A stretch of 64,000 nucleotides of DNA from a virus. Its lineage: Duplodnaviria; Caudoviricetes. This document shows positions 1 to 64,000 of this stretch, piece after piece (within the stretch, counting starts at the first letter, position 1; the number at the start of each line of letters is the position of its first letter). The position numbers were made by a program, and so were the translations under genes. Location: the IMG/VR virus record IMGVR_UViG_3300002835_000001, positions 224,001 to 288,000 of that record; one strand, written 5' to 3'. The notes below the pieces were generated by a model. That model was not told where the DNA came from, searched no databases, and saw only the letters and a program-made list of their open reading frames with translations.

Positions 1-15
1 TTCGTATCGGATATT

Positions 16-681
16 TTGTCTAATGGAGTAAATGGTATCTATAAAAAAATTAGACATACCTTAAAGAAAATACACAATAAAACAAGTCTTTTTCATATAG
101 ATCCAACACTACCATTTTCAAGTGTTGATTTACATCCATTTTATTTTAGACCAACATTATCTTGTGTAAATTCTATATTGACAACTCAAGATGAAATAAA
201 CAACAGGGTAATCATATTCAATAATATTATTTTAGCGTCTGGAATTGGTCCTAAAAGTGGGTTAGTTTATGATAAAACAAAAATGTCACCAGCAACCAAA
301 CCTATAACTAAAACTGTTACAAAATTAAGAGACACACCAAGTTCCGAACAAACTTTCTCATCTTTGAAATCGGATAAAATATTTTTGTTATCTCCAGAGT
401 CTAATCCCCCTGAAAAACAAATTGCGATAGATTTTTCTAAATTGGAAAAATATGAATTAAGTCAGGAAAATTACATGAATGACATTTTACCTCACACATA
501 TTCGTCAGTTAGAGGTGAAACCCTTATTAGACTTATTGAGTCCATAATTAATTTAATATTCAGTCACCAACACAATTTAGTCGGTCCTCCAGTACCGAGT
601 GACCCAAATTATATTAATTTAATGAAGTTAATGGAAACAATGAAACAAGATATTTTAAATAATTCAATTAGAATCAACTAA
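16..681 (+). CDS. Putative baseplate/spike-associated virion protein, probably 5'-truncated by the window
   Basis: ORF near window edge; C-terminal H-x-H (SHQHN) resembles the metal-binding apex of central spikes; weak. Confidence 0.3.
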   Translation: MSNGVNGIYKKIRHTLKKIHNKTSLFHIDPTLPFSSVDLHPFYFRPTLSCVNSILTTQDEINNRVIIFNNIILASGIGPKSGLVYDKTKMSPATKPITKTVTKLRDTPSSEQTFSSLKSDKIFLLSPESNPPEKQIAIDFSKLEKYELSQENYMNDILPHTYSSVRGETLIRLIESIINLIFSHQHNLVGPPVPSDPNYINLMKLMETMKQDILNNSIRIN

Positions 682-704
682 TTTGATATTTATTAATAAA
701 GAAG

Positions 705-2078
705 ATGTCATATTTCCGTTCATATTTTGAAAAAAACAACACGATAATCAAGAATTCTCAGGTAAACACGGCTAAAAACCCAACTACTGAGATTTTCTAT
801 GGTTCAGGATTTTCTAAATTTTTATTTAAAGTTAATCTTACAGATTTACAAGGTAAAATAAATAATGGTGATTTGGTTATTGACCAAAATACTAAACATT
901 ATTTAAAAATGACCAATACCATATTTGGTGACGAGGGATTAAAGGGTCAGAATAGAACCACTGGTAGAAATCGTGCAACTTCATTTAATCTAATAGTTTT
1001 TAAAATAAGTGAGTTTTGGGACGAAGGTTTAGGTTTTGATTACCAAGATAGTGAATATGACTTTACTGCAGGTAATAGTACATTTGATGAGAGACCATCT
1101 AACTGGTTTAATAAAACCACATTGAATCAATGGTCAAGTCAGGGTGTTTATAGTACCGACCCTGTTATTGTTACCACCGCCCATTTTGATAATGGTAATG
1201 AAAATTTAGATGTTGATATTACAAGTTATATAAATGGTATAATTTTATCGGGGAATACAAATCACGGGTTAGGAATTGCTTTTGAAGTAATATATCAAAA
1301 TATCACACCTGAAATTGACCAATCTGTGGCGTTTTTTACAAAATACACACAAACATTCTTTGAACCGTTTGTTGAATCTGTGTTTCAAGATAGAATAGAA
1401 GATAATAGACATAATTTTATTGAAAAACAAACACAGAATTTATACCTACATGTTACAAAGGGAACTAATTACTATGATTTAGATTCATTACCAACAGTTG
1501 ACATTACTGATAATAGTGGAACACCAATTAGTGGATTAACAGGACTTACAACAAATAAAATACGAAAAGGAATATATAAGGTTACATTTGGTTTACAAGG
1601 TGTCTTGTGTGACGGAAAAAGGTTCTATATTGATAAATGGAAAGGACTACTCCTTAATGGGGTGTCAATAAGTAACGTTAGTCAAAAATTTGTACCAAAA
1701 CCTTATACTGCCGGATTTACAATTGGTGAAAATCAAACAGAATTACAAAGATACGTTATTCAATTTTTCGGATTGAAACAAAATGAAAAAATATTAAGGG
1801 GAGAAAAAAGAAAAGTGGTTGTTACATTTAGGTCAATAAATGAACCAAAATCAGTTTTATTTGATGAAGTATTCTATAGAATTTTCATTAAAGAAGGTAG
1901 AACCGATGTTGTTGTTTACGACTGGACACAACTTGATGTAACAAACGAAAACTCATTTGTGTTTGACACTTCATTTATGATACCGAGAGAATATATGGTC
2001 GAAATAAAGGGAAAAACTCATACAGAGGAGATATTCTATAACGAAACAATAAAATTTGAGATAGTATCTGAAAAATAA
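705..2078 (+). CDS. Putative virion structural protein (beta-rich, DNRLRE-like N-terminal part)
   Basis: 457 aa; W-x-EG...NW...W pattern; TATTTAT motif at 687-693 upstream. Confidence 0.4.
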   Translation: MSYFRSYFEKNNTIIKNSQVNTAKNPTTEIFYGSGFSKFLFKVNLTDLQGKINNGDLVIDQNTKHYLKMTNTIFGDEGLKGQNRTTGRNRATSFNLIVFKISEFWDEGLGFDYQDSEYDFTAGNSTFDERPSNWFNKTTLNQWSSQGVYSTDPVIVTTAHFDNGNENLDVDITSYINGIILSGNTNHGLGIAFEVIYQNITPEIDQSVAFFTKYTQTFFEPFVESVFQDRIEDNRHNFIEKQTQNLYLHVTKGTNYYDLDSLPTVDITDNSGTPISGLTGLTTNKIRKGIYKVTFGLQGVLCDGKRFYIDKWKGLLLNGVSISNVSQKFVPKPYTAGFTIGENQTELQRYVIQFFGLKQNEKILRGEKRKVVVTFRSINEPKSVLFDEVFYRIFIKEGRTDVVVYDWTQLDVTNENSFVFDTSFMIPREYMVEIKGKTHTEEIFYNETIKFEIVSEK

Positions 2079-2092
2079 AACTATTTATTATT

Positions 2093-2548
2093 ATGAATAT
2101 AACTGAATTAATTAAGAAACATTTAAAAAAAGTGGTAAAGGAACAAGAATCACACATATCTGAAGACGGAACTTACATGGTTTTATCCAACTTAGTTCAA
2201 ATTAAGAATGATATCGAAAAGATATTGTCCTATAAACACCAATCTGATTTTCCAAAATTAGTTACGGGTGAACACGCGTGGGCGGGTGACCATATAACTA
2301 CATCTAAAGATGATATTGAAGAAGTGGCTAACTTTATTGATGGTTACTTTGAACAAAAGAATTTGTCAGAAGCGGAAAAAAAGAGTAATAAACTTTGTTC
2401 AAGAGGTTTATCTGCTGCAAAATCTAAATTTAAAGTTTATCCATCGGCATATGCGAATGGTTATGCTGTACAAGTTTGTAAAGGTAAAATAAAAGGATTA
2501 GATGGTAAAAAAAAATGTTCGGGTTCATATTGTAGCGGTAAAAAGTAA
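2093..2548 (+). CDS. Hypothetical protein with basic Cys-containing C-terminal module (YPSAYANG)
   Basis: 151 aa ORF; TATTTAT at 2082-2088; ITE/LSE motifs. Confidence 0.6.
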   Translation: MNITELIKKHLKKVVKEQESHISEDGTYMVLSNLVQIKNDIEKILSYKHQSDFPKLVTGEHAWAGDHITTSKDDIEEVANFIDGYFEQKNLSEAEKKSNKLCSRGLSAAKSKFKVYPSAYANGYAVQVCKGKIKGLDGKKKCSGSYCSGKK

Positions 2549-2551
2549 ATC

Positions 2552-3433
2552 ATGAAAATACACATAAACGAAGAAGATCTACAATACATTAAATTATCCA
2601 TCAATAATGGTGAGGTATTACAAGAAGATTTAGGTAGGTGGTTTAAAGAAAAATGGGTAGATGTAAGTAAAAAAGTTAATGGTAAACATCCACCTTGTGG
2701 ACGTAGTGATGCTGATGGTGAAAAAGGAAGGAAAGGATATCCAAAATGTAGACCATCAAAAAAAGTGTCAAAAGATACTCCTAAAGTTGCCTCTTCATAT
2801 GATAAAAAGGAAAAGAAGGCGATGACATCTCAAAAAAGAAGTGCAGAAAGAAAGGACCCTAAAATTGGAAAAGGTAATAAACCAACAATGACAAAATTTG
2901 ACGAACAACAAAATGTTGATGAAAGAAGTAGAAGTTTTGCGTTTACAAGAAAAAAAAGATTGTTTAGTCAACCAGAAAGAATGTCTAATCCTTTTAGATA
3001 TAAAGAATTTGATAGATTATCTGAAGGTGTAGAAAAAAGAACAATTATTCAAATATCTGAAGAACAATTTCAAAGACTTTTTGAATATAACGAAGATACG
3101 CCAGTTTTAATTTATGAAGATGAATCGGGTTCCGTTCAAAACACAAATTTTGAGTCGACCAATATGTTAAATGAGGCTGAATATCAAGGACGTAAAGTTC
3201 AACTTGGAAAAATCATGCAAGGTGATATTAAAAAGTTTAAAGTGTATGTCAAGAACGACAAGGGTAAGGTTGTTAAGGTAAATTTCGGTTTTGGTGGTAA
3301 ATCCGCTAAAGGTAAACGAATGGTTATCAAAAAGAATAACCCCGCAAGACGTAAGTCATTTAGAGCTCGTATGAATTGTGATAATCCAGGTCCTCGTTGG
3401 AAACCAAGATATTGGGCTTGTCGTACTTGGTAA
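2552..3433 (+). CDS. Hypothetical modular basic protein, possibly internal head/DNA-binding
   Basis: 293 aa; two Lys/Arg/Cys-rich modules (RWFKEKWVD..CGR..KCRP; FKVYVKN..SFRARMNC..YWAC) separated by I/L-x-E motifs. Confidence 0.6.
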   Translation: MKIHINEEDLQYIKLSINNGEVLQEDLGRWFKEKWVDVSKKVNGKHPPCGRSDADGEKGRKGYPKCRPSKKVSKDTPKVASSYDKKEKKAMTSQKRSAERKDPKIGKGNKPTMTKFDEQQNVDERSRSFAFTRKKRLFSQPERMSNPFRYKEFDRLSEGVEKRTIIQISEEQFQRLFEYNEDTPVLIYEDESGSVQNTNFESTNMLNEAEYQGRKVQLGKIMQGDIKKFKVYVKNDKGKVVKVNFGFGGKSAKGKRMVIKKNNPARRKSFRARMNCDNPGPRWKPRYWACRTW

Positions 3434-3444
3434 AATTTTAACTT

Positions 3445-3720
3445 ATGAAATACATTATAACCGAGGAACAGAAAAGAACGATTATAAATAAAAGTGATTG
3501 GAAAGAGGGTAATAATAAACTTACCAAAACATATCACTTCAAAAACTACAAAGAAGTTATACCATTTGTTAATTCAGTTATGAAAATCGCAGATAAACAA
3601 AATCATCATCCTGATATAATCGTTCATTACGATAATGTGAAATTATCTATTACTGACCACGATAAAGGTGGTGTATCTGAAAAATGTCATAAATTCACAG
3701 GTGCCGTAGATAAAATATAA
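3445..3720 (+). CDS. Pterin-4-alpha-carbinolamine dehydratase (PCD/PhhB family)
   Basis: K-T-Y-x-F-x-N-Y, NHHPDI and I-T-D-H-D-x-GG-V motifs. Confidence 0.85.
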   Translation: MKYIITEEQKRTIINKSDWKEGNNKLTKTYHFKNYKEVIPFVNSVMKIADKQNHHPDIIVHYDNVKLSITDHDKGGVSEKCHKFTGAVDKI

Positions 3721-3727
3721 AATTTTA

Positions 3728-4501
3728 ATGAACTTACAAGAGAACATACAAAGGATTAGAGAAATGATGATTTCGGAAGAGATGGTACAATCTGATGCTT
3801 GGAAATCTTTAAAGAAAACATTGGATGTTCTTAAAAATAAGAAAAAAGTTTTACTATTAAGTTGTTCTAATAGACATAATTGGGACAAAAATAATATTGA
3901 TATACCAAAATCTAAAATGATTGCAATGTATCTTAATGATGAATTGGGTGATAAGTCAACATTAATAGACGTACCTGAACTTAAGATATTTCCATGTGAA
4001 GGTAACGTATCAAGAAAAGACGGAGATTCATGTGGAGTATTAAAATCCAAACTTGAAGACAAGGATAAAAATCCTTCAGGTCATCACAGATGTTGGGCGA
4101 GTATCAATAACAAATCAGATGAACTTTGGAAAATATCCAAAGAACTATTTGAATCAGATTCGGTTATATTTTTTAGTTCAATAAGGTGGGGACAAACAAA
4201 TATGTATTATCAAAATCTAATTGAAAGACTTAATTGGGTTGAAAATAGACATACGGTACATAATGAGTCTAACATAGTAAAAGATATCGAATCTGGATAC
4301 ATTTGTACTGGACATAATTGGAATGGAAGTAACGTTGTTGATTTACAAAAACAAGTTCATTCATTTTATGGTTTCAAACCAAACGATGATATATATTGGA
4401 ACTGGCAGTATACTAAAGATATTAACGATGAAAGTCAAAAATCATATAAAGATTCTTACAAAAAATTTATAAAGGATACTAAAATACCTGATTCTCAATA
4501 A
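3728..4501 (+). CDS. Flavodoxin-fold protein (iron-sulfur flavoprotein / NADPH-dependent FMN reductase-like)
   Basis: LLLSCSNR N-terminal loop, IFPCEG..C..RCW, SDSVIFFSSIRWG, LIERL. Confidence 0.7.
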   Translation: MNLQENIQRIREMMISEEMVQSDAWKSLKKTLDVLKNKKKVLLLSCSNRHNWDKNNIDIPKSKMIAMYLNDELGDKSTLIDVPELKIFPCEGNVSRKDGDSCGVLKSKLEDKDKNPSGHHRCWASINNKSDELWKISKELFESDSVIFFSSIRWGQTNMYYQNLIERLNWVENRHTVHNESNIVKDIESGYICTGHNWNGSNVVDLQKQVHSFYGFKPNDDIYWNWQYTKDINDESQKSYKDSYKKFIKDTKIPDSQ

Positions 4502-4935
4502 TAAATAAGATTAACCCCACACTCATTTAAAAGTTGTTTAGCCTTACTTTGGGATTCATCCCACTTTTCTTTATTTTTAGTAGTACAGACTTCCTTACAA
4601 TATACCGTCTTTATACCGGAATTAACAATTCCTCTGGCACAATCCATACAAGGTAATCCCGATGTTAAGTAGATTGTTGAGTTTTTCAACGATACACCTT
4701 CTAATGCCGCATTATAAATTGCATTACGTTCGGCATGTTCCATCCAGAAGTATTTTTCGGGTCTTTCCTGACGTTCTTGTAATGAATCGTCTAAACCCCT
4801 TGGGAATGAATTATAACCCGTAGAAAGGACGTTATTACCCTCACCGACTACAACGGCACCTATCTGTGTAGATTGGTCCTTAGATTTGAGTTTTACCACC
4901 TCAGCAATCTGTAAAAAATACTCTATCCAATTCAT
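4495..4935 (-). CDS. dCMP deaminase
   Basis: S-K-D..GAVVV..STGYN, HAERNAI, PCMDCARGIV zinc motifs. Confidence 0.92.
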   Translation of the reverse strand: MNWIEYFLQIAEVVKLKSKDQSTQIGAVVVGEGNNVLSTGYNSFPRGLDDSLQERQERPEKYFWMEHAERNAIYNAALEGVSLKNSTIYLTSGLPCMDCARGIVNSGIKTVYCKEVCTTKNKEKWDESQSKAKQLLNECGVNLIYY

Positions 4936-4936
4936 A

Positions 4937-5251
4937 TTAAATTAATTTTTGTTTCACCCAATAATATAACATACCGGTTGCGTACCTGTGTAAGTTTTTT
5001 GCTTCTTTCTTTAAAATTAAGTTCCCAAGTTGTATTAAATGTGAACGATTATATAAATCTACACTAACAATAAACCCTCCATCGGATTTTTCATACGTTG
5101 TCTCTTTCATTGGTGGAATATACTTTCCCTCATCGTCGAGTTTCAACGTCCTAATCATTTCGGTCTTATTCATCTTACATTCTATACCTCTAGAATGTAT
5201 CATTTTTTCTAAGACATCTAACCTTAATTTAGTGTAGTCCACTTCACTCAT
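4937..5251 (-). CDS. Hypothetical protein; probable start 5251 (MSEVDY)
   Basis: The ORF-track extension to 5329 overlaps the MCP terminator; minus-strand TATATTTG promoter at 5256-5263. Confidence 0.6.
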   Translation of the reverse strand: MSEVDYTKLRLDVLEKMIHSRGIECKMNKTEMIRTLKLDDEGKYIPPMKETTYEKSDGGFIVSVDLYNRSHLIQLGNLILKKEAKNLHRYATGMLYYWVKQKLI

Positions 5252-5290
5252 AATGCAAATATAACTAATTTTTTGGAATATTCCAATAAC

Positions 5291-5321
5291 AAAAAACCCC
5301 CGAATTTCTTCGAGGGTTTTT
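5291..5321. terminator. Intrinsic terminator downstream of the major capsid gene
   Basis: A6-CCC-CCGAA-tttc-TTCGA-GGG-T5 hairpin. Confidence 0.75.
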
Positions 5322-5340
5322 ATATTCAATCCTATTAAGA

Positions 5341-7071
5341 TTATCTTAATGTATCCAAAGAGAATGTAGTGATACCTTTCACGTCGATTACACCAAAGTA
5401 ACGGTTGTTTACCATTTTCTTTGCGTAACGTGTCATGATTCCTTTGATAGGAGTCATTGTGAACGGATTGTACATTGTTGGAGTTAATTGTAAAGGTACA
5501 TATGGAGCGTAGATGTAACCAGCGTCCAATAGTGATTTACCTTTGTGACCAATTAAGATCTTGCTAGCTGGGAAGTAAGGATCACGATATACTTGATATC
5601 TTCCAGCAAGAGAACCGATTTTCTCGATACCCATGTTGTATGAATCTTGCTCAGGAGCTGCGTTAGATACGTGGAAATATTCTAAATCATCGAATACTGC
5701 AGAAACTTCTGAAGAAACAACGATCCAGTTAGCACCACCTCTTAATGTAGTCTTATGGATTTGAGCTGAAATTTGGTTAACCTTAGTTACCAAAGTTTGG
5801 TTCCAATCTTTTTGAGTGTAACCTTGTAATGTAGCACCTGATGCTCCACCGTATTTCCACTCATTGTAATCCCACTTAGCTTTCCAAGCTGCACCTTTAC
5901 GTAAATCACGTAAAATTTCACGGTCAACTTCTGCTGCAATTTGCTCAGATAATAAAGCTGTTAATTCAGCTTCAGCATCGATGTTGTGGAATGCACTAAC
6001 GTCTTGAGCCAATTCAGGAGACCATGTAGCTCTTAATTTTCTTTCAGTTACAGAAACTGTTACTGATTGTAAATCGAAAGAAACTTCACCAATTTGATCT
6101 TCAAATTCTAAAGTATCATAAGTTCTGAAAGTTAATGTGAAATCACCGATAGTTGTACCTGTAGGTAATGTGATGTTAGAGAAACCAGATGTTGCACTGT
6201 AGTTCTGCATATCAACACTTACGTAGATAACTCCATCAGCATCACAGATATCATTGTAGTTACCTGAAGGGTAGTTAGTAGAAGATGCAGTTGAACCATA
6301 TTCAACAATACCTTTACCATACTTCTGAGTAACAACGTTGAAGTTCTTAGAGTCAGTTAAGTATTTAACTTCAGCTGATGCTAAAAATTCTTCAGTATCC
6401 ATTGCGTTACCATTTGGTCCGATTAATTTACCTTGACCATCTTTTGCAAATCCTGTAAATTTCAAGATTAAAGATGATTGTGCGTTTGATGAACCAGTAA
6501 CACCAGAAACTGCAATTGCAGAAACTGAACCATTACTGAAAGTAACAGCAGAAACAGCGGTTAAAGTTACAGCTGAATATTGACCTTTTGAGTAATCAAA
6601 AAGACCTGTATCAGGACTGTTACCATCACCTGCTTCGTAGAATCTGTCATATAAGTTACCACCTGTGTAACCAGTTGCGGCGCTTCCACCAGCACCTGGC
6701 ATACCATATGGAGAATAGTGACCTGCTCCGTTTCTTTCCTGAATTTTAGGAATGAAGAAGAATAATTTACCAATTGGTAAGTTCATAGCTTGTACTGACA
6801 CGATGTCGTTAGCTAATAATTTAGAGAATACACGACGAATGATTGGGAAAACCACAGTCTCGAATGAACCAGACGCATCAGCTACTGCTGCTTCGTTGAT
6901 TAAATAAGACGCTTGGTTTTCATATAATTGCGCGATGTTATCTTTTTGGTGACCGTCAAGACCTTCTAAAAAGCCTAAGTCATCCCATTTTCTGATGGTA
7001 TCTTCTTTGATAACACGAAGGTGCTTAAGACCGATGTTACCTACCATACCTGATTCTAATAATGCTCCCAT
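5341..7071 (-). CDS. Major capsid protein, T4 gp23-like
   Basis: PIIRRVF..LANDIVSVQAMNLP, RKLRATWSPELAQD..AFHNIDAEAEL, YAPYVPL, P-x-KGIMTRYA motifs. Confidence 0.97.
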   Translation of the reverse strand: MGALLESGMVGNIGLKHLRVIKEDTIRKWDDLGFLEGLDGHQKDNIAQLYENQASYLINEAAVADASGSFETVVFPIIRRVFSKLLANDIVSVQAMNLPIGKLFFFIPKIQERNGAGHYSPYGMPGAGGSAATGYTGGNLYDRFYEAGDGNSPDTGLFDYSKGQYSAVTLTAVSAVTFSNGSVSAIAVSGVTGSSNAQSSLILKFTGFAKDGQGKLIGPNGNAMDTEEFLASAEVKYLTDSKNFNVVTQKYGKGIVEYGSTASSTNYPSGNYNDICDADGVIYVSVDMQNYSATSGFSNITLPTGTTIGDFTLTFRTYDTLEFEDQIGEVSFDLQSVTVSVTERKLRATWSPELAQDVSAFHNIDAEAELTALLSEQIAAEVDREILRDLRKGAAWKAKWDYNEWKYGGASGATLQGYTQKDWNQTLVTKVNQISAQIHKTTLRGGANWIVVSSEVSAVFDDLEYFHVSNAAPEQDSYNMGIEKIGSLAGRYQVYRDPYFPASKILIGHKGKSLLDAGYIYAPYVPLQLTPTMYNPFTMTPIKGIMTRYAKKMVNNRYFGVIDVKGITTFSLDTLR

Positions 7072-7102
7072 TTTGTATGTTTTTGTTTTTTTGTTTAATT
7101 TA

Positions 7103-8278
7103 TTATTTTATTTTTCCCATTAAATCTTTCATTCTTCTGAATTGTGGATTCTCATAAGCTTTAGCTTCTGATAACACTTCTTGAGATGATGATGTAGATG
7201 GGGTGTTAGAGATTTTTCCAACTACTGACTCGGTAACTGTTGTTTTTGTACCTAATTCAGATTTGATTGTGTTGAATAAACCTTTAGATTCATTCATCGT
7301 TGAAACTGAATCAAATCTCTTTAATATGTTCAATTTCTCTTGTTTAGTAGTAGAGTGTTCAGTAAATAAACGTGTAGCGTAAGCTAAGTTTGCATTAAAC
7401 ACAGCAACTTCGTTAAGTTTGTCTTTGAATAAAACTAAAGCCTTCTTGTATTCAGAATTTTGTTTCTTTAACTTTTCAACTTCTTCGTTCATTTCGTGAC
7501 GACCAGTCTTGTATTTTGTTTTTTGAGATGGTCCCCTAACTCCCGTTCCAAATGTTCTTGCTGCTTCAGTAGCTTCGATTTCCATCTCATCACCTTCAGC
7601 AACTTCTTCTTCATCTTCTTCTTCATCAATCTCAATTTCGTAAATTGTTTCTTCCTCATCAGTTTCCATATCATCACCCATCATATCCATTTCTGAAAAT
7701 TCATCTTCTTCAGTACCGAATTCGGGTTCAGCATTAAACTCAGAGTCAGATTCCATTTCATCATCAAGTTTGATAATATAATCGTCTTCTCCGTCACCAA
7801 ACTCAATGTTATTTCCGTCTTTCTTAACTACAATACCATCTTCTGGTTTCATCGCTTTGAAAACTTTTAATACTTCATCATCTGAAGCACCGGTCATATC
7901 CATTACGTCCTCATCTTCAGAACCTTCTTCTGCTGGTGGTAAAGCGAGATCTTCATCTCCTTCTTCATCATCTTCAGAATCTAATCCTTCAATGTCTTTG
8001 TTTGGTTCGTTATCGAGGTCTGTATCATTTTCAGAGTCGTCTGCTGTTGCATCGTCATCTGACATATCGTCTTCCTCTTCTTCAGGATCAACTTCATCCT
8101 CAGGTTGTTCACCCATCGGCATTTTAGTTTCATCCTCTTCTTCCAATGATTCTTTAAGCAAGTCATTCAGTTCTTGTTTCATGGTTGAAGCAAGTATACC
8201 CTTTGCATTTTGCTTTACTGCTTCTTCAAGTGTTTGTACTTGAAGTAACGCTTGTTCTAAAATTGATTTTTCAGTCAT
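7103..8278 (-). CDS. Prohead core/scaffold protein, gp22-like
   Basis: Highly acidic, C-terminal coiled coil, many L/I-x-E sites, lies between protease and MCP. Confidence 0.75.
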   Translation of the reverse strand: MTEKSILEQALLQVQTLEEAVKQNAKGILASTMKQELNDLLKESLEEEDETKMPMGEQPEDEVDPEEEEDDMSDDDATADDSENDTDLDNEPNKDIEGLDSEDDEEGDEDLALPPAEEGSEDEDVMDMTGASDDEVLKVFKAMKPEDGIVVKKDGNNIEFGDGEDDYIIKLDDEMESDSEFNAEPEFGTEEDEFSEMDMMGDDMETDEEETIYEIEIDEEEDEEEVAEGDEMEIEATEAARTFGTGVRGPSQKTKYKTGRHEMNEEVEKLKKQNSEYKKALVLFKDKLNEVAVFNANLAYATRLFTEHSTTKQEKLNILKRFDSVSTMNESKGLFNTIKSELGTKTTVTESVVGKISNTPSTSSSQEVLSEAKAYENPQFRRMKDLMGKIK

Positions 8279-8363
8279 TGTGAAATTTTGTTTTATTATC
8301 TAATAAATAGTACGACTTTAATAAAAAGTCTTATTTTTAATATTTGTATCCCTATAAAATTGG

Positions 8364-9047
8364 TTATTTACTCAAAAAAGTATCTAATTTTCCCATAAGT
8401 TTGGACATTCTATCATCAACCGCGGGTTTTTTAATTTCTGATTCTTGATATTGGTCCCTATCTGAGGGGTCACTAAAAATGTATGCACCTGGAGTTGATG
8501 GGGATGACACTAAATCAAAACATACCAATTCAAAGTCATCCTGAACAATGTTTTGACCTTTAATGTTTTTTAAGGAACCAACACCACGAGAGGATATACC
8601 CAAAGTAGCTCCGTTCATAATTAACATAGCCGCTTGGTCACCCTTAGTGGATACAATACCCATCTTCTTCCATCCTGGCGAAGTGAATAATTTTATTTTA
8701 CCCATAAGGATTTTTCCGTCCCAATAAGTTTCAAGAATTGAATGAGAAACTCTATCTAAATCGATAAGAGATGATGAAGGGTGATTAAGTTCGTTTAATG
8801 CTCCTCCCTTCTTAATAAGTGATTGGTATTTTTCGTTTTCTCTTTTAAGTAACATCTCAGGATAAATCCTTCCGTTCTTATTTGGAGTGTCGTATTTTTG
8901 TAAAACGGCATAAAGGATAAGGTCTTGTGAAAAGTCCATATCCCTCATTTCCGAAATAATTTTCTTGTTTTGTTCGGGAGAAACATGACCTGCGTCATAT
9001 TCTATTAAAATTCCTCTACCCGTTTCGTTTGGTCCTAATATCTTCAT
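8364..9047 (-). CDS. Prohead protease, T4 gp21-like
   Basis: NKNGRIYP, GELNHP-like ELNHP, LGISSRGVGS, FDLVSSPSTPGAY. Confidence 0.95.
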   Translation of the reverse strand: MKILGPNETGRGILIEYDAGHVSPEQNKKIISEMRDMDFSQDLILYAVLQKYDTPNKNGRIYPEMLLKRENEKYQSLIKKGGALNELNHPSSSLIDLDRVSHSILETYWDGKILMGKIKLFTSPGWKKMGIVSTKGDQAAMLIMNGATLGISSRGVGSLKNIKGQNIVQDDFELVCFDLVSSPSTPGAYIFSDPSDRDQYQESEIKKPAVDDRMSKLMGKLDTFLSK

Positions 9048-9085
9048 TTATAGATTTTATTACTATAAATACATCAATACCAAGG

Positions 9086-9511
9086 TTATTTCTTGCTTTT
9101 GTAAAAATTGAATAGTTTTTTATCAATTAAACCATCCTCAACAACGGATTCGGTCAAATCTGTGATAAATGTTTTTATTTCCTTTGATCTAATATCGAAT
9201 TGCTTTTCAACATATAAAGTTATTTCTAAATTCATAAAAGACTTTTTTTCAATCTTAATTCCTTTGGTTCTTATATCTAAATCAACAATTGATTGTTGTT
9301 TAAAACTTGAATTGTTTAAATTATAAATTAATTCTTTTATTTTTCTTCTTGATTTTGAAATTAGATAGTCATAATCGTCAGTTTCATTTTCTGGTTGCAA
9401 CCAAGAATTTAATTTTACATAAATAGTTTTAAGATTTTTAAAGTCTACTGTACCATAACCATACTTTACATTGTTGTAAGTCCCTAATGGGATATACTTA
9501 CCTGTTTTCAT
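9086..9511 (-). CDS. Hypothetical protein in head module
   Basis: 141 aa ORF co-oriented with head genes. Confidence 0.65.
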   Translation of the reverse strand: MKTGKYIPLGTYNNVKYGYGTVDFKNLKTIYVKLNSWLQPENETDDYDYLISKSRRKIKELIYNLNNSSFKQQSIVDLDIRTKGIKIEKKSFMNLEITLYVEKQFDIRSKEIKTFITDLTESVVEDGLIDKKLFNFYKSKK

Positions 9512-9587
9512 TAATTTTATTCATTATCTTTATTTTATGGTGTTATTAAAATATATGAAAAAAATGTTGTAAATCCAAAATATTTTA

Positions 9588-9595
9588 TATATTTG
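9588..9595 (+). promoter_or_regulatory. Bacteroidota-type -7 promoter element upstream of bS21
   Basis: TATATTTG matches TAnnTTTG. Confidence 0.65.
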
Positions 9596-9612
9596 TGGTA
9601 TAATTATATATT

Positions 9613-9804
9613 ATGATAATAATTGACGTAACAAAAGAACGTAGTATCGAAACAGCATTAAGAACCTATAAGAATAGAGTTCAAAAAACTAAGCAAATTC
9701 AAAAATTGAGGGAAAGGAAGGAATTTGTTAAACCTTCAGTCACTAAAAGGAAGGAAGTTTTAAAAGCGGTATATGTTCAACAAATAAAAAATGGTCTTAA
9801 TTAA
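9613..9804 (+). CDS. rpsU: Ribosomal protein bS21
   Basis: 63 aa; IETALRTYK, LRERKEFVKPSV..R, KAVY; Bacteroidota-type. Confidence 0.93.
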   Translation: MIIIDVTKERSIETALRTYKNRVQKTKQIQKLRERKEFVKPSVTKRKEVLKAVYVQQIKNGLN

Positions 9805-10543
9805 GACCATTTTTTAATTCTGTTAATCTGTAGTAGTTGTACTTAGATGTTGTCATTTGACTAACTTCATCTTTTACTTTATTTAGTTTAGTGGTTAAAT
9901 CGGGGTCGTTCGATTCACTTAAAAGTGTAGATACCTGATTAATGATTGATTCTTGTAATTCATTGCTCTTAGTAATTAAATCATCATAAGAAATTGATAA
10001 AATATTTTTTAATTCTTCTTTTTGTGATTCTGATAATGTGTTAGAATATAATACGTTAAAATTGTTTGCTAATACCGCTTGTAGTAATGTTTCGTTAGGA
10101 ACAACAGTCGAATCTTTAGATTCTTTAATTTCCTTTTTAGTTGTTAAATGTTCTACTAATTTCTTTTTTGCAATAACTTTCTTTTCAATATTTGATAATG
10201 AATCTTTTTCTGATAACATATCTAAAGATTCATATAATTCTTTAGTTTCGATTTCAACCTCACCTAATTTAGTATTTAAAGATTCACAAAACATATTTAA
10301 ACTATCCCAATTACCTATTGGTTGACCAAAATATGTATTTAATCCCTCAACATATAATTTTGCTGTTTCTTTATCCTCAATATATTTGTTTTCAATTTCT
10401 TCGTAAAACAAGTACATTTCTTTAAAGTCTTTGTTTTCTTTGATTGTGGCTAATATATTCTTAATTTCTGTCTTATTTTCATTTGCATAAGATTCAGTCA
10501 ATTTGTTTAATAATTTAGATTTAAGTGCCCCAAATTTGTTCAT
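9797..10543 (-). CDS. Hypothetical helical protein in head module
   Basis: 248 aa ORF directly downstream of portal. Confidence 0.65.
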   Translation of the reverse strand: MNKFGALKSKLLNKLTESYANENKTEIKNILATIKENKDFKEMYLFYEEIENKYIEDKETAKLYVEGLNTYFGQPIGNWDSLNMFCESLNTKLGEVEIETKELYESLDMLSEKDSLSNIEKKVIAKKKLVEHLTTKKEIKESKDSTVVPNETLLQAVLANNFNVLYSNTLSESQKEELKNILSISYDDLITKSNELQESIINQVSTLLSESNDPDLTTKLNKVKDEVSQMTTSKYNYYRLTELKNGLN

Positions 10544-10545
10544 TT

Positions 10546-12357
10546 TTAGTCGTTTAAAATATCGTTCAATTTATTTTCTATTTCATAAATATTCTGTTGT
10601 GCCTTTTCCATGTCAAACAAAACATTAAAATCTTCTTTTTCTTCACCTAACATACCTAATATTTTTGATTTTTTAGATGTTGCTTCACTTAAAGGAGCTT
10701 CTCCTCCTCCACCCGCCGCTGGAGGTGGTGGTATTCCTCCCATGTCTCCACCAGCACCCTCACCTCCGGATGCTGCTGCTTCTGCTGCCGCTCTCTCCTC
10801 TTCAGGAATTCCATATTTCTTATCAACCTCATCAAATACACCAGAACGTTTAATAATAAGTTGACTATTTTGTAATTCAAAACCTACCGCTCTTTCTAAA
10901 CGTTGTTGTTGTAAATCAAGTAATACCTCACTATCACTCATACCTAAGATATTTTTCTTAGCCCATGTATGTGATACTGGTAAGATACCTACTTGAGATT
11001 GATCAGATGTCGCATCTTTGTAAAGAGTAATCTTTTCCTTCCATGTTTCAATCTTTAATAAATCTGATTGCTGTGATGGGTTAGTTAACGATAATGAAAA
11101 ACTATTTAAATCATCTTCTAATCCTAATAAATAAAGATGCATTAATGCAATTTTATTTAATTCTTGAATTAACGATTTTTGTATTTTATTGATTGTTCTT
11201 GCAAAACGAATATCCATCAATGCAAGATTCTTACCATCACCAACAACTTCTTCAAAACCTAAGAAAGCTTTAGGGATACGTAAAGCCGCCAATAATTTCT
11301 TTTGAATATATTCAATATCTGCAATTTCGCCCAAGTTCTGAGCTCCTGGTAATGTTTCGATTGGATTTGTTTGTGACGGGTCACGAACAGGTATGAAATA
11401 ATCTTGGTCTACAGCCATTTGATTGTATCTCATATCCACGTTACCATTACGTGGGTCTTGTATTTGGTCTCTTTTAAATTTATTGGCAACACGTTGTACA
11501 TATGGTTCAATATCTTTATCGTCCATATTACCAACAAACACCTTGAACACACGTCTTTCAGGTGCTCTTGATGTTCTATAAATTAACATTGCATCTTCAG
11601 CAAGTAAAAGTTGTTTCCAAATTCTTCTAATCTTATCTAACATAGAAGTACCATATGGTAACTTTCTATCGTCACCCAATAATCTAAAGTGAGCAACTTC
11701 CCAAGCTTGGAATTCCATATCTTTGTTCTTCCAAGTAAATCTTAATTCTCTTGTTGGTAGTTTTAAATCAGAACTTTGATTTGGACTTTTTCCTGTTGCA
11801 CCCTCTAACCTCTCTATTTCAATATTCGGTAATTGTTGGCAACCAATAATACCCTTTTCTGGATCAATTTTTAAATAAACAAAATCGTCACCATACTTAC
11901 AAAGACCTCTTGCCCACATTTGTAAATTGGTATTTATATCTAACTTATTATTAAATAAGTCCACTAAAATACTTTTAACTCTATCTGATTCTGAATATAT
12001 GGTTAATATTTCACCCTTTTCGGACATTGTTGTAGATTCTTCAGCGTATATGTCTAACGACGCTGAAATTTCAGGAGTAAACTCCATAGACTCGTAGTCA
12101 TAATATGCTGCCAATCTATTTGGTTCGTAATAAACAGATTGATTATAAACCGATTGGTCTAACTTGGTCCATTTATCTGCAATGTATTGCGATTGTTGTG
12201 CTTGCAACATCGCCTTTTCGTAGTCTTCTCTACTATCTGTTTTTAATAACTCATCTTTGTTAAAATTAAAAGATGGTGTTTTATCCTTAATCGATTGACC
12301 CGGATAACCAAACATTCTTGTTAGTTTCTGAAAGACGGTGTAATTCTGTTCTGCCAT
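10546..12357 (-). CDS. Portal protein, T4 gp20-like
   Basis: Y..MEFTPEISASLDIYAEE, EDAMLIYRTSRAPERRVFKV.VGNM, DYFIP.R, IETLPG. Confidence 0.96.
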   Translation of the reverse strand: MAEQNYTVFQKLTRMFGYPGQSIKDKTPSFNFNKDELLKTDSREDYEKAMLQAQQSQYIADKWTKLDQSVYNQSVYYEPNRLAAYYDYESMEFTPEISASLDIYAEESTTMSEKGEILTIYSESDRVKSILVDLFNNKLDINTNLQMWARGLCKYGDDFVYLKIDPEKGIIGCQQLPNIEIERLEGATGKSPNQSSDLKLPTRELRFTWKNKDMEFQAWEVAHFRLLGDDRKLPYGTSMLDKIRRIWKQLLLAEDAMLIYRTSRAPERRVFKVFVGNMDDKDIEPYVQRVANKFKRDQIQDPRNGNVDMRYNQMAVDQDYFIPVRDPSQTNPIETLPGAQNLGEIADIEYIQKKLLAALRIPKAFLGFEEVVGDGKNLALMDIRFARTINKIQKSLIQELNKIALMHLYLLGLEDDLNSFSLSLTNPSQQSDLLKIETWKEKITLYKDATSDQSQVGILPVSHTWAKKNILGMSDSEVLLDLQQQRLERAVGFELQNSQLIIKRSGVFDEVDKKYGIPEEERAAAEAAASGGEGAGGDMGGIPPPPAAGGGGEAPLSEATSKKSKILGMLGEEKEDFNVLFDMEKAQQNIYEIENKLNDILND

Positions 12358-12410
12358 ATCTATAAATACTTTTCTTTATAATATAAACTAAATTATTAGT
12401 AATTGGAACA

Positions 12411-14186
12411 TTATTTTGATCTTCCAAATAACCAATTATATTCTTGATATTGGTTCTTACCGGGTACGTTACGTATATCTTTAAATGCTGGATTATCGTC
12501 AAACCCCATTGATCCTATTTGGTCGAAAGCGGTCCCATATGAGTAAAAAGACTTATTTGGTTCGTATGTACGTTCACTCATTGTCCAAGAATCTAACATT
12601 GCTTTGTTAGCATTTTCATTCTTTTGTAATAAGTTAAAAGATACGTCTGCAGCGTATAATGCCATTGACATACCCATAATGGCATCATCGTGTGAACCTT
12701 TCATATGGTCAGGTCTTCCATTCATGTAAACAAACGTATTGAGTTCGTTTAATAATCTTGCAGATCTAACAATAAATCCCTTCCTAAGTTGCTCTTCAAA
12801 TGCGGCAACAATTTGAGTTCTTTTATTATTGAAGTTAAGTCCTGGTATTTTCTCCATCGCTTTGGCGTTATAGTCCCAAATGTTTTGAGTATTAACTCCT
12901 TCAATGTAAACATTCTTATAGTTTAACTCAGTTAATTTTCTTGATGTGGCAACACCCATACCACCTGTAATATCCGTAACAATAAACGCATTACCATATA
13001 AAATAGCCCATTTATATGCAACGGCAGCTAAATCATCAGGAGGTATTTTACCAATATATTCCGCAACCTGTTCTCTATCATCAAAATCAATAATTGATAT
13101 TGCTGAAAAATCCTCACTATCTCCTCTACTCACATCCACCCCCATAATATAACGATGACCGATGATTGGTTCTTTCCATTGCCAAAATGTGGCTTGCATG
13201 TATTTTTCAATTGGTTCTCTTATCATGTTCTTAGCAATATTCTCTTGAATATCGCCAGGAATAACACCATCTCCCGAACCTAAGAAATCACATTCCAACT
13301 CCTGAGCTATCTTACGTCTATCATATTTAAATTTCTTAGACATTGACTCAAACCAAGATGAAAATGGTTTATAACCGTCTTCTAAAAGTTTTAGATATTC
13401 TTTCATGTCAAAATCATGTAGAACAACTTCATCATCATTATATTGTTCTCTATTTAACATGTAATGACAGATGTCTTGACATTTTATCCAACGTAAATCT
13501 TTGGTGTAACGAGGGTCTTTAAACCATCTTAAATCGGTTATATGGAAATCATTGATTCCACGTAATGCTTGGTCGTAAACACCATAATAGATGGGGTCGT
13601 AACCATTTGGAGTTGAGATAAGAATAATCTTACCACCCGTTGATAGGGACGCCATAGAGGCCGCCCAAAAATCATCTCCCGCTTCAATGTATGCCGCCTC
13701 ATCAAATACAAGTATGGTAGGTGTGTAACCACGAAGGGCATCCGCTGATGTTGCAACCGCCTTAACCTCACATCCATTGTTTAATCTAAATCTACTTTCT
13801 GAGTTTTTATCGGGTGAGAACCCAACATTAATCCATTCAGGCCATTGTTCTAAGAAATGTCTAACCTTATTAGCCATCTCCACCGCAGTATCACGTTTGT
13901 TCGCAATAAGTAGAACTCTCTCAGGATTATCTGGTTTTGCTAATTGTAATTTTTTTGATAACCAAGCAGCCGTTACTGTTGTAACACCGGCTTGTCTATA
14001 TTTTCTTGTAATATTTTCGTTGTAATCTTCGTAGTCCTGTATTAGTTGAATTTGGTCTTCAAATAAGTCCATTGGGACATATTTCTTCTGTGTATTATCA
14101 AATGTCTGTAAATACGTTCTAAGTGCATATGGGGTATCTTTTATAATCTTAGCATACTCCATTAATTGTTCTGCTCTACTATTCAT
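12411..14186 (-). CDS. Terminase large subunit, gp17-like
   Basis: KYRQAGVTT (Walker A), LVFDEAA (Walker B), LISTPNG, GVDVSRG, HDDAIM nuclease motifs. Confidence 0.96.
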   Translation of the reverse strand: MNSRAEQLMEYAKIIKDTPYALRTYLQTFDNTQKKYVPMDLFEDQIQLIQDYEDYNENITRKYRQAGVTTVTAAWLSKKLQLAKPDNPERVLLIANKRDTAVEMANKVRHFLEQWPEWINVGFSPDKNSESRFRLNNGCEVKAVATSADALRGYTPTILVFDEAAYIEAGDDFWAASMASLSTGGKIILISTPNGYDPIYYGVYDQALRGINDFHITDLRWFKDPRYTKDLRWIKCQDICHYMLNREQYNDDEVVLHDFDMKEYLKLLEDGYKPFSSWFESMSKKFKYDRRKIAQELECDFLGSGDGVIPGDIQENIAKNMIREPIEKYMQATFWQWKEPIIGHRYIMGVDVSRGDSEDFSAISIIDFDDREQVAEYIGKIPPDDLAAVAYKWAILYGNAFIVTDITGGMGVATSRKLTELNYKNVYIEGVNTQNIWDYNAKAMEKIPGLNFNNKRTQIVAAFEEQLRKGFIVRSARLLNELNTFVYMNGRPDHMKGSHDDAIMGMSMALYAADVSFNLLQKNENANKAMLDSWTMSERTYEPNKSFYSYGTAFDQIGSMGFDDNPAFKDIRNVPGKNQYQEYNWLFGRSK

Positions 14187-14198
14187 ATATATAAATAC

Positions 14199-14225
14199 AA
14201 AAAAAGGTGGTTAAAACCACCTTTT
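14199..14225 (-). terminator. Intrinsic terminator
   Basis: A7-GGTGG-ttaaaa-CCACC-T4. Confidence 0.65.
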
Positions 14226-14228
14226 CAA

Positions 14229-15425
14229 TTATTCATCGTCATCGTCATATGTTGACATACTATCATCGTAGTAATTTTTATTAATATCTTTCCTAATGGA
14301 ATCATAATAATCTTTAATCATTTTTTCACCTTTTGAAGTCTTTCCTATTACTTCTTTCATCATTGTTAAAAACTCTTTAGCTTCTAATGTGTAAAGGCTA
14401 GATAAAAAATATGATTGTAAACCTTCTTCATTTTCATCAATAACAACTTCATCGGGTAACATACCTCTTACTCTATTCCATATTGATGGTCCTAATCTTA
14501 AATCCCACATTTCTTTGTCCATAGTGTCTTCATAACCTGAAACCTTATTCCATAACTCCTCATCAAAATCACCATTTTCATCTCTTGGTCTTCCGTGTAC
14601 TGCAAGTAATTCTAAATAACCTTTTATACATTCATGAACGGCAACAGGAAAATTCTGTGCTCGTACTTTAATGATTGGTGGTTCCCCTTGTTCAATTTCT
14701 TCGGTGCCAGCAACTTGTCCCGATTTACCCATTTGTGACAAAAATATATCAGGAAATTGCCAATAAGTCGTGTCATTTATTGACATCATAACACCATATA
14801 AATCTAAAATAGTTTCACTTTTAGTTATATCTAAAATCTCCTCACTAACCAAATGATACGAATAATGACCTTTTTTAGATGCTCCCTGACTAATTGCATT
14901 AATTAATCTTCGTTTAGCTCTTTCTAAATTTAATCTTTCAAAATCACCATCAATCTCATTATCTAAATCAACCTGAGGTATTTGGATAGTTTCTTCATCA
15001 TCCATATTAAAATTATCCGTAGATATACTGCTACCATCAACAATTTTTACATCCCATTGAATTGAATCTTTTGGTATATGAAATTCATTCATAACTAATT
15101 TGATTGCTAATTGTTCCAGTTCGGGTCTAACATTCCTTTCAATTCTAATAATCTCAAAGTGAGATCTCATCATAAATGAGGAGAATTCACTATATTGTGA
15201 TTTGTTATTTAAATTTATTTTATTTGGATAATGTGGACCTAAATAATGATTAACATTAGATATAACTTCTTGATATCTTTCTGATGCCAATAACTCTTGA
15301 AAGTTTTGTTCTTGTGAATTTTCACAAATTGGCATAGGTATTTTAGTTAATGAAGTGTCTTCATTTTTTAATTTATGTTGTAAACCTCTATCGGGTCTAT
15401 CAACACTTGAGAAATTCATTGCCAT
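14229..15425 (-). CDS. Hypothetical protein
   Basis: 398 aa ORF, no recognised motif. Confidence 0.65.
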   Translation of the reverse strand: MAMNFSSVDRPDRGLQHKLKNEDTSLTKIPMPICENSQEQNFQELLASERYQEVISNVNHYLGPHYPNKINLNNKSQYSEFSSFMMRSHFEIIRIERNVRPELEQLAIKLVMNEFHIPKDSIQWDVKIVDGSSISTDNFNMDDEETIQIPQVDLDNEIDGDFERLNLERAKRRLINAISQGASKKGHYSYHLVSEEILDITKSETILDLYGVMMSINDTTYWQFPDIFLSQMGKSGQVAGTEEIEQGEPPIIKVRAQNFPVAVHECIKGYLELLAVHGRPRDENGDFDEELWNKVSGYEDTMDKEMWDLRLGPSIWNRVRGMLPDEVVIDENEEGLQSYFLSSLYTLEAKEFLTMMKEVIGKTSKGEKMIKDYYDSIRKDINKNYYDDSMSTYDDDDE

Positions 15426-15478
15426 ACGTTTAAATTATATTAAGGCTAATATAAGATTTATTTCTTATAATACCTAAT

Positions 15479-16081
15479 TTAAACCTTACTTTTCTCAGCT
15501 TTTGGTTTTGGTTTTGTAAATGGACCCGGTTGATTTGGGTTATGAGGTTTCGGTTTTGTACCTGGCGTAACCTTTGGTTTAGATGGTTTTGTCTCAACAT
15601 CACCATCTGATGAAGATTCATAGGTCATAAATTCAGGAACATCGTTATGTCCAATATTAACGTTTGGACCCGCCTCTTGTAATTTAAATTGTATCATTTC
15701 CATAATTTCATTTTTAGATGTGAAACTATGATAGTTATTTTCCGCTAAAGATTCAACCCATTCTTTAACTTCTTTGTCTTTTGTATCTGTTTTAACTGAT
15801 TTTTTTTTCTTTTGACCCTTTAATATTTTAAAATCTTGTCCATCAATTTTACCATTGTGGTTCTTGTCTAATTTCTTTTGATTACCTTTTAAGTCCTCTT
15901 TTACCTCAACTTCAATATTTGGGTCGTTCGCAATTGCTTGTAATTTGGGATCTCTTAATTTCTCAGCATCAATAACCATTCTTTCATGTAAATCAGAAAG
16001 TTGTTTATCGCTGAAATTAACTAACGTTTTTTCAGACATACCCTCACTTATTAACATCTTAACTAATTCTGACCTTTTCAT
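15479..16081 (-). CDS. Hypothetical, possibly prohead-core protein
   Basis: EF-hand-like DKNHNGKID, I/L-x-E motifs, Pro/Lys-rich tail. Confidence 0.55.
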   Translation of the reverse strand: MKRSELVKMLISEGMSEKTLVNFSDKQLSDLHERMVIDAEKLRDPKLQAIANDPNIEVEVKEDLKGNQKKLDKNHNGKIDGQDFKILKGQKKKKSVKTDTKDKEVKEWVESLAENNYHSFTSKNEIMEMIQFKLQEAGPNVNIGHNDVPEFMTYESSSDGDVETKPSKPKVTPGTKPKPHNPNQPGPFTKPKPKAEKSKV

Positions 16082-16479
16082 GATTCTTTAATTTTTAATT
16101 CTTCTTTTATTAAAAGATATTCTCTTTGTTTTAATTTTTTTGTTACACTTTCTAATGATTCACCAAATTTAAATGATATTCTCTCAAATTCGGAATCAAA
16201 ATTAAATTTTTCCCATCCCAACGCAACTACACCATCTACTGCATCAATAACTCCGAAATAATCGGAGTCTTGAATTAATTCTAAATGTAAATCGGTATCT
16301 TTTAATAATCCAACTAAATCAACGTATTCCACCTCAGGTGATTTTGGTTGAGATGTTGAGGAGGATGGGATAACAAACCATTCATCCATATCTATTTCTG
16401 TACTCTCACTAAAAATGAATTCGTATTGTTTTTGACCTTTATAGTCTGAACCAATTTCATTTATATAGATTAACTTCAT
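16078..16479 (-). CDS. Hypothetical protein
   Basis: 133 aa ORF with overlapping start/stop coupling. Confidence 0.6.
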   Translation of the reverse strand: MKLIYINEIGSDYKGQKQYEFIFSESTEIDMDEWFVIPSSSTSQPKSPEVEYVDLVGLLKDTDLHLELIQDSDYFGVIDAVDGVVALGWEKFNFDSEFERISFKFGESLESVTKKLKQREYLLIKEELKIKES

Positions 16480-17543
16480 TATTTGAAATATTTTCCTAAT
16501 GTTGTTTGAATACTATTGTTAATCTCCTTTTTCATTTCTTCCAAATCTAACTCAACTTCCTCATCCATAGGTTCTTCTATTGGATGACTATCTTCACCAA
16601 AGTCTACTCGAACATTTTCAGAAAAGTCTACATTAACATCTTCCTCCATTTCTAAATCAGCATAATCCGCTAAACTAGTCTCTTCAGTATCAAAATCCGA
16701 CGAAGAGTTTATAAAATTTTCTAACGCATCCATTGTTGTGTCATATCCTTCACCAATTTCAGAATCTACAGGTTCTTCCGCAGATACCTCATCTTCAGGT
16801 GACGGCTCTTCAGAAGGAACTTCTTCGCCATCTTGTTTTTCGTCACGTTCAAATTTCTTAGCAATATCTTCAATATCATCATCTTCTAACTTATCTAAAT
16901 TAACAGCAGAAATAATCATATTAAGAACATATTTTATATCATCACTTTCCATTGATTCGTGTTGGTCTCTTAATTCTTGACCTAACTTACCTGCAAATTT
17001 TTGTACTTCCGCCATGTAACTTGATCTTTTTCCTGATGCATCGTCTTCACCATCTACAGGTGCTTCCGGTGCTGGTTCTTCAGCTGGTACTTCAGGTGAT
17101 GGTTCTTCAGATGGTACTTCAGGTGCCGGTTCTTCAGCTGGCGTAGGTATAGGAGCGTTTGCTGCCGGATCACTCATAGGAGATTCACTTTTAGGTGAAC
17201 TTGGTTTTAAAACGTATTTCGTTGCCTCTTGTAATTCTTCCTGTCCTTTTAATAGGTCTAATCTTTTAAACGCTTCAGAGTATGATGAAAATTTGTTTTT
17301 GTTTTTCATGAACATACCACCAATATAATCAAGTGATGATTCATTTAATCCTCTTTTAACGTAGTATCCGTCTTTTTCTTTAACGATACCAAAAAATCCA
17401 CCCGTTGTGGATTCCTTTACTAATTCTGGTTTTACAGAAGAAGACTTTTTATTATTTTGATTAAAGTAAGTTAATTCGAGAATTCTTTTTAATTTCTCGT
17501 CGCCATTAAGCTTCTCACTTCCTAGAGGTTTGATGTCTGCCAT
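16479..17543 (-). CDS. Acidic Pro/Glu-repeat protein, possibly prohead/internal
   Basis: EEP(A/S)PE(V/A)P repeats; ATAAATA on plus strand (minus-strand TATTTAT) upstream near 17578. Confidence 0.6.
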   Translation of the reverse strand: MADIKPLGSEKLNGDEKLKRILELTYFNQNNKKSSSVKPELVKESTTGGFFGIVKEKDGYYVKRGLNESSLDYIGGMFMKNKNKFSSYSEAFKRLDLLKGQEELQEATKYVLKPSSPKSESPMSDPAANAPIPTPAEEPAPEVPSEEPSPEVPAEEPAPEAPVDGEDDASGKRSSYMAEVQKFAGKLGQELRDQHESMESDDIKYVLNMIISAVNLDKLEDDDIEDIAKKFERDEKQDGEEVPSEEPSPEDEVSAEEPVDSEIGEGYDTTMDALENFINSSSDFDTEETSLADYADLEMEEDVNVDFSENVRVDFGEDSHPIEEPMDEEVELDLEEMKKEINNSIQTTLGKYFK

Positions 17544-17613
17544 TGTTTTTATATTAAGATAAACTTATTCTTATCCTATAAATACATAGATATAGGGAAA
17601 AAAATAAGGTTCT

Positions 17614-18387
17614 TTATTGTGTTATGGACAATTTTTTGTTTGAAATGTCCGTTTTTAGTTTTAAAAGTTTCTCTATATATCCGTTTCTTCGAAGTAATTT
17701 GAAGGTTAAGTTCTCATATGAGTACTCTCCTCCTGATTCAAGACCACTTTGTCTAAACTCTTTAATTTTACTTCTTAGTGTTTCAATATCTGAAGTTACG
17801 TCTTTTTTACTACCTAATTTAATAAGTCTATCTATTTTTTTTGCGTACTCTTCACCCTTTTCTAATATTTTTCTATCGTCAATATTAGCCTGTTCCTTTT
17901 TAGGTTCAATAACCCATTCGTTATTTAAAATAGAATAAACACCAGATGAAATGTGTTCCTCATTAACATCTTGTACGTATATTTCAACATCATACCCCTT
18001 TATTTTGATGTCGTATTTTTCGTTCCATACGTTTTTCTTAGCATCAAAAAATTCTTTCAATATTGCATGAAAAGACGATGAGTTTTTATCTTTATTGATA
18101 CTATCAAAATCTATAAGAATGTGTAAATCAACGTCAGAATATTGTGACCAATTATAGTTAGAAAGTGACCCCGTTAATACGATATCATGTATAAACACAT
18201 CAACATTCAAAGAGTCCACGAAATCATTTGTTATTACTAGTAATCTTTTTCTTATATCGTCTCGCATAGAAAAAGATTTACCACTAACCTCAAATATTTG
18301 GTCAGATAGTGAATCTTTAGGTTTAAAAGAACCTACGATTTTTTCGTCCTCACCCCTATCTTCAATTAATTCTTCAAATAAACTCAT
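17614..18387 (-). CDS. Pol-beta superfamily nucleotidyltransferase
   Basis: IVLTGSLSNYNWSQYSDVDLHI (GS..DxD) and a third acidic strand DVEIY. Confidence 0.85.
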   Translation of the reverse strand: MSLFEELIEDRGEDEKIVGSFKPKDSLSDQIFEVSGKSFSMRDDIRKRLLVITNDFVDSLNVDVFIHDIVLTGSLSNYNWSQYSDVDLHILIDFDSINKDKNSSSFHAILKEFFDAKKNVWNEKYDIKIKGYDVEIYVQDVNEEHISSGVYSILNNEWVIEPKKEQANIDDRKILEKGEEYAKKIDRLIKLGSKKDVTSDIETLRSKIKEFRQSGLESGGEYSYENLTFKLLRRNGYIEKLLKLKTDISNKKLSITQ

Positions 18388-18629
18388 CCTTTCTTTATGT
18401 ACTTATGACTTCTGGCGATATTCTCGTTGAAGTATTTTCCTTGTGATTCAGCAAGTCTAAACTTAGTGAACTTATTCCAAGGAACTTTATTATACTCATA
18501 AATAGCACCATTGTTAAAAGTTACCGTTAAGTCTTCCGTTTCGGTATTGAAAGATGCTGTCTTTAAATTAGATGAATTGATTATAACATCAATTACCTTT
18601 CCATTAATTGTTTCTGATATAATTGCCAT
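18384..18629 (-). CDS. KTSC domain protein; probable start 18629
   Basis: SSNL..ASF...L.V.F.NG..YEY..VP......A.SQGKYFN..I. Confidence 0.88.
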   Translation of the reverse strand: MAIISETINGKVIDVIINSSNLKTASFNTETEDLTVTFNNGAIYEYNKVPWNKFTKFRLAESQGKYFNENIARSHKYIKKG

Positions 18630-18673
18630 ATTTGATATTTTTAATGTTATAATATACATAATAAATATCAAAT

Positions 18674-18699
18674 AAAAAACCCTCGATAAATCGAGGGTT
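18674..18699 (-). terminator. Intrinsic terminator after hsp20
   Basis: A6-CCCTCGA-taaa-TCGAGGG. Confidence 0.7.
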
Positions 18700-18704
18700 C
18701 AATG

Positions 18705-19073
18705 TTAGTTAAGTGAAATCAACCTTTCAACTGATTTCTTTTTACTTTTAGGTAGAATAATTTCAATTACTCCATTTTCCACACCACCTACAATATTTTT
18801 CTCATCAACATCATCAGGTACGTTGTATGATTTTTTAAATGAATTAGTAAATGTGAATTCATCACCCTCTTTTTCATGTGATATGGTTAATTTACTTTCC
18901 TTTAATGATATTTTAACATCATCTTTAGAAAGTCCTGGAACCGATAATAGGACCTTATAACCATCTTCTGTTGTGGTAATGTTAGAGTTAATTCTGTTAT
19001 CCACCTTCAAGTAGGCTTCATCAAACACTTTATCAAAAGTGTTAAAAAACGGGTCTTTAAATAATGTAATCAT
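18705..19073 (-). CDS. Small heat-shock protein (Hsp20/alpha-crystallin)
   Basis: VPGLSKDDVKI..L.I, F.KSY.VP..VD...I...ENGV.EI.LPK. Confidence 0.92.
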   Translation of the reverse strand: MITLFKDPFFNTFDKVFDEAYLKVDNRINSNITTTEDGYKVLLSVPGLSKDDVKISLKESKLTISHEKEGDEFTFTNSFKKSYNVPDDVDEKNIVGGVENGVIEIILPKSKKKSVERLISLN

Positions 19074-19246
19074 AGTTTTGTTTTTTTTATTTTACATATT
19101 ATTAATTTTTCATTTTACAAATTGCAAACCAAACGTCTAAAACTGACATTTAGACATTCGTTAGACATTTTTTTAGACATTTTGACATTTATTTGTTTTT
19201 TAGAATGAAATGTGTTATGTTTGTAGAAACTAAACGTAAAAATAGT

Positions 19247-21265
19247 ATGGCAGTAGATTTTTTTGAAGACGGACCAACGACAAACCCTAAAAGGGGACGT
19301 AAAGGTTCAACCACCCCAATCTTAGATAATTTTTCTCGCGATTTAATTAAACTCGCGGAAGAAGGAAAGATTGACCCTGTAGTGGGAAGGGATAAAGAAG
19401 TGAGAAGAATCGCACAAATTCTTTCTCGTAAAAAGAAAAATAATGCAGTTGTTGTTGGAGAGGCTGGTGTTGGTAAATCAGCATTAGTTGAAAAACTCGC
19501 ATTAATGATTGTAAAAGGAGATTGTCCCACAAATCTACTTGACAAAAGAATTGTCTCTTTAGATTTAACCTCTTTAGTTGCGGGAACAAAATATCGAGGA
19601 CAATTTGAAGAGAGGATTAAAGCAATCTTAAATGAATTACAAGAGGCACACAATGTTATTGTATTCATCGATGAGTTACACACAATGGTAGGTGCAGGAA
19701 ATGCCAGTGGAGCAATGGATGCGGCTAATATTATGAAACCCGCATTAGCTAGAGGAGAGATTCAATGTATCGGTGCAACCACATTCGATGAATTTAAGAA
19801 ACACATTGAAAAAGATTCTGCTTTAGTTAGAAGATTTCAAAAAGTAATTTTAAAAGAACCAACTCAATCGGAAACCATTGAAATTTTAAATAACCTCAAA
19901 ACTTCATATGAAGATTTCCATAAAGTACAATATGAGGATGGTGTGATTGACACGATTGTTAAATTATCGGGTCGTTATATTACTGATAGACAATTTCCCG
20001 ATAAGGCTATTGATGTTATTGACGAGTTAGGATCTGAAAAAAGGATTTCATTACGTGCTCCCGATACAATTGAAAAATTAAAAGGTCAAGCTGATGAGAT
20101 TAAAGAAAAAAAGATTCTTGTTGTTAAAAATCAGAATTACGAACAAGCGGCAAAACTTAGAGATGAAGAAAGAAAAATTTTAGATAAACTTGAGGTTGAG
20201 AAGTCCAAGTGGATGGAAAAACAAAAGGATAATAAAATTCCTGTTTCTATTGATGATGTTTATACTATTGTATCTGAAATGACGGGTGTACCAATCACTA
20301 AATTAGATTCTAACGAAACTAAAAAGTTATTAAAGATGGAAACCCTATTATCAGAAAAGGTTATTGGTCAAGATGAAGCAATATTAAGCATCTCAAAAGC
20401 AATTAGACGTAATCGTGTGGGAATTAAAGATGCCAACAAACCAATCGGTTCATTTATTTTCTTAGGTTCCACAGGTGTCGGTAAAACACATTTAGCTAAG
20501 TCCCTTGCGAATTTATTATTTGGTGATCCCGATAAAATCATTCGTGTTGATATGAGTGAATTTATGGATAGACACAATGTATCCAAATTAATCGGTTCTC
20601 CTCCGGGTTATGTTGGTTATGATGAAGGAGGTCAATTAACTGAAAAGGTTAAGAATAATCCTTTCTCCGTTATCTTATTTGATGAAATTGAAAAGGCACA
20701 TAAAGATATCTTCAATTTATTATTACAAATTTTAGATGAAGGTCATTTAACCGATTCATTTGGTAGAAAAGTTAATTTTACTAATTGTTTGATTATCATG
20801 ACATCTAATATCGGTGCTAAAAAAGTATCTGAGTTTGGTGGTGGTGTTGGTTTCAGTACTTCATCAAGTGAAACACAAAAATATGAAGTGAAGAAAACTA
20901 TGATTCAAAAATCATTGAAGCAACAATTTAATCCCGAATTTTTAAATCGTATTGATGATATTGTCTTGTTTAACTCGTTAAATGAAGAATCACTAAAGAA
21001 AATTATTGATATTGAAATTGGTAAGTTAAATTCCCGTTTAGTAGATAAAAATTACATTGTTACGTTTGATAAAACTGTTATCGATAAAATTTTTGAATTA
21101 AACACTCAAGAAGAATACGGAGCGAGACCTTTGAAACGTATCATTCAAAATTTATGTGAAGATTTCTTAAGTGAGGAAATCTTAAAGGGTAATATTATTG
21201 AGAATTTACCGATTATTTTAAAATATAAAAACGAAAAATTAACAATTGTGAAAAAAATGTTATAA
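19247..21265 (+). CDS. ClpC/ClpB-family AAA+ ATPase lacking the N-terminal Clp repeat domain; probable start 19247
   Basis: DPVVGRDKE, GEAGVGKS, FIDELH, UVR-like middle domain NYEQAAKLRD, GSTGVGKT, FDEIEKAH, GARPL. Confidence 0.95.
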   Translation: MAVDFFEDGPTTNPKRGRKGSTTPILDNFSRDLIKLAEEGKIDPVVGRDKEVRRIAQILSRKKKNNAVVVGEAGVGKSALVEKLALMIVKGDCPTNLLDKRIVSLDLTSLVAGTKYRGQFEERIKAILNELQEAHNVIVFIDELHTMVGAGNASGAMDAANIMKPALARGEIQCIGATTFDEFKKHIEKDSALVRRFQKVILKEPTQSETIEILNNLKTSYEDFHKVQYEDGVIDTIVKLSGRYITDRQFPDKAIDVIDELGSEKRISLRAPDTIEKLKGQADEIKEKKILVVKNQNYEQAAKLRDEERKILDKLEVEKSKWMEKQKDNKIPVSIDDVYTIVSEMTGVPITKLDSNETKKLLKMETLLSEKVIGQDEAILSISKAIRRNRVGIKDANKPIGSFIFLGSTGVGKTHLAKSLANLLFGDPDKIIRVDMSEFMDRHNVSKLIGSPPGYVGYDEGGQLTEKVKNNPFSVILFDEIEKAHKDIFNLLLQILDEGHLTDSFGRKVNFTNCLIIMTSNIGAKKVSEFGGGVGFSTSSSETQKYEVKKTMIQKSLKQQFNPEFLNRIDDIVLFNSLNEESLKKIIDIEIGKLNSRLVDKNYIVTFDKTVIDKIFELNTQEEYGARPLKRIIQNLCEDFLSEEILKGNIIENLPIILKYKNEKLTIVKKML

Positions 21266-21304
21266 ATACTTTACTTTTACTCAAAGTTATATATATTTAT
21301 ATCA

Positions 21305-21376
21305 ATGAAGGTTCTCTTTGTCGATTACCTTTTCGTTTTTTATAAGTAAGTGGGGTTGAACCCACCGAAAGACCTT
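21305..21376. ncRNA. Candidate structured small RNA (element B)
   Basis: Intergenic; AAGGT/ACCTT closing stem; GTGGG-gttga-ACCCAC hairpin; shares sequence blocks with 45125-45207. Confidence 0.4.
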
Positions 21377-21406
21377 AAACCCCAACAACTCGTTGGGGTT
21401 TTTTTT
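21377..21406 (+). terminator. Intrinsic terminator
   Basis: AAACCCCAAC-aactc-GTTGGGGTTT followed by T-run. Confidence 0.85.
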
Positions 21407-21450
21407 ATTAAATTTTGCGTTACCAAATGTTTTTCGTATATTTACATTAT

Positions 21451-21630
21451 ATGAAAAAAGTAACATTTATTTTAGCTCTTGGTGTTGTATTAACACTATC
21501 AGCATGTGGTTCAGGGTCAACCTCAAAAGAAACAACTGACTCAACGGCAACTCAAGTAGATTCTACTTCAATTACCGCAACAGATTCAACAACTGCACAA
21601 ATTCCAGCAGACAGTTCAGCTGTAAAATAA
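21451..21630 (+). CDS. Small Ser/Thr-rich lipoprotein
   Basis: Lipobox LSA-C; TDST repeats; start reassigned to MKKVTF. Confidence 0.75.
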   Translation: MKKVTFILALGVVLTLSACGSGSTSKETTDSTATQVDSTSITATDSTTAQIPADSSAVK

Positions 21631-21690
21631 GAATTAGGGGTCGGATTAATCTTCGACCCCCATTTTTAATTTTTTTTAAATCTCTCTCCA

Positions 21691-22119
21691 ATGGATACAA
21701 ATACAGAAAAACAAGGTGATTTAATACTTCTTAGAGGTGTTCCGGGTTCGGGTAAAACAACATTCGCTAATGTTATATTACAACAACCAAATAACAACCC
21801 ACAAGAAATATTGTCTGCGGATGATTTTTTTGAGGGTGAAAATGGTGAATATAATTTTGACCCAACAAAATTAAAAGAAGCTCACAACTATTGTCAATTT
21901 AGGTGTTCCGAAAGAATGAGACAACAAAAGGTGAGAATTGTGGTTGCAAATACATTTACACAAGAATGGGAAATGGATGAATATTTTAAAATGGCCGAAA
22001 GGTACAATTATAGAGTTCATACAATAATTGTAGAGAATAGACATGGTAATGAAAATATTCACGGAGTTCCAAAAGATAAACTTCAACAAATGAAGAATAG
22101 GTTTGAAATTAAATTATAG
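21691..22119 (+). CDS. P-loop polynucleotide kinase-like protein (AAA_33/N4BP2-type)
   Basis: LLRGVPGSGKTT, SADDFF, IVVANTF, HGVP motifs. Confidence 0.85.
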   Translation: MDTNTEKQGDLILLRGVPGSGKTTFANVILQQPNNNPQEILSADDFFEGENGEYNFDPTKLKEAHNYCQFRCSERMRQQKVRIVVANTFTQEWEMDEYFKMAERYNYRVHTIIVENRHGNENIHGVPKDKLQQMKNRFEIKL

Positions 22120-22186
22120 ATGAGTCAATTTATTGAATCTTTTACTAAGTCAATAAACCCACCACAAAAAACACCAATCAAAAATT

Positions 22187-23392
22187 GTGCTAACTACATT
22201 AGAAAAATATTACGAAAATGGTTTGTTACACAAACAAACCCACCCAAATCTTGACTTAACTATTTGGAATTATTCCCCAAAAGTTCAGTACGAAAGATTA
22301 TGGGATGAGATTACTTTGCAATGTCGTGGATTGGTAACCAACTCAAAAGGTGATATTGTTGCAAGACCATTTAAGAAATTTTTTAACTACGAGGAACATA
22401 AACCAGAAGATATCCCTAATGAAGATTATGTTGTCTATGAAAAAATGGATGGTTCGTTAGGTATTCTCTTTTATTACAAATATGAATTAAGTGAAGAGAG
22501 AAGATATAATATATGGTTTAATAACAATTATGAAACAGGTATGGAAAGGTTCTTTGACCCTAACAATTTACCTGATTACGATAATCCATATTATGACCCA
22601 ACACCAAAAACAAAAGGTGAATGGATATTAGCAACTCGAGGTTCGTTTACATCACCACAAGCAATTAAAGGAAAAGAAATACTTGACAGACACGATATTA
22701 GTGCGTGGAGAAAAGACAACACATATTTGTTTGAGATTATTTATCCTGAAAATAGAATTGTGGTTGATTATAAAGGAGAAGAAAAATTAGTTGTCCTTGG
22801 AGCTATTCATACTGAAACTGGTGAAGAAATACCCGATAGTAGTTTGTTTTGGACACAGGACTCGGGTTTTGAAGTTGTGATGACATATAAAACTTGGGGT
22901 GAAACATACGACTTATTAAAAGAAGAAATATCTAAAGATAAAGAAGGTTACGTAATAAAATTCAAGAATGGTTTCCGAATGAAAATAAAAGGAGATGAAT
23001 ATGTTAGACTTCACAAAATTCTAACTAACATATCTAATCGTGACATATGGGAATATCTAAAAGATAATAAACCATTTGATGAGTTACTTGAAAAGGTTCC
23101 AGATGAATTTAATGATTGGGTTAAAACCACAATCAGAGATTTAAAATACGCATGTTATCAATTAAGAGAACGAGCGGGTAAATTACATGATGGTTTTAGA
23201 TATGGGAAATTTGGTGACAGAGACCCTGAACCATCTAAAAAAGAATTTGCTGAATTTGTAAATAAACAACAAAAAGTTTTACATGCAATTATGTTCGCAA
23301 TGTGGAATGGAAATAATCAAAAAGTTGACGACATAATTTGGAAAATAGTTAAACCGGAATATTCAAAACCATTTAAGAAAGATGAAAACTGA
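22187..23392 (+). CDS. RNA ligase, T4 Rnl1-like
   Basis: CRGLV..ARPF.KFFN, motif I EKMDGSL, FEII, EGYVIK, MKIK; GTG start. Confidence 0.92.
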   Translation: MLTTLEKYYENGLLHKQTHPNLDLTIWNYSPKVQYERLWDEITLQCRGLVTNSKGDIVARPFKKFFNYEEHKPEDIPNEDYVVYEKMDGSLGILFYYKYELSEERRYNIWFNNNYETGMERFFDPNNLPDYDNPYYDPTPKTKGEWILATRGSFTSPQAIKGKEILDRHDISAWRKDNTYLFEIIYPENRIVVDYKGEEKLVVLGAIHTETGEEIPDSSLFWTQDSGFEVVMTYKTWGETYDLLKEEISKDKEGYVIKFKNGFRMKIKGDEYVRLHKILTNISNRDIWEYLKDNKPFDELLEKVPDEFNDWVKTTIRDLKYACYQLRERAGKLHDGFRYGKFGDRDPEPSKKEFAEFVNKQQKVLHAIMFAMWNGNNQKVDDIIWKIVKPEYSKPFKKDEN

Positions 23393-23867
23393 GAAAAAAA
23401 GATTATACTTAGACGATGTTAGAACACCAATTGGAACTGATTGGGTTATTGTAAGAAATTATGAACATTTTGTTTCTACCATTAGGCTATATGGATTAGA
23501 AAATTTTGATGTTATTTCGTTAGACCATGATTTAGGTGATGAGTCTATGGTTGAATACTATACAAATGTAAAAAATAATTATGTGTTAAATTATGACAAT
23601 ATAGTTGGTGAGAAAACGGGATATGATTGTTGTAAGTTTTTAGTGGCGGAAAGTATGAGTAAAAAAATACCTTTACCCCAAATTTATGTTCACTCCGCTA
23701 ATCCAATTGGTAGTGCTAATATGATGGGTTATATTAATAATTATTTAATGAATTGTAGTTTACCTCAAACCTGTATTAGAGTTAAAATTGAACACACAAT
23801 TGATACACCAATGGTACTCTCTCCCGAAGCTAGAAAAGCAAAATGGGATAGAAGTAACAAAAAATAA
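23382..23867 (+). CDS. Cyclic-phosphate-processing receiver-like domain protein (cREC)
   Basis: LYLDDVR, ISLDHDLG, TGYD, VHSANPIG. Confidence 0.8.
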   Translation: MKTEKKRLYLDDVRTPIGTDWVIVRNYEHFVSTIRLYGLENFDVISLDHDLGDESMVEYYTNVKNNYVLNYDNIVGEKTGYDCCKFLVAESMSKKIPLPQIYVHSANPIGSANMMGYINNYLMNCSLPQTCIRVKIEHTIDTPMVLSPEARKAKWDRSNKK

Positions 23868-23918
23868 TTTTTTTATTCCGAATTATTATTTATCTTTATA
23901 ACCTTAAACAAAATAATC

Positions 23919-24269
23919 ATGTCATACACATCAAAAACAAAAACACCCTACAAAACAATGCACATTAAAGGTAAGTATACCGATTTTAATGACTTTTATG
24001 ACATTAATAAGCAATCGATATATGAAAACATTGTCGAGGTCTTTAAAGGGTTTAAAGAAACCAAAAAACGTGTTCTGTCCCTATATGTTCAGGCTATCAT
24101 TCAAGGTTTAGAATGGGACACAGAATTTAAGTTTAATAGAAACGAAACAATCGTATTATCTAGAGATGTTATTCCTTTTTTTGAGAGCATCGAAGATTAC
24201 GAAAAATGTGCTGAAATAAAAAATTTATACGAAGACTTGACTAATGAAAAAATATTAGTTACAATTTAA
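23919..24269 (+). CDS. Hypothetical protein with C-terminal UVR-like motif
   Basis: IEDYEKCAEIKNL. Confidence 0.6.
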   Translation: MSYTSKTKTPYKTMHIKGKYTDFNDFYDINKQSIYENIVEVFKGFKETKKRVLSLYVQAIIQGLEWDTEFKFNRNETIVLSRDVIPFFESIEDYEKCAEIKNLYEDLTNEKILVTI

Positions 24270-24305
24270 ATGTATCAGGAGAGAGGTACATTTATTTTTG
24301 TCATG

Positions 24306-24338
24306 TCCCCGTTGGTTTTTATCAATGGGGATTTTTTT
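24306..24338. terminator. Terminator between convergent genes
   Basis: TCCCCGTTG-gttttta-TCAATGGGGA followed by T-run. Confidence 0.7.
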
Positions 24339-25893
24339 ATAACATCATTCTTGACCCAATAAGAAAATTACTTAAGAATGGGGAACCTGGTTTGGTATTA
24401 CCTCCCAATTTATAATTGAAACTAAATCCAAAACGTTTAGTTATTTTATAATCAAATGATGACCCCAATAAAAATCCCATATGTCTATTAACTGTCGTTT
24501 CTCCGTTTGTACTATTCCAAGCTATTGGTGAAAACATAGTAAACACCTGCGGTGATACTGTAAGTTTTTTTGAATAAACATATGGCTTCGTCCAAAATGC
24601 GATTGCTGAAGATGCTACATTATAATCATATCCTTTTCCATTATTAAGGAATAAATTAATGATACCAACATTATAACCAAATGTTCCTTTTTTAGGTGTT
24701 GGCTTAATCCAAGTATAACCTAACAAATTCATATAGTTACCAGCAAGATAAGCAAATGCTGTTCCATATGAATGTATCGCATCTAAATTACCATCTTTTT
24801 TCATTGCCATTTTAGTGTAACCACCCGTTAATACTATTTGACTTAAATCACTATTCACCACCATACCTGAACTATAACTTTCATCACCCGCCATAGATGA
24901 TTTACTTACACCCATTGATATCGATACCAAATATCTATTATCGGGCATTTGAGATGTTGTTAAGTCAGAAGACATTAATAGTGGATTTGTTACCTCATCT
25001 TTCTTCTTCTTTTCTTCCTCTTTCTTCTTCTTTTCTTCTTCTTTCTTTTTCTCCTCCTCTTTTTTGGTTTCTTCTTTCTTTTCTTCCGATTTCTTTTCCT
25101 CGGTTTTAGACTCCTCTTTTTTCTCTTCAGTTTTAGTTTCTGTTTTCTTTTCTTCTGTTTTACTTTCAGTTTTAGTTTCAGTTTTAGTTTCTTCTGTTTT
25201 AGTCTCGGTTTTAGTCTCGGTTTTAGTTTCTGACGATGATGAACCACCACTACTTGAAGATGATGAACCGCTACTTGATGAAGAACTACTTGCTGGTGGA
25301 GGTGATGAAGAACTACTTGCCGGTGGTGGAGTACTTACTGGTGGGGGCGTTGAAGCACTACTTGCGGCAGATGATGCCGCACCACTTGCTGCACCACTTG
25401 CAGATGAACTTGCGGCTGACGATGCTGCAGAACTCGCAGCTGACGATGCTGCTCCACTTGCAGATGAACTTGCGGCTGACGCAGCACTAGCCGCCGCAGC
25501 ATCTGATGCAGCTTTAGCCGCCGCAGCCGCCGCAGCATCTGATGCAGCTTTAGCCGCCGCAGCCGCCGCAGCATCTGCCGCCGCCCTTGCCGCAGCATCA
25601 GCCGCAGCCCTTGCTGCCGCTTGTTGAGCTAAGAAAATTGCATCGTCTTGTGTTGAACATGGTGTTGCAAATATACTATTAACCCATGTTTGAAACGCAC
25701 CACTACTGATATCTGCTAATGTTACAATTTTAGATTTACCTCTAATAACAGCAACGGTTGAGTTTTGTCCGAATGGAATAATAACCACATATACCTTTTG
25801 ATCACACGGATCAATATATGTTTGTGTTATGGTTTGACCAAACGACTCACTACAAAAAAATAATATTAGGAGAGAGATAATATATTTTTTCAT
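24337..25893 (-). CDS. Exported protein with long low-complexity linker and C-terminal beta-barrel-like region
   Basis: Signal peptide ..SFG/Q; Ala-, Ser-, TETK- and KEEE-rich segments; amphipathic strands in last ~210 aa. Confidence 0.7.
   Translation of the reverse strand: MKKYIISLLILFFCSESFGQTITQTYIDPCDQKVYVVIIPFGQNSTVAVIRGKSKIVTLADISSGAFQTWVNSIFATPCSTQDDAIFLAQQAAARAAADAAARAAADAAAAAAAKAASDAAAAAAAKAASDAAAASAASAASSSASGAASSAASSAASSAASSSASGAASGAASSAASSASTPPPVSTPPPASSSSSPPPASSSSSSSGSSSSSSGGSSSSETKTETKTETKTEETKTETKTESKTEEKKTETKTEEKKEESKTEEKKSEEKKEETKKEEEKKKEEEKKKKEEEKKKKDEVTNPLLMSSDLTTSQMPDNRYLVSISMGVSKSSMAGDESYSSGMVVNSDLSQIVLTGGYTKMAMKKDGNLDAIHSYGTAFAYLAGNYMNLLGYTWIKPTPKKGTFGYNVGIINLFLNNGKGYDYNVASSAIAFWTKPYVYSKKLTVSPQVFTMFSPIAWNSTNGETTVNRHMGFLLGSSFDYKITKRFGFSFNYKLGGNTKPGSPFLSNFLIGSRMML
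25060..25625 (-). repeat. Coding low-complexity tandem repeats (AAARAAADA, SSAASGA, TETK, KEEE)
   Basis: e.g. GCATCTGATGCAGCTTTAGCCGCCGCAGCCGCCGCA duplicated near 25498-25570; TTTTAGT(T/C)TC repeats. Confidence 0.8.
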
Positions 25894-25894
25894 T

Positions 25895-26734
25895 TTAAAA
25901 ATTAATACCTAAACCAAAAGTACCATTACTAATAATTGGGTCGTAATCCATTTTTATTGTAAAATTTTTATAATCATGTAAAGCCCCTATTTTTATTGTT
26001 GTAAAACGATTTGAATATTTTGGGAATGTTATGTAACCATCATCATCTTTTCCACGATATCTTACAATCTCGTTAACGTTACCCACCATAAAATGAACTC
26101 CCGTTCTTTTAACTCTTTTCCCAAAACCAACATAAAATGAGTTTAATTTAACTAAATCATCAACAAGTGGAAAATCAACGAGGTCTAATCTTCCATGTGG
26201 ATAAAAAGTTGACCTATCATGTGTGAAATTATATTCTGTTATGAAATATCCTTTGTTACCAATTGTAAAGAATCCACCAATTTGTCTATCTGTTGTTTTT
26301 TGAATACCAAAACTTATGATAGGTTTTTTTCCTCTAATAGTATCTCTATTACCATTATCATAAACATAAATTCTTGCAGGTTGTCTGTAACCCCAATCGT
26401 TCCAATATGGCATTGGAGACCAATAATTCCACCCAAAATTAGGTGCTCCCCACATGTCCCATCTATTCCATCCCCAATTGTTCCACCCCTGTCCATAGTT
26501 ATTCCAATATGGGTCTCTGATTACTATATTTGAACCTCGTCTTGGTTGTGGTTGTGATTCTTGTGGTGGATTGTTTCTCCAACTACTCACATTGTTTTGT
26601 TGTGGTATGGATGGTTGAACTCTTGTTTGAGTTGATTGTGTCTGTGATTGTGTAGGTGGGTTACTTCTCCAAGTTGATATTTGACCAAATAGAAGTGTTG
26701 GTATGAATGTTAAAAATACTAATAGAGTCTTCAT
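25895..26734 (-). CDS. Exported protein, putative small outer-membrane beta-barrel with Q/P/W/N-rich N-terminal segment
   Basis: Signal ..LFG/Q; terminal GLGINF beta-signal-like end. Confidence 0.7.
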   Translation of the reverse strand: MKTLLVFLTFIPTLLFGQISTWRSNPPTQSQTQSTQTRVQPSIPQQNNVSSWRNNPPQESQPQPRRGSNIVIRDPYWNNYGQGWNNWGWNRWDMWGAPNFGWNYWSPMPYWNDWGYRQPARIYVYDNGNRDTIRGKKPIISFGIQKTTDRQIGGFFTIGNKGYFITEYNFTHDRSTFYPHGRLDLVDFPLVDDLVKLNSFYVGFGKRVKRTGVHFMVGNVNEIVRYRGKDDDGYITFPKYSNRFTTIKIGALHDYKNFTIKMDYDPIISNGTFGLGINF

Positions 26735-26756
26735 AAGTTTGTTTTTATATAAATAT

Positions 26757-26788
26757 AAAAAAAGGGGGTATTACACCCCCTTTTTTTT
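26757..26788. terminator. Intrinsic terminator
   Basis: A7-GGGGGT-att-ACACCCCC-T8. Confidence 0.75.
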
Positions 26789-26810
26789 ATCTTAACTCAT
26801 TAAAATATGT

Positions 26811-27533
26811 TTATTTTGTAAAAATTCCCTTTTTAATCATTCTATCAAGAATGTTAGCACAAGCAATATCTAAAGCTTTTTTGGTTGCAGTACTAATTGT
26901 TGATTGGTTGAATTTAATTGGGTCAATCGTTGCGTCAGACAAAAGAGTTAATTCTCTTTTTGTTGTTGCCTCACCTAAACCCGATCCACCAAATACAACA
27001 CCAGTTTCCGCGTTTGTAAATCTAACTTGAAGACCAATACGAGTTACCATATTATCTTGTACACCATTTTTAAGGTTCACAGTTTCATCTTCAGATACCG
27101 AGTAGTCATAACACTCAATGGTTACAAAATACTCAGCCAAATTGATTTTACCACGTCCGTCTAACTTATTCTCAGAAATTCCGGATTGAGATGCTTGAAA
27201 TTGTTTTACCATACGATTCTTAATTTCTGTCTTGTCTTCAGTAAATTTGAATCTGTTTAAGTTTTCAAGATATTCCATAGATATATTTGCAACACCCAAA
27301 CCAACACGTTTTTCTTTTAATTCAGGATACATCTCATACATCTCATCAGAAATGCCCGCCTTTAATATTTGAATTGGAATTTGAGGACCATCGTAGTCCA
27401 TGTAAGCACTTATATCTCTTTTCTTTTCGAAGTCCGCCTTATAGTCTTCCGTTTTAGTTTTACCTATTGTTTGTCCGTTAACGACAACAGCGCTTAGTAA
27501 AAAAACACTTAATAATGTTAATAATTTTTTCAT
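26811..27533 (-). CDS. CsgG/HfaB-family protein
   Basis: L...NRF..TE, G.I.LAEYFV...YDYS, IGLQVRF.NAETG.V..G.G.GE, KKALD pattern; signal ..VNG/Q. Confidence 0.7.
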   Translation of the reverse strand: MKKLLTLLSVFLLSAVVVNGQTIGKTKTEDYKADFEKKRDISAYMDYDGPQIPIQILKAGISDEMYEMYPELKEKRVGLGVANISMEYLENLNRFKFTEDKTEIKNRMVKQFQASQSGISENKLDGRGKINLAEYFVTIECYDYSVSEDETVNLKNGVQDNMVTRIGLQVRFTNAETGVVFGGSGLGEATTKRELTLLSDATIDPIKFNQSTISTATKKALDIACANILDRMIKKGIFTK

Positions 27534-27546
27534 ACATCTTATTTTA

Positions 27547-27807
27547 TTAACCTTCTAATTCTTCTTCTTTCTTTTTGTGAGAGAATTTATCCAAAGTATC
27601 GGCACCCATTCCAATTCCCGTTATTAACATCACTGCATTTACCAATTCAGGTGATGGAGCAAAATCCGCGTGAGAGAACGAATTTAATACCATTGTAACA
27701 CATAGGAACATTGCACCTACCATTGCTATTACCGGCTTAACCGATATTGATCCCCTTTCATCTTTGAAAAGTTCGATAACCCATTCTTTAAATTTCATTT
27801 TTGTCAA
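27547..27807 (-). CDS. Small two-TM membrane protein
   Basis: Two hydrophobic helices, basic/acidic tail; holin-like topology. Confidence 0.65.
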   Translation of the reverse strand: MTKMKFKEWVIELFKDERGSISVKPVIAMVGAMFLCVTMVLNSFSHADFAPSPELVNAVMLITGIGMGADTLDKFSHKKKEEELEG

Positions 27808-27826
27808 TTTTTAATTTATATTTATT

Positions 27827-28456
27827 TTATCCTTCCATGTGCATTTCTGCATTTTCATCTTTTATTTTACCACACTTTAAACATTCCTCAATCCCATCTC
27901 CGTCTAAGTCACCCCAAACGTGATCACATTGTCTATGTGCAAAATACATATCAATTTTGCCATCCCCGTCGAAATCTATACCATCCATTATACCATCACC
28001 ATCTTCATCAACTTCAATACCTGTTCTTGGTTGAACGGTTGGTACTTGTTCAAACGTATCATTTACCTTTTCGGTTTTTGAATTCTCAATAGCTGTTTGA
28101 AACGATTCTGGAATTAGTGGAGTATTGTTTGGTGGAGTTACAGGTAAATCGGCGGTATTGCTTAACGCCGTACCATCTTCCTCATCCATTTTCTGAACTA
28201 ACATCTTATCCTTATCCGTATCACTAAACCAATAGTCAATAATTTTACCATAAGAACCAATAAAGGCTCCCAATAATAATAGAAGAAGTTCTTTCCATTC
28301 TCCTTCTATTGCCGATTTATTTAATATAGCGAAGAACATTCCTCCTATAATAAACATAAATCCACCCAATACTAATGCGGTGATGTACCATCTTCTGGCC
28401 ATCATATTACTTAATAAATCTTTAAATCCACTTGGTGTTTCTTTATTTTCCGCCAT
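27827..28456 (-). CDS. Two-TM protein with Ca-binding-like DxDGDG repeats and C-terminal CxH..CxxC
   Basis: DEDGDG, DFDGDG, DLDGDG; CDH..CLKC. Confidence 0.7.
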   Translation of the reverse strand: MAENKETPSGFKDLLSNMMARRWYITALVLGGFMFIIGGMFFAILNKSAIEGEWKELLLLLLGAFIGSYGKIIDYWFSDTDKDKMLVQKMDEEDGTALSNTADLPVTPPNNTPLIPESFQTAIENSKTEKVNDTFEQVPTVQPRTGIEVDEDGDGIMDGIDFDGDGKIDMYFAHRQCDHVWGDLDGDGIEECLKCGKIKDENAEMHMEG

Positions 28457-28476
28457 ATTACTTATTTTTTTTTAAT

Positions 28477-28635
28477 TTATGGTCTATTCCAAGACCATCC
28501 TTTTTTTCTACCTCTTATTACTAAATAACTACAACCCCCAATAAAAAATGTTAAAAACATCAATGGAGAATTAAATACAAACATAGCTATCATGCATAAT
28601 ACAATTACTGCTATAAAACTTAATCCTTGTTCCAT
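28477..28635 (-). CDS. 52-aa hydrophobic membrane peptide, not in the ORF track
   Basis: Hand translation MEQGLSFIAVIVLCMIAMFVFNSPLMFLTFFIGGCSYLVIRGRKKGWSWNRP fills the gap between co-oriented genes. Confidence 0.6.
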   Translation of the reverse strand: MEQGLSFIAVIVLCMIAMFVFNSPLMFLTFFIGGCSYLVIRGRKKGWSWNRP

Positions 28636-28644
28636 TTTAATTTT

Positions 28645-28956
28645 TTACCACTTAGGAGCCTCTTCCTTAAACTCATCACCTTCTTTTTTCTTAACCGGTT
28701 TTGCGGGTTCTTTAACGGTTTCTTTTTCTTTAATAATAACCGTCTTACCACCACCCGCTGATTGTTGTTGAGTTTGTGAATTTGTAATGTTTATTACTGG
28801 TGCCGCTTGTACTGGTGCTGGTTCTGATTTGTCACCACCACCTAAAAGTGAGGCTGCCCATACACCACCTGCGGTTACTATGGTACCCACAGCACCGATA
28901 AGTGTTTTCTTTAAACCACTCATTGTTCCTTCTTGTTCTTGTGTTTCTTCTGACAT
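28645..28956 (-). CDS. Single-TM protein with Pro/Gln/Lys-rich tail
   Basis: Hydrophobic LIGAVGTIVTAGGVWAASLL. Confidence 0.65.
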   Translation of the reverse strand: MSEETQEQEGTMSGLKKTLIGAVGTIVTAGGVWAASLLGGGDKSEPAPVQAAPVINITNSQTQQQSAGGGKTVIIKEKETVKEPAKPVKKKEGDEFKEEAPKW

Positions 28957-28986
28957 TGTATTTGTTTTTAGTTTATTTTATTAATA

Positions 28987-29706
28987 TTATGCACCAAACG
29001 CTTTAGTAAATCCTTCAGGACAAGTTTTTGTACATATCAAATCTGCAATAACTGGTGCAAATGCTGCTCCAATTGCAATACCAACTCCAGCTGGTGTTGC
29101 CCATAACTCTGCGGAATCTAAACTTTTACCTAAACAATTTGAAATTATATTTTTTAATAGTGTGTGGTCAATACTATCACTAACGTATGGTATTGCTAAA
29201 AATCCTTCTGTTATAATTTCTGTCATTGCCATTACTACCACCACTTTAGCCGCTTTATCTGCAACATAAAGAACAGGTGTTGCCATAAGTGATAGAGTGG
29301 TTGATGTCGCTGCGCCCGCTGGTTGTTCTGGTGCAAATGCCGCAACACAACCCAAACCAATTGCTGCGGTTACTCCTATATTACAAGCATTTTTATCAGC
29401 CCATTGATATGCATCAATTACCCCTTCTTTTACTTCTTCGTAACCTTCTTTAATTACAGACTCTATTTCATTTCCAATATTAATGAGTACTGGTACTACT
29501 TCTTCTTCCCACTCTCTACCAGTTACATCTTCAATTCTATGATTTGTTTCAGGATGGTCGTGTATGTACCTTATTGCTCTATCGGTAAGTCCCCATGATT
29601 CACATGTTGAACAAGGGCCGTCACCACCAAATCCATACCATCTTACATTGTTATCTCCGCAATCTGAGCGATGATAAACTATTCCGTCTCCGTTTCTGTC
29701 TGCCAT
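28987..29706 (-). CDS. Hypothetical protein with Cys-containing N-terminus and Gly/Ala-rich hydrophobic helices
   Basis: No signal peptide; CSTC; GVGIAIGAAFAP. Confidence 0.65.
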   Translation of the reverse strand: MADRNGDGIVYHRSDCGDNNVRWYGFGGDGPCSTCESWGLTDRAIRYIHDHPETNHRIEDVTGREWEEEVVPVLINIGNEIESVIKEGYEEVKEGVIDAYQWADKNACNIGVTAAIGLGCVAAFAPEQPAGAATSTTLSLMATPVLYVADKAAKVVVVMAMTEIITEGFLAIPYVSDSIDHTLLKNIISNCLGKSLDSAELWATPAGVGIAIGAAFAPVIADLICTKTCPEGFTKAFGA

Positions 29707-29726
29707 AATTTTTATTTTTTAATTTT

Positions 29727-30107
29727 TTAGTTTATTTTATTGAAATCTGTTATTCCTAATTGTTTATTATTAGAATCGAATAACCCTATTCTGTATGCTG
29801 ATGATGGTAATGCGTTAGTGTATACCTTTAAAAGGTTATCACCCGCAATTACGTTCATTGTTTCTTTAGATACCACCCTATTGGAAATGTCAAATATTTT
29901 AATCGTTACCGGACCTGCGGTTTCAATTTTAACGTTCATCGCCACTTCTGAAGTGACAAATGATGATTGTAATTTAATACCAATAGAACTTGTCATTTTC
30001 AGGTCTTCTGATATTGATTGAGGTGTAGGTAAGATATCGTCCTTATAACATCCTGTTAAAATTGTGGATACCAATACTAATAAGAGAATCTTTTTCATTT
30101 TTGTCAT
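29727..30107 (-). CDS. Lipoprotein with T9SS C-terminal-domain-like Ig fold
   Basis: LTG-CYKDD lipobox with export signal; IKIFDI..RVV...G.N.L...LP...Y. Confidence 0.65.
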   Translation of the reverse strand: MTKMKKILLLVLVSTILTGCYKDDILPTPQSISEDLKMTSSIGIKLQSSFVTSEVAMNVKIETAGPVTIKIFDISNRVVSKETMNVIAGDNLLKVYTNALPSSAYRIGLFDSNNKQLGITDFNKIN

Positions 30108-30110
30108 TTT

Positions 30111-30452
30111 TTAATTTACTATTATTGTTGTCTTTTTTAATTCTTTTTTATCCACATCCTCAAGTACTAAATATAAATATCCCTTGGGTAATGAATTGGT
30201 ATAAATCTTTTTTTCATTTTTACCTATTTGACCAATAAACTTTTCTCGACTTATTACTTGTCCACTATTTTTATCGATTAAAATTAAATAATGAACAGTA
30301 TTAGAGGTTAAATCAAAAAAAATTGATTGACCATTTGTTACACTACTTTCACCCACATTGAATATTTTTTCAACAGGAGGAGTTGGGGTTGGGATATCCA
30401 TCTTAGTACAACCCCATAGTAAAATCACAAATATGAATAGTATTTTTTTCAT
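30111..30452 (-). CDS. Lipoprotein with T9SS CTD-like fold, paralog of the neighbour
   Basis: LWG-C lipobox; NSLPKGYLYLVL..K..IIVN. Confidence 0.65.
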   Translation of the reverse strand: MKKILFIFVILLWGCTKMDIPTPTPPVEKIFNVGESSVTNGQSIFFDLTSNTVHYLILIDKNSGQVISREKFIGQIGKNEKKIYTNSLPKGYLYLVLEDVDKKELKKTTIIVN

Positions 30453-30455
30453 ATG

Positions 30456-31349
30456 TTAAAATTGAAAGTTTGTTCCTATCATAAACATTATTGGATTACT
30501 CTTTTTATACCCAACCGATTCGCTCAATTTGTCAAAAGTTGTGTTATATCTAATATTAGTATTCAAAATGAACCTTTTAGTTATTTTCCAATCAAACGAT
30601 GTTCCATAATATAAATCTAAATTAAAATCATCAAAATATGATAAATCCGATGTCGTACCATCTTTAAATACTTTATAGACATCACTCATTGCAAATATTT
30701 GCGGTGATATGTTTACCCTTTTTGTTTTCAATGTATATGTGTACATTACCATACCTCTATAACTTATTTCACTTGATGCCGGCACCATTGGATATATTAA
30801 ATCTTTAAAATCACCATTTTCATCTACCGTATATTTTCCTTCCCATTGACCTTCATATGTTCCCCAAAAAGATTTTGATGCAATTAAACTATATCCAAAT
30901 GTTCCAAACTTTTTAGTTCTGAATACATCTATGAATGATAGTGTAATATCTTTTTGGAAATCAAAATCGGTTGAATAAAATGATTGTAATGTAGTAGTTC
31001 TCTTATCTGTATTTCTAGTGAAACCATATCCTACTCCATAATATTTCCATATAGGGTTTATTGACGCTGCGAATGTGTGTCCCCATTGACCATTCATAGA
31101 TGATTTATTGTAACCCAAATTAAGAGTAGTTGATACTTGTCTACCAATTATACCAACTGAAAGATTTGATGATGATAGAACATCTTTTGAAAAATTAACA
31201 TAGGATTGTAATATACCCACATCGTTCCAATCATCACTTTCCCCAAATAATTCCTTTGGTGATAGTTGTAATGTATCGGGTTTTTGTATTTGTGCGTTTG
31301 TCACAAATGTTGTCGAAATTAGTGACAGAATTATTATTAGTTTTTTCAT
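30456..31349 (-). CDS. Putative outer-membrane beta-barrel protein
   Basis: Signal ..TNA/Q; alternating strands; terminal FMIGTNFQF. Confidence 0.7.
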   Translation of the reverse strand: MKKLIIILSLISTTFVTNAQIQKPDTLQLSPKELFGESDDWNDVGILQSYVNFSKDVLSSSNLSVGIIGRQVSTTLNLGYNKSSMNGQWGHTFAASINPIWKYYGVGYGFTRNTDKRTTTLQSFYSTDFDFQKDITLSFIDVFRTKKFGTFGYSLIASKSFWGTYEGQWEGKYTVDENGDFKDLIYPMVPASSEISYRGMVMYTYTLKTKRVNISPQIFAMSDVYKVFKDGTTSDLSYFDDFNLDLYYGTSFDWKITKRFILNTNIRYNTTFDKLSESVGYKKSNPIMFMIGTNFQF

Positions 31350-33643
31350 TAGTTCATTTTTACTTTTAATTGTATTCCATTCTTATTGACGGCATCGGTT
31401 GTTGATATTGAAGTTAAACCCAAAGTACCACTCAATCCTATTAATGGTAAAAATGTTATTTTATATTCTGTTGTTTTATCCAATAATGTTGAACCATCAG
31501 TAATCAATGAACCTAATGTTATTGATGAACCTCTATTAGTTCCAAAATTGGTAGGAGTTCCATTTGTGGTGAATTCTACCTTTTCAAACTTTAATGCTGT
31601 ATTATCGTAGTTTAAATTGAATTGAGTACCAACCAACTCTTGTTGTAAAGGGTCTACCGAAATCGTTACTACTAATTTACCACCAATGTTTTCACCCATT
31701 AGATATGCGTTGATTTGATTGGAAACTGAATTAGTACCCAAACTCATAGTTCTAATAGAATTACTAGCAACACCACTTGTACTTTGTTGTGCTGAATGAG
31801 ATAGGTTTACATCACCAAGCCAAGTAACATTAACATTGTATGTGTTATTAAGTGTACCCGTATTTAAACTAAACGGATATAAACTTCTTGTTGAATTAAA
31901 TTTGGTATTCCAATTAGATTTAGTAATCCCATCATAATCTGATTTACTATAAAGTTTCATCAGAAAAGTTAATAGTGGATTTTGTGTAAGTGGTTGAACT
32001 CCTGTTAAATGTTGTAATAGTTTATATGTATCTGCTTCGTTGAATATACCATTACCATCAACGTCCGCATTAATAAATTGAATACCGTTTGTAAATTCAT
32101 TTCCACTTTCATTTCCAAATATTCCACCATTTGATAATTCTTTGAAGGCAATAAAGACATCCGATACGGTCACAATACTATTGTATAAAGTGTTTAAATC
32201 CGTTTGATTGGTGTATGTTAACTCAATCCCATGTTGTTTATATGACATTATTGGTGAGAAAGTAAATTCTGCTCTTGTTCCATACCAACCATCTTGTAAT
32301 CTTAATTGTGCCTGAAATGTGGATGATGTTATCTTAGTTGTCAAATTACCGGGCATTATATAAGTTTTCCAAAACCCACTTACACTATGAATACTAACCG
32401 GTCCATCGTATATATCAAATAATTTAACTGATGTTATATCACTTGGAGATACTCCTGTCCCATCAAATTCCCTTTCGTCTATTAATAATTGATGCCCACC
32501 TAAATTTGCATCATACGGATTTATTATTGCCCATTCAACTTGTCCTGCAGTTGTTGACGCTTTAGTACCAATACCACTTACCTTTGCAGTATCTAAATCA
32601 TTTGTAATGTCAACCTTACCCAATCCACTTATTGCTCGTGATGTGTTGGTTGTTGTACTCCATAGATTATTTACATATCTATTTGCCTTTGTTGAGAATT
32701 TAGTTTCATCTATATTACTCCCAAAATCAAAATTAAATTTAGCGGTTAAAACTTCACCATTTGAATGAGATACACTATTGGTATAAAATTCAGTAAATGT
32801 TGCATCATCGGGATTAGACCAAGTTCCATATTCAATTATGTATGGATTAGTCCAATTATTTGATAAATCATTCCAAGTTGATGCACCACCCCAATTTGTT
32901 ACCGCATAATCCTCACTATGATTATATCCATTAGGTTCACCACCTGCCCAGTTGTTATACACACCAGGTCTATTTCCTGCCGTCTGTCCATTTGATGTTT
33001 TCATAACAGTTCCTTTTTCAGGTCCCGCATCAATTACCCAAGTTCCATCTATAACCTCATCTGTTGCTGCAAACCATATATTAGCTTGTGGTACGTTAGA
33101 AAATATAAAAGCATTTTCAGATGCCGATGTTATTGTTACTAAATAACCTGTCTGTCCTTTGAATGTTGTTAATAACGATGCCGATCTAGCACCAGTATAA
33201 GTTGTACCTGCCGTTACGGGTTTATAAAAATGACCATTTACACCATTGTAATAAAATCCTGTTGGATTGATTGTTGCAGCAACCGATAATTTTACATTAC
33301 CAACTACCGAACCTGTGTTTATTTTTAGGGATGTCAATGCCGTATTGATACTTGCCATTGTACCCGTTATTACTAAACGAGTTTTATTACCACTTAAAGT
33401 AAATCCACTTGCAGCAGTTAGACCCGTTGTTGTGTTCAATACGAATGTTGTACCTGTTGGAAATTCTACTAAACTAATTGATGCTAATAAAGTTGACGTT
33501 GAACTAAACCCACTTAAAACAAAACCACTAGCATCTTGTGCACTAGTGGATTGTAAAAAAGACTTAGAGTCCGGAGCAGATACACTCTGTCCGAACCCTA
33601 AGAATGATGTAAATAAAAATAATATTAAAAATAATTTCTTCAT
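31349..33643 (-). CDS. Large exported protein with C-type lectin-like, dockerin-like and cohesin-like domains
   Basis: GYLVTITSASEN..WFAATD..GTW..YNNWAGGEPN..EDY..WND; ADVDGNGIFNEAD..LLQHLTG; GTQFNLNYD..L.F. Confidence 0.8.
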   Translation of the reverse strand: MKKLFLILFLFTSFLGFGQSVSAPDSKSFLQSTSAQDASGFVLSGFSSTSTLLASISLVEFPTGTTFVLNTTTGLTAASGFTLSGNKTRLVITGTMASINTALTSLKINTGSVVGNVKLSVAATINPTGFYYNGVNGHFYKPVTAGTTYTGARSASLLTTFKGQTGYLVTITSASENAFIFSNVPQANIWFAATDEVIDGTWVIDAGPEKGTVMKTSNGQTAGNRPGVYNNWAGGEPNGYNHSEDYAVTNWGGASTWNDLSNNWTNPYIIEYGTWSNPDDATFTEFYTNSVSHSNGEVLTAKFNFDFGSNIDETKFSTKANRYVNNLWSTTTNTSRAISGLGKVDITNDLDTAKVSGIGTKASTTAGQVEWAIINPYDANLGGHQLLIDEREFDGTGVSPSDITSVKLFDIYDGPVSIHSVSGFWKTYIMPGNLTTKITSSTFQAQLRLQDGWYGTRAEFTFSPIMSYKQHGIELTYTNQTDLNTLYNSIVTVSDVFIAFKELSNGGIFGNESGNEFTNGIQFINADVDGNGIFNEADTYKLLQHLTGVQPLTQNPLLTFLMKLYSKSDYDGITKSNWNTKFNSTRSLYPFSLNTGTLNNTYNVNVTWLGDVNLSHSAQQSTSGVASNSIRTMSLGTNSVSNQINAYLMGENIGGKLVVTISVDPLQQELVGTQFNLNYDNTALKFEKVEFTTNGTPTNFGTNRGSSITLGSLITDGSTLLDKTTEYKITFLPLIGLSGTLGLTSISTTDAVNKNGIQLKVKMN

Positions 33644-33646
33644 AAA

Positions 33647-35302
33647 TTACTCCACTGTCAAATTTATCTTGTTTCCGTTTCCGTCAACAGCATCAGATAA
33701 AACTGTATAGAATAAACCCGCAGTGTTTGTTATGGTTTCTTTTGGTGTAAATGTTAATTTATATGGTGTACCTGTTTTAATTCTTGCGGTTTTTGTTTGA
33801 TCCATAGAACCAAATGTTAATCTACCATCTCCGTTTGTTGAGAAGTTAGTTACGATTGGTCCCGCGTCAAATGAAATATTATCAAAAGTTAATTTAGAAT
33901 TATCATATTGTAATATAACCTCCAAACCAGCTAAACCTTCTTTTGTTAAATTACCTGTCAATACAACCTTACCGTTAACTATTGTAGAGGTTAAACTTAA
34001 TTTAGCGGTTTCAAATACTTGATTATATGACATTGATTGAACTGACATTGATTTATTATTATCATTGACGGAATTAACAAAATTACCACTTGCAACTCTA
34101 CTTGCAATTTCGGTTGCGGATGATGAATGAGACCAATCTAAATCACCTCCCCATGCAAATACCATATCTACTACTTTAATAGGAGTATCGATTATAACTT
34201 TATTTTTTATAACACCATTTAACCAATTTTGATTTAATAAACCACTATACCATCTTACATTTTCAGATGTGGTGGTTGATTTTGGAATTTTTGCACTAGA
34301 AGATACATCTATTCCCATTACATGTGCGAATGTATAATATGAATCCGATTCACTAAACGCACTATTGGCGTTTGTAACTCTTGCAATCATTTTTTCTAAA
34401 TTAGGATATACAAAGTATGTTTGTGTACCTGAAATATCTACTTGTGAAATACCTAAGAATGATTTATATGCGTCCGATACGGTTATAATATTATTCATAA
34501 ATGTTTTAGTCCCCGTTGGTTGGACGTATACACCAAAAGTATCTCCCACCTTAACTTCAGTTGTGAATATTGCTTCACCAGTTGCATCCAATACCTTTTG
34601 AGCTATTGGTTGTTTAGTCCAATCTATATCACCACTAGCATCAGTTTTAAGTGGCATCAATTGTATATTATGACTAGTTATACTATATCCTGTTGGAAAT
34701 AAAACTCTAACTTTGAATTGAGAAGTATTACCCGATACATTTGATAAAGATATTGTGCCCGGATTAGTTGTGATTGGAGTAATATACTCACTCGTAGCAT
34801 TGATGGAATATGATAAATCTAATTTATGAATATTTGTATAATCAACTAAATCTTTGATTACATATTTTTGAGTTGCAATATCACCATTGATTGACGCATC
34901 GGTTCTTTGTACTGTCAATTGTCCGGCGTTCCAATCTGCGTTAGCCACATATCCCCACGGAGTTGCTAAATATTGTGCATATAAACTTGTAGCAGTAATA
35001 CCATTTGCTGTACTTGGTGTAAATTTATACCCTGACCAACCAGTATAAAATGTTTGTACTGATGAACCTTGTGAGAATACAGTAGAAACATATGATAATG
35101 CTTTATTGTTGAATTGGTATCTTAACCAAAAATAACGAGGGGTAGTCGTACCTCTATCAATTGTATACTTCACCGAAAGAGTATCACCAACTTTTAAGTT
35201 TGAAGTGGGTGAAAACGATTGGTTAATTGTCAATTGAGCAAATGATGTAAACGTAATTAGGGATAGGGTTAGTATCACTATGAGTGTTAATAGTTTTTTC
35301 AT
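33647..35302 (-). CDS. Large exported protein with cohesin-like domains and degenerate dockerin-like segment
   Basis: Signal ..SFA/Q; AGLEVILQYDNSKLTF; TVSD..GDLDWSHS parallels the neighbour. Confidence 0.72.
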   Translation of the reverse strand: MKKLLTLIVILTLSLITFTSFAQLTINQSFSPTSNLKVGDTLSVKYTIDRGTTTPRYFWLRYQFNNKALSYVSTVFSQGSSVQTFYTGWSGYKFTPSTANGITATSLYAQYLATPWGYVANADWNAGQLTVQRTDASINGDIATQKYVIKDLVDYTNIHKLDLSYSINATSEYITPITTNPGTISLSNVSGNTSQFKVRVLFPTGYSITSHNIQLMPLKTDASGDIDWTKQPIAQKVLDATGEAIFTTEVKVGDTFGVYVQPTGTKTFMNNIITVSDAYKSFLGISQVDISGTQTYFVYPNLEKMIARVTNANSAFSESDSYYTFAHVMGIDVSSSAKIPKSTTTSENVRWYSGLLNQNWLNGVIKNKVIIDTPIKVVDMVFAWGGDLDWSHSSSATEIASRVASGNFVNSVNDNNKSMSVQSMSYNQVFETAKLSLTSTIVNGKVVLTGNLTKEGLAGLEVILQYDNSKLTFDNISFDAGPIVTNFSTNGDGRLTFGSMDQTKTARIKTGTPYKLTFTPKETITNTAGLFYTVLSDAVDGNGNKINLTVE

Positions 35303-35307
35303 TTTTA

Positions 35308-35958
35308 TTATTTTTTATCCATTAATTTATTTATTAGTTTTTCACTAGCCTTTTTGAGAGCATTACTTAAAGATGTCTGATTAAATGAACCTCCTTCGTC
35401 AACAATAAGTGTTGACATAGAAACTTCAGATGATGACTCCTCAACAATAAGTTCTTTTTCTTTTTTACCGTCTTTTGTTAATGTTCCTTTCAATCTAATA
35501 ACCACTTCTTCCTCACCAGAATGGAAAACCGATATGTTCTTCTTTGTTGTAAGAACGTCTAAATAAACAATTTGTACTTTTAATTTGTATGGAGATGATG
35601 CCGATAAATCGTAACCCTTTTCTTGTAAAAACTCTTCTAATATGTTTTTAACCCCAAATGCTAAATTTCTATTACCTGCTAGTTTACCAATTTTAACCTC
35701 ATTGGTTACACTTTCGACCCAAATGTGGTCGTCGGCATCGTACCAAATATTTTCAGGGGAGTTTTTGAATGTACCATCGATTCTCCATTCAATCCAATTT
35801 ATTACGTTTCTCTGTAATTCATGTTTACCTGAAAATTCTAAATAAACGAAGAATAATTGAAAACACAGTGCGAATGCAATCCAAAACCCAACTAATGATA
35901 AAAATATCATAGCAAGTTTGTCGCCAATGTTAATAGTAAGTGATTTGATTTTTTCCAT
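35308..35958 (-). CDS. Membrane-anchored alpha/beta protein (CsgG/LptE-like fold suspected)
   Basis: N-terminal TM; LAFGVKNILEE.L...GY, SNALKKA C-terminal helix. Confidence 0.5.
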   Translation of the reverse strand: MEKIKSLTINIGDKLAMIFLSLVGFWIAFALCFQLFFVYLEFSGKHELQRNVINWIEWRIDGTFKNSPENIWYDADDHIWVESVTNEVKIGKLAGNRNLAFGVKNILEEFLQEKGYDLSASSPYKLKVQIVYLDVLTTKKNISVFHSGEEEVVIRLKGTLTKDGKKEKELIVEESSSEVSMSTLIVDEGGSFNQTSLSNALKKASEKLINKLMDKK

Positions 35959-36140
35959 AAGGTTCTAAGTTTTTTTACCCACTCAGAACCACATATTAAT
36001 ATCATATTAATATAATATGTAATGTATTGAGAGAGATACATTTATTTTTGTCCCTTATAAATATCAAGATATGGTAACTAGTCAAAAAAAATTTATTAAA
36101 ATATTTTTAACTTTTTCTTGTTTATATATATATTTATTGT

Positions 36141-36148
36141 TATCTTTG
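36141..36148 (+). promoter_or_regulatory. Bacteroidota-type promoter element heading the tRNA region
   Basis: TATCTTTG. Confidence 0.6.
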
Positions 36149-36178
36149 TAGAAAGAAAAAAATATTAAATAAAATTCA

Positions 36179-36274
36179 ATGAGACAATTAACACATATGC
36201 CGTCAACATCAAACCAACTAAATTGGAATGAGCAACCTATGTCCATATGTCTCGATGATACTGATGTGGGTTAA
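36179..36274 (+). CDS. 31-aa putative leader peptide
   Basis: MRQLTHMPSTSNQLNWNEQPMSICLDDTDVG between promoter and terminator. Confidence 0.35.
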   Translation: MRQLTHMPSTSNQLNWNEQPMSICLDDTDVG

Positions 36275-36296
36275 GTAATTAACCTAATATAATTAG

Positions 36297-36331
36297 AAAA
36301 CCTCGGGACTTAAAAAATCTCGAGGTTTTTT
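36297..36331 (+). terminator. Terminator/attenuator upstream of the first tRNA
   Basis: AAAACCTCGGGA-cttaaaaaa-TCTCGAGGTTTTTT. Confidence 0.75.
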
Positions 36332-36344
36332 GTTTTATACAAAT

Positions 36345-36419
36345 AGGGTAATGGACTAATGGCTAAGTCACTTGCTTTGGGAGCAAGGCATCATGGAGGT
36401 TCGAGTCCTCTTTACCCTA
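36345..36419 (+). tRNA. tRNA-Pro(UGG)
   Basis: AGGGTAA/TTACCCT acceptor; CTTGC-TTTGGGA-GCAAG; TTCGAGT loop. Confidence 0.9.
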
Positions 36420-36424
36420 CAAAC

Positions 36425-36496
36425 GCTGATTTAGCTCAGAGGCAGAGCACGAAGCTGTTAACTTCGGGGTCCGGATATCGTAATTCTGAATCAGCG
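36425..36496 (+). tRNA. tRNA-Asn(GUU), atypical T-loop
   Basis: GCTGATT/AATCAGC; CGAAG-CTGTTAA-CTTCG; T-loop reads ATCGTAA. Confidence 0.8.
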
Positions 36497-36501
36497 CAAA
36501 C

Positions 36502-36573
36502 ATCCGTGTAGTTCAATCGGTAGAACGTCGGTCTCCAAAACCGAAAATGAAGGTTCGAGTCCTTACATGGGTG
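36502..36573 (+). tRNA. tRNA-Trp(CCA)
   Basis: TCGGT-CTCCAAA-ACCGA; canonical T arm. Confidence 0.9.
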
Positions 36574-36580
36574 CAATAAT

Positions 36581-36660
36581 ACCCGAGTGGTGGAATGGTA
36601 TACACAGCGGTCTTAGAAACCGTGTCGAAAGGCGTGTCGGTTCGAGTCCGACCTTGGGTA
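36581..36660 (+). tRNA. tRNA-Leu(UAG)
   Basis: ACCCGAG/CTTGGGT; GCGGT-CTTAGAA-ACCGT; variable arm with GAAA loop. Confidence 0.92.
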
Positions 36661-36665
36661 CATAT

Positions 36666-36736
36666 TGTCCTTTGGTATAACGGTAGTACAAATGTTTTTG
36701 GAGCATCTAGTTGAGGTTCGAATCCTTGAGGGACAA
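36666..36736 (+). tRNA. tRNA-Gln(UUG)
   Basis: TGTCCTT/AGGGACA; loop TTTTGGA. Confidence 0.88.
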
Positions 36737-36738
36737 CT

Positions 36739-36811
36739 GTGTTTATAGTGTTAATGGTTAGCACGTCAGTTTGTGGTACTGATAGTATGGGTTCAAATCC
36801 CATTAAACACC
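36739..36811 (+). tRNA. tRNA-His(GUG), no encoded G-1
   Basis: GTGTTTA/TAAACAC, C73; TCAGT-TTGTGGT-ACTGA. Confidence 0.9.
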
Positions 36812-36873
36812 CTTTGGTTATTAGTGTTCCAAATCAAACAAAAAAATGGACTTTTGGAACATTAATAATATAT

Positions 36874-36948
36874 TGCGGGATGTGTAGAAAATGGTTATCT
36901 CGTCGGTCTCATAAGCCGAAGTTCTGGGTTCAAGTCCCAGTCCCGCAA
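36874..36948 (+). tRNA. tRNA-Met(CAU), initiator-like sequence
   Basis: TGCGGGA/TCCCGCA; TCGGT-CTCATAA-GCCGA; irregular D arm. Confidence 0.8.
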
Positions 36949-37084
36949 CTACAGAAGCAAAGTATTTTAAGTAAAATTTTGCAAAGTAAAAAAAAAGTTT
37001 TACATTCGTACCATAATTAAATGGGGTGAGATGTATTACCTATAGTTCCCATAAATGGGGTCATAAATTATTAATTAATTAAGT

Positions 37085-37567
37085 ATGAAAAAAAGATTAT
37101 TATTTATCGTGTTGTTTATCATAGTAACAACATCAACAATTAAAACAGAAGGAAAAACAATTAAATTAAACAATAACCAAATACCAAAAATAAGTTATGT
37201 AAATTTATATAATACTATTTTATCGATGGGTATTCTATATCCAGATATTGTATTTGCCCAAGCGGTGTTAGAATCTGGAAGTTTTAAATCAAATTTAGCA
37301 ATATTAAATAATAATATTTTTGGTATGAGACACCCAAAAATCCGTGAAACAACCGCAATAGGTGAAGGAAAGAGTGGATATGCAAAATACAAAACGTGGG
37401 TACAAAGTGTTGAGGATTACCAACATTGGCAGGATTTTTTTCTAAAAGATAAGGAAATTTCAAGACAAGAATATCTTAATCTATTAGGAAGAATATACGC
37501 AACTGATAAAAATTATATATTAAGATTAAATCGTAAAATTAAAGAATATAAACACATATTAGGTTAA
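37085..37567 (+). CDS. GH73 glucosaminidase (peptidoglycan hydrolase) with N-terminal signal/anchor
   Basis: QAVLESG, NNIFGM, Y..W..SVEDY, YATDKNY. Confidence 0.88.
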   Translation: MKKRLLFIVLFIIVTTSTIKTEGKTIKLNNNQIPKISYVNLYNTILSMGILYPDIVFAQAVLESGSFKSNLAILNNNIFGMRHPKIRETTAIGEGKSGYAKYKTWVQSVEDYQHWQDFFLKDKEISRQEYLNLLGRIYATDKNYILRLNRKIKEYKHILG

Positions 37568-37718
37568 AAATAAATTTGACAATTATTTTTTAATTTAAAG
37601 TATTGTTCATATATTTGTTAAACAATGGTTGATTGGGATTTAACGGGGCTAGCGAATAGCGAGAAACGCCAATTATAAAAACAGATGTCCACACCCCCAT
37701 CTTCTGTTTTCCATAGTA

Positions 37719-37791
37719 GCCCGAATAGCTCAGTTGGTAGAGCAGCTGATTTGTAATCAGCAGGTCGTCAGTTCGAGTCTGACTTTGGGCT
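37719..37791 (+). tRNA. tRNA-Thr(UGU)
   Basis: GCCCGAA/TTTGGGC; GCTGA-TTTGTAA-TCAGC. Confidence 0.93.
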
Positions 37792-37794
37792 CAA

Positions 37795-37927
37795 CAGGTG
37801 ACGACGGTGGTGGAACCCCACTGTCTATAAATCTCAACACCCGCCTTGATTCGCGGTATTATAGCGGTGAGAGTAGAGTTATTACAAGTCGGGAGTAATT
37901 AACCCAATGACGAAAGTGTAACCACAG
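37795..37927 (+). ncRNA. Candidate structured ncRNA
   Basis: GC-richer non-coding gap with several hairpins; 16-mer shared with the large RNA. Confidence 0.4.
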
Positions 37928-37982
37928 ATATAGAAATATATTTGTTATGATGTACGAAAGGGTACGAAAAACCTGTTATTTT

Positions 37983-38055
37983 GGGATTGAGGTCAAACGG
38001 TTAAGATGTCGCCCTGTCACGGCGCACGGAGCGGGTTCAACTCCCGTCAGTCCCG
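37983..38055 (+). tRNA. tRNA-Asp(GUC)
   Basis: GGGATTG/CAGTCCC; CGCC-CTGTCAC-GGCG. Confidence 0.88.
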
Positions 38056-38057
38056 CA

Positions 38058-38258
38058 ATGAGTAAGAAGTACTCAGTAAGTTTGGTAACGTTCTTTCAAG
38101 ATGTTATGGTTGTCTCCTACCACGGCCTTAAGAGGGGGTCTCGGAATATGGGGGTAACAATCCCACCGAGTATGTTTGACTTTTTAAGCGGTAAGACGCG
38201 TTGGGTTTTTCAATAGGAAAAACTGTGAATATCTACTCACTGGGACTTCAGGTGGGAC
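38058..38258 (+). ncRNA. Candidate structured ncRNA between tRNA-Asp and tRNA-Ser
   Basis: CTCGG..CCGAG enclosing GGG-gtaacaa-TCCC; GTTTTTC-aatag-GAAAAAC; GTGA..TCAC. Confidence 0.4.
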
Positions 38259-38262
38259 AATT

Positions 38263-38348
38263 GGAAGGATGGCAGAGTTGGTCTATCGCGTCGGTCTTGA
38301 AAACCGAAGTACTGAAAGGTACCGTGGGTTCGAATCCTACTCCTTCCG
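38263..38348 (+). tRNA. tRNA-Ser(UGA)
   Basis: GGAAGGA/TCCTTCC, G73; TCGGT-CTTGAAA-ACCGA; long variable arm. Confidence 0.93.
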
Positions 38349-38353
38349 CATTT

Positions 38354-38425
38354 GCTCGGTTCGACTAGTGGTTAGGTCGCGTCCCTTTCACGGACGTAGC
38401 ACGGGTTCGAATCCCGTACCGAGTA
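38354..38425 (+). tRNA. tRNA-Glu(UUC)
   Basis: GCTCGGT/ACCGAGT; CGTCC-CTTTCAC-GGACG. Confidence 0.93.
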
Positions 38426-38442
38426 CTGAATATAATAAAAAC

Positions 38443-39084
38443 ATGGAGACAAAGATTATCAACGGAGATTTTAGAGATTGTGTGGTACCTGATGGTTTAG
38501 TGATAACTGACCCTCCATACAACCAAGAATATTCTTATAACGAATATAAGGATAAACTTACTGAAGAAGAATATATTGAACTACTATCTAAGATACCAAC
38601 TCCATGTGTAATCATTCATTATCCTGAAGAAACAATTAATTTGTTACCAAAAGCAATTAACGCAAAATGTGAACAAGTGGTTTGTTGGGTTTATAATTCT
38701 AACACGGGAAAACAAAGTCGATTAATTTCTTGGTGGGGATGTAAACCTGATTTTAAAAAGGTTAGGCAAGAATATAAAAATCTAAAAGACAAAAGAATTC
38801 AGAAAAGAATTGCTGAGGGTAAAACCGGAGCTAAACTTTATGATTGGTGGGAAATCAATCAAGTAAAAAATGTTAGCAAGGAAAAAACCGAACACCCTTG
38901 TCAAATACCCGAAGAATTAATTAGACGAATTATTCTTACAACGGCACAATCAAATCAAACAATCATTGATGTTTTCGGTGGTAGTGGTACAACATCAAAA
39001 GTCGCTAAAGAATTAGGATTTAATTCGATTAGTTACGAAATTGATGAGAAGTATTGTGAAATTATTAAGAATAGAATTACATAA
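38443..39084 (+). CDS. Amino-DNA methyltransferase (N4C/N6A, beta class); start reassigned to 38443
   Basis: TDPPYN catalytic motif precedes HPCQIP..IDVFGGSGTT SAM motif. Confidence 0.92.
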   Translation: METKIINGDFRDCVVPDGLVITDPPYNQEYSYNEYKDKLTEEEYIELLSKIPTPCVIIHYPEETINLLPKAINAKCEQVVCWVYNSNTGKQSRLISWWGCKPDFKKVRQEYKNLKDKRIQKRIAEGKTGAKLYDWWEINQVKNVSKEKTEHPCQIPEELIRRIILTTAQSNQTIIDVFGGSGTTSKVAKELGFNSISYEIDEKYCEIIKNRIT

Positions 39085-39166
39085 AAACTTTTACTTTTTT
39101 ATATTAAGATATTGATTTACAATATTTTATTTTGTATATTTGTTATATTACAAATATTTATAATAT

Positions 39167-39469
39167 ATGATAGATAAAATCACATTATCGTTAATGTTAT
39201 TTTTTAACACATTAACGTCATCTATCGACCCAAGTCTTTCTGATGAAAGAAAGTCTGTCAATCAAATAAAAAAACAGATTAAATCTCTTGAAAGAAAAAT
39301 TGAATGGGTTGAAGTAACAGATGAGAATTACGCTAGCAGGGCCGTCAAAACCAAAGGAATCACGGACGAGATTACCAAATTAAATGGTGAAATTGTAAAG
39401 ATTGAGAAGGTTGCAAATTTAAAAGATAAATGGGCTAAGGAAGATTCCTTAACCAAATCGAAAAAATGA
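39167..39469 (+). CDS. Exported/anchored coiled-coil protein
   Basis: Hydrophobic N-terminus, heptad pattern. Confidence 0.6.
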   Translation: MIDKITLSLMLFFNTLTSSIDPSLSDERKSVNQIKKQIKSLERKIEWVEVTDENYASRAVKTKGITDEITKLNGEIVKIEKVANLKDKWAKEDSLTKSKK

Positions 39470-39915
39470 AAAAAATTTTTTTAGTGCTAACGTTACTTTT
39501 GGGAGTGGAAGTCGTAGCAAATGGACAAGAGTGGTTTATAACTGCCACTCGAAAAGGCGGTCCATCAGATGGTTATATAACTGGTGGTTTTATGAAAAAA
39601 GGTTGGGGGTTTTATGCTGGTCTTCCTTATGGTGAAATAGGGGGTCCGAATGGTGGAATTTCAATTCCTCCTGGTGTTAATACCAAAACGGGAAACGTAT
39701 CTGATAACATGAAGTTCGGTGTTCTTAGACAATTAAAAGAAGATAAAGCAATTGTTGGATTTGGATTACAACCAACACTTGGTGGTAATAAACCAAATTT
39801 TCTTATAATGTACAATCCACTTAGGCCAAGTACCGTTATAAATTTATGGACAATTGGTAATTTAGTCGGTAGTGATTTCACATTAGGACTTGGTTTATCG
39901 TATAAAGTAAAATAA
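39466..39915 (+). CDS. Small exported beta-barrel-like protein
   Basis: Signal ..ANG/Q; Gly-rich strands; terminal LGLGLSYKVK. Confidence 0.65.
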   Translation: MKKIFLVLTLLLGVEVVANGQEWFITATRKGGPSDGYITGGFMKKGWGFYAGLPYGEIGGPNGGISIPPGVNTKTGNVSDNMKFGVLRQLKEDKAIVGFGLQPTLGGNKPNFLIMYNPLRPSTVINLWTIGNLVGSDFTLGLGLSYKVK

Positions 39916-39932
39916 ACATTTTTAGTTAAGTT

Positions 39933-39974
39933 AAAACCCTGAACAAACTAAAAAAAATTGTTCAGGGTTTTTTT
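39933..39974 (+). terminator. Intrinsic terminator
   Basis: AAAACCCTGAACAA...TTGTTCAGGGTTTTTTT. Confidence 0.85.
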
Positions 39975-39991
39975 ATACCATTTTTTTTTAT

Positions 39992-40015
39992 TATATTTGA
40001 ATTATAGTTCTTTGA
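39992..40015 (+). promoter_or_regulatory. Host-type promoter plus boxA-like element before tRNA-Leu
   Basis: TATATTTG 39992-39999; AGTTCTTTGA 40006-40015. Confidence 0.6.
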
Positions 40016-40034
40016 TTTATTGGAAAAACAAAAT

Positions 40035-40119
40035 GCCTGAGTGATGAAATGGTATACATGACAGACTTAAAATCTGTTGAGCAGAAACGCTCGTGCGGGT
40101 TCAAGTCCCGCCTCAGGTA
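40035..40119 (+). tRNA. tRNA-Leu(UAA)
   Basis: GCCTGAG/CTCAGGT; ACAGA-CTTAAAA-TCTGT; variable arm. Confidence 0.93.
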
Positions 40120-40120
40120 C

Positions 40121-40232
40121 AAATGTAATGATTCAGAAATGAGTGACGGAACGGACGCTACGTATGAAATGGAAACTTTTGAAGCACGTACAAAGGTGCT
40201 GATTTGAAACAAACCGTACAGACATTACATTT
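40121..40232 (+). ncRNA. Candidate ncRNA closed by a perfect 10-bp stem
   Basis: AAATGTAATG (40121-40130) pairs with CATTACATTT (40223-40232); inner AGCAC..GTGCT hairpin. Confidence 0.5.
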
Positions 40233-40271
40233 AAACACTATCGTTCTTTGAAAATAAAGGAGAAAATTAAT

Positions 40272-40520
40272 ATGGATATATTATCATTTATTTTAGGAAT
40301 GTCAATAGTTGTGGTTATCGCAGTTGCGGTAGTTGCGGTTATTGCCTTTGTTAAGGTTAATAAAACTAACAAAGAAATTGAAACGATTCATACCATTATG
40401 GGTAATGAATCCGAAAGGTCGCATAGAGAGCGTGAAGAAGCAATTCAAAATGTTTATAGAACATTAGATTCACGACTTGATAAACTTGAGAGTAAAATTA
40501 CAACAAGCCGTAAGGCATAA
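40272..40520 (+). CDS. Single-TM coiled-coil protein; probable start 40272
   Basis: MDILSFILGMSIVVVIAVAVVAVIAF TM; flanked by inverted repeats. Confidence 0.7.
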   Translation: MDILSFILGMSIVVVIAVAVVAVIAFVKVNKTNKEIETIHTIMGNESERSHREREEAIQNVYRTLDSRLDKLESKITTSRKA

Positions 40521-40560
40521 CGATTAAATAAAAACTTTCAAAGACGATAGTGTTATTTTT

Positions 40561-40634
40561 GGTTCCGTAGCTCAGTTGGATAGAGCAACATCCTTCTAAG
40601 ATGTGGGTCTTTGGTTCGAATCCAAACGGGATCA
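40561..40634 (+). tRNA. tRNA-Arg(UCU)
   Basis: GGTTCCG/CGGGATC; ACATC-CTTCTAA-GATGT. Confidence 0.93.
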
Positions 40635-40687
40635 CGTAATCATTGAAAAAAACGATATCAGATTTTATCGTTAGATTAAACGATAAT

Positions 40688-40761
40688 GGACTTGTAGCTC
40701 ACTAGGTTAGAGCGGCACACTCATAATGTGAAGGTAATAGGTTCGATTCCTATCTGGTCCA
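40688..40761 (+). tRNA. tRNA(CAU): Ile2 or elongator Met
   Basis: GGACTTG/CTGGTCC; CACA-CTCATAA-TGTG; identity not resolvable by eye. Confidence 0.8.
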
Positions 40762-40888
40762 CTATTTAAAGTATGGGATTCCGATGGAAGTCCGCAAGAA
40801 AAATAGATGTTTTTCATCCATCAAAAAATCATCATAGAGGCCGCTAAATCGAGTTAGTGAAAATCTACATTCTCTGTGATGATCATAT

Positions 40889-41039
40889 TGTAGTGTGACG
40901 AAATTGGCAAACGTGCCCTCCTGTCTCGGGGGCGTGGATAAAGAAATAGATTGATAATATTAGGGGGTAGACCACCAGCTTGCAAGCGTCATGTTATCAA
41001 TCGAATCTCCACTTGGTGGTTCGAATCCATCCACTACAG
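40889..41039 (+). tRNA. Non-canonical tRNA-like RNA with GUC loop and 82-nt variable arm
   Basis: TGTAGTG/CACTACA acceptor, G73; Leu/Ser-type D arm; CCCTC-CTGTCTC-GGGGG; GGTGG-TTCGAAT-CCATC T arm. Confidence 0.75.
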
Positions 41040-41095
41040 CTTTTTATAAATAAATTTTGTTTTGTCAATTTTATTTCTTATATTTTATTATAAAC

Positions 41096-41329
41096 ATGGA
41101 AAATATGAAATGTATTAAATTAATTAAAGCAAGTAAAGGTCACGAAATTGGTCAAATTTTAAGAGTAAACGATGATGAGGCAGATTTAAGAGTAAAAGGT
41201 GGTTATTGGTCATTTGCACCAAAGACCGAATATAAACTTTATAAGAATCCTGACTACAAAACAAAGAAGACATCTGAGAAAGTATCTTCTAAAAAAACCT
41301 TGAAAAAAAATAAAGTAGAAAATAATTAA
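41096..41329 (+). CDS. Small basic hypothetical protein
   Basis: Probable start MENMKC; Lys-rich tail. Confidence 0.55.
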   Translation: MENMKCIKLIKASKGHEIGQILRVNDDEADLRVKGGYWSFAPKTEYKLYKNPDYKTKKTSEKVSSKKTLKKNKVENN

Positions 41330-41336
41330 AAAATAT

Positions 41337-41417
41337 TTTGTTTTTTCAAAAAGTATTCGTATATTTGTAAAAGAAATCAGATAGATGGTTTCTAAAAACA
41401 AGAAATAGTTCTTTGAA
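41337..41417 (+). promoter_or_regulatory. Full Bacteroidota-type promoter plus boxA-like element before the large RNA
   Basis: TTTG 41337-41340, 19-nt spacer, TATATTTG 41360-41367; AGTTCTTTGAA 41407-41417. Confidence 0.75.
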
Positions 41418-41426
41418 TTAAAAATA

Positions 41427-42222
41427 TTGGCCGCCTATGGTCAACAAAATAAACCACGAAAGTGGGATAAAGTGATTTGGTTTGGTTAAATCAAGTTGCG
41501 GTTTCAGCAATGGAACTTGAGTAGGCAAACAGAATATCGTTGAACCTTAATTACCGAGGGTAACACTGTAGGGAAAGTGGTTTAATGACTAAGCAATCCG
41601 AGTTGTTTGGTTGAGGTGGGAACACCAATAAGAATAATCTGTAGAGTTATTACAAGAAGTAGGACGTCCAATCTTACAATTGTGTGACTCAATATGATGG
41701 GAATCTTAAAACCGAAAGGTATGGTGAAGTACGAGTGGTGTCGTTATCATCCTTAATTGAACTCTACCAAGGGTTTAGTTTTGAAGGGGTCCAAAAATAT
41801 GGTAGCAGGGATGTTACAGAGAGTAGTTTAGTATCGAGTTGTTCAAAAGATAACTTGGCTGGCAGACGAGCCACTACTTTCCAAATTCGGAACCAATAAC
41901 AATTGTTAATTACGGTTTAACAACTCAAACAACAAGGAAAAGTGCTCGTCAGTCGTTGGAGACAGGTGACTACACAGTCGAGAGAGGTTCTCGGCCACAA
42001 AGGGTCCAAACCCAATGTGATTTTTAAGAAAGTTCTCTAAGTTCGCAAGACTTAGTCGGGGTGGCAACCTCGAAGAGTAATGAGTATTAAAAGAGTATCT
42101 AACGACTTAAGGATTGGTTAATCTAATTGACCGTCGCTGATTGGTACTACTCAAAAGGTAGTGGATAAGAGAAGAAAAGATAATGTCTCTAAAGTCAATC
42201 GTTAAATGGTGTAATCTCAGCC
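41427..42222 (+). ncRNA. Large ornate ncRNA, GOLLD-like (~800 nt)
   Basis: No credible ORF, GC-richer than the flanks, GNRA hairpins, several long-range 7-bp pairings, beside a tRNA array, own promoter; family call from size, context and recalled 3' motifs. Confidence 0.72.
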
Positions 42223-42358
42223 TTTTCTTTTTTTAATTTTGTGTAAAATTAAATGGTGGAATCTAACGATATTAAAAACCGTTCGGCCCTAAAAAATTAG
42301 TCATAAGAAATTATGGCTTTTTTTGTGCTTTTAATAAAATTTTACTTATATTTGTTTT

Positions 42359-43111
42359 ATGAGAATAGTTTGTATATCAGACACACATAGTCTTCAGGAT
42401 TTAATGTCTCACCCAATCCCCAAGGGTGATATATTGATACATTCAGGGGATATTTCAAATAAAGGAGGTGAAAAGGATGTCACCAATTTTGTACATTGGT
42501 TTCAAAACATTGAGGGTTTTGATTCTAAGGTATTCATTGCCGGTAATCACGATTTTTGTTTTGAAAAAGTTAATCAACCTCATCACAAAGGTGATTATGA
42601 TTGGTTACATAATTTAATGTCGCCTGAGAATCTATCACAATCTAATGTTGAGTATTTGGAGGATAATTCATTTGTAATAGAGTCACCTGAATTTTCAAAA
42701 CTAATTAAAATTTACGGAAGTCCTTGGCAACCAAATTTTTACGATTGGGCATTTAATTTACCGAGAATGGGTGATGAACTTAAATCTAAATGGGATATGA
42801 TTCCTGATGATGTTAATATTTTAATCACTCACGGACCCCCAAATGAGATTAGAGATTTTGTAAGTAACTGGAGACAAGGTGATATGAATGTTGGTTGTGA
42901 ATTGTTAAGACACCAATTAGATAACAGAATTAAACCAGTACTACACGTATTTGGACATATCCACGGAGCATATGGTGCGGCACTAATTAAGGATACTCTT
43001 TATGTAAACGCATCAACTTGTACTGAAAGATACGAACCAACAAATAAACCAATCATTGTTGACTTAACTGAAGTTGATGGTAAATTAATTGCAACATATG
43101 TCGAAGAATAA
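42359..43111 (+). CDS. Calcineurin-like metallophosphoesterase
   Basis: CISDTH, IHSGD, AGNHD, ITHGPP, FGHIH; TATATTTG 4 nt upstream. Confidence 0.92.
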   Translation: MRIVCISDTHSLQDLMSHPIPKGDILIHSGDISNKGGEKDVTNFVHWFQNIEGFDSKVFIAGNHDFCFEKVNQPHHKGDYDWLHNLMSPENLSQSNVEYLEDNSFVIESPEFSKLIKIYGSPWQPNFYDWAFNLPRMGDELKSKWDMIPDDVNILITHGPPNEIRDFVSNWRQGDMNVGCELLRHQLDNRIKPVLHVFGHIHGAYGAALIKDTLYVNASTCTERYEPTNKPIIVDLTEVDGKLIATYVEE

Positions 43112-43781
43112 CCAACCAATTAGTGTTGTAATATCAACACGAAAAATTGATGATACGTATTTAAAACACGTAGAAAAAATGTTTTCACACCCTAAGACTC
43201 AAATATTAATTTATGAGAATGATGGTGTCGATTCTTTACCCAAAATTTACAATTTAGGATTACAAGAATCCGAACATGACATTGTTGTGTTTATGCATGA
43301 TGATCTTATTTTGGAAACAACAAACATTACACCGAAAGTTGTTAGATTATTTAATGAGAATCCTGAATATGGTATAATTGGATTGGCTGGTACCGATAAT
43401 CTAATAAGTGGGATGTGGTGGCAAGACAAAGAGTCGATGTATGGAGTTGTTGGTCACGAACACCAAGGTAAACGACATGTAAATCACTATTCAAAGAAAT
43501 CATTTGGCGATAAACCAAAGGAGGTTGCTATTGTTGATGGTTTATTCATGATGATACATAAAAAAAGAATTAAACACACATTCAACGAAGAGTTTAGTGG
43601 GTTTCATTTTTACGATTTACCGATATGTGTGGAAAACCACTTAGATGGTGTTAAAGTTGGTGTGACAACCAAAATTATGGTAACACATAAATCGATTGGT
43701 ATGGTAAATAAACAATGGGAAAAAAATAAGTTGTTTTTTGAGGCATTATATGAAAAACACTTCCCTTTAAGGGTTAACTGA
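43098..43781 (+). CDS. Glycosyltransferase family 2-like protein
   Basis: YN.GL..S..DIVVFMHDDL, GIIGLAG, V.IVDGLFM, FHFYD. Confidence 0.85.
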   Translation: MSKNNQPISVVISTRKIDDTYLKHVEKMFSHPKTQILIYENDGVDSLPKIYNLGLQESEHDIVVFMHDDLILETTNITPKVVRLFNENPEYGIIGLAGTDNLISGMWWQDKESMYGVVGHEHQGKRHVNHYSKKSFGDKPKEVAIVDGLFMMIHKKRIKHTFNEEFSGFHFYDLPICVENHLDGVKVGVTTKIMVTHKSIGMVNKQWEKNKLFFEALYEKHFPLRVN

Positions 43782-43823
43782 TTTTAGTACAATAACGGAT
43801 ATTTATATATAAAACAAACAATT

Positions 43824-44126
43824 ATGATGACAGTATTTTTAATTTTAATAGTTCTAGTAATAGCTGGAGCTGTAACATTTTTCCTAATGAAAAAAGGTAA
43901 AATCGAAGACAAAAACGGTAATAACATTCCTGATGTGGTTGAAGAAAAAATTGAGGATGTTAAAGAATTGGTTAATGTAGTTAAAGAAAGAGCAACAAGA
44001 GTCGTTGAAGAAACTAAAGATGTTGTTGAAGCGGCTAAAAAAGTTGTTAAACAATCTAAAGACGTAGTAGATGCAGCTAAGGGCAATGGTGCTCGTAAAG
44101 GAAGAAAACCATCTACTAAAAAGTAA
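43824..44126 (+). CDS. Single-TM protein with amphipathic repeat tail
   Basis: N-terminal TM; DKNGNNIPD; VVE(E/A)xK 11-mer-like repeats. Confidence 0.7.
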   Translation: MMTVFLILIVLVIAGAVTFFLMKKGKIEDKNGNNIPDVVEEKIEDVKELVNVVKERATRVVEETKDVVEAAKKVVKQSKDVVDAAKGNGARKGRKPSTKK

Positions 44127-44160
44127 ATTATTATACACATAGAAATTTAATGGGTTAAAA

Positions 44161-44207
44161 TTTGTTTTTTAACCCTTTTTTATCTATCTTTGTAAAAGTT
44201 CTTTAAA
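44161..44207 (+). promoter_or_regulatory. Full Bacteroidota-type promoter plus boxA-like element before tmRNA
   Basis: TTTG 44161-44164, 20-nt spacer, TATCTTTG 44185-44192; AGTTCTTTAAA 44197-44207. Confidence 0.78.
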
Positions 44208-44211
44208 ATAT

Positions 44212-44617
44212 GGGGATGCTTGGAATTGATTTCAGGTATCAGGGGTAAATGGCACGTAGTCAGACTTCATCTATGACTTAAATCTATGGTGGAAAATTTT
44301 AGACGGCAACGTTTATAAAAACATGGAAATTGCAGGTTTACTTGCAACTTCTAACGTAGAAGTAGCCTAAGGCAAAACTACAATCGGGTCGATGTACATA
44401 TAACCTAGGAACAGAAGTACTCAAGGTGTAATACCACCCAAAGATGTATTAGGAGTCTCGTTCAGGGGTCTACTCCAACACAAGTGAACCCGACACAGTT
44501 ATTGGTAACGATGTCAAAATAGGAACCAATTATTTGTCTGTTGTGAACTAACAGAATAAACGTGTAGTCATTTATTGTTGAACCGGGAAGACCGGAGTTC
44601 GAGTCTCCGCATCTCCA
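44212..44617 (+). ncRNA. ssrA: tmRNA
   Basis: GGGGATG/CATCTCC acceptor with G3-U70, A73; TTCGAGT T-loop; tag ORF 44305-44370; adjacent smpB. Confidence 0.93.
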
Positions 44618-44620
44618 CTC

Positions 44621-44652
44621 AAAGGGGTTTCATTAATTGGAACCCCTTTTTT
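44621..44652 (+). terminator. Terminator after tmRNA
   Basis: AAGGGGTTTC-attaattg-GAACCCC followed by T-run. Confidence 0.8.
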
Positions 44653-44682
44653 ATTTTAAAAAATTATACATATATTTGTAAT

Positions 44683-45120
44683 ATGAAAAATGTCATTGAT
44701 AATCGAAAAGCTTATTTTAATTATAATATCGAGGATAAGTACACCGCAGGTATACAATTAATTGGTACTGAAATAAAGTCCATTCGTGAAGGTAAATTAA
44801 ATTTTAACGATTCATTTTGTTTATTCATCAATGGTGAATTATTTGTCCGAGGGATTTACATATCAGATTATTCTTTTGGTGTAAAACATGAAAATGTTAG
44901 AGATAGGAAATTACTACTAACCAAAAAGGAATTAAAGAAAATACAGGAATCAATTAAAGAAAAGGGATATACGATTGTACCATTAAAAGGGTACTTTACG
45001 GATACGAATTATTTTAAAATAGAGATTGGTATTGGTAAGGGTAAAAAGTCCTACGATAAGAGAGAAACAATAAAAAAAAGGGACTCTGAACGTGAGGTTA
45101 GAAGATTGGTGACCACATAA
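44683..45120 (+). CDS. smpB: SsrA-binding protein SmpB; start reassigned to 44683
   Basis: NRKAYFNY, AGIQLIGTEIKSIR, RDRKLLL, GKGKKSYDKRETIK. Confidence 0.95.
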   Translation: MKNVIDNRKAYFNYNIEDKYTAGIQLIGTEIKSIREGKLNFNDSFCLFINGELFVRGIYISDYSFGVKHENVRDRKLLLTKKELKKIQESIKEKGYTIVPLKGYFTDTNYFKIEIGIGKGKKSYDKRETIKKRDSEREVRRLVTT

Positions 45121-45124
45121 ACGA

Positions 45125-45207
45125 ACAAAAGGTCCGAAGACCCTTTGCCGAGATTAAAAACACCTCCTTTTCGTTTAGATAAGTTATCGTTTAACGGCGA
45201 CCAAACC
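45125..45207. ncRNA. Candidate structured small RNA (element A) containing an anti-SD-like sequence
   Basis: GGTC-cgaa-GACC; TTGCCG/CGGCGA; AACACCTCCTTT at 45159-45170. Confidence 0.45.
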
Positions 45208-45234
45208 AATTAAACTCTACTTATAAATATCACG

Positions 45235-46143
45235 TTATACATATCTTTGCGCTAAAAGTTTTAACATTCCCATACCCATTGTTCCACCAAACATTCCACC
45301 ATCATCTTCCTGGCTTTTATCTCTACCTTCGATTTTGGCTAAATCACTTTCTGATGTATTTGAATTAACCATTTCAGAAAATTTTTCATTTTTTGAGAAA
45401 CGTTCCAATTCATTAGGGTCCCCCATTCTTCTTTCAAAATCTGTTAAATTTGGAATACCTAAAATAGCCAATAAATTATTAGCAACTATAAAATTTCTAA
45501 TATATTGTCTTTTTGCTCTACTACCTAAATAAGTTATATTATACCAGTTAGATAACCATGTTTTTGGTGCATATCCTTTTTTAACAATATATTGTGCTAA
45601 TTTTTCTTCTCTAAAAAATTTAGTTAGTCCCCCACCAATTTTACCGGTACTAACAACCGCACTTGCAATCCCTTTAGGTCTTTCCAATAATTTAGTAAGA
45701 ACCGACTTATGTTGAGTTAAGGAAATTTGAATTTGTTTTGCAAACGTAGGTGAAACTTCATCAACCTGAGAAATTAATTTATTTACTGTCTTACTATCTG
45801 CGTATTTACCTAATTTACTATATTGTTCAGCAACCTTAGGGTTCTTTCTCAAGAATGAAACCATTTCATCGGTTCCCTTTAATGCATTTTTTGCTAACGG
45901 AGATTTAAATATTTTTATCAAAGGTTTTGCTATAAAATCACCAACTGTTGGTATTAAAGCAAATAACATTAAACCAGCGTATAACCATTCTCTTTTGTAA
46001 CAATAATAAATAATCAAAGCTAAATCGGCAACTTCACCGATAACGGGAACAAATCCCACTATCATTAAAGTATTCTCAATCCAGTTTTCATTTATGACCT
46101 GTTTTGATTCTAATAACTCTTCTTTAGTGTAATATTTTTTCAT
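45235..46143 (-). CDS. Putative internal/ejected virion protein with pre-toxin-TG-like N-terminal motif
   Basis: VGFVPVIGEVADLA..Y...A.L..FALIPTVGD. Confidence 0.6.
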   Translation of the reverse strand: MKKYYTKEELLESKQVINENWIENTLMIVGFVPVIGEVADLALIIYYCYKREWLYAGLMLFALIPTVGDFIAKPLIKIFKSPLAKNALKGTDEMVSFLRKNPKVAEQYSKLGKYADSKTVNKLISQVDEVSPTFAKQIQISLTQHKSVLTKLLERPKGIASAVVSTGKIGGGLTKFFREEKLAQYIVKKGYAPKTWLSNWYNITYLGSRAKRQYIRNFIVANNLLAILGIPNLTDFERRMGDPNELERFSKNEKFSEMVNSNTSESDLAKIEGRDKSQEDDGGMFGGTMGMGMLKLLAQRYV

Positions 46144-46772
46144 TATCCGTGTATTAAATTACAAAATTTTGCTCCAGCAATTTCACCAAGATTAGAAGCT
46201 TCTATTGATTCACCAAATAAATTACCAACACCTAATTTAACAACCTCACTTCCACCTGGAGATACTCGCCCACCAATATATGAACCAATACTTTTCATTA
46301 TGGCATCACATAGAGCTGGCATACTATCGGATGCCATACAAGATGACATATCTTTAAATGGTTTTAATAAATTAAGTGGGTCAAATCTTGCAAATGTTGA
46401 AGCCACAAATTCCGACGCCTCACCTTTTAACCCTAAATTACTAAGTAACCATCTTATTGCGTATTCTTTAATTGACGTCATTATAGTTCCTTTTGCAATC
46501 TTACCCCAGTCAGCATTTTTAACTTGTGATAATGCATCATCACCAGCTGCAACTAATGAACTTGCGTCTTGTTCGTTTAAAAAACTTTCAATCTCATCCA
46601 TTTCATACCCCTCACTTATTAAGTTTGAGGAAGCTATTAACACTCTAGTTAAGAATTCATCTTTACTAGATGAACCCCTAACTATTGAAAAAGATTCTTG
46701 AAAAATTTCTTTTCTTGTACGTTGTAAATTTTCACTTACAACCTTTCTAATATCTACTTTTATATTACTCAT
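46143..46772 (-). CDS. Hypothetical helical protein, putative virion internal
   Basis: VSE/ISE/LNE motifs; coupled to neighbours. Confidence 0.6.
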   Translation of the reverse strand: MSNIKVDIRKVVSENLQRTRKEIFQESFSIVRGSSSKDEFLTRVLIASSNLISEGYEMDEIESFLNEQDASSLVAAGDDALSQVKNADWGKIAKGTIMTSIKEYAIRWLLSNLGLKGEASEFVASTFARFDPLNLLKPFKDMSSCMASDSMPALCDAIMKSIGSYIGGRVSPGGSEVVKLGVGNLFGESIEASNLGEIAGAKFCNLIHG

Positions 46773-46775
46773 TTT

Positions 46776-48821
46776 TTATTGTTTTACCCAAACGTATTTA
46801 ACCCCGTAACCTTTATCTTTGTCTTTAATTGATTCTTCTCTATATCCCAATGTTGCAACATATTGACTTAATTGGTCTTTAGCGTCTCCTCCCATGGATT
46901 CTCCTTTATATTTAAGTCTTCCTCCTTCACTAAAGATGTATGGGAATTCAGGATTTGATCCATCACCATAGTTTGATTGTAACATTTTGTAAATTGATTC
47001 ACCATTATTAGATGACCCGCTACCCATATCAATAGGTTTAACTTTACCTGTTAAATCACCTAATTTAGTGGTATCGGATAATTTTATTTTTTCTGTAGAT
47101 ATTGGTGCCAATTCTGCGTCACTATATTTTTTACGTTCAGGTTCGGAGGTCTCGGCTCCACCACATTTGGCTTTAACGGCATCATATATTTCTTTTGTAA
47201 TACCACCTGATAAATCATAAGTTGGTTCCATTGTACGCTTTGTTTTAGGTCCAAAATAACCTTTTTGTGGTGTGATACCTAAACAACCTTGTATTTCTGC
47301 AATTTTTGGTGAAATACAACCAAATTCAAATGGAAAATCTTTAGAAGAACAATCATGATAATTAACTCCAGATTTACTACCTCCACCAACACTTCCTCCA
47401 CCAACTGGTGTTTCATCTTTCTTTTCACCATCCCATGAGATATCTATTTTGGATAACCCAATTTTACCAGCAACTGGAGGTGTCACACCGGGTGTCACAG
47501 GTTGTGTACTTGTATTATTTGCTAAAGCAATAATTTGAGGTTTCATGTTTTTAGCCTTTACGCTTAAATTTGCAACACCGACACCCTGAACGTCAGATAC
47601 AAAATCTTTGTCCTCATCTTCTTTATAATATTGTAAGAATTTTTTAATTGCATCCTCACCATTATTTGTTTTACCTTTTAATGCCGTTAAAATATTAAAA
47701 AGACTTTGTAAATTATATTCAGCAACATATCCATCTAAATCATCTACAGCATCATCAACATATGTATCCATCATTTCATCACTAATTTCATTAGCTTGCT
47801 CATTAAGTACTAATCTTGTTAATGACATTATTTTTGATTCCGTCTGTATTTTTACCTGACCATCTTTACATTTCCATGTACCCATTTTCTTTGTTTTAAT
47901 ATCGGCAACTCTACCGTTAGAGACAAAATTCAATCCTTCGGGATATTCTGGAGTTACTAAACGTACAACCGTTAACTTACTGGCACCTACCTGCATTATT
48001 GTACCTTCTTTTGAATCAAGTAATTCTTTGATACAAGGTGCCCATTGAGTATCGTCAGCCGGTGGAGTCGGTGGCGTTTCTGCTGGTTTTTCACCATCAG
48101 CAACAAACCCATCCAACATATACCAAAGAGCGGCGGCACCAATACCTAATCCAGCACCCCATGCAACCATTTCTTTCCAACTTCGCTTTTTCTTTAATTG
48201 TTCTTGTATTTTAGTTTTCCATTTTTCCCATAAAGTTTTTATATTTGATGGTGCTGGTGGTACATTAGGTTTAGGATTAGGTTTACCGGACGTTGCTCCA
48301 ATATCTTTTTTTGCAATTGTTTCAGGGCGAGCGTATGGTTTTCCAGTTTTTGGATCTATTTGATTAAATTTCTTTTGTACAATTTTTGTTATTGCATCTT
48401 CACTATAACCTGCTTGTTTTAATGCCTTTTCATATGCCGGCTGTCCTTTTGCAAATTCAGCTGCATATTTTTGGTCAAATACTTTATTTCTAACTAAATT
48501 TTCTGAAGCTAAATCAATTAATTTAGCATTTTTAGTATTTGATTTTAAAACACCCAATTCTAATGAACCTTTTAATGTTTTTGATAGTCTGTTACCTTTT
48601 AACGCAGCTAATAATTCTTCAGCTGTTCTAATTCCATTTTTCGTTAATTCGGCAGCAATCTTTTGGTCCTTAATCATTATTTTAAGGTAAGCCTCTAATT
48701 CAGAAGCCACTAATTTACCTTCTCTCGCTGCGGATGCGATTAAATCCTCATCTAAAGATTGTTTAATAGTTTCAATAAGACTCATTTTATTTCTTATTGG
48801 CGAATAGTTTTTATTTTCCAT
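46776..48821 (-). CDS. Large putative virion protein with TM segment and peptidoglycan-binding-like motif
   Basis: WGAGLGIGAAALWYML; IQGCLGITPQKGYFGPKT; LNE sites. Confidence 0.6.
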   Translation of the reverse strand: MENKNYSPIRNKMSLIETIKQSLDEDLIASAAREGKLVASELEAYLKIMIKDQKIAAELTKNGIRTAEELLAALKGNRLSKTLKGSLELGVLKSNTKNAKLIDLASENLVRNKVFDQKYAAEFAKGQPAYEKALKQAGYSEDAITKIVQKKFNQIDPKTGKPYARPETIAKKDIGATSGKPNPKPNVPPAPSNIKTLWEKWKTKIQEQLKKKRSWKEMVAWGAGLGIGAAALWYMLDGFVADGEKPAETPPTPPADDTQWAPCIKELLDSKEGTIMQVGASKLTVVRLVTPEYPEGLNFVSNGRVADIKTKKMGTWKCKDGQVKIQTESKIMSLTRLVLNEQANEISDEMMDTYVDDAVDDLDGYVAEYNLQSLFNILTALKGKTNNGEDAIKKFLQYYKEDEDKDFVSDVQGVGVANLSVKAKNMKPQIIALANNTSTQPVTPGVTPPVAGKIGLSKIDISWDGEKKDETPVGGGSVGGGSKSGVNYHDCSSKDFPFEFGCISPKIAEIQGCLGITPQKGYFGPKTKRTMEPTYDLSGGITKEIYDAVKAKCGGAETSEPERKKYSDAELAPISTEKIKLSDTTKLGDLTGKVKPIDMGSGSSNNGESIYKMLQSNYGDGSNPEFPYIFSEGGRLKYKGESMGGDAKDQLSQYVATLGYREESIKDKDKGYGVKYVWVKQ

Positions 48822-48844
48822 TTTTATTTTTTGATTTTTTTATT

Positions 48845-50101
48845 TTAAAGTTGATCGTAATTGTATTCGGACTCAATATCCGGGTTTGTTAATGCCAATT
48901 CGAGCGATTGTTCATAATCATTTTTTTGTCCTTGTGTATATGCCCCAATTCCTCCTAATAATGCTCCCGTATTTAACGCCGTTTGTGCACCACTACCCAA
49001 TTTACCACCACCTAACGCCGATTTAAGTACTTTTCCGGGTTTACTTACAACATTAACTGCAGCCTTAGCTCCACCACTTAATAAATTAATAATTTGTGTC
49101 ATGAAACCACCAATAGCATTTAGTGGTGTACTTATAAAACTATAAATTTTTGGGGACGTTGTTTTTAAATTAGCTAACGCCTTTCCTATAAGTCCCTTAG
49201 CTCCTGTTAAAGCGTCTAATATTTTTTTAGCGATTCCTTGTAATGCTACGTTCGATTTGATTGCCTTTGTAAATCCTTCAGTACCCGCTCCAAAACTTTT
49301 AAGTGCCGCTCCCACAATTCCTTTAGCTCCTTTAGCCGCTATACCAGCAAAAACTAATCCTATAATATCAACACCTAAAAAAAGTAATCTCCAAGGTAAT
49401 GATAATGTAGTATCTTCGTGATTTCCTGAAATTAATTCATATATATCTAAACCAACAACTATAGCCCATATAACAAATTGTGCTCCTTTACCAACACCTG
49501 TAGCGATTAAAATTGCGTCTAATAAAATACCGATCGGGTTGTACAATGCTGCCCTAATTGATCTTGCAACGTATAAAATACCCTTTCCAATAATTTCAAA
49601 GGCTTTCTTCCATTCACCATCTTTAATATTCGTGTATAGTTTTTTTAGACCGTCTATAGAGGTGTTTGTAAAATCTTTTACTCCTTGTACGGCCGCCGCT
49701 CCTGTTTCTTTTGCATAATCCCAAGCATCGGAGAAGTAATTTCGTTCAGATAAAAGTTGTTTAATGTAAGGTTTTAAACCTGACATATTTTGATTAGATT
49801 CAGTAATTAAAAATGAGTCTAAAGAAGTTAATACCGATTCTTTGATTTCTTGAGGTAAATTTGTTGCAACTTCAAACGAATGTTTTAAAAAGAACTTAAA
49901 ATGGTCAAAATTTTCCCAAATATTACCAATTTTAACTTTATTTTCTACGTCAATTAAATCGTCAAGAAAAATACAAAACTTTTCATCTGGTGATAACCAT
50001 TCAGCAATTACTATTGATTCTGATGATATTGGTCTTCCGTACATTCCCAATATTCTGTTTTGTTCAGATTCCGTAACTATTTGTCTTCTTTGATATACCA
50101 T
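48845..50101 (-). CDS. Gly/Ala-rich multi-hydrophobic-helix protein, putative ejection/membrane-channel protein
   Basis: Several 18-20 aa hydrophobic stretches; VTESEQ leader. Confidence 0.6.
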   Translation of the reverse strand: MVYQRRQIVTESEQNRILGMYGRPISSESIVIAEWLSPDEKFCIFLDDLIDVENKVKIGNIWENFDHFKFFLKHSFEVATNLPQEIKESVLTSLDSFLITESNQNMSGLKPYIKQLLSERNYFSDAWDYAKETGAAAVQGVKDFTNTSIDGLKKLYTNIKDGEWKKAFEIIGKGILYVARSIRAALYNPIGILLDAILIATGVGKGAQFVIWAIVVGLDIYELISGNHEDTTLSLPWRLLFLGVDIIGLVFAGIAAKGAKGIVGAALKSFGAGTEGFTKAIKSNVALQGIAKKILDALTGAKGLIGKALANLKTTSPKIYSFISTPLNAIGGFMTQIINLLSGGAKAAVNVVSKPGKVLKSALGGGKLGSGAQTALNTGALLGGIGAYTQGQKNDYEQSLELALTNPDIESEYNYDQL

Positions 50102-50138
50102 ACTTTTTAGAGTTTTTTATATAAATATCTCAATAATT

Positions 50139-50405
50139 TTATTTTAATGGATTTGATTTACCTCTTTTTAATACACTACCGACAATATCACTCCATTTTG
50201 TTACCCCAATTTGATTAGATGGACCCCTTGTTACTCCACTTTCCCATTTACCAACCGAAGGATAACCCTGACCTCCCGATTGAGCACTTGACGTACCAGT
50301 TTCAGGTTGAGTGGCGGAAGGGTCCGCTTGTTCCTCCATTTCTTTCTCAGAAACTTCTTGTGATAATATAACTTTTAATTGTCTTTCGTTAATTAGTAAT
50401 TCCAT
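50139..50405 (-). CDS. Small hypothetical protein (WESG.TRGP motif)
   Basis: INERQL leader; ATAAATA (minus-strand TATTTAT) at 50411-50417. Confidence 0.6.
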   Translation of the reverse strand: MELLINERQLKVILSQEVSEKEMEEQADPSATQPETGTSSAQSGGQGYPSVGKWESGVTRGPSNQIGVTKWSDIVGSVLKRGKSNPLK

Positions 50406-50485
50406 AATATATAAATACTAAATAATATCTTTGAGGGACATTATTATTTTTAAAAATACGTAATTTAATGGAGTTTATAAAGACA

Positions 50486-50854
50486 TTAATCCTCGTATAT
50501 GTCGGGATTTTCTTTTGAGAACATTTTTATGTATTGACCGGCCTTAGCATTTGCCTCATCTTCTATCTCACCTCCAATATCGGGAGGTCTAACCTCTAAT
50601 CTACCCTGTTCAAATTGTTTGTGGTGAACTAATTCATGTGCCACACTCCTCATGATGTCAACAAGTGCTCTGTTTTTACCATAAACCTTAACTACCTTGT
50701 TTTCTTTGGTGTAATCGTAATTTGCGGTGGTTTTAAGACCATCTCTATTGCTTTTAATAACAATGGTCGGAATAGAATCCAATTCCAATTGATTTTTAAC
50801 GAATTTAACAAACCCGTTTAATTTTTCCTTATTGATATCGCTTAAAAGTGCCAT
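50486..50854 (-). CDS. HExxH zincin-like small protein
   Basis: RSVAHELVHHKQ..EDEANA. Confidence 0.7.
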   Translation of the reverse strand: MALLSDINKEKLNGFVKFVKNQLELDSIPTIVIKSNRDGLKTTANYDYTKENKVVKVYGKNRALVDIMRSVAHELVHHKQFEQGRLEVRPPDIGGEIEDEANAKAGQYIKMFSKENPDIYED

Positions 50855-50865
50855 AGTAATAAATA

Positions 50866-51114
50866 TCACAAAGTTTTTTCTTCGGGTAAATCGTTTTCTT
50901 TTAGATATTGTTCAATTAATTCAATAATGAAATCCTCATCAATATCCTCCAAATCCACCTCGTCAATTATTTCTGGTGAGTAGTACTTAACCTCGTCATA
51001 CCCTAATTGTAAGACCCTGTAAAAAGTGTCGCCGTCCTCATCCGTTGAGAATTCAACAGACAACCTTCTATGGTCCTCATCGTAATAGTATTCAATTATA
51101 TTCATGGTAAACAT
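50866..51114 (-). CDS. Small acidic hypothetical protein
   Basis: 82 aa ORF. Confidence 0.55.
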   Translation of the reverse strand: MFTMNIIEYYYDEDHRRLSVEFSTDEDGDTFYRVLQLGYDEVKYYSPEIIDEVDLEDIDEDFIIELIEQYLKENDLPEEKTL

Positions 51115-51197
51115 TGATAATTATATTCTTTTTATTCAAAAAACAAAAAATTGTTTAATCATATACAAAATACCATAAAAATTATGTAATTTATAGT

Positions 51198-51527
51198 ATG
51201 TTAGACTGGTATACAATTAATTATCTTTATCCTAAATCCTTTGAGAGGTTTTCTAATGTCATGTTCCCAAATGTTGGGGTGGTTAGTTTATCGACTCTTG
51301 AATTTTATGACGCTAAAAAATTATATCAATTTTTTGACAAAGAGGGTGTATATTTGAATGTTGAGATGTATAACCCACATCAATGGGTTTTTAGTGTATC
51401 ACTTTCTAATGGAATAGTGTTTGGTCCAACACAAGAATCTAAAAAAAATAGAGAAGATGTTGAATATGATGGATTTGTGGAATGTTTTAAAATAATGGAT
51501 AAAATAATAAGAGATAAGACCCAATAG
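51198..51527 (+). CDS. Hypothetical protein
   Basis: 109 aa ORF. Confidence 0.6.
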   Translation: MLDWYTINYLYPKSFERFSNVMFPNVGVVSLSTLEFYDAKKLYQFFDKEGVYLNVEMYNPHQWVFSVSLSNGIVFGPTQESKKNREDVEYDGFVECFKIMDKIIRDKTQ

Positions 51528-51534
51528 TATTTAT

Positions 51535-51831
51535 ATGGAGATGACAATTAATTTTTTACTACAAACAATGAGGGTTCTACATGTCGGTAATTACGATGAG
51601 GAAGAACTATCAATGGTGTATAACTTCATAACTTCTGTTACCGATGACGTATTAAATGACTATAAAGATACATGTACAATTTTATCATATGAAAATGATT
51701 TAGAGTTATATATGGAGATTTTAGACATTTGTATTGTTATTTTTGAAGATAGGGAAGAATATGAAAAATGTCAAAAATTAAAAGATAAAAAAGAAGAAGT
51801 AATAAAAATAATAGAAAATAAAACAATTTAA
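51535..51831 (+). CDS. Hypothetical protein with UVR-like motif
   Basis: REEYEKCQKLKD. Confidence 0.6.
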   Translation: MEMTINFLLQTMRVLHVGNYDEEELSMVYNFITSVTDDVLNDYKDTCTILSYENDLELYMEILDICIVIFEDREEYEKCQKLKDKKEEVIKIIENKTI

Positions 51832-51834
51832 ATC

Positions 51835-51987
51835 ATGAGCGTATTTGGAATGTCGGAAGACGAAAAAAAGAAAATACTTGATAAACATAAAGAGGCAACT
51901 AAAAACCATTATGTTAAAGTAGATGAAACAAAAAAAGGTTTACAAAAACCAGTAGATAAGAAAGACATAAAAAAAACCTCCAAATAG
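51835..51987 (+). CDS. 50-aa basic protein, not in the ORF track
   Basis: Hand translation MSVFGMSEDEKKKILDKHKEATKNHYVKVDETKKGLQKPVDKKDIKKTSK. Confidence 0.55.
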   Translation: MSVFGMSEDEKKKILDKHKEATKNHYVKVDETKKGLQKPVDKKDIKKTSK

Positions 51988-52000
51988 GAGGTTTTTTTTT
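51971..52000. terminator. Bidirectional terminator
   Basis: A6-CCTCC-aaata-GGAGG-T9. Confidence 0.8.
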
Positions 52001-52001
52001 A

Positions 52002-52802
52002 TTATGAAAATATATTATAGTATTCTCTCCATGTACATTTAATTAAATGATATTTTGATGTGTCTTTTAAATACGTTATATCAAATACCTTCTCATCACT
52101 ACCGATAAATTCAGATTCTATACATTCGTTTACTGTGTTGTTAAAATTAAATAATAAATCATTAACTAAATTTGATGGTACAAAAAATGCCGTCCCTTGA
52201 ATATTCCTAACCTGTGATAAAGAATGCCATTGATTATCATGTACACCAAATGGGTCATTATGACTAAAAAATGTTATTTTGTTATTATCTAAATTATTTA
52301 TTTTTTCAATGTTTGGCCAAACCTTACCTTGATAAACTTCGACAGGTTCTCTTAAACCTCCCGCGTCTGCCCAAATAACAAAGTCGTTATCGAAATACCC
52401 ATTATCAACACAATGTTTAATCCAATAAACTTTATTGAACATGATAACATTGTATAATGGTTTATCCATCTCAGGTACATCAAAATGTGCTTTTTGTAGA
52501 AACACATCCGAAAACATTAAATCATTTAATTTTTGATTATAGAGTTTATATCCTTCCAATTCCTCTAATTCTTGAATAACAATAATAGTTTTTTCTAAAT
52601 TAACATCATATTTTCTTCTATAACTTTCAATTTCATCTTTGAATTTTTGTTGAGTGTATATTACAAGATTGGAATCTAAGGATAATGTTCGTTCCATCCA
52701 ATGAATGTATCCACCATATGATTGTGTGAATTTTTCCCATTTATCCCTACCAATGTCGTAAAGTGCGGTAACAATTACCGGATTGTTTATAGCCATTCCC
52801 AT
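52002..52802 (-). CDS. HtrL/WlaTC-like glycosyltransferase
   Basis: VTALYDIGR, LVIYT, YNVIMFNK, IWADAG, FIGSDE. Confidence 0.75.
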   Translation of the reverse strand: MGMAINNPVIVTALYDIGRDKWEKFTQSYGGYIHWMERTLSLDSNLVIYTQQKFKDEIESYRRKYDVNLEKTIIVIQELEELEGYKLYNQKLNDLMFSDVFLQKAHFDVPEMDKPLYNVIMFNKVYWIKHCVDNGYFDNDFVIWADAGGLREPVEVYQGKVWPNIEKINNLDNNKITFFSHNDPFGVHDNQWHSLSQVRNIQGTAFFVPSNLVNDLLFNFNNTVNECIESEFIGSDEKVFDITYLKDTSKYHLIKCTWREYYNIFS

Positions 52803-53542
52803 GTTATTTTAACGTTTTTATGATATATGTTAACCTCATTAACATCAAATAATAATGATGTATTATCAGGTTGTATTATTGTATTTAATTTCATTCCATG
52901 ATAATTTAACATGGTTGGTACAAATCCTTCGTGATATGCGTGAAATTGATTTTCGTTATCTGTTAATAGTTGTTTTAATGCTCTGTTCGAAAATCTTGTA
53001 GTTGGAAAGAAGGAACCGAAATATTCTGTTACCTCATTTGGCATCACAGCTCCATGACCAGGAAACCTATAAAACCATTGGTCATTTGAAAACATTCTAC
53101 TATCTGTTGTATGTATATTCGGTTGCGATAATACTCCTTTATTTTTAAAACAAAAATAAGCTAAAAAGTCTGAATCGTCTTTATCAACACCATCAAAAAA
53201 TTTAGACCAATTGTCCATTCTAATATCATCATCAAAAAACCAATAGTAATCGTAATATGGATTGGATATGTAGAAATTTAACATCCTTAGGTGCGCATAA
53301 AACCACGCTATGTTTCTTCTACCTAAACAATTCCAATAATTAGTGGTGCTCGGTTCAGTATTAAAATTTAAATTTGTTTTTAAATCATTTTCATCAAATG
53401 TAAATCCAATATCAAAAGATTTATCTTTTGTGTTATCTGAAACAAATAAAAATTCTTTACCACTATCTTTAAAATTATCCCAATGCTGGTGATAATGTGG
53501 GTACATTTCAGGTGTTGTACAAACACAATATACGTTATTCAT
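52787..53542 (-). CDS. Putative glycosyltransferase
   Basis: YDYYWFFDDD acidic motif; cluster context. Confidence 0.55.
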   Translation of the reverse strand: MNNVYCVCTTPEMYPHYHQHWDNFKDSGKEFLFVSDNTKDKSFDIGFTFDENDLKTNLNFNTEPSTTNYWNCLGRRNIAWFYAHLRMLNFYISNPYYDYYWFFDDDIRMDNWSKFFDGVDKDDSDFLAYFCFKNKGVLSQPNIHTTDSRMFSNDQWFYRFPGHGAVMPNEVTEYFGSFFPTTRFSNRALKQLLTDNENQFHAYHEGFVPTMLNYHGMKLNTIIQPDNTSLLFDVNEVNIYHKNVKITWEWL

Positions 53543-54353
53543 ATTCTTTAATTAAAATTTCATGCCATTCAGGTACTCTATTAAATTGATGTACGATGTC
53601 AAATAGTTTATCGTCTCCGGTATATACTTTACCATCAATAAATTTTGGTACACCATATCTAGACTCTAAATTTCTCCTTAAACCCCAAGACTCAAAGAAT
53701 TGTGTTGGTCCAGATGATTGACAATGCATTGCCCATCCTTCATCTAAACTAAAAACTTTCAATTTATCAACCATCCCTTTCGCCATCATGATTATTAATG
53801 CAGCTTGGTCCCTAACATTGTGACCATTAACAGCATATTCACACATTAAGTGCATTTTCTCAAATAAATGCATCAATGACTCTCTTTTACCCCCAATAAC
53901 ACCCGAACATGTGATTTCATTATTAATACAACATTCAATTTCACCAGGAAAACATCTATTAATAACATCAGTATTCCATGGCTCCTCTCTTAACATAATA
54001 CCTTCATTACTAACAAATAAATCGTAATTATCTAAATCGAATTTATCAAATGGATTTGATTGAAATAGAACGTCAAAAACATCTGTTGATAAGAAAACAT
54101 CAATATCACTTGCTTTTAAAAATTGTGATATGTGAAATAATCTTTTATTATTTATATACCACGGGTCACCAACATCTGCAACATGATATGTGATATTTAA
54201 TTCTTCACAAACCCTAATATCTTCTTCGTCTGCGTTCGCGGCAATCAATATAACTTCTCCATCGGAATGTTTTCTAAAACTTTCCGACCACACTTTAATT
54301 TTACTCTTATGTTCTTTTATTTTATTGGATATTCCAATTAGTGCTGTTTTCAT
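53535..54353 (-). CDS. Putative GT-A glycosyltransferase
   Basis: STDVFDVLFQ.NPF, CSGVIGG, RDQAAL. Confidence 0.7.
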   Translation of the reverse strand: MKTALIGISNKIKEHKSKIKVWSESFRKHSDGEVILIAANADEEDIRVCEELNITYHVADVGDPWYINNKRLFHISQFLKASDIDVFLSTDVFDVLFQSNPFDKFDLDNYDLFVSNEGIMLREEPWNTDVINRCFPGEIECCINNEITCSGVIGGKRESLMHLFEKMHLMCEYAVNGHNVRDQAALIIMMAKGMVDKLKVFSLDEGWAMHCQSSGPTQFFESWGLRRNLESRYGVPKFIDGKVYTGDDKLFDIVHQFNRVPEWHEILIKEYE

Positions 54354-54354
54354 A

Positions 54355-54924
54355 TTAACAATTTAATCTACTTTCTTCTAATTCATTATTGAAATTTAAA
54401 ATAGTTGGCCAAAGATACTCAATTAAATAATTTGTGTGACTTATCACTTGATTTGGTATTGAGTCCTTTATTTTTTGGTACGATTCCTTTTCTCTCATTA
54501 ATATTAATTCTTTAGATACAATACATTGAGCGGAATTAATAAACATTATTGGTAACTCATATTTTATCCCAATACTATCGGCATAATCTATCGTTTCTTT
54601 AACTATGTGATCAACACTCCTAATATAAGATATACCTAATGGGTGAAATTTTTTAGTAAAGTCAAACTCGTTAACTTTTTGGATAAATCTCGGACAATGA
54701 TAAAATGGATTATCTTGACTAAAACAAACATAATCGGGTAGATTATCATAATTGTCAATAATATACTTTAAATAAACTATAGTATCAAATCCAACATTAG
54801 GTAAATTTATTTCATATAAATCAACTTCATTTGGATTTTTATTATAAACAATAACTTTGTGTTTAATATTTGATATCCAAGTTAAATCTTCTTTAAAGTG
54901 GCAAATAACAACCGTTAATTCCAT
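54355..54924 (-). CDS. DUF3431-like protein (putative glycosyltransferase-related)
   Basis: VV..FKEDL.W..YNK..N.G....YL.YIIDNYDNLP...F.Q. Confidence 0.7.
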   Translation of the reverse strand: MELTVVICHFKEDLTWISNIKHKVIVYNKNPNEVDLYEINLPNVGFDTIVYLKYIIDNYDNLPDYVCFSQDNPFYHCPRFIQKVNEFDFTKKFHPLGISYIRSVDHIVKETIDYADSIGIKYELPIMFINSAQCIVSKELILMREKESYQKIKDSIPNQVISHTNYLIEYLWPTILNFNNELEESRLNC

Positions 54925-55547
54925 TATACCAATTCCGTTTTTGAAAATAATACATCGTGTTGAATTAAAATTGAATGGTTCTCTGGATGGTGAATATCTG
55001 ACACGATTTTATGGTGTGGGTAACCAATAGAGGACATAAATTCTTTTAATTCGTCAAACATCGGAGCACCTAAATTGTATGGGTAAACCGAAGCCTCCAA
55101 TAAAAATATCTTCGCTCTTTTACACATTTCCAATCCACCTTTTATAATGTCCATCTCTGACCCCTGACTATCTATTTTAATAAAATCAAACGTAACCTCG
55201 TTTTTAAAAATTTCATCTAACGTTGATGTTTTAATTTGTTCAGTTAATAACTTATCGTCACTATAATAGTTTGTGTTTTCTCTATATAAAGAATCGCCAG
55301 TATTAAATGCGTTATATGTTGTTTTATAAACAATGGTGTCTTTAACTTCGTTGCTTAAATAAACAATTTTATAATCAATTCCTGAATTACCAATGTAATG
55401 TTCAGTAATATGATTACCATCTATCATGTAATAATACGCTTCAGGGTAAAATTGTTTACAACCAAATGTAAACGTACCGGCATGTGCTCCAACATCTAAT
55501 ACCGACTTAATATCTAAGTTATTATTAATTAAAATTTTAAAATCCAT
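54924..55547 (-). CDS. FkbM-family methyltransferase
   Basis: VLDVGAHAG, TLD, FIKIDSQGSE..II.G. Confidence 0.9.
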   Translation of the reverse strand: MDFKILINNNLDIKSVLDVGAHAGTFTFGCKQFYPEAYYYMIDGNHITEHYIGNSGIDYKIVYLSNEVKDTIVYKTTYNAFNTGDSLYRENTNYYSDDKLLTEQIKTSTLDEIFKNEVTFDFIKIDSQGSEMDIIKGGLEMCKRAKIFLLEASVYPYNLGAPMFDELKEFMSSIGYPHHKIVSDIHHPENHSILIQHDVLFSKTELV

Positions 55548-55550
55548 AAG

Positions 55551-56801
55551 TTATAATTTATTTTCTATTTTATCTAACCAACCTTTACTTAAAGAATGTG
55601 GCCACACAATCCATTTTGCAGGTTTTTTTATTGTATCAAACGTTCTCCATATTTTAATAAATTCATCCGAGTCGTTTAACATATTATTTATTTCGTCCGA
55701 TAGAATGTCTTTTCTATTTAATGGTTGATTCTTTTCATCCTCAAAAATCACCGCCCAAAAATCATAATCAGTTTCGGTAAACGACCCTTTATGTACATCA
55801 ATACAATGTTTGAATATTTTCAAAAAAGATTCTTCAAATTCAACACCATATAAAGGTGGATTCGGTGCTAAGTTGTTGTCTAATGTATATTTTTGAACTG
55901 CTCTCTTTTTAAATGAAATTCCGGCATATCTTTCGTAATCTTCTATTGTTCTTACATTACCAAAATCATAAATTCCAAAATCAATATCTTTTTTTAACCC
56001 ATCCATTTCAAAAAGTTTACGATTTCTTAAATGTGAATTTGAATTTTTATCTCCCCATGTTTTATCGTCGTCCCATTGTTTTGTTCTACCTTTACGTGTA
56101 TACTCGTGCCATGCAATAATTTTATGTGGATGAAACAAATCATAACCCCATGTATATGCTCTTACTGCTATTGATATTTCTTCTCCATGAAAGTAATATT
56201 CAGGATCATGTGGTACTTCTTTAACAAAACTACCCTCAGCAAATGCAAAATGTGCAGAATAAAATCTTGCGGGTACAGGTTCCGATAATTCTTTAAAATT
56301 ATCTATTCCAGCAGGTAAGAAAAATACTGCACCTTCAGGAATAAATCTATCAAAGTTCATTTTCCATGGAACATTAACTCTACCTTCTGGATCATTTTCG
56401 GGGTCGTATGATGAAATGTATGATGTAAGTAATGGTTTTTCAACTCCCTTATCTTTTAATTGATTAAACATACCAATAAGTTCCTCATCCCAATTTTCAA
56501 TAAATCTATGATGAGAATCTAATTGTAATGTGTATTGTTCATCTGTGTAATTTTGTTGTAGTCTATTTCTAGCCCAACAAGCCCCCTTTGAATCTCTATA
56601 ATCAATATCTATGATTTTAAAACGACTATCATTTGTATATTCACCGAGTGTGTCCCACTCGTCATCAACAGAATGTTGCCAAGCAATTGAAAATACTAAA
56701 TTTTCGGGATATTTTGATTTTGAAATACAATCGTTTAATGTTGTTAATAATTGTGGATCTCTATAAGATGCAATTTGTATGAAAATTTTCTGATTACCCA
56801 T
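55551..56801 (-). CDS. GT60/Skp1 GlcNAc-transferase-like glycosyltransferase
   Basis: IFIQIASYRD, SKGACWAR, LQLDSHHRF..WD, F.GEEIS..VRA.T.GYD. Confidence 0.82.
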   Translation of the reverse strand: MGNQKIFIQIASYRDPQLLTTLNDCISKSKYPENLVFSIAWQHSVDDEWDTLGEYTNDSRFKIIDIDYRDSKGACWARNRLQQNYTDEQYTLQLDSHHRFIENWDEELIGMFNQLKDKGVEKPLLTSYISSYDPENDPEGRVNVPWKMNFDRFIPEGAVFFLPAGIDNFKELSEPVPARFYSAHFAFAEGSFVKEVPHDPEYYFHGEEISIAVRAYTWGYDLFHPHKIIAWHEYTRKGRTKQWDDDKTWGDKNSNSHLRNRKLFEMDGLKKDIDFGIYDFGNVRTIEDYERYAGISFKKRAVQKYTLDNNLAPNPPLYGVEFEESFLKIFKHCIDVHKGSFTETDYDFWAVIFEDEKNQPLNRKDILSDEINNMLNDSDEFIKIWRTFDTIKKPAKWIVWPHSLSKGWLDKIENKL

Positions 56802-56875
56802 TAAAAGTTAATTATACAATAATATAATAAAAAAATATTGGTTTTTCAACAAATGCATAAAAAAAGGTTAGATTT

Positions 56876-57211
56876 CTAACCTTTTTTCTTCTCATCTACT
56901 TGTTGTGAGTAAGTTGATTTTTTATGTTGTCTAATTTTATCCTTTAATTGGATTAATAGTTTTTGTGCATTTGATAAATTAATAGAAATACTATTAACTC
57001 TTGCACCCGATAGTGTTTTTAAACCATTTGGTATTGAATCTTCTAATTTTCTAAGTTCTTTAATCGTTTCACCCAAAGAATTTTGTAGTTCTTCAACTTT
57101 ATACTGAACTCTATTAAAATCGTCCCTTTTAACTTTTGACGTTTCCTCACTTAAGAGTTCTTGAACCATATTTTTTACAATTTCTTCAGAAATTAATGAT
57201 TTATTGTCCAT
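56876..57211 (-). CDS. Coiled-coil hypothetical protein
   Basis: LISEE/LLSEE leader. Confidence 0.6.
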   Translation of the reverse strand: MDNKSLISEEIVKNMVQELLSEETSKVKRDDFNRVQYKVEELQNSLGETIKELRKLEDSIPNGLKTLSGARVNSISINLSNAQKLLIQLKDKIRQHKKSTYSQQVDEKKKG

Positions 57212-57216
57212 AGGTA

Positions 57217-57450
57217 CTATACTTCAAATTCTTTTTCTTCCTTATCTGTTAATTCTCCGTCTTTCATCATCCCTTCTTTAATATAAGTTCTAATAAGTTT
57301 AGAAACACTTATACTTTTGTGTTTAGCAACCTTATCTATTTCCTTATAATAGGCTGGAACTACTCTAAATGTTAGCATTTTAATAAATTGCTTGTGTTTT
57401 GGTTGATCCGAGGTAAAACCTTCCTTTTCGTCTAAATCTTCTATGTTCAT
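57217..57450 (-). CDS. Ribbon-helix-helix (CopG/MetJ-like) DNA-binding protein
   Basis: LTFRV....EIDKVA....SVSKLIRTYI. Confidence 0.65.
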   Translation of the reverse strand: MNIEDLDEKEGFTSDQPKHKQFIKMLTFRVVPAYYKEIDKVAKHKSISVSKLIRTYIKEGMMKDGELTDKEEKEFEV

Positions 57451-57521
57451 GTGAATATGTTTTTATATAAATATTTTGTATTACAAATAAAAACCACTAT
57501 ATTAGTAAAAAACCAAAATAT

Positions 57522-57881
57522 ATGTCAGAAAATAAAGAATTACCAATCGACCCGATTAAAATGTGTGAGGAAAAGTATCCCGAAACCACCAAAGAATTCA
57601 AAAAAATCCTAAAAGAACAGTATGAGATATTCTGCAGGAAACAATTAAACTATGGACCCGATAATATCTCCGTAGGAACCCGTTTAGAGACCCCTGATGA
57701 GCTTAAATTGTCTCAGACAGGACTATGGTTCAGAATGAACGATAAGATACAGAGACTAAAGCAATTGGTATTATTGGGTAAACCAGATACCGTTGGTGAA
57801 GCTGTTGAGGATACATATCAGGATTTATCCGTATATAATATCATCGCACAAATCGTTATTAGAGGTAAATGGGCAAAATAA
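57522..57881 (+). CDS. DUF1599 / nucleotide-modification-associated domain protein
   Basis: KQLNYG..NI..G...RMNDK..RL..D...DL..Y. Confidence 0.75.
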   Translation: MSENKELPIDPIKMCEEKYPETTKEFKKILKEQYEIFCRKQLNYGPDNISVGTRLETPDELKLSQTGLWFRMNDKIQRLKQLVLLGKPDTVGEAVEDTYQDLSVYNIIAQIVIRGKWAK

Positions 57882-57942
57882 AATTGACAATTTATAATTT
57901 TTAAACCCAATTTTAACCTATTTATTAAAAAACGAAAGAACC

Positions 57943-58305
57943 ATGAAAGTTAATGTAAATCACCCATCTTTTATTTCATTTTTAGAGAATGTAACTGAAA
58001 ACATCCTATCAACAATCTCAGTTAATAACTATTTTTCATTACCTCAGGAAAATAAGATGGGTGTTTTATACATGGTTTTTAAATTAATGAAAAATTCCGT
58101 TAAATCGAGAGCAAAATTGACTGACTTGGAGTTAATAAGTTTTGTTACCGTTTTATGGAAAAAAAATGAAGAATCTGAAAACTACGAGTTTGCCGCAATA
58201 TTGAAAGATATTTTAGATAATTTCGATACGGTTAATGAATTCACCAATACACCACCTAAAAGGACAACCAGAACGATAAAAACCGATAAGACTAACAATG
58301 GCTAG
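57943..58305 (+). CDS. Hypothetical protein with UVR-like motif
   Basis: SENYEFAAILKD. Confidence 0.6.
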   Translation: MKVNVNHPSFISFLENVTENILSTISVNNYFSLPQENKMGVLYMVFKLMKNSVKSRAKLTDLELISFVTVLWKKNEESENYEFAAILKDILDNFDTVNEFTNTPPKRTTRTIKTDKTNNG

Positions 58306-58690
58306 GACTATCGACAATCAGACTAAAAAAAAGTATGCAATTTTAGCGTTAAGATGGTGTGAGGAGTATTTTGGTCTATGTGATAGAAAGAAAAGACGAT
58401 TACTTTTTAGATTTAGTGATAGAAAACGAAAAATGAATAATTTTGATATTTTTGGTAACTATTGTTTTTATCGAAATGAAATTATAATTTACTTACCCAA
58501 CAACAATACAATATACGATTTGGTTGCAACCGTCATTCACGAATACACACATTACCTACAAGTTCGTAGAAAATATAGAGAATATGAATTGTCTAGATAT
58601 TATTCTCAAAATCCAATGGAAAGACAGGCTAAACGTAATGAAGACAAATATACTAAAATTTGTTTAAAACAGATTAAATCTAATCTATAA
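58298..58690 (+). CDS. HExxH zincin-like small protein
   Basis: ATVIHEYTHYLQ..PMERQA. Confidence 0.7.
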   Translation: MARTIDNQTKKKYAILALRWCEEYFGLCDRKKRRLLFRFSDRKRKMNNFDIFGNYCFYRNEIIIYLPNNNTIYDLVATVIHEYTHYLQVRRKYREYELSRYYSQNPMERQAKRNEDKYTKICLKQIKSNL

Positions 58691-58883
58691 CAATTTCAGC
58701 TTCCTCAATTTCTCTCATAAACAATAACGTATCGTCGTTGTTTATTCTATTTCTTACAACCATATCACACATCCAAAAATTCTTTAAATCTGTAATTGAT
58801 CCTTCTTTTACTTGTGAGTTTTTTACTTTTCGATAAACCCAATATAGTTTATCTTGATAGTTCACTAATTCTTTGTTTAACAT
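58680..58883 (-). CDS. Small hypothetical protein
   Basis: 67 aa, co-oriented with upstream genes. Confidence 0.55.
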   Translation of the reverse strand: MLNKELVNYQDKLYWVYRKVKNSQVKEGSITDLKNFWMCDMVVRNRINNDDTLLFMREIEEAEIVID

Positions 58884-58886
58884 AAT

Positions 58887-59489
58887 TTACTTGTGGCTAC
58901 TTGGTTGACACAACATCCCCAACTCACTCCATTTGAATTTTGGTCTTTCATTTAATAATACAAAACATTTCCACACTTTCTGTTTTTCAAAATAAATGTG
59001 TTTTTCCATGTGAGACGGTATTGCTGCGTTGGTAGGTACTCTTTTAGGTACTTTATCAAAAAATACTTTAATTGTAATTGTTAAATTTTCATTGTCGTCC
59101 CATTTTCTTTCCTGCTCTTCTAACAATCTCCACTCACCTCTATTTTGATACTGGTCTTGCATCATACAATTCAAATACGAAAATGTTTGTTTAAGGTTTT
59201 CCATATTATCTGAAAATGACGCCGCGGGAGCTAAATGACCTTTATCGTATATATTTGATTTATAATCCTCAGCATCCGAAGTTTTGATGCCTTTTTCAAT
59301 ATAGAAATCCATACTACCTCTATTAACATTTGTTGGTCTATTGGTTGATCTATATTTTAACCATAATGGTGATTCTAATTTTTGTGAATACAATACTTCA
59401 AATATTTGATTCTTAACTCTTATAGTGTCTTGTGAAAATGAACTTAAACTAATTAGAATAAGTCCAAATAAAAATAACCCTTTTTTCAT
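58887..59489 (-). CDS. Secreted DNA/RNA non-specific endonuclease (NucA/EndoG family)
   Basis: Signal ..SFS/Q; YDKGHLAPAA, TF...N...Q...NRG.W..LE. Confidence 0.9.
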   Translation of the reverse strand: MKKGLFLFGLILISLSSFSQDTIRVKNQIFEVLYSQKLESPLWLKYRSTNRPTNVNRGSMDFYIEKGIKTSDAEDYKSNIYDKGHLAPAASFSDNMENLKQTFSYLNCMMQDQYQNRGEWRLLEEQERKWDDNENLTITIKVFFDKVPKRVPTNAAIPSHMEKHIYFEKQKVWKCFVLLNERPKFKWSELGMLCQPSSHK

Positions 59490-60040
59490 ATATGATATTT
59501 GTTTATATAGTTAAATATGTCCACTGCGGTGTTTGTATACACATCAAACTCAATAAATGGAATATCATTTGTAATTAATTTTTGTTTAATCTCCTCGTCA
59601 ATTTCTTTAGATTCTGTTAAATCTTGAAATCTACCGTTTTGGTCGTAAGTCTCGTCGTTCCTTTTAAGAAACACATTTAAACTATTATATTTTTTGAATA
59701 GACTCAGAATAAATGCGTCGTATGTTTCATCATAAAACATTGCGGGATATTCAGGTTTATCGTTATATCTATCTTTGTAAATTAAACCCAATATTATTGG
59801 TGAATCAACAATGACGTATTTTACCTTACCATATAATCTACTAATGTTTCTGTGTTGATTTGCGGTAATATAGAATTGGTCCTTAATTGCTGAATAGTTT
59901 TCCTCCCAAGCCACAATTTTAGGAAATTCAAAAGTCAATTCAACATCCATATGATGTTTCTTCATTTCGGTAAATAAACCTGAGGATTGGGTAGATTTAC
60001 CAATACCAGGACCACCAAAAAAATTAATAATTAAACTCAT
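59486..60040 (-). CDS. P-loop kinase/ATPase (AAA_28/NadR-like)
   Basis: INFFGGPGIGKST, VIVDSP, GRFQ. Confidence 0.8.
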   Translation of the reverse strand: MSLIINFFGGPGIGKSTQSSGLFTEMKKHHMDVELTFEFPKIVAWEENYSAIKDQFYITANQHRNISRLYGKVKYVIVDSPIILGLIYKDRYNDKPEYPAMFYDETYDAFILSLFKKYNSLNVFLKRNDETYDQNGRFQDLTESKEIDEEIKQKLITNDIPFIEFDVYTNTAVDIFNYINKYHI

Positions 60041-60266
60041 AAATCAAATATACATAAAAAAAGGGAGTTTGTGAAATCTCCCATATATTAATTTAGTAAG
60101 TTTATTTTGTCCCCCGACAACAAAAATAAATAAACTATAATATAAAAAAAGACCATAAAATATGATGACTATTTGTCAGTTTAAAATTAATTTCGGTTTA
60201 TTATAAGGTAAACGTAATAAAATTTAAAACTTTATTTTTAATATAACTATTTATAGAATTATTACT

Positions 60267-60893
60267 ATGGAACAACACACAATAGAATTAATTGGTATGG
60301 TCTTAGTGGCCGTTATTACAGCATTAGTTGGTCCCGCGGGACTTGAGTACGTAAAAGCTAAACTATCTAAACCTGTTTCAAAAGATATCGTTAGAGATGA
60401 CATTGAAAGAAATTTGGTTATTTTTGATGAAATATCGGAAATTAGGGATATGGTAGATGCGGATAGAATTTGGATAAGTCAATTTCACAATGGCGGTCAT
60501 TTTCTTCACACTAACAAATCAATTCAAAAGTTTTCAATAACATATGAGGACGTTAAACCCGGTGTTAGTAGTATTATTCATTTATTCACAGACATCCCAT
60601 TATCGTTATATTCAAGATCAATGAATTACATTATGGAACATAAACATTTGTGGATTTCCGATTTTAAAGATGAAACCATTGCAACTTATGGGTTAAAGTC
60701 CGCGGCGGACGCAACGGGGACTAATGCATCATATGTAATTGGGTTATTTGATATTGTAACAGATAGATGTATTGGAACAATGGGGGTGGACTATAGAGAT
60801 AAGAAGAAACTAACACAAACACAAAAAGATTTTTTAATCGAGAGAGGTAGTCGATTAGCGGGATATTTATCAGTATACCTTAAATCAAAGTAA
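60267..60893 (+). CDS. N-terminal TM plus GAF-like domain; candidate T4 T-type holin
   Basis: One TM (LIGMVLVAVITALVG); ADRIWISQFHNG, IGTMGVDY GAF-like strands. Confidence 0.55.
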   Translation: MEQHTIELIGMVLVAVITALVGPAGLEYVKAKLSKPVSKDIVRDDIERNLVIFDEISEIRDMVDADRIWISQFHNGGHFLHTNKSIQKFSITYEDVKPGVSSIIHLFTDIPLSLYSRSMNYIMEHKHLWISDFKDETIATYGLKSAADATGTNASYVIGLFDIVTDRCIGTMGVDYRDKKKLTQTQKDFLIERGSRLAGYLSVYLKSK

Positions 60894-60899
60894 CACATT

Positions 60900-61295
60900 A
60901 TGAAAAAATATATATTCACAGAAAGTCAAATTAAAAAAATCATTGACAATCAAGTAAACGAACAATATGGTGATACAGATTCACCAGAAGATATGCACCA
61001 CATTCAAGATGCATTAAACAAATATTTTAAGTCTAAAAATATTAGGGGTACTTGGGACGGGTCGTCTGAATTTAAATTAAACCCAAAGGCACCAGTAATT
61101 GTAATAAGTGCGGATGGTGCTTGGGGGGATAAATCAAAATCGGCATTATCTATTTTCCAAAAAAATAATGGATTAGACGATGACGGTATGGTTGGTTGTA
61201 AGTCAGCTAAGAAATTAATCCAACTTGGATATATGGGTCGAGACCTATGGGGTAAACTAATGGATATGTTTGGATGGGGACCGTCTTGTGACTAA
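60900..61295 (+). CDS. Peptidoglycan-binding domain protein
   Basis: ADGAWGDKS..A...FQKNNGL..DGMVG..S; IFTESQ leader. Confidence 0.75.
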   Translation: MKKYIFTESQIKKIIDNQVNEQYGDTDSPEDMHHIQDALNKYFKSKNIRGTWDGSSEFKLNPKAPVIVISADGAWGDKSKSALSIFQKNNGLDDDGMVGCKSAKKLIQLGYMGRDLWGKLMDMFGWGPSCD

Positions 61296-61900
61296 CCCTT
61301 AGACGATATTTCGTCAAATATTTTAATAATATCATCTAAATTCAAATAATCAAAACATTCAGAATAACCTGAAAAAGATTCTAAAACTGGTCTGTATTTT
61401 TTTACAGACCTTTTTTTATTTAATTTTTCTTTAATATCACTCTCCAATTTTTCGGCGTTTGGGGTATCGATTCTTCTTAAAATGGTTTCTACCACATATC
61501 CTTCATAACCATGTACCTTACTAAAACGTCTCATTATAAATCGTTTGGATGTAATACCCACCTTAACGAAGGTTTTATTTGTTGATTCTTCCTTAATTAA
61601 TACCAAATACAAGGATTTTGGTAACTTACTTATTTTTTTGTTTTTTTCTTTTCTTTTTTTGGATAATTTATTTTTAATATAATCCTTAGCCTTATCTAAC
61701 GAAGTAAACTCTTTTTCATCTCTATATGGGTTAATTATGTATTTTTTGAACCTTTGGAGGTAGATAGTTTTACCGCTATCCACTTTGTATTTTTTACCCC
61801 TTGTTGTTAAAATCTCATATATTGAATAATATCCAACCTTCAATATCGGTTCTTGTGACATAGTATCTGTTTTACATAATATACATAGTTTAGAACTCAA
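61292..61900 (-). CDS. GIY-YIG/T5orf172-like nuclease
   Basis: LYLVL..FVKVGITS..RRF..LE..I..GYSECF. Confidence 0.7.
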   Translation of the reverse strand: MSSKLCILCKTDTMSQEPILKVGYYSIYEILTTRGKKYKVDSGKTIYLQRFKKYIINPYRDEKEFTSLDKAKDYIKNKLSKKRKEKNKKISKLPKSLYLVLIKEESTNKTFVKVGITSKRFIMRRFSKVHGYEGYVVETILRRIDTPNAEKLESDIKEKLNKKRSVKKYRPVLESFSGYSECFDYLNLDDIIKIFDEISSKG

Positions 61901-61970
61901 AATAAATCAAACTCAATAAAACTACGGATTCATACACAATAAAAGGTATTTATGGTATATTTATAATATC

Positions 61971-63704
61971 ATGGAAATAGAAAAACTAATATCGAATATT
62001 GTTAACGAAGCGGTTAAAAAAAGTGACCTTGTTACGTTTTTATCAAACAAATTTAGTTCGGAATCACCCAAGTTCAATTCATTGGACCCCGAAACAAAAT
62101 CAACTCACACATTTGCGATAGTTGAGGCGTACAAAAATATAAAATCTAAACTTAGAGCATCCAATCCCGCCACATTTAATTTTTTACAAAGACATGATGG
62201 TAATCACGGGTCAAATTTAATTACAATTGAACAATTAAATAAAATTACTGAAATTCCATTTAAACAATTGATGGAATTATTATCAACAGTTGGTGACTTT
62301 AAACCATTGGTATCGGACGACGCATCAAAAGTTGGTGGAGATGATACTGAAGTTAAATTAATTAAGACATTTGGAACAAGTGGTAATAAACCTACCGAAG
62401 GTAAGGTTACCACATCTAAAGAGATGTGGGGTAGTCCTAATAATGCAATAATAAATGAAGACGGTTTTAGAGTATATCATATAAAAGACCAAACCCAAGC
62501 AATACGAATGGGTTATTATTACCAATCATTACATATAAAACAATATAGAGATTTAAAACTTGAAGTTAGACCCCCGTGGAACGTAACATTTAGAAAAGGG
62601 TTTCAAGAAATGAATACAGTAGGTTCCTCAATTATTTCTCACGGATTCAACAAATGGTCAAGTTTTAGAACGGCACATGAGGTATCAATCTATTTCGTAA
62701 TTGATGAAAGTAGAAATCCATTTGAGGATGTACTAACTAACGGTAAATATTTCATGTCAGTTATTGAAGTGATTAATGACGGTGGTTACCAATTAAGGTC
62801 TATGTTAAATGACGGGTCATTATTACTTAATTGGAAGAAGTTAGTTACTCTATATCCAAAATTAGAGGGCCATGAAGACCAATTCGTTTACCATGATTTT
62901 ACACCAGAGGAATTAATTGAACCAACGGAAATTGATACATCGTTCAACGAATATCCTGAATCTAAAAATTATATTGGTAAACAATTACCTGACGTTCAAA
63001 TTGCTTGGTTTAAAGAAGGTAATGACATTACAAAGGCATTAACATGGAGAACTATGACAACTCCTGTTAGATTGGCGTACATAGATACTATAACATCTTA
63101 CAACATTTTTGAAAAAATTTCTAATGTAGATTTAATGAATGAGATGTTAAAAGGTGTTGATTATTCTGGAAAGGGAGGTAAAAGATTTGAGACAATATTA
63201 AATGATAAAATGATTAGTGTTGGTAAAAAAGGTATATCATTCTTAACTCACTATTATTATCAAACTAAATATGATGTTGAATTTATCGGTAAAAGAGTTC
63301 CAACGAGATTTGTTTATAGCACCATAAGTAAAGACCCATTAATAAACGGATTAATGGGTATATTTGACACAAAAACAGGTAAATGGTTTACAGGTCCAAC
63401 CGGAATAAGATACGATGCTAGATATAAAATAACAGAAAGATTTTTAAAAAAGGATGTTAATAAGAAAACATATTTAATATTTGAGTTTACATCTGTTATA
63501 CCTTTTATAGATGATAAAGGAAATAAAGTTCCAACAAGCGTAGGTACTAAATTTTATGTAGTAAACGACGAACCCTTTGTTCCAGATAAAACTCACCATG
63601 GTTATTTCATTGGTGAATCATTATATAGAGATTTTGTTGTAAAATTTATAGAATCGGAAACCCCCGAAATATTTAAAGCACCTAAAACAAGTATAGCACA
63701 ATAG
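61971..63704 (+). CDS. Large hypothetical protein, putative virion
   Basis: 577 aa; TATTTAT at 61958-61964; VNE leader. Confidence 0.6.
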   Translation: MEIEKLISNIVNEAVKKSDLVTFLSNKFSSESPKFNSLDPETKSTHTFAIVEAYKNIKSKLRASNPATFNFLQRHDGNHGSNLITIEQLNKITEIPFKQLMELLSTVGDFKPLVSDDASKVGGDDTEVKLIKTFGTSGNKPTEGKVTTSKEMWGSPNNAIINEDGFRVYHIKDQTQAIRMGYYYQSLHIKQYRDLKLEVRPPWNVTFRKGFQEMNTVGSSIISHGFNKWSSFRTAHEVSIYFVIDESRNPFEDVLTNGKYFMSVIEVINDGGYQLRSMLNDGSLLLNWKKLVTLYPKLEGHEDQFVYHDFTPEELIEPTEIDTSFNEYPESKNYIGKQLPDVQIAWFKEGNDITKALTWRTMTTPVRLAYIDTITSYNIFEKISNVDLMNEMLKGVDYSGKGGKRFETILNDKMISVGKKGISFLTHYYYQTKYDVEFIGKRVPTRFVYSTISKDPLINGLMGIFDTKTGKWFTGPTGIRYDARYKITERFLKKDVNKKTYLIFEFTSVIPFIDDKGNKVPTSVGTKFYVVNDEPFVPDKTHHGYFIGESLYRDFVVKFIESETPEIFKAPKTSIAQ

Positions 63705-63708
63705 AAAT

Positions 63709-63738
63709 AAAAAAAGGGACATTTAGTCCCTTTTTTTT
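63709..63738. terminator. Bidirectional terminator
   Basis: A7-GGGAC-attta-GTCCC-T8. Confidence 0.8.
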
Positions 63739-64000
63739 ATGATAGTAATGAATAGTATTCTTTAAAGTGTTTAATTCTATCGACTAAACCGATAGTTCCA
63801 CCATTTACTCTTTTTGTAATTGAAGTTACAACCGCATCGGTTGCTCCACCATCCGCCATTTTGTGTAAACCATTTTTAGAAAAGAACCAAGCCGCAGATA
63901 ATAATGCGTAATCTGTTGCCACCTTTTCTGGATTTGCAGTCATATCTTCATTTATAGATTTACCAAACGCTGTGTAGTTTTCTTTTCCTGTTAATTGAAT
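63737..64000 (-). CDS. GH19 (chitinase/lysozyme-like) endolysin, C-terminal part; gene extends beyond window
   Basis: Open frame to 64000 reads IQLTGKENY..SAAWFF..TKRVNGG.IGL.DR. Confidence 0.88.
   Translation of the reverse strand: MQLTGKENYTAFGKSINEDMTANPEKVATDYALLSAAWFFSKNGLHKMADGGATDAVVTSITKRVNGGTIGLVDRIKHFKEYYSLLS

Follow-up and report, generated by a model that had tools for sequence, protein, structure and literature searches.

A tRNA-shaped RNA gene in the tRNA island of a tailed phage

The window, by which we mean the whole 64,000-nucleotide stretch of DNA analysed here, is a fragment of a tailed-phage genome with genes for the major head protein, the portal protein and the large terminase. 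It also holds a tRNA island comprising 15 tRNAs, together with a tmRNA at position 44212. At positions 40889-41039, on the plus strand, lies a 151-nt element whose sequence reads as a complete cloverleaf with a 79-nt branched domain at the position of the variable arm (Table 1). The initial annotation had described it as a tRNA-shaped RNA with a long branched variable arm and the anticodon loop CUGUCUC, possessing a 7-bp acceptor stem, G73, a class II-type D arm and a canonical T arm, with the variable arm closed by GUGGA/UCCAC and built on a 12-bp helix with small cap hairpins; direct reading of the sequence bears out each of these features, and the normal tRNA-Asp(GUC) that it had placed at 37983 was likewise found.

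Table 1 Features of the element and of its surroundings, in positions of the window. Compensatory changes are those counted among 67 unique phage copies.
Feature	Position	Strand	Description
Canonical tRNA-Asp(GUC)	37983..38055	+	Loop CUGUCAC; same phage
Acceptor stem, 5' strand UGUAGUG	40889..40895	+	Pairs with CACUACA at 41032-41038, 7 bp; compensatory in 5/7 pairs
U8 G9, D arm, G26	40896..40915	+	Stem ACG/CGU, 3 bp, loop AAAUUGGCAAA; compensatory in 2/3 pairs
Anticodon-like arm	40916..40932	+	Stem CCCUC/GGGGG, 5 bp, loop CUGUCUC at 40921-40927; compensatory in 5/5 pairs
Variable-arm domain	40934..41012	+	P1, internal loop, P2 and branched cap
P1, GUGGA/UCCAC	40934-40938 with 41008-41012	+	Compensatory in 3/5 pairs
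Internal loop, conserved	40940-40949 and 41003-41007	+	AAAGAAAUAG and GAAUC
P2, 12-bp helix	40949-40960 with 40991-41002	+	Compensatory in 8/12 pairs; capped by two small hairpins
Hairpin A, GGGGUAGACCACC	40964..40976	+	
Hairpin B, GCUUGCAAGC	40978..40987	+	Compensatory in 2/3 pairs
T arm	41015..41031	+	Stem GGUGG/CCAUC, canonical loop UUCGAAU; compensatory in 3/5 pairs
Acceptor 3' strand CACUACA, G73, C74	41032..41040	+	G73 at 41039, C74 at 41040
GOLLD RNA	41427..42223	+	About 390 nt downstream of the element; context, not part of it

The D loop has 11 nt, contains A14, G18 and G19 and is of class II type; many relatives of the element carry an extra hairpin within it, and in some the T-arm stem has one bulged base. 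The bases that make the tertiary contacts of a tRNA are all present (U8, A14, G18 G19 and the T loop UUCGAAU), and the minimum-free-energy fold is the cloverleaf, with an energy z-score of only -2.05 that is weak support by itself. The element shares its 3' context with the phage's own tRNAs, in that C74 is encoded, CCA is not, and a pyrimidine stands at position -1; this likeness to real tRNAs fits processing by tRNA maturation enzymes. The family to which it belongs has kept everything that the L-shape of a tRNA and the processing of its ends require. ARAGORN with default settings does not call it as a tRNA, and the Rfam tRNA model matched nothing within 1.1 kb of sequence even when E values up to 10 were admitted. 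With relaxed settings, ARAGORN forces a poor tRNA-Lys with a 56-nt intron and only three of the five anticodon-stem pairs.

The neighbouring GOLLD RNA could be recognised through its 3' half (41819-42223), which matches Rfam RF02032 with 316 bits, and its 5' half is conserved in relatives. In the lineage of the window the element has GOLLD and tmRNA as neighbours and lies 0.4-1.7 kb upstream of GOLLD, with an ORF between the two. Within the stretch retrieved around each locus, GOLLD was found at about 18 of the 124 loci listed and at none of the 14 divergent loci; at the level of genomes, it occurs in two of the four records carrying the element, both of them the more complete ones. It was absent within about 4 kb at ten chromosomal loci of the cellular copies described below. 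GOLLD may well not be an obligatory partner, many loci of the element having no GOLLD within reach. Nor was a conserved protein neighbour found at the phage loci: the neighbours, among them a metallophosphatase, a glycosyltransferase, an RNase H-like protein and unknowns, are specific to each lineage.

We compared lake metatranscriptome contigs with positions 40500-42300, bearing in mind that assembled contigs cannot show RNA ends, prove transcription or rule out a processed form. In one run, a close variant of the element was covered over its variable domain by a contig at a depth of about 70, against 0 for the neighbouring ORF; the variant lacks 3 nt at 40960, as many relatives do. Contig depths were in the thousands for GOLLD and 22-63 for the tRNA bins. 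No joint removing the arm was found in the RNA-library contigs, whose cover of the element is sparse. Overall, these contigs agree weakly with a stable RNA that retains its arm. At least half of the words sampled from the element recur in two more RNA runs, which were not counted as evidence.

Conservation and covariation among phage copies

Using exact-pattern scans, we found homologues with the same architecture in at least 124 IMG/VR phage contigs; a blastn search of INPHARED with the element gave no match. Pattern matches in GC-rich genomes and in one phage coding region were discarded as chance (L101, L119, L121, L123, L126, L154-156, L161, L165, L168, L172, L173 and L175). The IMG/VR matches were reduced to an alignment of 67 unique phage sequences of 147-175 nt (hereafter A1), in which 97.3% of the cells are paired, against 41-57% in controls with slid partners. 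Changes on both sides of a pair, which compensate for each other, were seen in 28 of the 44 pairs, and none of 500 shuffles reached any of the five measures used. Every helix of A1 that varies has compensatory changes (Table 1). Two of the checks put forward with the initial annotation, an ARAGORN run and a homologue search for conservation of the arm, yielded no default tRNA call and compensatory changes in both P1 and P2. In the acceptor stem, all seven pairs are paired in 100% of the cells; U1, G2 and U3 are conserved, and positions 4-7 covary with 66-69.

Three blocks are conserved in sequence among the phage copies, namely the internal loop (AAAGAAAUAG with UGAAUC), hairpin A (GGGGUAGACCACC) and the T loop. 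Hairpin A is nearly invariant, being identical in 66 of the 67 unique copies and differing in the remaining one by a C at the second base, and its stem is beyond covariation testing because the sequence barely varies; in many cellular copies it appears as GGGUUGACCAC. We considered whether its ACCACCA might pair with the T stem on its 5' side, which reads UGGUGGU in the window, and rejected this pairing because the T-stem strand varies (GAAGG, GAUGG, AUAGG and others) and ACCACCA is constant. The internal loop was also compared with the K-turn and sarcin-ricin motifs, whose consensus the sequences do not appear to fit.

In hairpin B, the sequence changes and its self-complementarity is nearly always kept: 65 of the 67 unique copies, including that of the window, are self-complementary, in five forms (GCUUGCAAGC, GCCGGCCGGC, GCUGGCCAGC, GCAUGCAUGC and ACUGCAGU), and the other two have a single non-complementary position (GU or GA). 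Such a hairpin may allow two molecules to associate by loop-loop or duplex pairing.

Chromosomal copies in Bacteroidota

When one genome per prokaryotic species was scanned with the pattern, the motif turned up in nine Runella genomes, all of them species representatives and among them isolates and a complete chromosome of 8.2 Mb, in two Spirosomataceae genomes and in one Saprospiraceae genome. Short phage-like contigs that had been binned with Flavobacterium, Flectobacillus, Algoriphagus and one Bacteroidia genome contained it as well. The Runella RNA has 161 nt and an identical cloverleaf plan, with the loop CUGUCUC and the GGGGUAGACCACC hairpin, its cap hairpins being reordered. In Runella the locus is syntenic: one flank encodes a DUF819 membrane protein, and the other carries accA and the genes of a beta-CASP RNase and an AsnC-like regulator. 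The flanks are 73-83% identical between species and the RNA is nearly invariant save for a few internal-loop bases; cultured Runella species have a single, near-invariant copy.

A covariance model built from A1 (R1) scores the copy in the window at 170 bits, cellular copies at 70-114 bits and ordinary class II tRNAs at 20-40 bits. In an even sample of Cytophagales, the order of Runella, 107 of 151 genomes matched R1 at E 1e-8 or better, with matches of 98-175 nt that often form tandem arrays of up to six copies at a spacing of about 190 nt. An even sample across the phylum gave matches at E 1e-8 or better in 17 of 151 genomes, and in both sets, which are samples, a genome without a match does not amount to absence. 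The 17 matches comprise 13 at 70 bits or more, one weak match of 188 nt at 46 bits and three of about 85 nt at 45-49 bits that resemble ordinary class II tRNAs. We did not count L164:2563-2723, an ordinary tRNA with a leader, or L046:5443-5605, which has only an element-like 5' half. Among the cellular copies checked, none was called by ARAGORN or Rfam.

An alignment of 34 distinct cellular copies (A2), which was fitted to the model, has 89.8% of its cells paired, against 45-54% with slid partners, and shows compensatory changes in 31 pairs, a count to be read with the same fitting in mind. The base of the variable arm and the internal loop are kept in these copies. The outer arm can be anything from a plain hairpin to a three-way junction and is not constant even within one tandem array, and some members have a short plain hairpin as their arm and a total length of only 113-123 nt. 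Taken together, lake phages, Cytophagales chromosomes and some other Bacteroidota have one family in common, and a host gene is the most likely source of the phage copy. We consider it very likely that this is a functional, host-related RNA family.

These data bear directly on two possibilities named in the initial annotation, namely that the insert of 79-82 nt is a non-canonical intron that is removed, the phage ligase joining the ends, or that the locus is a dead tRNA with a random insertion. Beyond the intron model that relaxed ARAGORN can be made to return, which itself has a poor anticodon stem, the observations run against both: the insert contains conserved blocks and compensatory changes in its homologues, is present in bacterial chromosomes, and is contained in an RNA-library contig, with no joint across it under sparse cover. 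Its removal would leave an arm-less class II core with U37, it sits at the variable-arm position and not at 37/38, and no Rfam intron family matches it. We therefore abandon the intron and regard the pseudogene as ruled out by the conservation and covariation of the homologues, so that this pair of explanations is now extremely improbable.

An AsnC-like regulator beside the chromosomal copies

In 14 of the 21 genomes in which 14 kb around the RNA was examined, a gene for an AsnC-like regulator lies directly upstream and divergent, about 110-150 nt from the RNA. The protein belongs to the Lrp/AsnC family, has 155-180 aa, and scores 157-162 bits on the NCBIfam AsnC model, which is below the equivalog cut-off of 227, and 45-83 on other Lrp models. 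The wider neighbourhoods of the RNA and regulator fall into at least seven distinct contexts (the suf operon, beta-CASP/accA, transporters and others), and this repeated adjacency in differing neighbourhoods argues for a functional link.

The phylum sample gave a similar picture. The regulator is adjacent and divergent in nine of the 13 genomes with a strong RNA match, and all 13 have an orthologue of it at 53% identity or more. Conversely, such an orthologue occurs in 16 genomes, 13 of which carry the RNA; of the other three, one gave just the weak 46-bit match and two gave none. The RNA was found in none of the 135 genomes of that sample without the orthologue. Shared ancestry contributes to this co-occurrence. 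The simplest form of the link is that the regulator controls the promoter of the RNA in the hosts, as is probably the case judging from the gene arrangement. No AsnC-like gene was found in the two phage records searched.

An anticodon-like loop without the features of a decoder

Among the 67 phage copies the loop reads CUGUCUC in 58, CAGUCCC in four, CCGUCUC in three and CUGUCCC in two; among the cellular copies it reads CUGUCUC in 26 of 34, the others being CUCUCUC, CGGUCUC, CAUUCUC and CUUUCUC. C32, U35, C36 and C38 are invariant in both sets, giving the common consensus C32-N-N-U35-C36-Y37-C38, and the sequence of the anticodon stem is nearly invariant across phages and cells. All 101 distinct copies have U or C at position 37, and none has a purine there. 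At position 33 the phage copies have U, A or C and the cellular ones U, G or A; at position 34 every phage copy has G, and the cellular copies have G, C or U. U33 is universal in decoding tRNAs. The family has thus dropped two needs of a decoder, U33 and a purine at 37, and since positions 33 and 34 vary the element is not an ordinary decoder. Given that the same phage has a canonical tRNA-Asp(GUC), it is not the phage's Asp decoder either; such a normal tRNA-Asp(GUC) stands alongside the element in three phage genomes (the window, L089 and L046). Two traits of a canonical tRNA-Asp are absent from the element, a variable loop of 4-5 nt (here 79 nt) and G1-C72 (here an invariant U1-A72).

Could the RNA nevertheless be an unusual decoder, class II-shaped, charged by SerRS or AspRS and reading GAY codons as a regulated missense or spare Asp tRNA? 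The full cloverleaf, long arm, G73 and G2-C71 would suit this, the large variable arm, G73 and G2-C71 being features of tRNA-Ser, and allo-tRNAs include GUC anticodons on Ser-type bodies (PMC5389517). The loop points the other way, with U33 unconserved, a purine at 37 never seen and position 34 variable in cells, as do an arm several-fold longer than those of decoding tRNAs and the presence of a normal tRNA-Asp. In addition, bacterial Ser identity lists C72 (PMC9976931), where the element has an invariant A72, and no copy has a Ser anticodon. Of the 67 phage copies, 46 have the C11-G24 pair of bacterial tRNA-Ser, and in the other 21 this pair is U-A. We consider a decoding role of this kind very unlikely, and the Ser-charged Asp reader suggested in the initial annotation finds no support, as A72 replaces the Ser identity base C72 and the loop bases, which SerRS ignores, are invariant. 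What survives of that interpretation is the view of a functional tRNA-shaped RNA that is unlikely to decode, as indicated by the unconserved U33 and the pyrimidine at 37; the intron and the Ser-charged reader do not.

The near-identity of the loop to that of the phage's own tRNA-Asp, from which it differs only at position 37, also raises the prospect of a decoy, in which the phage copy would mimic tRNA-Asp and thereby titrate or obstruct an anticodon nuclease of the host, or some other defence that targets tRNAs, while its pyrimidine at 37 would make it a poor substrate. Phages that counter tRNA-cleaving defences with tRNAs of their own are known (PMC11555353, PMC13096335). A decoy would need neither the conserved acceptor end nor the large arm, however, and would not account for a conserved gene in host chromosomes that has the same loop and lies beside a regulator gene. 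We judge this explanation unlikely.

The acceptor end and possible partners

Conservation extends to the acceptor end. U1-A72 is found in all 67 phage and all 35 cellular rows, G2-C71 is likewise invariant, and so are G73 and C74 among the 67 phage and 35 cellular copies. The cellular copies also all have U3-A70, which is C-G in four phage copies. The tRNA-Asn of both phage and host has U1-A72 and G73, as does the element. The Asn/Gln type of this end (U1-A72), like the existence of a large family with cellular members, is an observation that goes beyond the initial annotation.

In bacteria, Asp identity depends strongly on G73, G34, U35, C36 and C38, and further on G2-C71, G1-C72 and G10, with G1-C72 being crucial (PMC9976931). 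The pair at this position also governs what follows charging: U1-A72 lets the amidotransferase accept Asp-tRNA(Asn), and G1-C72 blocks this step in tRNA-Asp (PMC9976931). Of these determinants, G73, U35, C36, C38 and G2-C71 are invariant in the element, G1-C72 is absent and G10 varies; G34 is present in all phage copies and replaced by C or U in five of the 34 cellular copies. U20a in the D loop is an antideterminant for GatCAB. A gatB gene was found in 106 of 107 RNA-positive genomes, a figure on which small or incomplete genomes and common descent have a confounding effect.

Invariance of this kind must be weighed against the variability of the arm. If the tRNA body were a scaffold, it would provide folding, RNase P and 3'-end signals and stability to an active arm domain, with no aminoacylation involved, and the arm might bind a protein or a ligand, regulate by base pairing or dimerise. 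The outer arm does differ strongly between lineages and between neighbouring copies of an array, with the body unchanged, hairpin A is near-invariant, hairpin B is self-complementary in five sequences, and copies are arrayed like tRNA operons. A pure scaffold, however, needs no invariant U1-A72, G2-C71 and G73 and no C-N-N-U-C-Y-C loop, and the cellular members of 113-123 nt with a plain hairpin as arm retain both the invariant acceptor end and the loop. We assign the scaffold explanation, including any such role of the arm, a real but low probability.

Instead, we conclude that the element, taken as a whole, is probably a working gene for a non-decoding, tRNA-shaped RNA, that is, a tRNA mimic. 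Such an RNA would present tRNA-like ends to tRNA-binding proteins instead of reading codons, and the best-fitting partners would be AspRS and the amidotransferase GatCAB. The Asp determinants of the phage copy (save G1-C72), together with U1-A72 and G73, the gatB genes and the AsnC-like neighbour, suggest charging with Asp followed by amidation. AspRS would charge the RNA with Asp through the Asp-type loop, GatCAB would then amidate this to Asn owing to the Asn-type U1-A72 end, and the large arm and the pyrimidine at 37 would keep the charged carrier off the ribosome. In the hosts, the adjacent AsnC-like, presumably amino-acid-sensing regulator would probably set transcription of the RNA, and the phage would supply its own copy from the tRNA island to act on the same host pathway.

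Several observations temper this route. It is weakened by G34 not being universal in cells and by U1-A72 replacing G1-C72. AsnRS is present in all five and AsnB in four of the five RNA-positive genomes checked, so there is no obvious need for a tRNA-dependent route to Asn. Class II synthetases face the variable-loop side of the tRNA, and an arm of 80 nt might therefore hinder AspRS. AsnA, which occurs in 11 of 151 genomes, eight of which have the RNA, does not anticorrelate with it either, and on the same count we rejected the idea that the element replaces asnA. The specific AspRS/GatCAB route, which is read from sequence, is thus a tentative proposal with a rather low chance of being correct. 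We are more doubtful still of the fuller version, in which the RNA would be a dedicated non-ribosomal aminoacyl carrier or sensor that is charged by AspRS and passed to GatCAB, tuned by the AsnC-like regulator to amino-acid or nitrogen status and overridden by the phage.

Significance of the family

tRNA-like non-coding RNAs are known, but the combination seen here is unusual, in that all four arms are joined to a structured domain at the variable-arm position and the gene is genetically linked to an amino-acid-type regulator. The family is also broad, occurring in about 70% of the sampled genomes of one bacterial order, in tandem arrays and in many uncultured lake phages. Given that standard annotation of tRNAs and non-coding RNAs misses it, it is probably unannotated in many genomes. 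For the phages, it provides a clue to the host, which would be found in Cytophagales or related Bacteroidota. Cultured Runella with their single copy offer a tractable system, and the element represents a natural example of a cargo inserted in a tRNA frame. It may also point to a new connection of tRNA-handling enzymes with amino-acid sensing and with phage takeover.

Comparison with known systems

No Rfam 15 family matches the element at the gathering score or at E up to 10, and our literature search for such an RNA found no description. One close parallel is provided by the allo-tRNAs and other irregular class II-type tRNAs of metagenomes and phages, which have a long variable arm and G73 with non-Ser anticodons including GUC, and for which a regulatory or missense role was proposed (Mukai et al. 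2017, PMC5389517). The element resembles them in placing a long arm and G73 on a body with a non-Ser anticodon. Allo-tRNAs, however, combine an arm of the usual length with acceptor/T stems of 8/4 or 9/3, and they have been found in Clostridia, Proteobacteria and Acidobacteria (PMC5389517). The element, in contrast, has a 7/5 body and an arm of 30-100 nt with a conserved internal loop, lacks a conserved U33 or purine 37, and is found in Bacteroidota and their phages.

The nev-tRNAs of nematodes, non-canonical V-arm tRNAs reported by Hamashima et al. in 2016, are said to combine a class II-shaped tRNA with the anticodon of a class I amino acid. Unlike the element, they are eukaryotic and have an arm of normal length and a regular anticodon loop. 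In Y RNA (YrlA) and tmRNA, tRNA mimicry, consisting of a T arm, D-loop contacts and an acceptor-like stem, is joined to another module. These domains have no anticodon arm and their extra module exits at the anticodon side or at the ends, whereas the element keeps all four arms and its module exits at the variable-arm position; the Rfam models, including those of Y RNA and tmRNA, gave no match to it.

A further parallel is tRNA-Other, a pseudo-tRNA of Bacillus cereus, which is described as conditionally expressed and non-canonically charged (PMC5389517). It resembles the element as a tRNA-like small RNA outside normal decoding, and differs in having no sequence relation to it, no large arm and another phylum as its source. 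tRNAs linked to or embedded in GOLLD RNA have also been described (10.1101/2024.12.08.627333). The element has the setting of a phage tRNA island in common with these, but is a separate gene with an ORF between itself and GOLLD. Its sequence, its 7/5 body with a conserved arm base and internal loop, its loop consensus and its taxon set it apart from each of the systems compared, and by the searches above the family is an undescribed one.

The loop hexamer and the copies of X in phages and cells

Within the alignment of 67 unique phage sequences of X, the tRNA-shaped RNA with the large variable-arm domain, one large phage lineage carries a hairpin inserted in the D-loop whose own loop contains UGUCUC (for example, L089:1341-1510 and L095:7889-8058), and the same hexamer is found in the anticodon-like loop of X. 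The presence of UGUCUC in both positions suggests that the motif itself is a ligand for something.

Cellular X genes also occur in six-copy tandem arrays with a spacing of ~190 nt, as in the bacterial loci L198 (G072:C1:3545330-3546434) and L197 and in genome G120; a single cellular array mixes two types of X arm, in units of 155 and 143 nt, on near-identical tRNA bodies. In Runella, AGTTCTTT(T)ATAC lies immediately 5′ of the RNA start, in the preceding 15 nt (L152, L159, L171, and other Runella loci).

RNA genes and conserved sequence around X in phages

Among the tRNA genes of the window, those at 36425-36496 and 37983-38055 were matched by Rfam, and ARAGORN made no call for either. The tRNA-like gene of locus L035 combines A73 and a Leu-like D arm with a variable arm of ~43 nt, and its anticodon arm is irregular. 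The enlarged tRNA-like RNAs of X-bearing phages may belong to more than one family. In locus L046, the acceptor strand, the D arm with its hairpin, and the start of the anticodon arm resemble those of X, with divergent sequence beyond, which looks like a truncated copy lying ~550 nt from the intact one. Downstream (3′) of X, ~39 loci (e.g., L095, L110, and L116) share a conserved, non-coding-looking stretch starting with UUAGGUUGACUGGAAUGG; the 111-aa ORF called there by script may be spurious.

Features in the window and in X-bearing phage loci
Feature	Location	Strand	Basis or context
tRNA	window:36425-36496		Rfam, 47 bits
Phage tRNA-Asp	window:37983-38055		Rfam, 50 bits
GOLLD RNA	window:41427-42223	+	Rfam model on 3′ half, conservation of 5′ half
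tRNA split by group I intron	L004:9094-9363 (X-bearing phage contig)		Rfam Intron_gpI, 101 bits
120-nt tRNA-like gene	L035:145-264		Rfam tRNA, 34 bits; X copy of the contig (727-877) lies ~460 nt downstream
Apparent truncated X copy	L046:5443-5605

The Rfam model of GOLLD, the large RNA downstream of X, spans only 41819-42223 of the window, and 17 related loci conserve the 5′ half (41427-41818). The GOLLD contigs of four lake metatranscriptome runs reached depths of thousands, compared to tens for the adjoining tRNAs.

Follow-up and report, generated by a model that had tools for sequence, protein, structure and literature searches.

The window, by which we mean the whole stretch of 64,000 nucleotides that was analysed, encodes a major head protein, a portal, a large terminase and a Clp-like ATPase, and the head, portal and terminase genes therefore assign it to a tailed phage. 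A search among deposited phage genomes returned no close relatives, only short matches in Acinetobacter phages and in a pair of very large uncultured phages. Between 36345 and 40761 the Rfam models find 14 tRNA genes, the nearest of which lies 0.7 kb upstream of the RNA that is the subject of this report, and a tmRNA gene (44212-44620, 76.9 bits) is found 2 kb downstream of it. A preliminary description of this DNA had noted that GOLLD RNAs occur beside tRNA genes, and this is the case here. ARAGORN finds 12 tRNA genes; two tRNA-like genes, at 36425-36496 and 37983-38055 (47 and 50 bits against the Rfam tRNA model), are absent from its result. The gene smpB stands directly after the tmRNA gene and overlaps it (44212-45120; Pfam SmpB, E 4.5e-53). 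Genes for a calcineurin-like phosphoesterase and a family-2 glycosyltransferase are located directly downstream of the RNA unit (42359-43781), the former with a TATATTTG box of its own, at 42347.

The plus strand from 41429 to 42223 is a GOLLD RNA gene of about 795 nt and a full member of the Rfam GOLLD family. An Infernal run with Rfam 15 took in all 4227 Rfam families, and GOLLD (RF02032) was the sole match at 41427-42222. This match extends over 41819-42223 (+) and scores 316.1 bits (E 1.2e-89), where the gathering score is 150; it spans model positions 1-416 of 416, so that it is not truncated. The result was unchanged in a permissive Infernal search of 40750-42400 at an E-value threshold, in which no other Rfam family matched the leader, body or trailer at E≤1. 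The preliminary description had named GOLLD as the probable identity, with a new class as the alternative, and had proposed a comparison with the Rfam models of GOLLD, ROOL and OLE; the full-length match confirms the first and excludes the second. Its size estimate of about 800 nt was likewise correct. The RNA comprises two domains and a variable linker. Only two short open reading frames are present, of 71 and 53 aa, in agreement with the statement that none is credible, and the region was rightly called GC-richer (G+C of 0.37-0.43 in 41427-42222 versus 0.25-0.30 in the flanks).

GOLLD RNAs were first described from lake metagenomes and from prophages of Lactobacillales. In this family the 3′ region is described as universally conserved and the 5′ region as less so, a variable linker is present, and the whole RNA measures about 800 nt or more (PMC12286853). 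The window RNA has the same size and is arranged alike, with a 3′ half that is conserved, a 5′ half that is less so and a linker that varies; it is likewise phage-borne, beside tRNA genes and from lake water, and carries self-complementary loops at the cage-bridge positions. Nothing places it outside the family; it is an ordinary new member of GOLLD, and no new family is added. Nevertheless, its 5′ domain represents a single subfamily, to which 44 of the 117 phage loci fetched belong, and its linker contains no tRNA. Many GOLLDs form part of tRNA arrays, but this gene stands by itself and has a promoter, a boxA leader, a conserved trailer and a terminator of its own. ROOL and OLE are also large, ornate and non-coding, and ROOL is moreover phage-associated, found near tRNAs and cage-forming. 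However, neither Rfam model gave a match in 40750-42400 at the gathering score or even at E≤1, and the sequence and fold of the window RNA are those of GOLLD.

Covarying structure of the two domains

The Rfam GOLLD model represents the conserved 3′ half of the RNA only. In the window this 3′ domain (41819-42223, +) is preceded by a 5′ domain outside the model (41429-41818, +), which was recognised by nhmmer matches to 44 IMG/VR loci and by a covarying consensus fold. Homologs were collected by scanning IMG/VR with the invariant GOLLD 3′ 15-mer, which yielded 117 loci. The 5′ part of the window (41370-41818) matches 44 of these by nhmmer, and in all 44 the match lies directly upstream of the 3′-part match on the same strand. 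The nearest homologs reside on contigs of 214-287 kb, and more distant GOLLDs, confirmed with Rfam, occur in two uncultured phages of huge size (635 and 642 kb) as well as in Acinetobacter phages.

Covariation was assessed in an alignment (A1) of 32 sequences, consisting of the window and 31 distinct full-length homologs from uncultured phage contigs that are 54-93% identical to it. Conservation in this alignment begins at the GGCC at 41429. The RNAalifold consensus has 185 predicted pairs, 130 of them compensatory, and the check for covariation among homologs that had been proposed for this RNA thus gives a strong signal. The 5′ domain alone accounts for 101 pairs, 71 of which are compensatory, with 97% standard cells. 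In contrast, controls in which the 3′ partner was moved by 1-3 columns give about 40% standard cells and 20-30 compensatory pairs, and the opposite strand reaches 81% rather than 97% standard. The covariation of the 5′ domain and the RF02032 match together therefore indicate that 41429-42223, 795 nt in length, is one structured RNA on the plus strand.

Five of the six helices listed in the preliminary description are upheld by the 32 sequences. The hairpins CCAC-GAAA-GTGG (41454-41465; 100% standard, three of four pairs compensatory), GGTG-GGAA-CACC (41615-41626; 100%, four of four) and ACC-GAAA-GGT (41711-41720; 99%, two of three) are all located in the 5′ domain. The proposed pairing of GACGAGC with GCTCGTC (41865-71 with 41944-50) is 100% standard, with compensatory changes in six of seven pairs and slid controls at 24-49%, and this covariation defines a pseudoknot helix across the linker (41865-41950, +). 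Equally well preserved is AGTCGTT(GGA)/(TCT)AACGACT, 41951-60 with 42098-107 (99% standard, nine of ten compensatory), which is the long-range helix AGUCGUUGGA/UCUAACGACU drawn with square brackets in the Rfam model (41951-42107, +). The remaining candidate, GGAAAGT/ACTTTCC (41572 with 41876), was rejected, as it is 71% standard against 25-67% in slid controls and its pairing breaks at the end of the helix in most sequences. At the position of its 3′ strand, ACTACTTTC pairs locally with GAGAGTAGT (41819-27/41873-81; 100% standard, three of nine compensatory), as in the Rfam model.

The domains are separated by a variable A-rich linker (41882-41943, +), which corresponds to poorly conserved columns of variable length in the alignment and to a single-stranded stretch in Rfam. 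The linker does not align, and inspection by eye did not identify a partner within it for the L20 kissing loop. The RNA closes with the 3′-terminal hairpin GGU-GUAAUCUCA-GCC (42208-42222, +; L27 of the family in the Rfam alignment), followed by a U-rich tract (42223-42234) of a kind found in most homologs. This hairpin is invariant among the homologs, although its invariance says little because they were selected with this very 15-mer.

The transcription unit and its RNA in lakes

A promoter had been claimed at 41337-41367, and it is real as a sequence match of the form TTTG-N19-TATATTTG. Both the sequence and a motif scan describe a Bacteroidota-type promoter (41337-41367, +) with a -33 TTTG (41337-40), a 19-nt spacer and a -7 box TATATTTG (41360-67); a consensus sigma-70 scan missed it. 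The TAnnTTTG -7 box has been described as a conserved feature of Flavobacterium and Bacteroides (PMC7641319), and the promoters of this phage suggest that its host is a member of the Bacteroidota. Among the 31 homolog rows, TAnnTTTG precedes the leader in 23, including all nine closest relatives.

The leader begins with a hairpin in a boxB-like position (41372-41393, +), in which 8 bp (41372-79/41386-93) enclose a 6-nt loop (fold of 41368-41428, z -2.5). A boxA-like element, GTTCTTTGAA (41408-41417, +), was then recognised by comparison with homologs and with rRNA operons; its 9-nt core at 41408-16 is GTTCTTTGA. The string TTCTTTGA is kept in 29 of the 31 homologous GOLLD leaders, and a hairpin of differing sequence occupies the same place in most of them. 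The order of promoter, hairpin and boxA is likewise found in most rows, while the other leader sequence varies freely. Hairpin and boxA are 14 nt apart in the window, and they abut in many homologs and in several rRNA leaders. Eight GOLLD loci with other 5′ domains contain no boxA-like word within 2.5 kb upstream, and the leader therefore belongs to the subfamily of the window rather than to GOLLD generally.

Downstream of the RNA, the ten closest relatives and the predicted fold define a conserved 3′ trailer (42232-42289, +) made up of a hairpin (42232-53), the single-stranded AUGGUGGAAU, a second hairpin and GGCCC. The second hairpin has compensatory changes among these ten relatives; the trailer gives no Rfam match at E≤1. 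Within it, 42250-69 is similar to the 3′ end of GOLLD. An intrinsic-terminator-like hairpin, AGUCAUAA-GAAA-UUAUGGCU, follows with seven U residues (42299-42325, +; -7.1 kcal/mol, z -2.1), and an equivalent hairpin and U run are present in the ten closest relatives. This A/U-rich hairpin was missed by a consensus terminator scan because it has few G-C pairs. In more distant homologs, the end of GOLLD is instead followed by a tRNA at a distance of 10-20 nt.

Fourteen lake or freshwater metagenome runs contain more than 80% of the sampled words of the gene-free stretch, and in six metatranscriptome runs roughly half of the words sampled from 41370-42330 are present. We mapped the contigs of four of these six metatranscriptomes, from four studies, to 40600-43000. 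They cover the region from about 41435/41446 to 42222 with a summed word depth of 10^2 to 10^4, where contig depths sum over related strains and prove neither strand, ends nor level. In contrast, the depth is approximately zero over the upstream gene and leader (41005-41409) and over 42230-43000, so that the trailer has almost no cover. Contig pieces with lengths of 300-328 nt show 3-7 letter differences from the window. One contig has its first window base, 41435, immediately behind Illumina adapter sequence, and another (X18) ends at 42222, with trace cover only beyond 42226. DNA carry-over would have covered the flanks as well. The contigs provide good evidence that the RNA of the window, or of near-identical strains, accumulates in lakes, and the parts devoid of RNA-contig cover give a hint that leader and trailer are removed from it.

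The boxA word and a proposed rRNA-type antitermination

The leader had been called boxA-like in the preliminary description, and this holds; GTTCTTTGA at 41408-16 is the 9-mer of sampled Bacteroidota rRNA operons. The sample consisted of 16S genes and their flanks from Labilibacter marinus, a Pedobacter and sampled other Bacteroidota (loci L243-L272). Among the 23 operons with enough upstream sequence, 13 carry GTTCTTTGA within 300 nt before 16S, and the word is present again in the 16S-23S spacer of 19 of the 23. Twenty further sense-strand hits all lie 70-630 nt after the end of 16S, in the 16S-23S spacer, and the count on both strands outside rRNA leaders is 21 hits in 189 kb. Several of the rRNA leaders have a hairpin that directly abuts the word. 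Leader and 16S-23S spacer are the textbook placement of rrn boxA. Because GTTCTTTGA occupies both, we take it to be the rrn boxA of Bacteroidota, and the GOLLD leader to be a copy of an rrn leader. A simple boxA consensus for the phylum would be GTTCTTTGA(C/A/T)A.

The same signal recurs elsewhere in the phage. The boxA word, or a version of it that is one letter off, is found 5-7 nt after a TAnnTTTG box in three further places, before tRNA-Ser/Glu (box and word at 38077/38090; 38077-38099), before tRNA-Leu (39992/40007; 39992-40016) and before the tmRNA (44185/44198; 44185-44207). Another boxA word (40243-40252) precedes a small ORF that is followed by tRNA-Arg and tRNA-Met. The combined promoter-plus-motif pattern has four matches in the window where 0.56 are expected, and three of the four are those of tRNA-Ser/Glu, tRNA-Leu and the tmRNA. 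The stable-RNA units of this phage hence seem to share a promoter-boxA signal.

The rrn antiterminator of E. coli consists of boxB, boxA and boxC in leader and spacer, and the corresponding complex, rrnTAC, includes NusA, NusB, NusE, NusG, SuhB and S4. In E. coli the Nus complex protects the transcription of rRNA from Rho and helps the RNA to fold co-transcriptionally; antitermination in Bacteroidota itself has been little studied. An untranslated and intricately folded RNA of 800 nt shares these needs of rRNA, and it is for this reason that we propose a role for boxA and Nus factors in GOLLD synthesis, a proposal founded on the 9-nt word and its position. Host RNA polymerase would start a few bases after 41367, and the boxA word would recruit the host NusB/NusE-based rRNA antitermination complex. 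This complex could take the polymerase across 800 bases that are not translated, with no termination by Rho, and might help the GOLLD RNA to fold during its synthesis, with leader and trailer presumably being trimmed off afterwards. The earlier suggestion that the RNA is expressed like an rRNA finds support both in this sequence anatomy and in the confinement of the metatranscriptome contigs to the RNA.

Like an rrn operon, the unit combines a strong host promoter, a hairpin and the rrn boxA of the phylum, GTTCTTTGA, with a long, untranslated and folded stable RNA whose leader appears to be trimmed. In contrast to an rrn operon, the unit is phage-borne, its product is not rRNA, no second boxA is present inside or after the RNA, and no conserved leader-trailer processing helix was found. 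By eye, an A/U-rich pairing between leader and trailer is possible in the window, but it is not conserved because the L105 group of homologs is A-rich on both sides. Among phages, the nut sites of lambda provide a boxA-type signal for early mRNAs, which acts together with the phage N protein. In the early region of T7, boxA lies downstream of promoters A0-A3 (PMC3709561). The window resembles both phages in that a host boxA is set behind promoters for the host polymerase, in the window presumably also for processive transcription; however, the signal serves early-gene mRNAs in T7 and lambda, whereas in the window it precedes the stable RNA genes for GOLLD, tRNAs and tmRNA. The literature searched on GOLLD with antitermination, or with phage, tRNA or expression, contained no link between GOLLD and boxA.

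Alternatively, the RNA could be a genuine GOLLD in which GTTCTTTGA is a promoter element close to the start, a signal for RNase processing that rRNA precursors also carry, or a site for a phage protein. For example, the word is only 5-7 nt from the -7 box before tRNA-Leu, tRNA-Ser and the tmRNA, which puts it at or next to the expected start, and the leader is missing from the accumulated RNA contigs, so that this region is at least also a trimming site. A fixed promoter element is nevertheless a poor fit to the GOLLD leaders, where a hairpin separates the -7 box from the word and their distance varies between about 20 and 45 nt, and the copy in the rRNA spacer cannot be a promoter element at all. 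Moreover, the identical word stands at both classical boxA positions, leader and 16S-23S spacer, of Bacteroidota rRNA operons. We consider these other functions unlikely, and an antitermination signal that recruits Nus factors remains our preferred reading of the leader.

Self-complementary loops, probable cage assembly and a possible biological role

The GOLLD RNA of solved structure, env-38 (833 nt), was shown by cryo-EM to form an RNA-only cage of 14 copies, in which the 5′ domains are the caps, the 3′ domains are the rings, and the linker is disordered inside (PMC12286853). The two halves of this cage are joined via the self-pairing loops L21a, which lies 177 nt from the 3′ end and switches between GC and CG, and L21b, which is highly conserved (PMC12286853). 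The window RNA has a counterpart of L21a in a hairpin with the loop CGCAA (42044-48; hairpin 42040-42052, +), mapped by its distance from the 3′ end only, and a likely L21b in a hairpin with the loop UGGCA (42062-66; hairpin 42056-42073, +), mapped by position only. The central dinucleotide of the CGCAA loop is GC in 22, AU in six and CG in two of 30 sequences of the alignment, and all of these are self-complementary; the GC of the UGGCA loop is invariant in 32 of 32. By analogy with env-38, the palindromic loops support a cage-type self-association of the window RNA. Its copies would join through the self-pairing CGCAA and UGGCA loops into a cage made of RNA alone that encloses the variable linker.

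It is also conceivable that this GOLLD acts as a monomer inside the cell, or together with proteins or ribosomes, and that the RNA-only cage is a form taken in the test tube that does not extend to this member. Cage formation has been demonstrated in vitro only and for other GOLLDs, the solved one being env-38. According to a review, a construct of the GOLLD 3′ domain varies in stoichiometry (decamers and others), and binding of GOLLD to ribosomes in pull-downs is cited in PMC12286853. Four related GOLLDs (L105, L011, L119 and L106) are without the whole L21a-like hairpin (alignment columns 796-811), and these close homologs of the window RNA may assemble differently. However, palindromes that persist through switches between GC, AU and CG, together with a second loop that is invariant, are hard to explain unless the copies pair with one another, and the solved GOLLD multimer is still present at 12.5 nM (PMC12286853). 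We therefore regard a purely monomeric or partner-dependent function as improbable, and assembly into a cage as the better account of the conserved loops.

That the stretch could instead be a new ornate RNA class, a GOLLD relic that has decayed or lost its function, or a sequence that codes for a protein is scarcely credible and is refuted by the Rfam match, the covariation and the RNA contigs, for although the Rfam model is silent on the 5′ 390 nt and two short ORFs exist, the GOLLD match is high-scoring and full-length, the 5′ domain is contiguous with the 3′ domain in every homolog and covaries, the RNA is abundant in metatranscriptome contigs, and the ORFs reach only 71 and 53 aa while helix-keeping compensatory changes reveal selection on RNA structure. 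As a whole, the locus is best explained as the GOLLD gene of an uncultured tailed phage of lakes, organised as a promoter-boxA unit, with probable antitermination during its synthesis and probable assembly of its product into a cage. We assign this reading a probability of roughly 85%.

GOLLD is one of the largest non-coding RNAs of bacteria and phages and forms RNA-only cages in vitro. The part of the present findings that we did not find in print is the rRNA-type hairpin-boxA leader that is shared with the tRNA and tmRNA genes of the phage. This leader predicts that Nus factors act in the synthesis and folding of GOLLD, and the fact that it is shared places GOLLD among the translation-related stable RNAs of the phage. 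A broader and more tentative idea, whose chances we judge to be somewhat below even, is that phages of Bacteroidota run a stable-RNA regulon, comprising GOLLD, tRNAs and tmRNA, on the rRNA transcription machinery of the host, and that the Nus complex recruited by hairpin and boxA is needed both against Rho termination and for the folding of GOLLD into its cage. If this is true, then GOLLD would amount to a pseudo-rRNA of the phage, produced by the host apparatus for rRNA synthesis and perhaps in competition for it. Because GOLLD sits among tRNAs, tmRNA and smpB, one may further speculate that its cage serves the takeover of translation by the phage. The locus offers a clean case for study, as it is a stand-alone unit in which promoter, leader, trailer and terminator can all be read, the RNA appears abundant in natural lake RNA, and genetic tools are available in the phylum Bacteroidota to which the host probably belongs.

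Pattern searches for related loci in bacteria require some caution. A search with a pattern from the 5′ domain found one locus in a metagenome-assembled genome, which proved to be unrelated. When bacterial genomes were scanned for the 3′ 15-mer of GOLLD, at least 120 loci were obtained, none of which matched the window by nhmmer, and 13 of 20 sampled loci had a TPP riboswitch at the hit (loci L122-L190). The GOLLD 3′ motif GGUGUAAUCUCAGCC (42208-42222) is the exact reverse complement of the core of the TPP riboswitch, and because of this identity the scan permits no inference about hosts or prophages. The complementarity between the two RNAs is probably a coincidence, and a trap for pattern scans.

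Follow-up and report, generated by a model that had tools for sequence, protein, structure and literature searches.

Genomic Context of sRNA1

The window analyzed here, meaning the whole stretch of 64,000 nucleotides, is an AT-rich piece (∼32% G+C) of a large phage. Within it, the gene for SmpB and an oppositely oriented gene of 302 codons are separated by a gap of 114 bp that contains the 12-mer AACACCTCCTTT, located at 45159–45170 on the plus strand just as originally predicted. This 12-mer occurs once in the window, even when one mismatch is allowed, and it matches the last 12 bases of the 16S rRNA in four Flavobacterium genomes, in agreement with its earlier description as a copy of the Bacteroidota anti-Shine-Dalgarno stretch (anti-SD). 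On the minus strand the gap reads AAAGGAGGTGTT followed by TTTAATCTCGG, and neither ATG, GTG, nor TTG lies at a spacing suited to initiation. The TATTTAT at 45223–45229, previously noted as a motif pointing into the gap, was also correctly read and corresponds to the motif GATATTTAT at 45231–45223 on the minus strand. Downstream of this motif, and ending in an intrinsic terminator, lies a predicted small RNA, here called sRNA1. Its anatomy, its neighbors, and the other features of the window discussed below are listed in Table 1.

Table 1. Features of the window, with positions counted from its first nucleotide.
Feature	Positions	Strand	Evidence or remarks
Phage bS21 gene	9613–9804	+	Pfam S21, E 6.6e-10
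sRNA2 candidate, ORF-less	21293–21407	+	ATATTTAT motif, pyrimidine-rich 5′ region, covarying hairpin (GUGGGGUUGAACCCAC), strong terminator
tRNA gene cluster (∼15 genes)	36345–40762	+	
GOLLD RNA	within 41500–42230	+	Rfam match of 316 bits at 41819–42223
tmRNA gene	44212–44620	+	5′ of smpB; convergent with sRNA1
smpB	44683–45120	+	Pfam SmpB, E 2e-53; convergent neighbor of sRNA1
sRNA1, predicted small RNA, ∼95 nt	45120–45217	−	Ends inferred from motif and terminator
Intrinsic terminator of sRNA1: hairpin with UUCG loop, then U-rich tail	45120–45149	−	Terminator scan
Near-invariant AUCUCG, 5–13 nt after the SD	45149–45154	−	RNAalifold
A-rich tract and extended SD, AAACGAAAAGGAGGUGUUU / AAAGGAGGUGUU	45158–45176	−	16S-tail complementarity
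Invariant GAUAA linker, then variable spacer	45184–45188	−	Alignment
P1, 5′ hairpin with conserved loop UGGUUUGGUCRCC	45189–45217	−	Covariation
Promoter-like phage motif GATATTTAT	45223–45231	−	6–9 nt before first helix
Gene of 302 codons, no known family	45235–46143	−	Convergent with tmRNA gene and smpB
All sites of GATATTTAT	685, 18669, 30181, 36065, 43798, 45231, 50129, 50867, 60862		

A blastn comparison of positions 44200–46200 with GenBank phages returned a single match of 70 bp, within smpB. The phage-encoded bS21 named in the original prediction was recovered as a clear Pfam hit. Its gene sits 35 kb from sRNA1 and carries a host-type TAnnTTTG promoter element without a Shine-Dalgarno (SD) sequence, and its product aligns with host bS21 free of gaps, with Tyr54 kept. 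Retention of Tyr54 in the bS21 of this phage group has been described before (Chen et al., 2022; PMC9723584), in a study that makes no mention of tmRNA or small RNAs.

Predicted Structure and Strand of sRNA1

RNAalifold applied to the sRNA1 alignment predicted three helices, namely the 5′ hairpin P1, a weak helix P2, and the terminator hairpin. Across the alignment of 52 sequences, standard pairs filled 96.5% of the helix cells vs. 42–60% when the partners were slid by one to three columns, and double changes were found in 55 helix cells compared with 14.6 in shuffled alignments, none of 500 shuffles reaching 55. Six of the 10 pairs of P1 changed on both sides, with 94.8% of its cells paired and G–U pairs frequent, and compensatory changes in the terminator were seen in the relatives L002, L003, and L009 and in others. 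P2, the pairing of GAGGU with AUCUC, is a weak predicted helix of 5 bp that showed no covariation, and the SD stretch is predicted to be mostly single-stranded.

Several signals point to the minus strand as that of the RNA. There the consensus fold reached −21.7 kcal/mol, compared with −1.1 kcal/mol on the plus strand, and the single-sequence minimum free energy was better on the minus strand in every one of the 52 copies (means of −29.6 vs. −19.6 kcal/mol). Many helix positions are occupied by G–U pairs, which become C–A mismatches on the plus strand. The hairpin at 45124–45149 scored as a terminator, with its U-run on the minus strand only, and together with the covariation and the orientation of GATATTTAT these features identify the minus strand as that of the RNA. 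Conservation extends over ∼70 nt outside the terminator. A reading of sRNA1 as the initiation region of a coding gene was rejected, given that the 52 copies have no canonical start, frame-breaking insertions and deletions, and variable stops. We predict sRNA1 to be an independent small RNA gene on the minus strand, without coding function.

A Family of Homologous RNAs in Large Phages

Relatives were initially identified by their SmpB and by the protein of 302 codons, and in them conservation of the gap exceeded that of the adjoining ends of the flanking genes. Viral contigs were then scanned with two patterns independently. The first was built on the SD block and the hairpin loop (37 stretches), the second on the upstream motif and the hairpin loop only, with the SD region unconstrained, and the family thereby grew to 52 distinct copies, from large phages that are uncultured. 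All 26 copies retrieved with the SD-independent pattern contained AAGG(A/G)GG. Across the family the SD core was present in 52 of 52 copies, including a few GGGGG variants that still pair with CCUCC through G–U wobble, and the motif GATATTTAT was invariant in those copies whose retrieval did not require it. The conserved block is edged by variable flanks in the 52 copies, and its own upstream motif is kept beside unrelated neighbors.

The expectation that the 12-mer would be conserved downstream of smpB in related bS21-encoding phages was borne out for a core of 8–9 nt and failed for the full 12 bases. Only AAGGAGGT is conserved in at least 90% of copies, and position 45161 (C on the plus strand, G on the minus strand) is either G or A among relatives, so that the full 12-mer is not invariant. 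The element travels with its own promoter-like motif and terminator and not with smpB, being kept in L009, where smpB is missing.

The linkage between tmRNA and sRNA1 is frequent, not universal, with a convergent tmRNA gene found within 2.5 kb of the sRNA1 3′ end at 20 of the 39 loci with enough flanking sequence. In L009, a 324-kb relative, no smpB lies at 5030–5075, between the tmRNA gene and sRNA1. The relatives L001, L004, and L005 carry smpB, and ARAGORN detected no tmRNA gene nearby.

Bacterial assemblies yielded a single true copy, carried by a contig of 7.4 kb from the bin of a Flavobacterium metagenome-assembled genome (MAG). A search of the same assemblies with the A-type pattern gave nothing, and six other matches there, scattered over unrelated phyla, were set aside as chance. 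The Flavobacterium MAG contig, taken with the work of Chen et al. (2022; PMC9723584), is the basis for assigning a Flavobacterium-like host, and the phages carrying sRNA1 are probably large freshwater phages that encode bS21 and infect Flavobacterium-like Bacteroidota. Among 17 related viral records carrying sRNA1 and considered in full, 13 encode bS21, including all seven that are at least 60% complete; this co-occurrence may reflect shared ancestry only and not functional coupling.

Rfam 15 returned no match at gathering score over positions 45080–45280, with the best E-values of 0.36–2.1 lying far below the cut-offs, and our literature search found no published description of the family. 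Even if the ribosome is not its target, sRNA1 represents a new family of small RNAs that is well supported, has a probable partner, described below, and belongs to giant phages of an ecologically abundant group.

Complementarity to the 16S rRNA Tail

In Flavobacterium the 16S rRNA ends in GGAACACCUCCUUU. This 14-nt tail was used for the scans of the window and its genes, and the 13-nt tail GAACACCUCCUUU for comparisons within the family and with rpsU. Of the ∼50,000 18-mers scored on both strands of the window, the one containing the sRNA1 SD paired most strongly (−19.6 kcal/mol), with a near tie at a site in a coding region and a terminator stem next. The other strong sites of the window, at 21727 and 42454, each within a gene, and at 26767, in a terminator stem, were treated as chance. 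Taken by itself the lone 12-mer is insignificant, since 0.53 chance matches are expected at one mismatch or fewer; it gains weight by lying in the strongest tail-complementary 18-mer of the window and by the recurrence of its SD core in 52 homologous copies. The original observation that no gene in the window is preceded by a comparable SD holds, as none of the 79 predicted genes had an upstream site below −10 kcal/mol. The median for these upstream sites was −1.5 kcal/mol vs. −3.3 kcal/mol for random 22-mers, an avoidance of SDs by the phage genes that fits a Bacteroidota host.

Bases 45158–45170 pair with the 13-nt tail at −19.0 kcal/mol. Duplex energies across the family ranged from −12.4 to −22.2 kcal/mol (median −15.5), and 31 Flavobacterium rpsU leaders scored in the same way gave −15.3 to −18.2 kcal/mol. 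With the cost of opening the SD, ∼3.9 kcal/mol, taken into account, the net values were −11.6 kcal/mol for the family median and −14.0 kcal/mol for the window. The resemblance to rpsU goes beyond energy. Host rpsU leaders read ..TTAACGAGAGGAGGTGTCTATATTATG, sRNA1 reads AAACGAAAAGGAGGTGTT, then 5–13 nt, then AUCUCG, and the arrangement AACGA–purines–GGAGGUGU is common to both. Judging from the layout of the host leaders, the AUC of sRNA1 would lie roughly where the host AUG sits.

The base opposite C1533 of the 16S rRNA is G in the window and A in most copies, a difference that argues against selection for maximal pairing with the 16S rRNA and that separates even the window from its close relative L001, whose SmpB is 94% identical. 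The common variant of sRNA1, GGAGGUAUUC, would be a perfect match to the 16S tail GGAAUACC, and such AAUACC-type tails are frequent in Chitinophagia, Sphingobacteriia, and Saprospiria. Among the tails examined (L176–L255), many from these three classes and some from Bacteroidales end in GGAAUACCUCCUU and not in GGAACACC; the former is an exact complement of the sRNA1 variant seen most often, GGAGGUAUUCC. Flavobacterium tails are nearly all AACACC among the matches listed (97 matching genomes), with AATACC in G034. Because Flavobacterium almost always has AACACC and because close relatives differ at the variable base, covariation of sRNA1 with the host tail is unproven.

A Candidate Partner RNA, sRNA2

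A second ORF-less element in the window, sRNA2, has the ATATTTAT motif in common with sRNA1 and is complementary to it in two blocks. Positions 21328–21338 can pair with AAACGAAAAGG, on one flank of the sRNA1 SD, and positions 21316–21324 with UCGGCAAAG, which comprises the second half of AUCUCG and the bases following it. In the predicted duplex most of GGAGGU and the spacer are left unpaired, only the first two G's being covered. sRNA2 was kept at 77–93% identity in nine of the 17 related records. In the ten same-phage pairs compared, the bipartite duplexes had energies of −20 to −28.5 kcal/mol (z −3.5 to −6.6), and in divergent lineages each sRNA1 paired best with its own partner, non-cognate combinations being weaker. 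In one lineage-specific case, a run of four A's in sRNA1 is shortened to three, and the opposing run of four U's in sRNA2 is likewise three long. Ranked by energy alone, the sRNA2 site was fourth of ∼32,000 windows. The host rpsU mRNA was rejected as a target of sRNA2, the predicted pairing of −13.4 kcal/mol being no better than the −13.1 kcal/mol obtained for shuffled sequences. Given where its two blocks pair, sRNA2 may switch a decoy formed by sRNA1 on or off.

A Possible Ribosome Decoy

In Flavobacteriia, the proteins bS21, bS18, and bS6 keep the 16S tail buried, and virtually no gene other than rpsU, which encodes bS21, has an SD, that of rpsU being very strong (Jha et al., 2021, PMC7797042; McNutt et al., 2023, PMC9976891). 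Subunits (30S) lacking bS21, the only ones to use an SD, preferentially translate rpsU, by which bS21 is restored (McNutt et al., 2023; PMC9976891). The original prediction offered two functional readings of the locus, a plus-strand mimic of the anti-SD that would pair with the SD of host rpsU mRNA, and a minus-strand, start-less SD that would capture 30S subunits with an exposed anti-SD. The former found no support, all structural signals being on the minus strand, and the latter agrees with all of the sequence evidence gathered here. Our preferred reading, held with somewhat less than even confidence, is therefore that sRNA1 may mimic the initiation region of host rpsU and titrate 30S subunits whose anti-SD is exposed.

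Under the decoy reading, 30S subunits free of bS21 would dock on sRNA1 much as on rpsU, through a helix of up to 13 bp. Because AUC stands where AUG would be and the terminator hairpin follows this pseudo-start immediately, where it would block accommodation in the mRNA channel, the subunit would be held in a dead-end complex. Resynthesis of host bS21 would be damped and the autoregulation of rpsU blunted, and phage bS21, made from a message without an SD, would fill the ribosomes. Such a decoy would be an answer to rpsU autoregulation, which McNutt et al. (2023; PMC9976891) proposed to be a host counter-measure to bS21 exchange by phages. A wider version of the decoy reading, which we consider rather doubtful, makes sRNA1 and sRNA2 a two-RNA anti-ribosome device, in which sRNA1 would capture bS21-free 30S subunits and so break the sole SD-dependent feedback and sRNA2 would time or limit the capture.

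Genes for bS21 are widespread in aquatic phages, and both their function and the displacement of host bS21 are standing questions. A start-less copy of the rpsU site in a conserved phage RNA gives concrete form to the idea of McNutt et al. (2023; PMC9976891). Should the idea hold, sRNA1 would be the first decoy RNA from nature whose target is the ribosomal anti-SD, here that of a specialized ribosome population, and would show clearly that a virus can single out such a subpopulation.

Alternative Explanations

Two alternatives keep sRNA1 as a base-pairing RNA of the minus strand and differ in its target. It might be an ordinary base-pairing sRNA whose partner is sRNA2 or a phage or host mRNA, with the ribosome not a target at all and with the SD-like core conserved for the P2 hairpin or for a three-way junction with sRNA2; we regard this as somewhat unlikely. 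The conservation of the core could serve RNA–RNA structure, because GGAGGU is predicted to pair with AUCUC in P2 and, through its leading two G's, with sRNA2. The strength and z-scores of the bipartite duplexes, the weaker pairing of non-cognate partners from divergent lineages, the compensated change in A's and U's, and the motif common to the two RNAs all favor such a partnership. However, sRNA2 reaches GGAGG at those two G's only and its site ranks behind three others by energy, and both the exact 13-nt match to the 16S tail and the resemblance to rpsU leaders would have to be put down to coincidence. The lack of covariation in P2, in an RNA whose P1 and terminator covary freely, points to a constraint on GGAGGU from outside the RNA, which it fits without proving. 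Alternatively, sRNA1 might pull the 16S tail out of the pocket formed by bS21, bS18, and bS6, and so loosen host bS21 and aid its exchange or alter the choice of mRNAs. This improbable variant draws on the same tail complementarity as the decoy, and an extended SD has been discussed as possibly needed to dislodge the tail (McNutt et al., 2023; PMC9976891). It would take roughly one RNA per ribosome, however, and the phage bS21, having kept Tyr54, should bury the tail again.

The remaining explanations fare worse. The conserved block could be an element acting at the DNA or transcriptional level, such as a bidirectional terminator or a protein-binding site with no RNA function, as its place between convergent genes and the terminator score of its hairpin might suggest; yet the conservation of ∼70 nt beyond that hairpin, a covariation that is strand-specific and includes G–U pairs, and the persistence of the upstream motif next to unrelated neighbors make this quite improbable. 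The plus-strand reading, in which an RNA such as the smpB 3′ UTR would act as an anti-SD mimic masking the SD of host rpsU, can point to a plus strand that carries 12 of the 12 last bases of the 16S rRNA and to possible readthrough from smpB, the hairpin having no U-run in that direction. We nevertheless give it very little credence, considering that there is no conserved plus-strand fold, that the G–U positions turn into C–A mismatches, that the element persists without smpB in L009, and that motif and terminator both point the other way. An equally slight chance attaches to translation from the SD, either of a tiny peptide from the AUC or of a 52-codon ORF at 45051–45209 on the minus strand. 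The strong SD with an AUC 5–13 nt downstream and the presence of that ORF among the listed frames speak for it. On the other side, spacer and linker lengths vary by 1–2 nt among copies, which rules out both a conserved peptide and the ORF of 52 codons; stop positions vary as well, leaving 6 to 18 residues after the AUC, the would-be coding part is the covarying terminator stem, and the ORF has no Pfam match.

Comparison With Known Systems

The closest known counterpart of sRNA1 is the extended SD of rpsU in Flavobacteriales (PMC7797042; PMC9976891), with which it has in common strong pairing to the 16S tail, below about −13 kcal/mol (−19.0 kcal/mol for sRNA1). Both have the AACGA–purines–GGAGGUGU arrangement preceded by an A-rich tract, and both occur in genomes whose other genes lack SDs. 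Unlike the rpsU element, sRNA1 is phage-encoded, has neither start codon nor ORF, is followed by a terminator hairpin, and stands alone with a promoter-like motif and an extra conserved 5′ hairpin. The position that defines the rpsU element, in front of a bS21 ORF, is not the position of sRNA1, which would thus act like a copy of the rpsU extended SD without being one.

Among other regulatory RNAs, 6S RNA mimics an open promoter for RNA polymerase, and CsrB and RsmZ titrate CsrA through SD-like GGA motifs. The logic proposed for sRNA1 is the same, in that an RNA imitates the ligand of a machine in order to sequester it; the target would differ, being the 16S anti-SD of a ribosomal subpopulation reached by RNA–RNA pairing. 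In addition, sRNA1 has a single site rather than many, resembles none of these RNAs in sequence or structure, and has no Rfam match. In sRNA/anti-sRNA sponge pairs, exemplified by the prophage RNA AgvB acting on GcvB, conserved single-stranded parts are complementary, as they are in sRNA1 and sRNA2. Here, unlike in AgvB/GcvB, both RNAs are encoded by the phage and share one promoter-like motif, and the pairing brackets the SD mimic. SD-sequestering hairpins are also found in the expression platforms of riboswitches and thermometers, to which the predicted weak 5-bp pairing of GAGGU with the downstream AUCUC bears a likeness; sRNA1 differs from these in having no downstream gene, no recognized aptamer, and no covariation in this hairpin.

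The Upstream Motif and Other Features of the Window

Nine copies of the motif GATATTTAT are spread over the window. Most of them precede an ATG of the same strand by a few to 30 nt, and two of the genes concerned resemble a tail tape-measure protein and an endolysin. Its position before start codons and the nature of these two genes make it plausible that GATATTTAT is a phage promoter, possibly a late one. It is unlike the host-type TAnnTTTG element before the phage bS21 gene and may therefore represent a phage-specific promoter class. At one site the motif is followed by ∼95 nt without a listed ORF (36065–35959, minus strand) before a gene that starts at 35958; this stretch might serve as a long leader or encode another small RNA.

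The tRNA cluster, tmRNA, smpB, GOLLD, and bS21 together give this phage an unusually large set of translation-related genes. The tag encoded by the tmRNA ends in ..VEVA or ..VAVA, the usual ending being ..LAA, and ARAGORN called tags of 8 or 21 residues in the tmRNAs of relatives. Contigs from four lake metatranscriptome runs, compared with positions 41500–46500, covered GOLLD RNA and tmRNA at high depth; none extended over 44673–45173, and such contigs cannot show a 95-nt RNA either way. Depths for the phage tmRNA were in the hundreds. Depth was very high over the Rfam match of GOLLD and over the 300 nt upstream of it, and since the RNA contigs also span this upstream stretch, the GOLLD RNA probably extends 5′ of the Rfam model.
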